DNA of 64,000 bases. It comes from Escherichia coli. Its GTDB lineage: Bacteria > Pseudomonadota > Gammaproteobacteria > Enterobacterales > Enterobacteriaceae. A model generated the notes under the pieces. It did not search any database and was not told the DNA's origin. It saw only the letters and a program-made list of their open reading frames with translations. This document shows, piece by piece, positions 1 to 64,000 of the stretch; the stretch's first letter is position 1, and every line of letters begins with the position of its first letter. The stretch lies in the NCBI RefSeq assembly GCF_024223415.1, contig NZ_CP100500.1. One strand, written 5' to 3'. A program made the translations under genes and the position numbers.

Positions 1-17147: not shown

Positions 17148-18749
17148 ATGTTTAATCGTATTCGAATTTCGACCACGCTGTTTTTAATTTTGATTCTCTG
17201 CGGGATCTTGCAGATTGGCAGTAACGGCATGTCTTTTTGGGCATTTCGCGACGATTTGCAACGACTGAATCAGGTCGAGCAGAGCAATCAGCAACGTGCG
17301 GCATTAGCGCAAACTCGGGCGGTAATGTTACAGGCCAGTACCGCGCTGAACAAAGCGGGCACTCTGACGGCACTTAGCTATCCGGCGGATGACATTAAAA
17401 CGTTGATGACGACGGCGCGCGCCAGTCTGACGCAATCCACCACGCTGTTTAAAAGTTTTATGGCGATGACTGCGGGCAACGAGCACGTCAGGGCATTGCA
17501 AAAAGAGACGGAGAAAAGTTTTGCCCGCTGGCACAACGATCTCGAACATCAGGCGACCTGGCTTGAAAGTAATCAACTTTCGGATTTCCTCACTGCGCCG
17601 GTGCAGGGATCACAGAATGCGTTTGACGTTAACTTTGAGGCCTGGCAGCTGGAGATCAACCATGTGCTGGAAGCCGCCAGTGCGCAAAGCCAGCGTAACT
17701 ATCAGATTTCGGCACTGGTGTTTATCAGCATGATTATTGTTGCGGCGATCTACATCAGCAGTGCGCTGTGGTGGACGCGCAAGATGATTGTTCAACCACT
17801 GGCCATTATCGGTAGCCATTTTGACAGCATTGCTGCGGGTAATCTGGCGCGTCCGATTGCGGTGTATGGTCGCAATGAGATCACCGCCATTTTTGCCAGC
17901 CTGAAGACCATGCAGCAGGCTTTGCGTGGGACGGTGAGTGATGTGCGTAAGGGAAGCCAGGAGATGCACATTGGTATCGCGGAGATTGTCGCAGGCAATA
18001 ACGATCTCTCAAGTCGTACCGAACAGCAGGCGGCATCGCTGGCACAAACGGCCGCCAGTATGGAGCAATTAACCGCCACGGTAGGGCAAAACGCCGATAA
18101 CGCACGACAGGCGTCGGAACTGGCAAAAAATGCCGCGACAACGGCGCAGGCGGGCGGTGTTCAGGTCAGTACCATGACTCACACCATGCAGGAGATCGCC
18201 ACCAGCTCGCAAAAAATTGGCGACATTATCAGCGTTATCGACGGAATTGCTTTCCAGACCAATATTCTGGCCCTGAATGCGGCAGTGGAAGCGGCTCGCG
18301 CCGGAGAGCAGGGGCGTGGTTTTGCGGTAGTGGCAGGTGAAGTGCGCAATCTTGCCAGCCGTAGCGCGCAGGCAGCAAAAGAGATCAAAGGGCTGATCGA
18401 AGAGTCAGTCAATCGTGTCCAGCAGGGTTCGAAACTGGTGAATAACGCCGCCGCGACCATGATCGATATTGTCAGTTCGGTGACCCGCGTGAACGACATT
18501 ATGGGAGAAATTGCCTCTGCGTCGGAAGAACAACAGCGGGGGATTGAGCAGGTTGCACAGGCTGTCAGCCAGATGGATCAGGTGACTCAGCAGAACGCCT
18601 CGCTGGTAGAAGAAGCGGCGGTGGCAACGGAACAACTGGCGAATCAGGCCGACCATCTTTCGTCGCGTGTGGCGGTATTTACCCTTGAAGAACATGAAGT
18701 AGCACGACATGAGTCGGTGCAGTTACAAATTGCGCCAGTGGTATCCTGA
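17148..18749 (+). CDS. tap: Methyl-accepting chemotaxis protein IV (dipeptide)
   Basis: MFNRIRISTTLFLILILCG..., 533 aa, lacks NWETF tail. Confidence 0.95.
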   Translation: MFNRIRISTTLFLILILCGILQIGSNGMSFWAFRDDLQRLNQVEQSNQQRAALAQTRAVMLQASTALNKAGTLTALSYPADDIKTLMTTARASLTQSTTLFKSFMAMTAGNEHVRALQKETEKSFARWHNDLEHQATWLESNQLSDFLTAPVQGSQNAFDVNFEAWQLEINHVLEAASAQSQRNYQISALVFISMIIVAAIYISSALWWTRKMIVQPLAIIGSHFDSIAAGNLARPIAVYGRNEITAIFASLKTMQQALRGTVSDVRKGSQEMHIGIAEIVAGNNDLSSRTEQQAASLAQTAASMEQLTATVGQNADNARQASELAKNAATTAQAGGVQVSTMTHTMQEIATSSQKIGDIISVIDGIAFQTNILALNAAVEAARAGEQGRGFAVVAGEVRNLASRSAQAAKEIKGLIEESVNRVQQGSKLVNNAAATMIDIVSSVTRVNDIMGEIASASEEQQRGIEQVAQAVSQMDQVTQQNASLVEEAAVATEQLANQADHLSSRVAVFTLEEHEVARHESVQLQIAPVVS

Positions 18750-18767
18750 AGTGATTGAGAAGGCGCT

Positions 18768-19628
18768 ATGACTTCATCTCTGCCCTGTGGGCAAACGTCT
18801 TTATTGTTACAGATGACCGAGCGCCTGGCGCTTTCCGACGCGCATTTTCGGCGGATAAGTCAATTGATCTATCAACGAGCCGGGATCGTTCTGGCTGACC
18901 ATAAACGCGACATGGTTTACAACCGACTGGTTCGTCGTTTGCGTTCGCTGGGACTGACGGATTTCGGTCATTATCTGAACTTGCTGGAATCTAATCAGCA
19001 CAGCGGTGAGTGGCAGGCGTTTATCAATTCGCTGACCACGAATCTGACGGCATTTTTCCGTGAGGCACACCATTTCCCTCTGCTCGCGGATCACGCACGT
19101 CGCCGTTCTGGCGAGTATCGCGTATGGAGCGCGGCGGCTTCGACCGGCGAAGAGCCGTACAGCATTGCGATGACGCTGGCTGACACATTGGGCACCGCGC
19201 CCGGACGCTGGAAAGTGTTTGCCAGTGATATCGACACCGAAGTGCTGGAAAAAGCCAGAAGCGGTATTTATCGCCATGAAGAGTTGAAAAACCTGACGCC
19301 GCAGCAACTGCAACGGTATTTCATGCGAGGGACGGGACCGCATGAAGGGCTGGTACGCGTGCGTCAGGAGCTGGCGAACTATGTTGATTTTGCCCCGCTG
19401 AATCTACTGGCGAAACAGTACACCGTGCCGGGGCCGTTTGATGCGATCTTCTGTCGTAACGTCATGATCTACTTCGATCAAAATACCCAGCAGGAGATTT
19501 TGCGCCGCTTTGTTCCGCTCCTTAAACCCGACGGATTGCTGTTTGCGGGTCACTCTGAAAACTTTAGCCACCTCGAGCGCCGCTTCACGCTGCGTGGTCA
19601 GACGGTGTATGCGCTAAGTAAGGATTAA
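18768..19628 (+). CDS. cheR: Chemotaxis methyltransferase CheR
   Basis: 286 aa, SAM-dependent methyltransferase. Confidence 0.95.
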
Positions 19629-19630
19629 CG

Positions 19631-21084
<1,454 letters not shown>

Positions 21085-21094
21085 GGATGCGACT

Positions 21095-21739
21095 ATGATG
21101 CAACCATCAATCAAACCTGCTGACGAGCATTCAGCTGGCGATATCATTGCGCGCATCGGCAGCCTGACGCGTATGCTGCGCGACAGTTTGCGGGAACTGG
21201 GGCTGGATCAGGCCATTGCCGAAGCGGCGGAAGCCATCCCGGATGCGCGCGATCGTTTGTACTATGTTGTGCAGATGACCGCCCAGGCTGCGGAGCGGGC
21301 GCTGAACAGTGTTGAGGCGTCACAACCGCATCAGGATCAAATGGAGAAATCAGCAAAAGCGTTAACCCAACGTTGGGATGACTGGTTTGCCGATCCGATT
21401 GACCTTGCCGACGCCCGTGAATTGGTAACAGATACGCGACAATTTCTGGCAGATGTACCCGCGCATACCAGCTTTACTAACGCGCAACTGCTGGAAATCA
21501 TTATGGCGCAGGATTTTCAGGATCTCACCGGGCAGGTCATTAAGCGGATGATGGATGTCATTCAGGAGATCGAACGCCAGTTGCTGATGGTGCTGTTGGA
21601 AAACATCCCGGAACAGGAGTCGCGTCCAAAGCGTGAAAATCAGAGTTTGCTTAATGGACCTCAGGTCGATACCAGCAAAGCCGGTGTGGTAGCCAGTCAG
21701 GATCAGGTGGACGATTTGTTGGATAGTCTTGGATTTTGA
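21095..21739 (+). CDS. cheZ: CheY-P phosphatase CheZ
   Basis: ATG at 21095 ([18 protein letters not shown]...), 214 aa. Confidence 0.95.
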
Positions 21740-21744
21740 TTTGT

Positions 21745-21830
21745 ATTGCCTGATGTGGCGTGACCACGTCATATCAGGCGGTCTGATAAGGCGATGACGC
21801 CGCATCCGACAAACGCACACTATGCTTGAT
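21745..21830. repeat. REP/BIME-like palindromic elements downstream of cheZ
   Basis: gcctgatgtggcgt...cgccgcatccgaca palindromic unit. Confidence 0.5.
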
Positions 21831-21940
21831 GTGTGGCAGCAAAAGCCCTAAATCCCGCCTGTTTTGCCCCTTACTCAAACCATTGAACGCTTTGCGCTCT
21901 GGCATCATTTACGCTTAATACTCTTTCCAGGATTGGCGAC

Positions 21941-23089
21941 GTGTCTGACGAGAGCGACGACAAAACAGAAGCCCCCACTCCTCACCGACTAGAAAAAGCG
22001 CGGGAAGAGGGGCAAATCCCGCGTTCCCGTGAACTGACCTCACTGCTGATTTTGCTGGTGGGCGTTAGTGTTATCTGGTTTGGCGGTGTGTCGCTGGCCC
22101 GTCGATTGTCGGGCATGCTCTCCGCTGGGCTGCATTTTGATCACAGTATTATCAAAGACCCGAATCTGATCCTCGGGCAAATTATTCTGCTGATCAGAGA
22201 AGCCATGCTGGCGCTGCTACCGCTGATTAGCGGCGTGGTGCTGGTGGCGCTCATTTCTCCGGTTATGCTGGGGGGGCTGGTATTTAGCGGAAAATCCTTG
22301 CAGCCGAAGTTTTCCAAACTCAACCCGCTACCGGGCATAAAACGGATGTTCTCGGCACAGACTGGCGCGGAGTTGCTTAAAGCAATTTTGAAAACCATCC
22401 TGGTTGGTAGCGTGACGGGGTTTTTTCTCTGGCATCACTGGCCGCAGATGATGCGCTTAATGGCCGAGTCTCCGATTACCGCCATGGGTAATGCGATGGA
22501 TCTGGTAGGGCTATGCGCACTGCTGGTGGTGCTTGGTGTCATTCCGATGGTGGGATTTGACGTCTTTTTTCAAATCTTCAGCCACCTGAAAAAGCTGCGT
22601 ATGTCGCGGCAGGATATTCGTGATGAGTTCAAACAAAGCGAAGGCGATCCCCATGTCAAAGGGCGAATTCGTCAGATGCAGCGAGCTGCGGCGCGGCGGC
22701 GGATGATGGCCGATGTGCCGAAAGCGGACGTCATTGTCAATAACCCGACCCACTATTCGGTAGCGTTGCAGTATGACGAAAACAAAATGAGCGCACCGAA
22801 AGTGGTCGCTAAAGGTGCAGGGCTGGTCGCGCTGCGCATTCGTGAAATTGGCTCTGAAAATAACGTCCCGACGCTTGAAGCGCCGCCGCTGGCGCGAGCG
22901 CTGTATCGACATGCGGAGATTGGTCAACAAATCCCGGGTCAACTGTACGCCGCGGTGGCGGAAGTGCTGGCCTGGGTCTGGCAACTGAAACGCTGGCGTC
23001 TGGCTGGTGGACAGCGCCCTGTACAACCTACTCATCTTCCGGTGCCGGAAGCCCTGGATTTTATTAACGAGAAACCGACCCATGAGTAA
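21941..23089 (+). CDS. flhB: Flagellar export apparatus protein FlhB
   Basis: GTG start, MSDESDDKTEAPTPHRLEKAREEG..., 382 aa, NPTH autocleavage motif. Confidence 0.95.
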   Translation: MSDESDDKTEAPTPHRLEKAREEGQIPRSRELTSLLILLVGVSVIWFGGVSLARRLSGMLSAGLHFDHSIIKDPNLILGQIILLIREAMLALLPLISGVVLVALISPVMLGGLVFSGKSLQPKFSKLNPLPGIKRMFSAQTGAELLKAILKTILVGSVTGFFLWHHWPQMMRLMAESPITAMGNAMDLVGLCALLVVLGVIPMVGFDVFFQIFSHLKKLRMSRQDIRDEFKQSEGDPHVKGRIRQMQRAAARRRMMADVPKADVIVNNPTHYSVALQYDENKMSAPKVVAKGAGLVALRIREIGSENNVPTLEAPPLARALYRHAEIGQQIPGQLYAAVAEVLAWVWQLKRWRLAGGQRPVQPTHLPVPEALDFINEKPTHE

Positions 23090-25160
23090 TCTGGCCGCGA
23101 TGCTGCGCCTGCCCGCAAACCTGAAATCGACACAATGGCAGATCCTTGCCGGACCGATTTTGATCCTGTTGATCTTGTCGATGATGGTGCTGCCACTGCC
23201 CGCATTCATACTCGACCTGTTGTTTACCTTCAATATTGCCTTGTCGATCATGGTGTTGCTGGTGGCGATGTTTACCCAGCGCACGCTTGAGTTTGCTGCG
23301 TTTCCGACCATTTTGTTGTTTACCACGCTGTTGCGTCTGGCACTTAACGTGGCTTCAACCCGTATCATTTTGATGGAAGGGCATACCGGCGCAGCGGCGG
23401 CAGGGAAGGTGGTTGAAGCGTTCGGTCACTTCCTCGTTGGTGGCAATTTCGCTATCGGTATCGTGGTGTTTGTCATTCTCGTGATCATCAACTTTATGGT
23501 CATTACCAAAGGTGCCGGGCGTATCGCAGAAGTGGGTGCGCGCTTTGTTCTCGATGGTATGCCGGGTAAGCAGATGGCGATTGACGCCGACCTTAACGCC
23601 GGATTGATTGGTGAAGATGAGGCGAAAAAACGCCGCTCCGAAGTCACTCAGGAAGCCGATTTTTACGGCTCAATGGACGGGGCAAGTAAGTTTGTCCGCG
23701 GCGATGCCATCGCCGGGATCCTCATCATGGTCATTAACGTTGTCGGCGGGTTGCTGGTCGGTGTGCTGCAACATGGCATGAGCATGGGACACGCGGCGGA
23801 AAGTTATACGCTCTTGACCATTGGTGACGGTCTGGTGGCACAAATCCCGGCGCTGGTGATTTCTACCGCCGCGGGGGTCATTGTTACGCGTGTCAGCACC
23901 GATCAGGATGTTGGCGAGCAGATGGTGAATCAGCTTTTCAGTAACCCAAGCGTTATGTTGTTAAGCGCTGCCGTGCTCGGTTTACTCGGCCTGGTGCCTG
24001 GAATGCCGAACCTGGTATTTTTGCTGTTCACTGCCGGATTGCTGGGGCTGGCCTGGTGGATCCGTGGACGCGAACAAAAAGCGCCTGCCGAACCAAAACC
24101 GGTAAAAATGGCAGAGAATAATGCCGTTGTCGAAGCGACGTGGAACGATGTACAACTGGAAGATTCTCTGGGAATGGAAGTGGGTTATCGACTGATCCCG
24201 ATGGTCGATTTCCAGCAGGATGGTGAGTTGTTGGGCCGTATACGCAGTATCCGCAAGAAATTTGCCCAGGAGATGGGCTTCCTGCCGCCGGTGGTGCACA
24301 TTCGCGACAATATGGATCTGCAACCTGCCCGCTATCGCATTTTGATGAAAGGCGTGGAGATAGGCAGTGGTGATGCTTATCCGGGGCGCTGGCTGGCGAT
24401 TAACCCTGGAACCGCTGCCGGGACGTTACCTGGTGAGGCGACCATCGATCCGGCATTTGGCCTGAATGCTATCTGGATTGAAAGTGCGCTAAAAGAACAG
24501 GCGCAGATTCAGGGGTACACCGTGGTTGAGGCCAGCACGGTGGTGGCAACGCATCTTAACCACCTCATTAGCCAGCATGCCGCAGAGCTGTTTGGTCGTC
24601 AGGAGGCGCAACAGCTGTTGGATCGCGTCGCCCAGGAGATGCCAAAGCTGACGGAAGATCTCGTTCCTGGCGTCGTCACGCTCACCACACTGCATAAAGT
24701 GCTGCAAAATCTCCTCGATGAAAAAGTACCGATTCGCGATATGCGCACCATTCTCGAAACGCTGGCGGAACATGCACCCATCCAAAGCGATCCACATGAA
24801 TTAACCGCCGTCGTGCGCGTGGCGTTGGGACGGGCGATTACCCAGCAGTGGTTTCCTGGCAAAGATGAAGTCCATGTTATTGGCCTCGATACACCGCTGG
24901 AACGTTTGTTACTACAGGCGCTGCAGGGCGGGGGCGGACTGGAGCCAGGGTTGGCGGATCGTTTACTGGCGCAAACTCAGGAAGCGCTATCCCGTCAGGA
25001 GATGTTGGGTGCGCCGCCAGTATTGTTGGTGAACCACGCGCTGCGACCATTATTGTCTCGCTTTCTGCGCCGCAGCTTGCCGCAGTTAGTGGTGCTGTCG
25101 AATCTGGAACTATCTGATAACCGACATATCCGCATGACGGCGACAATTGGCGGTAAATGA
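23082..25160 (+). CDS. flhA: Flagellar export apparatus protein FlhA
   Basis: ATG at 23082 (MSNLAAMLRLPANLKSTQWQ...), 692 aa. Confidence 0.95.
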   Translation: MSNLAAMLRLPANLKSTQWQILAGPILILLILSMMVLPLPAFILDLLFTFNIALSIMVLLVAMFTQRTLEFAAFPTILLFTTLLRLALNVASTRIILMEGHTGAAAAGKVVEAFGHFLVGGNFAIGIVVFVILVIINFMVITKGAGRIAEVGARFVLDGMPGKQMAIDADLNAGLIGEDEAKKRRSEVTQEADFYGSMDGASKFVRGDAIAGILIMVINVVGGLLVGVLQHGMSMGHAAESYTLLTIGDGLVAQIPALVISTAAGVIVTRVSTDQDVGEQMVNQLFSNPSVMLLSAAVLGLLGLVPGMPNLVFLLFTAGLLGLAWWIRGREQKAPAEPKPVKMAENNAVVEATWNDVQLEDSLGMEVGYRLIPMVDFQQDGELLGRIRSIRKKFAQEMGFLPPVVHIRDNMDLQPARYRILMKGVEIGSGDAYPGRWLAINPGTAAGTLPGEATIDPAFGLNAIWIESALKEQAQIQGYTVVEASTVVATHLNHLISQHAAELFGRQEAQQLLDRVAQEMPKLTEDLVPGVVTLTTLHKVLQNLLDEKVPIRDMRTILETLAEHAPIQSDPHELTAVVRVALGRAITQQWFPGKDEVHVIGLDTPLERLLLQALQGGGGLEPGLADRLLAQTQEALSRQEMLGAPPVLLVNHALRPLLSRFLRRSLPQLVVLSNLELSDNRHIRMTATIGGK

Positions 25161-25552
25161 TGAGAACCTTATTAGCAATATTATTGTTTCCGCTGCTGGT
25201 GCAAGCCGCCGGGGAGGGGATGTGGCAGGCAAGTAGTGTCGGAATTACGCTAAATCATCGCGGTGAGTCGATGTCGTCTGCGCCTCTTTCTACGCGACAA
25301 CCTGCTTCAGGATTGATGACGCTGGTAGCGTGGCGTTATCAGCTTATCGGCCCGACACCTGCAGGACTGCGGGTTCGCTTGTGTTCGCAATCTCGTTGTG
25401 TCGAATTAGAGGGGCAGAGCGGAACCACCGTGGCCTTTTCCGGTATAGCGGCAGTAGAACCGTTGCGCTTTATCTGGGAAGTGCCTGGCGGTGGGCGGTT
25501 AATTCCGTCGCTGAAAGTACAACGTAATGAAGTGATTGTGAATTATCGCTGA
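25160..25552 (+). CDS. flhE: Flagellar protein FlhE
   Basis: 130 aa with signal peptide, overlaps flhA stop. Confidence 0.9.
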   Translation: MRTLLAILLFPLLVQAAGEGMWQASSVGITLNHRGESMSSAPLSTRQPASGLMTLVAWRYQLIGPTPAGLRVRLCSQSRCVELEGQSGTTVAFSGIAAVEPLRFIWEVPGGGRLIPSLKVQRNEVIVNYR

Positions 25553-25672
25553 AGGACAAAAAAAATTACGCGCTCGCGAGTATGTTTAATAACTCAGTGA
25601 AAAAGGCTGGATGTTTTGTTGCAATCATTTATCAGGAATAGATTGCAACAAAACATGCCAAAAATATGTGAA

Positions 25673-26161
25673 TTATCCTCTTGTCAAAGGGCTTGGATAA
25701 AAATCTTCAGAGTTACGGTATAGCTGCAACTGGCGAGTTCGCGTATTGGTCTGTATGATCATACATGATAGCCATTCTGATTCAGAATAAGGGTCACTTA
25801 AATCCTGAACATCCTCATTTGAAAGGATTAATTCACATTCTTTGTCCCTAAAATCCAGCCAGGCTCGCTGTGATTTTTTAAGCAAGTTAAGTTGTTCAGT
25901 ATCAGGTTTTTTTGCACCTGTGCGTGGCACTTGTTCTATATAACGATAAGCTTCACCATAAGCTTTATTTAATTGCGCATCGACGAGATTGTATTCTTGT
26001 CGCAGGCATGATTTGATCACGTTAATGTCAGTATCATCATCTGAATTTTTTTGCCAACAATCTTTGATGGCTGAAATGTCATGGTCGTTTACTATAACCG
26101 TATCTTCTGCGTAAGCCTGGCAAGAGATAATGCCTAATGTTAATACAAGAAATTTAAACAC
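25673..26161 (-). CDS. yecT: YecT (DUF1311, LprI-like periplasmic protein)
   Basis: 162 aa with signal peptide; between flhE and argS. Confidence 0.75.
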   Translation of the reverse strand: MFKFLVLTLGIISCQAYAEDTVIVNDHDISAIKDCWQKNSDDDTDINVIKSCLRQEYNLVDAQLNKAYGEAYRYIEQVPRTGAKKPDTEQLNLLKKSQRAWLDFRDKECELILSNEDVQDLSDPYSESEWLSCMIIQTNTRTRQLQLYRNSEDFYPSPLTRG

Positions 26162-26337
26162 TGCGGTATTCCTTAAATTGAACCGTTATCGTTTTCCTGG
26201 GCCTGGATATTACGCTTCTGGCCTCTTACTCAACAGTGAGAAAACGATGGCATGTCCGTTTTCAGAATACATTTAGATGGCAATAAAAAAGCCTGATCGG
26301 CTAACCCTGATCAGGCTTCACTCTCACGAAAAATCGA

Positions 26338-28071
26338 TTACATACGCTCTACAGTCTCAATACCCAGCGTATCCAGACCCAGCTTCAGCGTCTTCGCCGT
26401 CAGTTGTGCCAGTTTTAGACGGCTGTTACGCACTTCTTCGTTTTCTGCGCTGAGGATCGGGCAGTGCTCGTAGAAGCCAGAGAACAGACCGGCCAGATCG
26501 TACAGGTAAGCACACATTACATGCGGCGTGCCTTCACGGGCAACCACGGTGAGGGTTTCTTCAAACTGCAGCAGGCGAGCTGCCAGTTGCGCTTCACGAT
26601 CTTCACGGATGATAACCGGAGCTGCAGCCAGTTGCTCTTCGTCAATTTCTGCTTTACGGAACACGGACAATACACGCGTGTATGCATACTGCATGTAAGG
26701 CGCGGTATTACCCTCAAACGCCAGCATGTTGTCCCAGTCGAAGATGTAGTCCGTGGTGCGGTTTTTGGAGAGATCCGCATATTTCACCGCACCAATACCA
26801 ACCGCGTTAGCCAGTTTTTCCAGCTCGTCGGCTGGCATATCCGGGTTCTTTTCTGCCACCAGACGGCGTGCACGTTCCAGGGCTTCATCCAGCAGATCGG
26901 CCAGTTTCACTGTACCACCCGCGCGGGTTTTGAACGGTTTGCCGTCTTTACCCAGCATCATGCCGAACATGTGGTGTTCCAGCGGTACGGATTCCGGTAC
27001 ATAGCCTGCTTTACGGACGATCGCCCATGCCTGCATCAGGTGTTGATGCTGACGGGAGTCGATGTAATACAGCACGCGATCGGCATGCAGTGTTTCATAA
27101 CGATATTTCGCACAGGCGATATCAGTGGTGGTATAGAGATAGCCGCCATCTTTCTTCTGAATGATCACGCCCATCGGTTCGCCTTCCTTGTTTTTAAACT
27201 CATCAAGGAATACGACGGTCGCCCCTTCGCTTTCTACTGCCAGACCTTTGGCTTTGAGATCCGCCACGATTCCTGGCAGCATCGGATTGTAGAGGCTTTC
27301 GCCCATCACGTCATCACGGGTCAGCGTCACGTTGAGACGATCGTAGGTGATCTGGTTCTGCGTCATGGTGATGTCGACCAGTTTGCGCCACATCTCGCGG
27401 AAATATTCGTCACCGCTTTGCAGTTTTACCACGTAGTTACGTGCACGCTCGGCAAACTCTTCATCTTCGTCGTAATGCTTTTTCGCATCGCGGTAGAAAC
27501 CTTCAAGGTCAGCCAGCTCCATTTCACCGGCGTTTTCCTGCTGCTGCTTTTCCAGCCATGCAATCAGCATACCGAACTGAGTGCCCCAGTCGCCGACGTG
27601 GTTTGCGCGAATCACTTTGTGACCGAGGAACTCCAGAGTACGCACTGCTGCGTCACCAATAATGGTAGAGCGCAGGTGACCGACGTGCATCTCTTTCGCC
27701 ACGTTTGGCGCAGAGTAGTCAACCACAATGGTCTGTTTTTCTGGCGTAGCAACACCGAGACGATCGGACGCCAGCGCCTGCTGAACATGTTCAGCCAGGA
27801 ATGCCGGATCAAGGAAAATGTTGATAAAGCCTGGACCGGCGATCTCAACTTTGCTGGCGATACCGTTAAGATCCAGATGAGTCAGCACCTGCTCTGCTAA
27901 TTGTCGCGGTGCCATACCCAGTTTTTTAGCAACTGCCATCATGCCGTTAGCCTGATAGTCGCCGAACTGAACTTTTGCTGACTGACGAACCTGCGGTTCG
28001 CAATCCGCAGGCGCGCCTGCCGCAATCATGGCCTGACGGACTTTTTCTGAGAGAAGAGCCTGAATATTCAC
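26338..28071 (-). CDS. argS: Arginine--tRNA ligase
   Basis: 577 aa, class I synthetase HIGH-like motif HVGHLRS. Confidence 0.97.
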
Positions 28072-28286
28072 CGGAATACCTTACATTGATGAAGCGAGCA
28101 AAAATTGCCCGCACCAGTTAAAGAAATTAGGGCGGGAGTATACTGCAAATGGCTGTTTTCGTCAGCAACGTGCACGTGGCGTATTGCCGTTTTCACTATT
28201 GCATCAGAAGCGGCGTGAAATCAGCGGTTGGTTGGCGCAGGGCAACAGGGTAAATTAACGCTTTTACTGAAAGACGAAGAGTGATT

Positions 28287-28853
28287 ATGGCGAACTGGCA
28301 ATCTATCGACGAGCTGCAGGATATTGCATCGGATTTACCGCGATTTACCCACGCATTAGATGAACTTTCCCGCCGTTTGGGGTTGGATATCACTCCGTTG
28401 ACTGCCGATCACATTTCCTTGCGTTGCCATCAAAACGCCACCGCTGAACGCTGGCGTCGCGGGTTTGAACAGTGCGGCGAGCTTTTGTCAGAAAATATGA
28501 TCAATGGCAGACCGATTTGTCTGTTTAAATTGCATGAACCGGTACAGGTTGCGCACTGGCAGTTTTCCATTGTGGAGCTACCGTGGCCTGGGGAAAAACG
28601 TTACCCGCACGAAGGTTGGGAACATATTGAAATCGTTCTGCCGGGTGATCCAGAAACGCTGAATGCCCGTGCGCTGGCATTGCTTTCTGATGAAGGACTC
28701 AGCCTACCGGGGATCTCAGTGAAAACCAGTTCGCCAAAAGGTGAGCATGAACGATTACCGAATCCGACGCTGGCGGTCACCGATGGCAAAACAACCATTA
28801 AATTTCATCCGTGGTCCATTGAAGAGATTGTTGCCAGCGAGCAGTCGGCGTAA
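28287..28853 (+). CDS. yecM: YecM (VOC/glyoxalase-fold protein)
   Basis: MANWQSIDELQDIASDLPRF..., 188 aa; divergent from argS. Confidence 0.8.
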   Translation: MANWQSIDELQDIASDLPRFTHALDELSRRLGLDITPLTADHISLRCHQNATAERWRRGFEQCGELLSENMINGRPICLFKLHEPVQVAHWQFSIVELPWPGEKRYPHEGWEHIEIVLPGDPETLNARALALLSDEGLSLPGISVKTSSPKGEHERLPNPTLAVTDGKTTIKFHPWSIEEIVASEQSA

Positions 28854-28857
28854 TTAA

Positions 28858-29613
<756 letters not shown>

Positions 29614-29659
29614 TTTTTACCGTTGCATCATGTCGCCCAATATGATGCTTGCTCGTACC

Positions 29660-29695
29660 AGGCCCCTGCAATTTCAACAGGGGCCTTTTTTTATC
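29660..29695 (+). terminator. Terminator after cutC
   Basis: Hairpin caggcccctg...caggggcc followed by T7. Confidence 0.65.
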
Positions 29696-30000
29696 CCTGA
29701 ATAGTGTAAAAAATGAACGATTACCGCGATCTGTTGAGCGGGTGACAGTGCACATAGCGTTGTGCTAAAAATATTTTATATATTCACATTAATTATGTGA
29801 TTTAAATTGCTAAAACTGACAAATATATATTCTAAATAACAACTGGATTATTCCTTAGCAATTAATGATTACATTGTAATAAATCATATTCTTTAGCGAT
29901 TATTTCAGGCAGTGTTGTGCCGAATTAAGCAAGTAGTCAATTCGTTGTATATTTATTTATACAATGATTTCGGTGTTCTGGAATTTAATTAGAGGAATCT

Positions 30001-31101
30001 ATGCGAGGGAAAAAACGCATTGGGTTATTGTTTTTGCTGATAGCGGTTGTGGTTGGTGGTGGCGGGTTCTTGCAGGTGCAAAAAGCCTTACATAAAACGT
30101 CGGATACAGCATTTTGCCTTTCCTGCCACTCGATGAGTAAACCTTTTGAGGAATATCAGGGAACTGTCCACTTTTCGAACCAGAAAGGGATACGTGCGGA
30201 ATGTGCCGATTGCCATATTCCAAAGTCAGGGATGGATTATTTATTCGCTAAATTAAAAGCATCTAAAGATATTTATCATGAATTTGTTAGCGGCAAAATA
30301 GACAGTGACGATAAGTTCGAAGCTCATCGCCAGGAAATGGCCGAAACAGTATGGAAAGAATTAAAAGCAACTGACTCTGCAACGTGCCGTAGTTGCCATT
30401 CTTTTGATGCCATGGATATTGCCTCGCAAAGTGAATCTGCGCAGAAAATGCATAACAAAGCACAAAAGGGCGGCGAAACCTGTATCGATTGTCATAAAGG
30501 CATTGCCCATTTTCCGCCAGAAATAAAAATGGATGACAACGCGGCGCATGAGCTGGAAAGTCAGGCCGCTACTTCAGTGACTAATGGCGCACATATTTAT
30601 CCTTTCAAAACTTCTCGCATAGGCGAGCTGGCTACCGTGAATCCTGGTACCGATCTCACCGTCGTTGATGCCAGTGGCAAACAGCCGATCGTTCTGTTGC
30701 AGGGTTATCAAATGCAGGGCAGTGAAAACACGCTCTACCTGGCGGCAGGTCAACGGCTGGCGCTAGCCACATTAAGTGAAGAAGGTATCAAGGCGCTCAC
30801 GGTAAACGGGGAATGGCAGGCTGACGAATACGGCAATCAATGGCGTCAGGCGTCTTTACAGGGTGCGCTTACCGATCCCGCATTAGCGGACCGTAAACCG
30901 CTATGGCAATACGCTGAAAAACTTGACGATACCTATTGCGCTGGTTGTCATGCCCCTATTGCCGCCGACCATTACACCGTCAATGCGTGGCCTTCCATTG
31001 CCAAAGGAATGGGGGCACGAACCAGCATGAGCGAAAACGAACTGGACATTTTAACGCGGTATTTCCAGTACAACGCCAAAGATATTACCGAGAAACAGTG
31101 A
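30001..31101 (+). CDS. torY: Pentaheme c-type cytochrome TorY (NapC/NirT family)
   Basis: 366 aa, N-terminal TM and several CxxCH haem motifs. Confidence 0.9.
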
Positions 31102-31125
31102 TCCTCGTTGATCAGGGAGGAAGTT

Positions 31126-33555
31126 ATGACATTAACAAGACGTGAATTTATTAAACACAGCGGTATTGCCGCTGGAGCGCTGGTGGTGACATCGGCAGCA
31201 CCGCTACCCGCATGGGCAGAAGAGAAGGGCGGTAAAATCCTCACCGCGGGACGTTGGGGAGCGATGAACGTAGAAGTGAAGGACGGCAAGATTGTTTCTT
31301 CGACAGGCGCGCTGGCGAAAACCATACCGAACTCCTTACAGTCTACGGCGGCGGATCAGGTACACACCACGGCGCGTATTCAGCATCCGATGGTGAGAAA
31401 AAGCTATCTCGACAATCCACTGCAACCGGCGAAAGGTCGTGGCGAAGATACCTATGTACAGGTGAGCTGGGAACAGGCATTAAAACTGATTCATGAGCAA
31501 CATGAGCGTATTCGTAAAGCTAACGGACAATCGGCCATTTTTGCCGGATCTTACGGCTGGCGCTCTTCTGGCGTGTTGCATAAAGCGCAAACCTTACTGC
31601 AACGTTATATGAACCTGGCGGGCGGTTATTCCGGGCATAGCGGCGATTATTCAACCGGGGCAGCACAGGTGATCATGCCGCATGTGGTCGGTTCTGTAGA
31701 GGTGTATGAACAGCAGACCTCCTGGCCGCTGATTCTGGAAAACAGCCAGGTTGTGGTGCTGTGGGGAATGAACCCGCTGAATACCTTAAAAATTGCCTGG
31801 AGCAGTACCGATGAGCAAGGGCTGGAATACTTCCATCAGCTGAAAAAATCTGGCAAACCAGTGATTGCCATTGATCCTATCCGCTCCGAAACCATCGAGT
31901 TCTTTGGCGATAATGTCACCTGGATCGCGCCGAATATGGGCACCGACGTGGCACTGATGTTAGGGATTGCGCATACCCTGATGACACAAGGCAAACACGA
32001 TAAAGTGTTCCTTGAAAAATACACCACCGGGTATCCGCAGTTTGAAGAATATCTGACAGGTAAGAGCGATAATACTCCGAAGAGCGCGGCCTGGGCGGCG
32101 GAAATTACTGGCGTACCGGAAGCGCAGATAGTCAAACTCGCTGAACTGATGGCGGCGAATCGCACAATGCTGATGGCAGGCTGGGGAATTCAGCGCCAGC
32201 AATATGGTGAACAGAAACACTGGATGCTGGTGACGCTGGCGGCGATGTTAGGGCAGATTGGTACACCGGGCGGCGGTTTTGGTTTCTCTTATCATTACTC
32301 CAACGGTGGCAACCCGACGCGTGTTGGCGGCGTGCTGCCGGAAATGTCTGCGGCGATTGCCGGACAGGCCAGCGAGGCCGCTGATGATGGCGGAATGACG
32401 GCGATTCCTGTTGCCCGTATCGTCGATGCGCTGGAAAATCCTGGCGGCAAATATCAGCATAACGGTAAAGAACAAACGTATCCGAATATCAAAATGATCT
32501 GGTGGGCGGGTGGTGGTAACTTTACCCATCACCAGGATACTAATCGTCTGATCAAAGCATGGCAGAAACCGGAGATGATCGTCGTTTCTGAATGCTACTG
32601 GACTGCAGCTGCTAAACATGCAGATATCGTATTACCGATCACCACATCGTTTGAGCGCAATGACTTGACGATGACCGGTGATTACAGCAACCAGCATATT
32701 GTGCCGATGAAGCAGGCTGTCGCTCCGCAATTTGAAGCGCGTAACGATTTTGACGTGTTTGCCGATCTTGCTGAATTACTGAAACCTGGCGGAAAAGAGA
32801 TCTATACCGAAGGTAAAGATGAAATGGCGTGGCTGAAATTTTTCTATGATGCCGCTCAGAAAGGTGCCCGTGCGCAACGCGTCACTATGCCAATGTTTAA
32901 TGCCTTCTGGCAGCAAAATAAACTGATCGAAATGCGCCGCAGCGAGAAGAACGAACAGTATGTTCGTTATGGTGATTTCCGCGCCGATCCGGTGAAAAAT
33001 GCGCTGGGTACGCCAAGCGGCAAAATTGAGATTTACTCCAAAACGCTGGAAAAATTTGGCTATAAGGATTGCCCGGCACACCCAACCTGGCTTGCGCCTG
33101 ATGAGTGGAAGGGTACCGCCGACGAGAAGCAGTTGCAGCTTCTGACCGCACATCCGGCACACCGTTTACACAGTCAGCTTAACTATGCGGAACTGCGTAA
33201 AAAATATGCGGTTGCCGATCGTGAACCAATCACTATTCACACCGAAGATGCTGCTCGCTTTGGTATTGCGAATGGTGATCTGGTGCGTGTCTGGAACAAA
33301 CGTGGTCAGATTCTGACAGGTGCGGTGGTGACTGACGGGATCAAAAAAGGCGTGGTATGCGTGCATGAAGGTGCATGGCCAGATCTGGAAAATGGCTTGT
33401 GTAAAAACGGCAGTGCGAACGTGTTAACCGCGGATATCCCCAGCTCGCAGCTGGCAAATGCCTGTGCCGGTAACTCTGCGCTGGTGTATATCGAAAAATA
33501 TACGGGTAACGCACCGAAGTTAACGGCGTTTGATCAGCCAGCTGTTCAGGCGTAA
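31126..33555 (+). CDS. torZ: TMAO/biotin sulfoxide reductase catalytic subunit TorZ (BisZ)
   Basis: ATG at 31126, Tat signal [21 protein letters not shown]..., 809 aa molybdopterin oxidoreductase. Confidence 0.92.
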
Positions 33556-33589
33556 GACGTGAATAGCGCCCGGAAACGGGCGCAGAGGT

Positions 33590-33715
33590 TATGCAAACGT
33601 AAAGCTGCCTGATGCGCTATGCTTATCAGGCCTACATAGTCCCTGCAATATATTGAATTAGCAAGGTTTTGTAGGCCGGATAAGGCGTTCACGCCGCATC
33701 CGGCAGTAATACCAG
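33590..33715. repeat. REP/BIME cluster between torZ and cmoB
   Basis: Palindromic units gcctgatgcgctatgcttatcaggcctaca and tgtaggccggataaggcgttcacgccgcatccggca. Confidence 0.6.
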
Positions 33716-33719
33716 ACCT

Positions 33720-35867
<2,148 letters not shown>

Positions 35868-35919
35868 ACAAACTCCCTTTAAAATGGCCGATGGCACCTG
35901 TCTATGATAGGTGGCAAAT

Positions 35920-36678
35920 TCAGAAAAGAGAAGATTGCTGTGGAATAGCCGGAACTGCTCCGATCTCTGGAAGCGTTTTACGTAAGTCTTCCCACAGGGT
36001 ATGTACCAGTTCCGGTGCCTGGGCAATGTCTGGCGTATGTAAAAAAAGATAAGGCGTAGTGGTCTGATGCCACTGCGCTAATTTCTGTAACCAGACCTGA
36101 AATAATTCCCGGTTTTGCGTCATATCATCACTACCGATAAAACGGATCAGCGGATTTGTCGCCGTCAGTACAGCATGTACCGGAACTTTAGGTTTTTTTC
36201 GTTGAGCGTCGCGAATAGCTTCACTGTGTGGACGTGCTGCATGAACCGGGCGGCTGTCTAAAATCACCCGATTAACGCCGCGCTGATGTAAACCGCGATT
36301 AAGCGTTTGTTCCTCTTCCCCTTTGGCGAAAAACTGTGGATGGCGGACTTCCACACCATAATTAAATTCGCCAGGGAGAGAATCGAGAAAATGCCAAAGC
36401 GCAGGCAGCTCCCGTGGGCCGAATGTGGCAGGCAGTTGCAGCCAGTATTGCCCAATGCGCGGAGCCAACGGTGACATGCGGGTCAAAAATTCAGTCACTA
36501 AATCATCGCAATGTCGTAATGCTGCCTGATGCGAAATGGTCGCCGGAAACTTAAAACAGAAGCGGAAGTCATCTGTGGTCTGTTCACGCCAGCGCAGGAC
36601 AACCTCGGGTTTCGGCAGGGCGTAAAGCGTGGTGTTGCCCTCCACGCAGTTAACATGACGGGTATTGAAGGCTAACAC
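35920..36678 (-). CDS. yecE: YecE (DUF72) with 5' end altered by prophage insertion
   Basis: Matches YecE from ...NCVEGNTTLYALPKPEVVLRWREQ onward; N-terminus begins at a GTG overlapping the integrase stop; a decayed, stop-interrupted partial copy of the yecE 5' sequence lies upstream. Confidence 0.7.
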   Translation of the reverse strand: MLAFNTRHVNCVEGNTTLYALPKPEVVLRWREQTTDDFRFCFKFPATISHQAALRHCDDLVTEFLTRMSPLAPRIGQYWLQLPATFGPRELPALWHFLDSLPGEFNYGVEVRHPQFFAKGEEEQTLNRGLHQRGVNRVILDSRPVHAARPHSEAIRDAQRKKPKVPVHAVLTATNPLIRFIGSDDMTQNRELFQVWLQKLAQWHQTTTPYLFLHTPDIAQAPELVHTLWEDLRKTLPEIGAVPAIPQQSSLF

Positions 36679-37985
36679 ACTGATTTTAATAAGTTTCTTG
36701 TGTCACTTTGGTGACCATGGGACATCATTGGGACATAATCTGCCAGCTTCTGATTCAGCATTGCGATCTGTTCTGCATTACTGTCAGTCATCCATGCTCC
36801 GTATACATTGAACACCATCTGGGCACTTGCATGGCCCATCTGGCTGGCAATGAAGCTTGGGTTTGCTCCGGCAGATAATGACCAGCACGCATAAGTGTGT
36901 CGTGACTGGTATGCTTTCCGGTGCCTGATGCCCGCACGCTTAATGGCTGTTTCCCATGAGTCGCCAATAGAATCTACCTTGTAGATAAAACCGACCTGTT
37001 TGCTTTTTCTAACCACCTGGGGGTTAAATACGAAAGTACATTCATGGTTCACTGTACGTCCATATTCACGTAGTTGAACCTTGATGTGGTGCTGCTTACC
37101 CAGTCTTGTCATTTCAGCCTGATTTTTCAGGACACTGATAGCGGGCTGGATAAGATGCACAACCCTGTTTGTACTTGCTTCAGTTTTAGGTAGAGTGAAC
37201 TCACCGAGTTTCGTATAATTGCGCCTGATAGTAATTGTTCCTGCTTTCAGATCGATATCTTCCCAGGCCAGGGAGACCAGTTCACCATGACGCATTCCTG
37301 TGTACACAGCCAATGACCACAGGTTTTTCGTCTGCTGATGTCGGCAAGCATCTATCAGGCGAATAAATTCGTCACGAGTTAGCGGATCTGGCTCTGCCCT
37401 GGCTCTTTTAAGAGGCTTAATTCCCTGGAAGGGATTTGCTTCTAAGTAACCGTGATCTGCAGCAAACTGAAACATTCCAGCGATTGTCGTCATGTAATAA
37501 TTTACAGTAACGACGCTCCGTCCTTTTGCTGCTGCTTTGTTTTTCGTTGAATTCTGGTACCCGGTCAGCAAATCTTTCCTGATATACAGCAATTCCTCTT
37601 TAGTTACCGATGACACCAGTCTGCTGCCTCCAATTTTCGGAACCATCGTTCTTGCAACGGATTCATAGCGATTGAATGCATTTGCAGAGATCTCCATTCG
37701 TTTCAGATCCAGCCACTTTTCTTCAAGTTCCTTCACCGTAATTTCTTTTTTACTTACCCCAAAAGCCTGAAGGTTAGGGGAGTCAGGGAACTGTGCAGCA
37801 TAATCAAAGCTTCCTGTGCGGATGGCAAAACATACCGATGTCCGCAGTTCCCCGGCGATCTTCCTGTTCTTGGCAGTGTCAGGGACACCAAGATTTTCCC
37901 TGACACGTTTACCTTTAAAATTAAACCAGATGCGTAATGTGCCGCCGTGGTTTTCGACGCCTGTTGGATATTTGACTTTATCCAT
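36672..37985 (-). CDS. Phage tyrosine integrase
   Basis: 437 aa with tyrosine-recombinase C-terminal region (HASAQMVFNVYGAWM); stop adjoins yecE junction. Confidence 0.9.
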   Translation of the reverse strand: MDKVKYPTGVENHGGTLRIWFNFKGKRVRENLGVPDTAKNRKIAGELRTSVCFAIRTGSFDYAAQFPDSPNLQAFGVSKKEITVKELEEKWLDLKRMEISANAFNRYESVARTMVPKIGGSRLVSSVTKEELLYIRKDLLTGYQNSTKNKAAAKGRSVVTVNYYMTTIAGMFQFAADHGYLEANPFQGIKPLKRARAEPDPLTRDEFIRLIDACRHQQTKNLWSLAVYTGMRHGELVSLAWEDIDLKAGTITIRRNYTKLGEFTLPKTEASTNRVVHLIQPAISVLKNQAEMTRLGKQHHIKVQLREYGRTVNHECTFVFNPQVVRKSKQVGFIYKVDSIGDSWETAIKRAGIRHRKAYQSRHTYACWSLSAGANPSFIASQMGHASAQMVFNVYGAWMTDSNAEQIAMLNQKLADYVPMMSHGHQSDTRNLLKSVC

Positions 37986-38040
37986 TGATACCTCCAGACG
38001 CCCAAGAGCGATACGAGCTTACATACTTCATGGCATTAAA

Positions 38041-38277
38041 TCACCCAGGTTGTTTGTTTTTCATTGAAGCGACCCAGGCATCTATTGCTTTTCTGTTATA
38101 CATACATTCACTGGAAGGCTTTGGATTACCGTCTGGTGATACGTGAATATACTCTCTTCCAACCATCCAGCATTCTTTCCGGGCCCGAAGAATTGTGCCT
38201 GGTTTGAGCCCGGTAATTGCGATTAGAACGCTTTCACAAACCCATTCATTGGGAGCCAGTTGAATCACATTGCCCAT
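38041..38277 (-). CDS. Putative excisionase
   Basis: 78-aa ORF immediately upstream of int on the same strand. Confidence 0.55.
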   Translation of the reverse strand: MGNVIQLAPNEWVCESVLIAITGLKPGTILRARKECWMVGREYIHVSPDGNPKPSSECMYNRKAIDAWVASMKNKQPG

Positions 38278-38285
38278 GCATTACC

Positions 38286-38432
38286 TCACACAACACTCAG
38301 CCCACGGCAGTGGCACCACACTTCAAACATTCGTTTCACAATTTCACGACAGTAGAAACCGTCAACATCTCGTGTCAGGTCATAGCGATTGCCGTAACGC
38401 TGGTGGACCCATTGTTCAAATGCTTTATTCAT
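38286..38432 (-). CDS. Hypothetical small phage protein (48 aa)
   Basis: Hand-translated: MNKAFEQWVHQRYGNRYDLTRDVDGFYCREIVKRMFEVWCHCRGLSVV; below ORF-track cutoff. Confidence 0.35.
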   Translation of the reverse strand: MNKAFEQWVHQRYGNRYDLTRDVDGFYCREIVKRMFEVWCHCRGLSVV

Positions 38433-38435
38433 TCT

Positions 38436-38678
38436 TTACTTCCTTTTCATGGCCCGTAATTTTTTCAGATGAGTTTCCTGTTCTGTTTCTGCCAGAATTT
38501 GTCGGTATTCCTGATGATCGAGCCGTTCAAACGTTTCATTAAAATCGTTTATTTTTACCGACTGTGTTCGCCCATCCATTCTTCTGTACAACACGGTGTT
38601 ATTTATGCAGCGAATAATTTTTACCGGGTAACCGGCACTGTCGGTATACAGTTGTCCCTGATTAATCAAAGCGAACAT
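38436..38678 (-). CDS. Hypothetical phage protein (about 80 aa from internal ATG)
   Basis: MFALINQGQLYTDSAGYPVKIIRCINN...; start uncertain (track ORF extends to 38801). Confidence 0.4.
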   Translation of the reverse strand: MFALINQGQLYTDSAGYPVKIIRCINNTVLYRRMDGRTQSVKINDFNETFERLDHQEYRQILAETEQETHLKKLRAMKRK

Positions 38679-38709
38679 TTTTTCTCCTGCTCTCTGAATA
38701 GTGAGAACT

Positions 38710-39075
38710 TCAGAGTCGTATGTTTGTAGCGGGTTCAATGCTGATGATTTCTGCTGAGATAAGCATCCCGGCCAGCCAGAGCTCTCCGGACAGGTTTTCA
38801 TCCTTGCATTCCAGTCCGCCGATATTAATGGTGGCTATGATATCGCGCTTATCCTCGACTTCTTCATAAGGCAGCGTTGCGTACAGGCTTTCAATAGCGC
38901 AACTGATAACATCCAGTCCGGTCAGATTGCCGCCGACAGTGACTTCGAATGTTTCGCGGTATTCCCATAGCCCGAAAGTTAATCGAACGGTTTGTTTTGC
39001 CATGCGCCCGCATGACGTCAGATTCGGGTCATAGTTCATTATTTGCGGTTGAGTATTCTGGGCGTTCATCTGCAT
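38710..39075 (-). CDS. Hypothetical phage protein (121 aa)
   Basis: MQMNAQNTQPQIMNYDPNLTSCGRMAKQTVRLTFGLWEY...; follows SPFH gene in the same operon. Confidence 0.45.
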   Translation of the reverse strand: MQMNAQNTQPQIMNYDPNLTSCGRMAKQTVRLTFGLWEYRETFEVTVGGNLTGLDVISCAIESLYATLPYEEVEDKRDIIATINIGGLECKDENLSGELWLAGMLISAEIISIEPATNIRL

Positions 39076-39109
39076 TTCCCTTAGCCCGGCGGCCTGCCGG
39101 GCGTATAAG

Positions 39110-39937
39110 TTATTTAACCTGGATAAATGGTGTATTAGCACCGCTGGTCATGTATTGCGGCAGTGTGCCGTTCCATTTATTGATGGCTTCCAGCTCCATA
39201 ACGCCGGGGTTCTGACGCAGAGCTTCACCGCGTAAACGAATAGCATCAGCTTCGGCCTGGGCTTTTGTGCGAATCGCATCAGCCTGTCCGGCAGCTTCTG
39301 CGCGCAACATATTGGCTTCCGCTTCGCGCTGTTTTACTTCCTGCTCGCGCTGCAGTGTTTTCTGGTTCGCCGTGACTTTGGCATTAATGCTGTCGATAAC
39401 TGTTGGCGGGTACTCCGGCTTACCCACATATGAGAGGCTCATTACCTGAATACCGATAGGTGTCATCTCTGCCTGAATGTCTTTAAGAGCTTCATCCAGC
39501 AGCTCAGACTTGCCGCCGTCGATAAATTTGTCAGTGGTCATTTTGCTGGCCAGTCGGTTGAGTGCGTCGGCGATCTTCTGGCGCAGGTCAGTGTCGGTAA
39601 TGTCATCCACGCCTTTGCGGTAGGTCTGAAACACCGTGGTAACTTTGGATGGATCAACTTTGTAGGCCACGCCAATGTGATAGCCGATGGTTGTACCGTC
39701 ACTCATCTGGAAACTGAACGGTTCATCGTAGGTCTTCATTTGTTTGAAGGTGGGGAAGATATAAACTTCAGTATTCCAGCCAGTCCAGTAGCGACCAACA
39801 CCGACCACCTCACCGACGCCTTTGTCGTCGCCCAGTTTATTTACCTTGATGCCAACATTACCTGGTTCAACGCGATCGCAACCGACAAGGCCAATAGTCG
39901 GCAGAACAATGGCTAAAGCAAAAATAATTTTTTTCAT
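39110..39937 (-). CDS. SPFH/band-7 (HflK/C, stomatin, prohibitin-like) domain lipoprotein
   Basis: 275 aa; signal peptide with lipobox LVGC; SPFH-type core followed by a long Ala/Glu/Arg/Gln-rich segment of the kind seen in flotillin-like proteins. Confidence 0.7.
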   Translation of the reverse strand: MKKIIFALAIVLPTIGLVGCDRVEPGNVGIKVNKLGDDKGVGEVVGVGRYWTGWNTEVYIFPTFKQMKTYDEPFSFQMSDGTTIGYHIGVAYKVDPSKVTTVFQTYRKGVDDITDTDLRQKIADALNRLASKMTTDKFIDGGKSELLDEALKDIQAEMTPIGIQVMSLSYVGKPEYPPTVIDSINAKVTANQKTLQREQEVKQREAEANMLRAEAAGQADAIRTKAQAEADAIRLRGEALRQNPGVMELEAINKWNGTLPQYMTSGANTPFIQVK

Positions 39938-40122
39938 CTTTTATCCTTAGTGAAAGAAAGACCCTTGTAAATGGCATAAATGCAGGGCGGGGTCAGAAAC
40001 GCCAGTGCAAAGCCAGAAATAACTGCTATCGTATCCTTCATGGATATAAGGAACGGAACGAGTAATCCGTAAATGCATGCGATAATTGCCAGTAAAATTA
40101 CTATTGTGAAATACAGTCTCAT
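39934..40122 (-). CDS. Small two-TM membrane protein translationally coupled to SPFH gene
   Basis: 62 aa, two hydrophobic helices; stop overlaps SPFH start codon in an ATGA arrangement. Confidence 0.5.
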   Translation of the reverse strand: MRLYFTIVILLAIIACIYGLLVPFLISMKDTIAVISGFALAFLTPPCIYAIYKGLSFTKDKR

Positions 40123-40298
40123 TGGTCTGTGGTATCCCGATATTTTTAACCGACTGACAGCGCAATAAAGAGAATAATGATTTCTGTTAGTGTCAGCACT
40201 GTGGCAAGGATTAAAATCAGTTTTACTCTGTTTAATTCACGGTTGCTTTTCATATAAACGGTTAGTAAAAAACGGAAGAATTATTTTCTTCTTAATAT

Positions 40299-40880
40299 TT
40301 AATGTGTCACTGGCGCTTCTGGCATACCATGAGTATTCAGGTCGTGAATCATTTCATCCAGAAGGAGTTCAAGCCCTTCGCGCCCCATAGCAGAGAGAAT
40401 GAAACCATTATCAGGATCTGCGATGAGCATTTTTTGATAGAGAAACAGAACTCGCCCCATGCCTTCAGTTTCGCCATATTTTTCAATAAATCCCCATTCG
40501 ACATGGTTTTGCAGGGCAATGCGAAGTGGTCCTGGGTATATACTTATGCAACCATGTTTCCCCTTGTAAATAACTGCGCGATCTGTCGTCCCGTTATCGT
40601 TAGGGATATCAATAGTGCCGTTCTTGTCTTCCTCTTCACTGATAAACTTCATCACATACAGCCAGCGCCACTGAGCAACCTTCAGATCGACTGAAAATCT
40701 TCCCAGCAATCCGGCATCATCAGCTTCGGCAAGACATTGCATGATTCTTAAACCGTGCCAGTATGGATTATCGAATTCGCCATCATTAAGCCGCTGTACG
40801 GCCTGAATATAATCAATGGTTGTATTACCAATTTTTATGCCATGTGGCGTTACTTCTGGTCGGAACTCTGAATGATTCAT
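40299..40880 (-). CDS. Hypothetical phage protein (about 193 aa from ATG at 40880)
   Basis: MNHSEFRPEVTPHGIKIGNTTIDYIQ...; no recognisable motif; ATGA overlap with upstream 67-aa ORF. Confidence 0.5.
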   Translation of the reverse strand: MNHSEFRPEVTPHGIKIGNTTIDYIQAVQRLNDGEFDNPYWHGLRIMQCLAEADDAGLLGRFSVDLKVAQWRWLYVMKFISEEEDKNGTIDIPNDNGTTDRAVIYKGKHGCISIYPGPLRIALQNHVEWGFIEKYGETEGMGRVLFLYQKMLIADPDNGFILSAMGREGLELLLDEMIHDLNTHGMPEAPVTH

Positions 40881-41080
40881 AATATTTGCTCCTTTGCTGG
40901 TGGAATAATCGTGTAGCCAGCTCTTTTTGCCATCCACAGAAATGTATCCATGCAGCCAACGAATTCATTATCCAGCAGATGTTTTGAGTAAATTACTTCA
41001 CCATTTTCAATGGTTAGCAACACTCTTACTTTTTTATGTGTTATGTTTTGTTGTTTTTCTTCCATTGACTTATCTCCCAT
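40877..41080 (-). CDS. Hypothetical small protein (67 aa) coupled to downstream gene
   Basis: MGDKSMEEKQQNITHKKVRVLLTIENGEVIY...; 4-nt overlap with next gene. Confidence 0.45.
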   Translation of the reverse strand: MGDKSMEEKQQNITHKKVRVLLTIENGEVIYSKHLLDNEFVGCMDTFLWMAKRAGYTIIPPAKEQIL

Positions 41081-41261
41081 ATGCTTTGCGCAAATACAGG
41101 TTGGCTATATGAAGATAAGAATCTCCATGTTGTGCAATGAGGCAGGCAGTTTTATACGATGCCTTATGTTTCAGGAAAGTCATAACATAATCTCCTGCGA
41201 ATAAAGGTTGCAACAATCCCCGGCGATAAAACCGTAATAAACATTCAGGGAATATTTATTG

Positions 41262-41627
41262 TTATTGCGCTAATTCTTTTTCGGCAGCAGATTTTGCATA
41301 TTCACATGCAAAATTCAGAATTTCGCTGCCAAGTGTTTTTGTTTCGTGATTACTGGACATATGTAATACCTGTGTTGCATGCAATAAATGATAAACATTT
41401 ACCGCAAATGAGTCCGGCTCCAGACAAATGCCTTCATAATCATCTTGTTGTGAGGTTGTTTCTGTCATTGCTCCTGAAGTGCATGCGAGCCTGTTTTTGA
41501 CAATTCTCTTTCCTCTAATCACTATATCGGCAACATCTATTGCCTTTACAACCTCCGGGAGAAGTTCCGGGTTTGTATAATCAAAGTCATCAACATGGAG
41601 AACAGTTATGTTTTCGAACTTTTTCAT
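41262..41627 (-). CDS. Hypothetical acidic phage protein (121 aa)
   Basis: MKKFENITVLHVDDFDYTNPELLPEVV...; second gene downstream of cI. Confidence 0.5.
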   Translation of the reverse strand: MKKFENITVLHVDDFDYTNPELLPEVVKAIDVADIVIRGKRIVKNRLACTSGAMTETTSQQDDYEGICLEPDSFAVNVYHLLHATQVLHMSSNHETKTLGSEILNFACEYAKSAAEKELAQ

Positions 41628-41755
41628 GGCTTCCTCAGCTGACTTATATGTTCTGCTATATAGCGAGTCTCAGAAGTGTTTTCATATTGAGACTGTTTCC
41701 GCAATGATTGATAAAAATGTTCGCATGTACCTTGAGGGGCGAAGCGGCGATTATG

Positions 41756-42304
41756 TCACCATTGGTATTGGTTCTTCCGTAGAAGAGCTTCGCGAGATAA
41801 GGAGCAAACTTGTTGAGATGCGTCATGGTGTTGCTGCTCCTCACTTTTTGGTTGCTCCGGAGGAGTAACCTCGCCAGTTAACAGCCACATCGGATCGCAG
41901 CCAAGAATATTTGCCAGTGGGGTAAGCATACTGATAGTTGGTTCATACTCTCCGCTCTCCCACTGGATGATGATTTCTTCATCGAGATCGAGCAGCCTGG
42001 CGAGTTCGGCGGTTGTTAAGCCGCAGGCTTCGCGTTGGGTGCGAAGGTTAACCAGCCAGCTTTTAGGGAAGGATTGTTTTTGTTGTGCAGGAGAAGCCGT
42101 AGATAGAGCATATTCATGGATAAATTCCATTACCTCAATGCCCAGTTCCTTTGAGCGAGCACAATCCAGAAGATGGAATGTGCGTACAGCACTTAGCAAA
42201 TTTGCAATATTTAATGCAAAGGAATCAAGTTCTAAGCCTTCAAGCGTAACACAGCCGCAGTTGATAAAATTAGTTGTTTCTGGAGTTGCTTTTAGTGTCT
42301 TCAT
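41756..42304 (-). CDS. Protein with unknown N-terminal domain and C-terminal XRE-type HTH
   Basis: HTH-like segment LRTQREACGLTTAELARLLDLDEEIIIQWESGEYEPTISMLTPLANILG in C-terminal half; first gene downstream of cI. Confidence 0.55.
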   Translation of the reverse strand: MKTLKATPETTNFINCGCVTLEGLELDSFALNIANLLSAVRTFHLLDCARSKELGIEVMEFIHEYALSTASPAQQKQSFPKSWLVNLRTQREACGLTTAELARLLDLDEEIIIQWESGEYEPTISMLTPLANILGCDPMWLLTGEVTPPEQPKSEEQQHHDASQQVCSLSREALLRKNQYQW

Positions 42305-42449
42305 ATACCCACCAACAATTTTAAATTGAATTTAATCAAGTTATAATTGATGGTGCGATATTATGCTTTGAGAAATAGGCTGTCAAGAAAAAATTGATAC
42401 CGTGTGTTTTAGGCAGAAAAAAACGGGCAAAGCCCGTTAAAATCAAAGA

Positions 42450-52914: not shown

Positions 52915-53254
52915 CTAAATTTCCAGGCTCGTGCTCACGGCCTGCTTCATATCCGCGCCAGGTCCGTCGCGATTAAACCACAGGGCTTTTCAGGAGGGGC
53001 CACAGAGAGCGTCACACTGACCATTCCCTGTGGCTTGTGCTGAGATCCGGTCAGTGAAATTGTGCAAAGGGAATCTTCGGGAGCTTTGGGCAGAATGTCA
53101 GTTATTGATGTTGACATCCTCCACACCCTGAAGGTCGGGGTTTTACGGCGCACTGGATAAAATACCTGAACAAACAGCCTCTTCGTGCGGCTTTTTTATA
53201 ACGAGATTCTGACTTGCTGCCGTCCGTAATGTCGGATGGCGGAGGTGAGGGACT

Positions 53255-53527
53255 ATGAGAATGGACGAACGATACAGTAACGCTGCATACGGCAGCGCAG
53301 GACTTGTTGCGTTCTTTGCCAGCCTGTCACTGCAGGATTGGGGATTTATTATCGGCGTGGCGTTCAGTATCATTCTTGGCGTTCTTACTTATCGCCTTAA
53401 CAAACGGGAGCAGGAAAAACGAACCCGCATATTGCTCGAAATTCTGGAACGAACTAATGCCGGTAATGTTCCGGCTACGGCACATGCTGTGGCTGAGATT
53501 GCGAAAAAGGCACCAAAAGAAATATGA
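53255..53527 (+). CDS. Pinholin (phage 21 S-like) with dual-start motif
   Basis: Starts M-R-M; pattern AYGSAG...W...IGV...LTYRLNKREQEKR resembles S21-type pinholin; precedes SAR endolysin. Confidence 0.6.
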   Translation: MRMDERYSNAAYGSAGLVAFFASLSLQDWGFIIGVAFSIILGVLTYRLNKREQEKRTRILLEILERTNAGNVPATAHAVAEIAKKAPKEI

Positions 53528-53683
53528 CGAATATCCCGGGAGTGAGGGGATAATATACCTTTTAACAAAATCCGGGAACATGAAACGCCCGGAACGTTTC
53601 ATGAGGCATGCCCCGTGGGGAGCAGGGCATAACTGTGCGGAATAGCTTTCATTGTGATATCAATAATCACGGTATTCAAAATA

Positions 53684-54061
53684 TTACGGGCCTGTGGGAT
53701 CAGGTTGTTTTTTGTCTGATTCCAGAGGGAAGGGACGCTGTTTCGGTTCTCTGAACTTTAGTGATAATGAATTGAAAATCCTCATTTTTTGCTGCCATGC
53801 ATAATGTCTGTCCCATGAACAGGGGGGGCTCAATTCTTCATTCACCCATGCGTTAATATCTTGTTTCAGGTGTTGAAGCATACGGGGTGTTAATGCACTC
53901 ATAATAATATCCAGCGTTTTATGCGAGAGTTTACCGTAAGGGTCTGCAAGGATGCTGCTCGTTGCTTCGTTATTATCCACCATAAGTGGAAGTAGCGCTG
54001 ATTTAACTTTTTCTGTCATTAGTTGCAAAAATCTACTGCGCAAATTTTCTTTACTGTTCAT
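53684..54061 (-). CDS. Hypothetical protein on opposite strand inside the lysis cassette
   Basis: 125-aa ORF in the 655-bp gap between pinholin and endolysin. Confidence 0.35.
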   Translation of the reverse strand: MNSKENLRSRFLQLMTEKVKSALLPLMVDNNEATSSILADPYGKLSHKTLDIIMSALTPRMLQHLKQDINAWVNEELSPPCSWDRHYAWQQKMRIFNSLSLKFREPKQRPFPLESDKKQPDPTGP

Positions 54062-54184
54062 TTCTGAAGCCTCATCTGTTGTCGTTTGGTTTTCCTGAAC
54101 GGGTATGTTTATGAGACATGCTGGTACTGGATTATATACCTGATATATCCAGGGTTATAAACCTTTAGATCCTGATAAATATAC

Positions 54185-54718
54185 ATGAACGCAAAAATCA
54201 GATACGGCCTGTCGGCTGCCGTTCTGGCGCTGATTGGTGCTGGCGCATCTGCTCCTCAGATACTTGATCAGTTTCTGGACGAAAAAGAGGGTAACCACAC
54301 AACGGCATACCGCGATGGGTCCGGCATCTGGACCATCTGTCGGGGTGCCACGATGGTGGATGGAAAACCCGTTTTTCCCGGAATGAAGCTGTCGAAGGAA
54401 AAATGCGACCAGGTTAACGCTATTGAACGTGATAAGGCACTGGCATGGGTGGAGCGCAATATTAAAGTACCTCTGACCGAACCACAGAAAGCGGGTATTG
54501 CGTCATTCTGTCCCTATAACATTGGCCCCGGTAAGTGTTTCCCGTCGACGTTTTATAAGCGGCTTAATGCCGGTGATCGAAAAGGCGCCTGCGAGGCGAT
54601 TCGCTGGTGGATAAAGGATGGTGGGCGCGATTGCCGCATACGTTCAAATAACTGCTATGGACAGGTTATTCGTCGTGACCAGGAAAGCGCATTAGCCTGT
54701 TGGGGGATAGATCAGTGA
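54185..54718 (+). CDS. SAR endolysin (phage lysozyme, R21 type)
   Basis: 177 aa; N-terminal Gly/Ala-rich SAR segment [17 protein letters not shown]; catalytic E-x8-D-x5-T in [16 protein letters not shown]. Confidence 0.85.
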
Positions 54719-55182
54719 GCAGAGTCGCCGCGATTATTTATGCTCTGGTTATCTGCATCATCGTCTGCCTGTCGTGGGCGGTCAATCATTACCGTGATAA
54801 CGCCATCGCCTACAAAGAACAGCGAGATAAAAAAGTCAGTGAGCTGAAGCAGGCGACCGCCACCATTACTGACATGCAGCAACGCCAGCGTGCTGCTGAT
54901 GTACTCGATGCTAAATACACGAAGGAGTTAGCTGATGCGAAAGCTAAAAATGATGCTCTTCGGCGCAAGCTTGATAATGGTGGCAGGGTGCTCGTCAAAG
55001 GAAAATGCCCTGTGCCATCCTCAGCCGAAACCTCCAGCGCCTCCGGCATGGGCAATGATGCCACCGTCGAACTCTCTCCAGTTGCTGGACGAAACGTTCT
55101 CGGTGTCCGGGACGGAATTATCCGCGACCAAACAGCACTGAGAACGCTTCAGGAATACATCAGGACGCAATGCCTTCGATGA
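54700..55182 (+). CDS. Rz i-spanin
   Basis: N-terminal TM ([19 protein letters not shown]) then coiled coil; overlaps endolysin stop; exact start uncertain. Confidence 0.75.
54935..55141 (+). CDS. Rz1 o-spanin lipoprotein embedded in Rz
   Basis: +1-frame ORF inside Rz; lipobox VAGC; proline-rich [11 protein letters not shown]. Confidence 0.7.
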
Positions 55183-55400
55183 TAGCGATAATTTTACTCA
55201 TCATCCTTCACATCTGGCTCTGTAGACAGGGTGGTGATCACTTCTGGAGTGAATCCAGATTAAACATCTCATTGCTGATTCTTGATATTGAGCATCTGGC
55301 GCGCGGTAAGGGGCTGCGTTGAGATAAGAGCCAGTCATCACAAACACCAGGATTTAGCCTCGCATTCGCGGGGCTTTTTATTGCAACAAAGGTAAAGACG

Positions 55401-55688
55401 ATGGATGAAGAATATCGTAAAAACCTGCAACTGTGGTTTGGTCTTACGCATGCGTCGTTCTGCGTGATGCCGCGAGTATTCATGGAGGCTATGCCACCAG
55501 AATGGCAAGAGAAGATGGCTCAGTTGCTTTTTGAGTATAGCGACACAATCAAAACGGATGTCTGCGGAGTTCACAGCTGTTTTGTTACTGCCAAAGACGG
55601 CAACAACCGCTTTATGAGGATGCCAGAAGATATTCTGAACTATCGTCATCCCCGACGTGAATTCATCGAATCATTTCTGAAGAAGTAG
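55401..55688 (+). CDS. Hypothetical phage protein (95 aa)
   Basis: ORF downstream of spanins. Confidence 0.4.
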   Translation: MDEEYRKNLQLWFGLTHASFCVMPRVFMEAMPPEWQEKMAQLLFEYSDTIKTDVCGVHSCFVTAKDGNNRFMRMPEDILNYRHPRREFIESFLKK

Positions 55689-56309
55689 CCATTACAAAGC
55701 CTATCTACGGGTGGGCTTGATAATGAAACCAGAATTTATTCTGGGAAACCAGTTACGGCAGTACAGCGAAACAACCCAAGCCAGTAAGTGGGGAAATAAC
55801 ACTGGCAGCCACTGAAAGATGAACCTCCTGCCTTATGGCAAAAAAGATTCTTTGTGGTGGCGGACTGATGGAAAGACATCGGTTATTGCAGAGACCATTC
55901 AATGAGTGGTCTCGACAATGGCTTATACCCTACACGGGATAACTTAACTGATATCCCTTTTAACGGATAAAGGTATTCAAGCCTGACATATCATGCGCTG
56001 TATCGTCGCCGTATTCCCGTATTAACAGAGACCGTAGCCCGACGGGGAACTCCTTCTGCGCGAGTGTGCGGGAATAATCAAAAACGATGCACACCGGGTT
56101 TTTACCGCGTTTATGGTTCGCGGGTTTGTCCCTCATGCTCGCCAGTCCGGTGCGATGGTGGAAGAAACCGGAAGCTGTATTACAGAAAGTGCTACTACTG
56201 TATCCTGATGCGATGTATGTAATGTGAGTCAGATAATGGCACAGGATGTGGTGATGTGGCAGTCTGGAACACAGGATATATTGTCAGAATAAGACCCGTA
56301 GGAATAAAA

Positions 56310-56636
56310 ATGAAAAGACGCCTTTCACTACTTTTTCTGTTATCTGCCCTGGCAGTGGGATGCTCGCAGCAAAAAGCTGATGAGCCCCGGCAATTAGTGA
56401 CGGTGTATCCACGATATCCGGAATATGCTGCAGCAAATTATATCAAGGGGCTGGTTGAGGTTAAGTTCGATATTGGTGCTGACGGGACTGTGACACGGAT
56501 CGTTTTTCTCCGCTCAGAGCCTCATAATTTGTTTCGTGATGAAGTGGTGAAGGCCATGGCGAAATGGAGATTTGAAAAGAATAGTCCCCGTCAGGGAGTG
56601 AAGAGACAATTTATCTTTACGCCATCACGTCCCTGA
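56310..56636 (+). CDS. Lipoprotein with TonB C-terminal-like domain (moron candidate)
   Basis: ATG at 56310: MKRRLSLLFLLSALAVGCSQQ...; C-terminal YPRYPEYAAANYIKGLVEVKFDIGADGTVTRIVFLRSEPHNLFRDEVVKAMAKWRFE fits TonB_C pattern. Confidence 0.6.
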   Translation: MKRRLSLLFLLSALAVGCSQQKADEPRQLVTVYPRYPEYAAANYIKGLVEVKFDIGADGTVTRIVFLRSEPHNLFRDEVVKAMAKWRFEKNSPRQGVKRQFIFTPSRP

Positions 56637-57000
56637 TGCTTCCAGGTAGAGAGGGGCTGGAAGCAGGAGAAAAATGAAAGAGCCAGCGGTTATATTTTTG
56701 TCATGGCTGACGAGAAATGATGGAAGAAGGCGTTGTATGCCACACAACGCCTCACTGTTCATTTCTTCTTTTTCTCTGGTGTAACCCGATGAATAAGAGT
56801 TGCACTGGTTTCCGATGAGATGGCGATATGCTCGGGCAAAGTATGCTGGCAGTTTTCCAACTGGTCAAAAATACCTGCTCTCGTCTGTTGCAATGCCTGC
56901 AGCATGCGGCGGCAATGCGCCTTTGCTTTTGCTAACCATCTTTCCTTACTCTATCAGTCGCTGCGTGAACTCATCATGGAATACCAGGTAAATGCGGATG

Positions 57001-57252
57001 TTATCGGTTTTGGCTACGCAGCATAGTACAAAACGGACAGGTGCATCCCGGAATGGGGGAGGCGTCACATGTCCCTGTGATGGTTGTTCCGGGTAATGCA
57101 CTGTGTGGGGCATAAAAATGTCCGATAATTTTACTTTCTACCGCAGTTAGTTGATTCGTTGGTCCTGGTAGCACATTGGGCGAGGGTTTAAATGCCAGGC
57201 AACTGAAGGATGATGTTGCAAGGGAGATAGCGAGAATATTTCTGATTTTCAT
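57001..57252 (-). CDS. Small secreted cysteine-rich protein (moron candidate)
   Basis: From ATG 57252: MKIRNILAISLATSSFSCLAF... signal peptide; six Cys in mature part. Confidence 0.35.
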   Translation of the reverse strand: MKIRNILAISLATSSFSCLAFKPSPNVLPGPTNQLTAVESKIIGHFYAPHSALPGTTITGTCDASPIPGCTCPFCTMLRSQNR

Positions 57253-57403
57253 TTGATGATGCCTCTGTGTGAAATGACGGTAAACGACGCACTTGTGCCG
57301 GCACATAATAGCAAGCATCAGAATAGATCAGATTCGATTCTTGCTGTAAGTGATAATTATTCTCGTTTTTTTCGGGTCCTTTCCGGCGATCCAACAGGTT
57401 ACG

Positions 57404-57415
57404 GGGCGTCGACCT
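57404..57415 (+). other. cosN cohesive-end site (lambda-type)
   Basis: GGGCGTCGACCT, one mismatch from lambda GGGCGGCGACCT; flanking CTCGCG(C)GTTTTCGCTATTTATGAAAATTTTCCGG also matches lambda cos. Confidence 0.75.
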
Positions 57416-57449
57416 CGCGCGTTTTCGCTATTTATGAAAATTTTCCGGG

Positions 57450-57560
57450 ATCCATGTCCGGTTTCTCTGCAAGTTAACTATATGAAAAATATAAAAACAT
57501 GCTTTCTGCGAACCGGACATGTGCAAAAAATGTACAAACAAACCGGACATATGCGTGCGT
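57450..57560. promoter_or_regulatory. cosB-like terminase-binding repeats
   Basis: Three copies of CCGGACAT(G/A)TG core (one inverted) between cosN and terS. Confidence 0.5.
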
Positions 57561-57627
57561 TTGCATAAAGTTGCTCGCAAGATGCATGTTTAAAACGCAT
57601 GAGGGGAGATTTTTTGCGAGGTGAACA

Positions 57628-58137
57628 GTGGCTACGCAGACTGAAGTTGCCAGGCATTTGAGTCTGACCGATCGCCAGCTTCGCAGACTGCAGAAATTGC
57701 CGGGTGCCCCGATATCGAATAAGCGAGGGCAACTGGATCTGGATGCCTGGCGTGATTTTTACATATCGTATCTGAGAAGAAGTAAAAACGATGTGCCTGA
57801 TGGCGATAGCGAAGACGACTATGAGGAGAAATTGCTTATTGCCAGATGGGAACTGACAGCAGAACAGGCTGTTACACAGCAGTTAAAAAATGAGGTGTCA
57901 AAAGGAAAACTTATTGACACCGGATTCTGTATTTTTGCCCTCAGCAAGCTGGCAATGGCGTTATCCAGTACGCTTGATTCCATCCCTTTATCCATGCAAC
58001 GACAGTTTCCTGATTTAACACCGCGCCATCTTGACCATCTGAAAACCCTTATTGCGAAGGGGGCAAATCAGTGTGCGCGGGCAGGGGATAAATTACCGGA
58101 TTTACTCGATGAATATATCAGAGCAACAACTGAATAA
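57628..58137 (+). CDS. Terminase small subunit (Nu1-like)
   Basis: 169 aa; C-terminal region resembles lambda Nu1 (FPDLTPRHLDHLK... vs lambda FPELENRHVDFLK). Confidence 0.85.
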   Translation: MATQTEVARHLSLTDRQLRRLQKLPGAPISNKRGQLDLDAWRDFYISYLRRSKNDVPDGDSEDDYEEKLLIARWELTAEQAVTQQLKNEVSKGKLIDTGFCIFALSKLAMALSSTLDSIPLSMQRQFPDLTPRHLDHLKTLIAKGANQCARAGDKLPDLLDEYIRATTE

Positions 58138-60037
58138 TATGATGAGTGCTGTCACAACAGCATTACAGCCCCTGATAAGGGCATTGCCGGTGACGGCAGT
58201 TGAATGGGCTGATCAAAATTATTATCTGCCTAAAGAATCTTCATATGGTGAGGGAGAATGGAAAACGCTGCCGTTCCAGATCGCCATCATGAACTGTATG
58301 GGCAACGATCTGATTCGCACTGTTAACCTGATTAAATCTGCCCGTGTTGGTTATACAAAGATGTTGCTGGGGGTGGTCGGGTATTTTATTGAGCATAAAT
58401 CCCGAAACAGTCTGCTTTTTCAGCCCACGGATTCTGCCGCTGAAGATTTTATGAAGTCTCACGTGGAGACGACGATTAGGGACGTGCCATGCCTGAAAGA
58501 CCTTTCCCCATGGCTGGGTCGTAAACATCGTGATAATACCCTCACGCTGAAACGCTTTTCATCGGGCGTCGGTTTCTGGTGCCTGGGCGGCGCTGCCGCC
58601 AAAAACTACCGTGAAAAATCCGTGGACGTGGTCTGCTATGACGAACTCTCATCGTTTGAACCTGATGTTGAAAAAGAGGGCTCGCCAACCCTGCTGGGGG
58701 ATAAGCGTATTGAGGGCTCTGTATGGCCAAAATCCATTCGCGGCTCGACGCCTAAAATCAAAGGCTCCTGCCAGATCGAAAAAGCCGCTAACGAGTCGGC
58801 ACATTTCATGCGTTTTTATGTGCCCTGTCCGCACTGTGGGGAGGAGCAGTATCTGAAATTTGGTGATGATGCCTCGGCTTTCGGTCTTAAGTGGGAGAAG
58901 AATAAGCCAGAAAGTGTTTTCTACCTTTGTGAGCATCATGGCTGTGTGATCCATCAGTCTGAGCTTGACCAGAGTAACGGGCGGTGGATCTGTGAAAACA
59001 CGGGGATGTGGACCCGTGACGGTCTGACGTTTTTCAGCGCCCGGGGTGATGAAATTCCGCCGCCGCGCTCCATCACTTTCCATATCTGGACGGCGTACAG
59101 TCCGTTCACCACCTGGGTACAGATAGTCTATGACTGGCTGGATGCACTGAAAGATCCCAACGGCCTGAAAACCTTTGTGAACACCACGCTGGGCGAGACC
59201 TGGGAAGAGGCCGTGGGCGAAAAACTCGATCACCAGGTACTGATGGATAAGGTTGTGCGTTACACGGCGGCGGTGCCTGCCCGGGTGGTTTATCTGACGG
59301 CGGGCATTGACTCGCAGCGAAACCGTTTTGAGATGTATGTCTGGGGATGGGCTCCGGGAGAGGAAGCCTTTCTGGTGGATAAAATCATCATTATGGGACG
59401 TCCCGATGAGGAAGAGACGCTGTTACGTGTGGATGCGGCGATCAACAAAAAATACTGCCATGCAGACGGAACCGAAATGACCATTTCCCGTGTCTGCTGG
59501 GACATCGGGGGGATCGATGGCGAAATCGTTTATCAGAGGTCAAAAAAACACGGTGTTTTCCGGGTGCTGCCGGTAAAAGGCGCATCTGTCTATGGCAAGC
59601 CGGTGATCACCATGCCAAAAACCCGCAATCAGCGGGGCGTGTATCTGTGTGAAGTGGGGACGGACACCGCAAAAGAAATTCTCTATGCCCGTATGAAAGC
59701 CGCTCCCACGCCTGCGGATGAATCCACGTCGTATGCCATCCGTTTTCCTGATGATCCGGAGATTTTTTCGCAGACAGAGGCGCAGCAACTGGTCGCGGAA
59801 GAGCTTGTGGAGAAGTGGGAAAAAGGAAAGATGCGTCTGCTGTGGGATAACAAAAAGCGGCGTAACGAAGCGCTGGACTGCCTGGTGTATGCCTACGCGG
59901 CATTACGTGTGTCCGTGCAACGCTGGCAGCTTGATCTGGCTGTACTGGCAAAATCCCGGGAAGAAGAGACGACCCGGCCAACCCTTAAAGAACTGGCAGC
60001 GAAGCTGTCCGGAGGAGTGAATGGTTACAGTCGCTGA
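58109..60037 (+). CDS. Terminase large subunit (gpA-like)
   Basis: MNISEQQLNN...TAVEWADQNYYLPKESSYGEGEWKTLPFQIAIMN...; 642 aa. Confidence 0.92.
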   Translation: MNISEQQLNNMMSAVTTALQPLIRALPVTAVEWADQNYYLPKESSYGEGEWKTLPFQIAIMNCMGNDLIRTVNLIKSARVGYTKMLLGVVGYFIEHKSRNSLLFQPTDSAAEDFMKSHVETTIRDVPCLKDLSPWLGRKHRDNTLTLKRFSSGVGFWCLGGAAAKNYREKSVDVVCYDELSSFEPDVEKEGSPTLLGDKRIEGSVWPKSIRGSTPKIKGSCQIEKAANESAHFMRFYVPCPHCGEEQYLKFGDDASAFGLKWEKNKPESVFYLCEHHGCVIHQSELDQSNGRWICENTGMWTRDGLTFFSARGDEIPPPRSITFHIWTAYSPFTTWVQIVYDWLDALKDPNGLKTFVNTTLGETWEEAVGEKLDHQVLMDKVVRYTAAVPARVVYLTAGIDSQRNRFEMYVWGWAPGEEAFLVDKIIIMGRPDEEETLLRVDAAINKKYCHADGTEMTISRVCWDIGGIDGEIVYQRSKKHGVFRVLPVKGASVYGKPVITMPKTRNQRGVYLCEVGTDTAKEILYARMKAAPTPADESTSYAIRFPDDPEIFSQTEAQQLVAEELVEKWEKGKMRLLWDNKKRRNEALDCLVYAYAALRVSVQRWQLDLAVLAKSREEETTRPTLKELAAKLSGGVNGYSR

Positions 60038-60227
60038 ACTGCAGGCGCTGCGTCAGGCGCGCCTTGATTTATTAACCGGTAAACGGGTGGTGTCTGTCCA
60101 GAAAGATGGTCGCAGAATTGAATATACGGCGGCTTCTCTGGATGAGCTTAACCGGGCGATCAATGATGCGGAGTCGGTACTGGGGACAACCCGACGTCGC
60201 CGTCGTCCGCTGGGAGTGAGGTTATGA
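60021..60227 (+). CDS. Head-tail joining protein (gpW-like)
   Basis: 68 aa between terminase and portal. Confidence 0.8.
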   Translation: MVTVAELQALRQARLDLLTGKRVVSVQKDGRRIEYTAASLDELNRAINDAESVLGTTRRRRRPLGVRL

Positions 60228-61816
60228 AAAGAACGCCTGTCCTGATTGATGTGAACGGCGTTCCGCTTCGTGAGAGTCTCAGCTACAACGGGGGCGGCGC
60301 AGGATTTGGCGGGCAAATGGCGGAGTGGTTGCCACCGGCGCAGAGTGTCGATGCGGCCCTGCTGCCCGCGTTGCGTCTGGGGAATGCCCGGGCAGATGAT
60401 CTGGTGCGCAATAACGGAATAGCGGCTAATGCGGTGGCCCTGCATAAGGATCACATAGTCGGGCATATGTTTCTGATCAGCTACCGTCCGAACTGGCGCT
60501 GGCTGGGGATGCGGGAGACCGCAGCAAAAAGCTTTGTCGATGAGGTGGAGGCGGCCTGGTCGGAATACGCCGAAGGGATGTCTGGCGAGATCGACGTGGA
60601 AGGAAAACGCACGTTCACGGAATTTATCCGGGAAGGCGTGGGCGTTCATGCGTTTAACGGCGAAATCTTTGTGCAGCCGGTCTGGGATGCGGAGACTACG
60701 CAGCTGTTTCGTACGCGTTTTAAAGCCGTGAGTCCGAAACGGGTGGACACGCCAGGATACGGTTTGGGGAACCGCTTTCTGCGGGCCGGGGTGGAGGTCG
60801 ATCGGCATGGACGGGCCGTTGCGTACCATATCTGTGAGGATGATTTTCCGCTCTCTGGTAGTGGACGATGGGAACGGATCCCGCGTGAACTTCCCACCGG
60901 GCGTCCGGCCATGCTGCATATTTTCGAGCCGGTTGAGGACGGGCAGACCCGTGGGGCTAATCAGTTTTACAGCGTCATGGAACGGCTGAAAATGCTCGAT
61001 TCCCTGCAGGCAACACAGCTTCAGTCAGCCATAGTGAAGGCGATGTATGCAGCGACGATTGAAAGTGAACTTGATACCGAAAAGGCCTTTGAATATATCG
61101 CCGGTGCGCCGGAGGGGCAGAAGGATAATCCGCTTATTAATATTCTGGAGAAGTTCTCCAGCTGGTATGACACGAATAACGTGACACTGGGCGGTGTCAA
61201 AATTCCGCACCTTTTCCCCGGTGATGATCTGAAACTACAGACTGCGCAGGATTCAGACAATGGATTTTCTGCGCTTGAACAGGCGCTGCTGCGGTATATC
61301 GCCGCCGGTCTTGGCGTTTCCTACGAACAGTTGTCCCGTGATTACTCGAAGGTCAGCTATTCAAGTGCCCGCGCCTCCGCCAATGAGTCGTGGCGCTATT
61401 TTATGGGGCGGCGAAAATTTATTGCGGCCCGGCTGGCCACGCAGATGTTTTCCTGCTGGCTGGAAGAGGCTCTTCTGCGGGGGATTATTCGTCCGCCACG
61501 GGCGCGTTTTGATTTTTATCAGGCGCGTTCATCCTGGTCACGGGCAGAGTGGATTGGAGCCGGAAGAATGGCCATTGACGGGCTCAAGGAGGTCCAGGAA
61601 TCGGTGATGCGCATTGAGGCCGGACTGAGCACGTATGAGAAAGAGCTGGCGCTGATGGGTGAGGATTATCAGGACATTTTCCGCCAGCAGGTCAGGGAAT
61701 CTGCAGAGCGGGAAAAAGCCGGACTCTCACGTCCGGTGTGGATAGCGCAGGCGTATCAGCAGCAGATAGCGGCGAGTCGCAGGCCGGAAGAGGAGACAAC
61801 ACCACGTGAGACGTAA
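60224..61816 (+). CDS. Portal protein (gpB-like)
   Basis: 530 aa, lambda head-gene order. Confidence 0.88.
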   Translation: MKRTPVLIDVNGVPLRESLSYNGGGAGFGGQMAEWLPPAQSVDAALLPALRLGNARADDLVRNNGIAANAVALHKDHIVGHMFLISYRPNWRWLGMRETAAKSFVDEVEAAWSEYAEGMSGEIDVEGKRTFTEFIREGVGVHAFNGEIFVQPVWDAETTQLFRTRFKAVSPKRVDTPGYGLGNRFLRAGVEVDRHGRAVAYHICEDDFPLSGSGRWERIPRELPTGRPAMLHIFEPVEDGQTRGANQFYSVMERLKMLDSLQATQLQSAIVKAMYAATIESELDTEKAFEYIAGAPEGQKDNPLINILEKFSSWYDTNNVTLGGVKIPHLFPGDDLKLQTAQDSDNGFSALEQALLRYIAAGLGVSYEQLSRDYSKVSYSSARASANESWRYFMGRRKFIAARLATQMFSCWLEEALLRGIIRPPRARFDFYQARSSWSRAEWIGAGRMAIDGLKEVQESVMRIEAGLSTYEKELALMGEDYQDIFRQQVRESAEREKAGLSRPVWIAQAYQQQIAASRRPEEETTPRET

Positions 61817-63311
61817 TCTTTCACACATTATTGCCGCAGCATTCAATGAACCGCTGCTTCTGGAGCCCGCCTATGCGCGGGTTTTCTTTTGCGCGCTCGG
61901 GCGCGAGATGGGGGCAGCAAGTCTTTCGGTACCACAACAGCAGGTACAGCTTGATGCTCCCGGAATGCTGGCTGAAACGGACGAGTACATGGCCGGAGGT
62001 AAACGACCGGCCCGTGTTTACCGGGTGGTGAACGGTATTGCTGTACTGCCGGTGACCGGCATGCTGGTGCACCGGCTGGGTGGTATGCGGCCATTTTCCG
62101 GAATGACAGGCTATGACGGCATTGTCGCCTGTCTTCAGCAGGCAATGGCGGACACCGCTGTCCGGGGCGTACTGCTGGACATTGACAGTCCGGGCGGGCA
62201 GGTCGCAGGCGCGTTTGACTGCGCTGACATGATTTACCGCCTCCGTCAGCAGAAGCCGGTCTGGGCACTGTGCAATGACACGGCCTGTTCTGCAGCCATG
62301 CTGCTGGCGTCGGCCTGCTCCCGACGGCTGGTTACCCAGACATCCCGTATCGGCTCCATTGGCGTGATGATGAGCCATCTCAGCTATGCCGGTCATCTGG
62401 CGCAGGCCGGTGTGGATATCACGCTGATTTATGCCGGGGCGCACAAGGTGGATGGCAATCAGTTTGAAGCCTTACCGGAAGAGGTGCGTCAGGACATGCA
62501 GCAGCGCATTGATGCGGCACACCGGATGTTTGCCGAAAAAGTGGCGATGTATACCGGGCTGTCTGTGGATGTGGTCACGGGAACAGAGGCCGCCGTTTTT
62601 GAAGGTCAGTCCGGCATTGAGGCCGGGCTGGCGGATGAATTAGTCAATGCGTCGGATGCCATCAGTGTGATGACCACGGCGCTGTACACACATGATACAG
62701 GAGGCACTATGCCGCAATTAACTGCAACGGAAGCCGCCGCGCAGGAGAACCAGCGAGTGATGGGGATCCTGACGAGTAAGGAAGCGAAAGGACGTGAACA
62801 GCTTGCCACGATGCTGGCGGGACAACAGGGCATGAGCGTTGAACAGGCCCGGGAGATCCTGGCCGCGGCGGCACCACAGCAGCCGGTGGCATCCGCGCAG
62901 AGTGAAGCCGATCGCATTATGGCGTGTGAAGAGGCGAAAGGTCGTGAACAACTGGCGGCAACGCTGGCGGCGATGCCGGAGATGACGGTGGAAAAAGCCC
63001 GCCCGATCCTGGCAGCTTCACCGCAGGCGGATGCCGGACCATCACTCCGTGATCAGATCATGGCCCTGGATGAGGCAAAAGGGGCTGAGGCGCAGGCTGA
63101 ACAGCTGGCTGCCTGCCCGGGAATGACCGTGGAGAACGCCCGGGCTGTGCTGGCTGCGGGATCAGGTAAGGCAGAACCGGTCTCTGCATCCACAACCGCC
63201 ATGTTTGAACATTTCATGGCGAACCATTCACCGGCAGCGGTACAGGGTGGCGTGCCACAGACGTCAGCAGACGGTGATGCGGACGTGAAAATGCTCATGG
63301 CCATGCCATGA
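61806..63311 (+). CDS. Capsid maturation protease/scaffold (gpC-Nu3-like, ClpP fold) with C-terminal tandem repeats
   Basis: 501 aa; C-terminal region contains three imperfect ~38-aa repeats (EAKGREQLA...M.VE.AR.ILAA). Confidence 0.8.
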   Translation: MRRNLSHIIAAAFNEPLLLEPAYARVFFCALGREMGAASLSVPQQQVQLDAPGMLAETDEYMAGGKRPARVYRVVNGIAVLPVTGMLVHRLGGMRPFSGMTGYDGIVACLQQAMADTAVRGVLLDIDSPGGQVAGAFDCADMIYRLRQQKPVWALCNDTACSAAMLLASACSRRLVTQTSRIGSIGVMMSHLSYAGHLAQAGVDITLIYAGAHKVDGNQFEALPEEVRQDMQQRIDAAHRMFAEKVAMYTGLSVDVVTGTEAAVFEGQSGIEAGLADELVNASDAISVMTTALYTHDTGGTMPQLTATEAAAQENQRVMGILTSKEAKGREQLATMLAGQQGMSVEQAREILAAAAPQQPVASAQSEADRIMACEEAKGREQLAATLAAMPEMTVEKARPILAASPQADAGPSLRDQIMALDEAKGAEAQAEQLAACPGMTVENARAVLAAGSGKAEPVSASTTAMFEHFMANHSPAAVQGGVPQTSADGDADVKMLMAMP

Positions 63312-63347
63312 AGCCAGTGCTGACCATCAATAGGAGGTTTTTACAAT

Positions 63348-63695
63348 ATGGTAACGAAAACCATCACTGAACAGCGTGCGGAAGTACGTATTTTTGCCGG
63401 TAATGATCCGGCTCATACCGCCACAGGCAGCAGCGGGATTTCCTCGCCAACACCGGCACTGACGCCCCTGATGCTGGATGAAGCCACCGGGAAACTGGTG
63501 GTCTGGGACGGACAGAAAGCCGGTAGTGCGGTTGGCATACTGGTACTGCCGCTTGAAGGCACAGAGACGGTGCTGACGTATTACAAGTCGGGAACCTTTG
63601 CGACGGAGGCAATCCGCTGGCCTGACAGTGTGGATGAACACAAAAAGGCCAACGCCTTTGCCGGTAGTGCCCTGAGTCACGCGGCGCTGCCGTAA
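63348..63695 (+). CDS. Capsid decoration protein (gpD-like)
   Basis: 115 aa; resembles lambda D (DPAHTATG..., LTPLMLDEATGKLVVWDG..., YYKSGTF...). Confidence 0.88.
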   Translation: MVTKTITEQRAEVRIFAGNDPAHTATGSSGISSPTPALTPLMLDEATGKLVVWDGQKAGSAVGILVLPLEGTETVLTYYKSGTFATEAIRWPDSVDEHKKANAFAGSALSHAALP

Positions 63696-63752
63696 CACGT
63701 TATCAGGCCACCGCGGTGGCCTGACTGATTTCTGAATGAAAGGAACTGATTT

Positions 63753-64000
63753 ATGGGATTGTTTACGACCCGCCAGTTACTCGGTTATACCGAACAAAAA
63801 GTGAAATTTCGTGCGCTGTTTCTGGAGCTGTTTTTCCGTCGTACGGTGAATTTCCATACCGAAGAGGTGATGCTGGACAAAATTACCGGAAAAACGCCGG
63901 TGGCGGCCTATGTCTCCCCGGTTGTTGAAGGAAAAGTGCTGCGTCATCGTGGTGGTGAAACCCGCGTGTTGCGTCCGGGCTACGTCAAGCCGAAACACGA
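63753..64000 (+). CDS. Major capsid protein (gpE-like), N-terminal part, runs off window end
   Basis: From ATG 63753: MGLFTTRQLLGYTEQKVKFRALFLELFFRR...YVSPVVEGKVLRHRGGETRVLRPGYVKPKH resembles lambda E N-terminus. Confidence 0.8.
   Translation, partial: MGLFTTRQLLGYTEQKVKFRALFLELFFRRTVNFHTEEVMLDKITGKTPVAAYVSPVVEGKVLRHRGGETRVLRPGYVKPKH

Follow-up and report, generated by a model that had tools for sequence, protein, structure and literature searches.

The tandem repeats of a lambda C/Nu3-type head gene in an Escherichia coli prophage correspond to the Tri boxes of phage 21

Does an internally repeated prohead protease gene in an Escherichia coli prophage reflect a recent repeat expansion that disturbs capsid assembly, or is the repeated form the normal build of this gene? 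The question is raised by a window of 64,000 nucleotides (the whole stretch of DNA that was analysed; assembly GCF_024223415.1, contig NZ_CP100500.1) that ends in a lambda-type head-gene block. A first-pass annotation of this DNA had described three tandem repeats of ~38 aa at 62740-63190, in the C-terminal, scaffold-like part of a gpC-like protease, and had proposed that slippage in the scaffold segment could have expanded them and might alter capsid assembly. The block comprises a large terminase ORF ending at 60037, a W-like gene (60021-60227) upstream of the portal, the portal ORF (60224-61816) and an S49 head maturation protease ORF (gp5/gpC-like; 61806-63311, + strand; 501 aa, including a C-terminal scaffold part), whose GTG start overlaps the 3' end of the portal ORF. 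A head decoration protein (gpD/Shp-like, 115 aa; 63348-63695, + strand) and the start of the major capsid protein (gpE/gp7-like; 63753-64000, + strand), which runs off the window, follow downstream, with phage 21 shp and gene 7 located at equal offsets. The gene order is hence terminase, W, portal, protease/scaffold, decoration and capsid, and the protease ORF has the portal gene on one side and the decoration and capsid genes on the other, as in the lambda-type head module.

The 501-aa protein displays a Peptidase S49 (SppA-like) domain at aa 146-291 (62241-62678, + strand; Pfam PF01343, E = 6.3e-36) and matches the head maturation protease family phrog_53 over its full length (E = 1e-223). 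Its only solved relatives by sequence are the SppA structures 3rst and 4kwb (E ~ 5e-16), which cover aa 77-289. Going by the motif, Ser162 is probably the S49 serine. Judged by these matches, the ORF is a lambda gpC-type prohead protease, in keeping with its initial label. A second gene is nested in frame within its 3' part: a GGAGG ribosome-binding site is present at 62700-62704 (+ strand), the counterpart of which is annotated as the gene 6 RBS in both phage 21 records (M81255 and OL657228), and an ATG located 4 nt past it opens a Nu3-like scaffold frame of 200 aa (gene 6; 62709-63311, + strand). The sequence of this nested product equals the entire C-terminal 200 aa of the protease, and the position is annotated as gp6 or scaffolding protein in M81255 and OL657228. 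Presumably, these C-terminal 200 aa are also translated alone as a scaffold from the start at 62709. Neither Pfam nor NCBIfam yielded a significant match to the 200-aa scaffold part.

The repeats are located within this scaffold part. The tetrapeptide EAKG occurs at aa 326, 376 and 423 (nt 62781, 62931 and 63072), with spacings of 50 and 47 aa. The highest-scoring diagonal windows of 30 aa (BLOSUM62) reached 88 for units R1 and R2 (offset 50), 83 for R2 and R3 (offset 47) and 72 for R1 and R3 (offset 97), versus a mean of 31 (sd 4.2) and a maximum of 46 in a shuffle control (n = 200); shuffling the C-terminal 200 aa only gave an equal result. Using a unit profile derived from 11 such units in various phages (alignment A1), R1 was delineated at aa 310-360 (62733-62885, + strand; 82 bits), R2 at aa 364-410 (62895-63035, + strand; 77 bits) and R3 at aa 411-458 (63036-63179, + strand; 67 bits). 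The description as three imperfect tandem repeats therefore stands and its coordinates needed little adjustment, as the profile matches span 62733-63179; the length of ~38 aa is adequate for the conserved core (~40 aa) and wrong as a period, which is 47-50 aa. The core consensus reads R-x-M-G-I-L-x-C-x-E-A-K-G-R-E-x-L-A-x-x-L-A-x-x-P-G-M-T-V-E-x-A-R-x-I-L-A-A-A-P, and all three units match the motif E-A-x-G-R-E...L-A...M-(S/T)-V...A...L-A-A. R1 has a full-length first helix, like the single unit of lambda, the first helix of R2 is 3 aa shorter, and R3 is the most degenerate copy, with KGAE where KGRE is conserved.

This arrangement is already on record. The window gene is 96.5% identical at the DNA level to phage 21 gene 5/6 over all 1506 nt without indels. 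Entry M81255 ('Bacteriophage 21 head gene operon', 1990s) describes gene 5 and, nested in frame, a gene 6 that has an RBS of its own; it also lists three repeat_region features, named 'Tri1 box', 'Tri box' and 'Tri3 box', all of which carry the remark 'function unknown; putative'. Transferred from this annotation to the window, the Tri1 box maps to 62776-62879 within R1, the Tri box to 62916-63026 within R2 and the Tri3 box to 63057-63170 within R3, so that the phage 21 boxes, which are 104-114 nt long, coincide with the three profile matches. By this alignment, the three repeats are the previously known Tri boxes of phage 21. The newer phage 21 genome OL657228 names the two products 'capsid protease/scaffolding protein' and 'scaffolding protein'. 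Both loci share equal protein lengths (501 and 200 aa), the nested start, the RBS and the box positions, and differ by allelic substitutions only (e.g., TSKEAKG in the window versus TCQEANG-type changes in phage 21); the window copy resides in a chromosomal prophage with an early region unlike that of phage 21. About 19 other isolated phages carry the gene as phage 21 does, with ev017, 4A7 and PhiR57_1 among the viable carriers. The source paper for the phage 21 head genes is reportedly Smith & Feiss 1993 (Gene 126:1-7). With the triple repeat deposited in the head-operon entry for about three decades, and with the gene being among the commonest E. coli prophage genes, its detection here carries little weight as a discovery.

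In nucleotide comparisons, R1 and R2 are the sole pair to align (70% over 97 nt), and Tandem Repeats Finder (TRF), run on 61800-63400, reported no array in the repeat region. With DNA copies of no more than 70% identity and no TRF array, the repetition shows up in the protein sequence alone. This bears on the idea that the periodicity is a DNA-level element, i.e. regulatory binding sites or recombination signals inside the coding sequence. OL657228 does mark two 'CII binding site' pattern matches within gene 6, on the opposite strand, but these entries are consensus-pattern matches only (TTGYNNNNNNTTGY). The similarity between the units is weak in the DNA, whereas the motif is kept at the protein level in homologues of ~30% identity, and the repeats are in frame with the spacing of hydrophobic and charged residues maintained. 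We regard a DNA-level element as extremely improbable.

The relationship with lambda explains the length of the protein. In a tblastn search with the 200-aa part, R1 and R2 both map onto one 153-nt place per phage in lambda, 434, HK630, N15, phi80, HK225 and others. Proteins with one unit are 426-447 aa long (lambda, N15, phi80, Aeromonas phage phiARM81ld, Stenotrophomonas phage BCU1 and E. coli 569R10), versus 498-501 aa for those with three units (the window protein, phage 21 and Salmonella Gifsy-1). The protein is thus longer than lambda gpC, as had been suspected, because it has two additional units. The proteins of lambda, N15 and phi80 share with it the S49 domain, the position between the portal and D/E genes, the nested scaffold, the conserved unit and the C-terminal tail; they differ in having one unit after a ~60-aa low-complexity S/T/A/Q linker, whereas in the window gene there are three units, preceded by hardly any leader. 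The single-copy scaffold profiles phrog_8399 and phrog_8940 each match the 200-aa part in three stretches. Read from these alignments, each Tri box represents one copy of the core that is conserved in the Nu3 scaffold family and that lambda has once. Recognising this widespread Nu3 core, for which no Pfam model or solved structure is available, in the Tri boxes is a modest point that we consider worth keeping.

Within the lambda C/Nu3 family, the feature is of the phage 21 gp5/gp6 type, with all of its testable defining features found in the window. Very probably, the lambda C/Nu3 head gene described here is a phage 21-type allele in a lambdoid E. coli prophage, with Tri-box units to which a multivalent docking role is ascribed by inference. 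Another close relative is Gifsy-1 STM2605 (a gpC homologue of 498 aa from a Salmonella prophage), which likewise has three units, R1 with the long helix and R2 and R3 shortened by 3 aa each. It differs by an identity of only ~59% in the scaffold part and by an R3 that retains KGRE.

The first-pass annotation had attributed the repeats to slippage. If replication slippage had recently expanded them, a young and unstable array would be expected, with a copy number varying among close relatives and capsid assembly perturbed. Small indels are indeed found, although they are rare. Strain UTAK-4 carries a perfect 45-nt tandem duplication within R3, resulting in a protein of 516 aa. A 57-nt deletion in R2 (H54 and H176) is consistent with protein cluster P0012 (53 members), in which 19 aa of R2 are absent. 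P0018 shows a clean loss of R2 and P0022 an in-register fusion of R1 and R2. Four units occur in a distinct lineage found in 106 genomes, where the module again runs portal-protease-D-E and the S49 peptidase measures 538 aa. Units 2-4 of that peptidase share 83-91% identity, and in this case TRF detects an array (period 138, 3.7 copies, 78% matches, score 536). The window gene itself behaves differently, given the low DNA identity of its copies and the lack of a TRF array described above.

Moreover, its units are orthologous by position across lineages. The window R1 is 77% identical to R1 of P0089 and 69% to R1 of Gifsy-1, and the window R2 is 80% identical to R2 of Gifsy-1, versus 51-63% identity among the units within the window protein. 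The window R3 has 63% identity to R3 of Gifsy-1, which ties with its 63% identity to the window R2. The three-unit layout is found in Gifsy-1 as well as in P0089, P0062, P0073 and P0088, and the long first helix of R1 with R2 and R3 3 aa shorter recurs in every three-unit lineage examined. As the units pair by position across lineages, the triplication is older than the divergence between these phage lineages of E. coli and Salmonella; in the window gene it is, according to these comparisons, old and fixed.

The form is also stable within E. coli. The 603-nt scaffold segment was found in 1869 of 5426 complete E. coli genomes (about a third), at 2918 places. At least 80% of the segment is kept in 1868 of 1874 E. 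coli records (>99% near full length); in an even sample of 60 records, 57 measured exactly 603 nt. The same form is carried by isolated viable phages (21, ev017, 4A7, PhiR57_1 and others). Homologues of equal length without the repeat structure were not found. A young slippage-generated repeat was rejected as a candidate, with neither the DNA identity of adjacent copies nor the copy-number polymorphism among close relatives that it calls for being observed. We consider the slippage explanation very unlikely. Nothing suggests that capsid assembly is altered, as the same gene (96.5%) is the normal head gene of the viable phage 21; the repeats are the normal form of the gene and do not change its role.

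Repeat number does vary among homologues, but it does so between lineages. Independent two-unit forms occur in distant modules (e.g., P0212 in a metagenomic GpA-portal-S49-HDPD-Phage_cap_E block). From the sequences compared, duplication of the unit is recurrent across the family, with copy numbers of 1, 2, 3 or 4, and the copy number differs between lineages and is stable within each, rare indels aside. The census of copy number was taken from an exhaustive search of representatives with the unit profile; a word-indexed protein search yielded mostly contig-end fragments, which makes it useful for variants and unsuited to a copy-number census. Natural variants without all or part of R2 imply that three full units may not be strictly required, and R3 of the phage 21 lineage no longer has the conserved Arg.

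In the exhaustive search (HMMER, unit profile, 1.84 billion cluster representatives), 2,105 proteins were retrieved at E ≤ 1e-3 and 290 at E ≤ 1e-10; the unit is hence found in at least 2,105 clusters at 50% identity. Nearly all of these carry one stretch, either at the C-terminus of 400-460-aa proteases or in proteins of 110-150 aa. In every locus examined, the unit adjoins gpD- and gpE-type genes. A sequence search of the PDB with the unit profile returned noise only (E ≥ 0.2).

This breadth has to be weighed against the view that the repeats are a mere Ala/Gln-rich helical spacer giving length between the protease domain and a capsid-targeting tail. Such a view would fit the ~60-aa S/T/A/Q linker of single-unit homologues, which is absent in three-unit proteins as if the units had replaced a spacer, and also the lack of a Pfam domain in the region and the persistence of variants with a damaged R2 in genomes. 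A spacer would not be expected, however, to remain recognisable in 2,105 clusters at 50% identity, nor to keep 10 columns invariant and several more nearly so, with the charged EAKGRE turn among them, as in alignment A1. These positions are kept across phages of four host genera, namely Escherichia, Salmonella, Aeromonas and Stenotrophomonas. Among 14 three-unit homologues, conservation reaches 0.65-0.79 in the unit cores versus 0.27-0.47 in the linkers. Because the unit cores are clearly better conserved than the linkers, all three copies are under constraint. Constraint was assessed as amino-acid conservation per region; dN/dS against Gifsy-1 was dropped as synonymous sites are probably saturated at ~59% protein identity. 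The structural prediction, which confidently gives a defined three-helix fold, also speaks against a spacer, and we deem that explanation unlikely.

The 200-aa scaffold was modelled in AlphaFold2 (AF2) from an alignment of 70 rows. The mean pLDDT of the model is 83.7, with values >90 inside the units and lower values in the linkers and tail, and the pTM is 0.42. The predicted helices of R1 comprise Nu3 residues 6-21, 30-37 and 44-53 (core pLDDT 93 or more), those of R2 scaffold residues 66-71, 80-88 and 94-103, and those of R3 scaffold residues 113-118, 127-135 and 141-152. The invariant EA-x-G-R-E is positioned at the turn between helices 1 and 2. Each unit is thus predicted to be a small three-helix bundle, and the bundles are predicted to sit on flexible linkers with no fixed arrangement between units. 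The whole scaffold model had no match in the PDB with Foldseek. Generic three-helix bundles are the closest folds in the PDB, and they include tandem binding modules like protein A; the resemblance to staphylococcal protein A domains, GA and UBA/CUE-like bundles is one of generic fold at 2-17% identity, and nothing points to homology or a common ligand. According to the title of Medina et al. 2011, lambda gpNu3 is intrinsically disordered, which is at odds with the confident prediction of folded bundles and tempers our trust in the bundle model. The long N-terminal linker of lambda could account for the reported disorder of gpNu3.

What the units do can be approached from lambda, in which capsid protein E assembles around an initiator made up of portal, C protease and Nu3 scaffold (PMC3224144). 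Reported partners of Nu3 are B, C, E and Nu3 itself, and the scaffold is degraded before packaging (PMC3224144). In the window, one reading frame would similarly yield two products, the prohead protease gp5 (501 aa) and the scaffold gp6 (200 aa). Because both share the units and the tail, a binding partner of that region would bring both into the shell. We propose that the unit serves as a docking or self-association module, the partner of which may be the gpE-type capsid protein, the portal or other units, and that this docking would hold scaffold and protease inside the assembling shell. Three units on flexible linkers would make one multivalent chain, substituting for the oligomerisation of a single-unit Nu3. 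After assembly, the protease would cut the chain and the pieces would exit. We give a roughly even chance to the unit being such a docking or self-association module with three copies forming a multivalent chain.

Part of this proposal can be narrowed to a more specific one, in which the unit is a module for scaffold-scaffold or scaffold-protease oligomerisation and does not bind capsid or portal, so that three copies would yield a cross-linked internal core. In lambda, Nu3 has been reported to interact with itself and with C (PMC3224144), and protease and scaffold share exactly the unit region, through which homotypic contacts would co-assemble both. In other phages, capsid contact is usually made via the extreme C-terminus, and a separate conserved tail is available for it here. 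The same interaction map, however, also reports Nu3-E and Nu3-B contacts (PMC3224144), and the AF2 model (pTM 0.42) shows no confident packing of unit against unit within one chain. A purely oligomerising unit is a possibility to which we assign a minor share.

A plausible functional analogue of the docking module is the coat-binding domain of the P22 scaffold, a module that is likewise small, helical and located at the scaffold's C-terminal end. This helix-turn-helix is reported to be essential for coat binding in P22 (bioRxiv 10.1101/2022.12.13.520362). No sequence or fold similarity was found between the window units and the C-terminal domain of the P22 scaffold.

More broadly, we tentatively suggest, as the less probable outcome, that an uncatalogued 'Nu3 domain' is the true docking module of lambda-type scaffolds and proteases and that independent changes in its copy number tune scaffold valency. 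If true, the three-unit scaffold would work as a monomer, with fewer copies per procapsid, and single-unit Nu3 would have to oligomerise. The natural scaffolds with one, three and four copies, which serve very similar T=7 lambda-type heads, provide a ready series for relating valency to procapsid assembly.

A serious alternative for the capsid contact could be the conserved extreme C-terminal tail, which is common to scaffold and protease (63180-63308, + strand). AF2 predicts two helices in it, AMFEHFMANH and DADVKMLM, at scaffold residues 160-173 and 190-197 (pLDDT 53-83). In an alignment of C-termini, the tail that follows R3 (AMFEHFMANHSP...DADVKMLMAMP) aligns as a homologue of the lambda tail (ALDRLMQGAP...NDLLNTPV). 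As a separate observation from the self-comparison (D2 family), the beginning of the tail resembles the beginning of a repeat unit.

Length variation of the repeat-bearing scaffold segment was observed within the third Nu3-type unit (R3) and in a separate head module. In E. coli UTAK-4 (NZ_CP157156.1; positions 98-1648 of the extracted locus L010), R3 contains a perfect 45-nt tandem duplication, ACPGMTVESARAVLA present twice, at a site corresponding to approximately 63110-63155 of the window, which brings the protease/scaffold protein to 516 aa. Across some 1,870 E. coli records, this form is among the few length variants. Four units are present in an S49 protease of 538 aa, the product of a separate lambda-type head module (L013, E. 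coli SA53-3, 628-2244; also L012) that 106 of the 5426 E. coli genomes carry. Because units 2-4 of this protease share 83-91% identity and Tandem Repeats Finder (TRF) detects the array (period 138, 3.7 copies), the sequences indicate that expansion or homogenisation was much more recent in the four-unit lineage than in the window gene. Two metagenomic proteins, P0111 and P0214 (198 and 223 aa; L014), each carry a pair of Nu3-type units and, after these, another motif that occurs twice, W-D/E-x-x-L-x-S-R-G-M/L. Judged from their protein sequences, encoded on a short contig, they may represent a distinct, stand-alone scaffold type.

Other sequence elements were identified within the protease/scaffold gene. 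The sole TRF match in the window gene is a 15-nt near-palindromic unit, TGCCGGTGACCGGCA, present in 1.9 copies at 62047-62076 in the part coding for the protease N-terminus, and this repeat is probably coincidental. The phage 21 record OL657228 (L002) annotates two matches to a 'CII binding site' pattern, TTGYNNNNNNTTGY, which lie inside the scaffold gene but on the opposite (minus) strand, at L002 2409-2422 and 2643-2656 (approximately 62714-62727 and 62948-62961 in the window), one of which is located inside the second unit (R2). These marks are consensus matches only.

The window prophage is a mosaic: its early, replication and Q region (40000-56000) has its highest similarity, 88-93%, with Stx-converting and PhiR49_2-type phages, whereas its head module (57000-64000) is of the phage 21 type (96.5%). 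Stx phages carry tRNAs and toxin genes downstream of the Q antiterminator. An adjacent pair of tRNA genes, tRNA-Met(CAT) and tRNA-Lys(TTT), is likewise located downstream of Q in the late region of the window prophage (52686-52839). The RefSeq annotation of the near-identical strain Ch1 assigns the first of the pair as tRNA-Ile and contains no toxin gene between the pair and the lysis genes. In Ch1, the closest complete genome (locus 99.9% identical), the major capsid gene a short way downstream of the protease gene (L011 10948-11975) is annotated as a frameshifted pseudogene, and the Ch1 prophage may therefore be defective. The window capsid gene starts at 63753, with only its first 248 nt inside the window.
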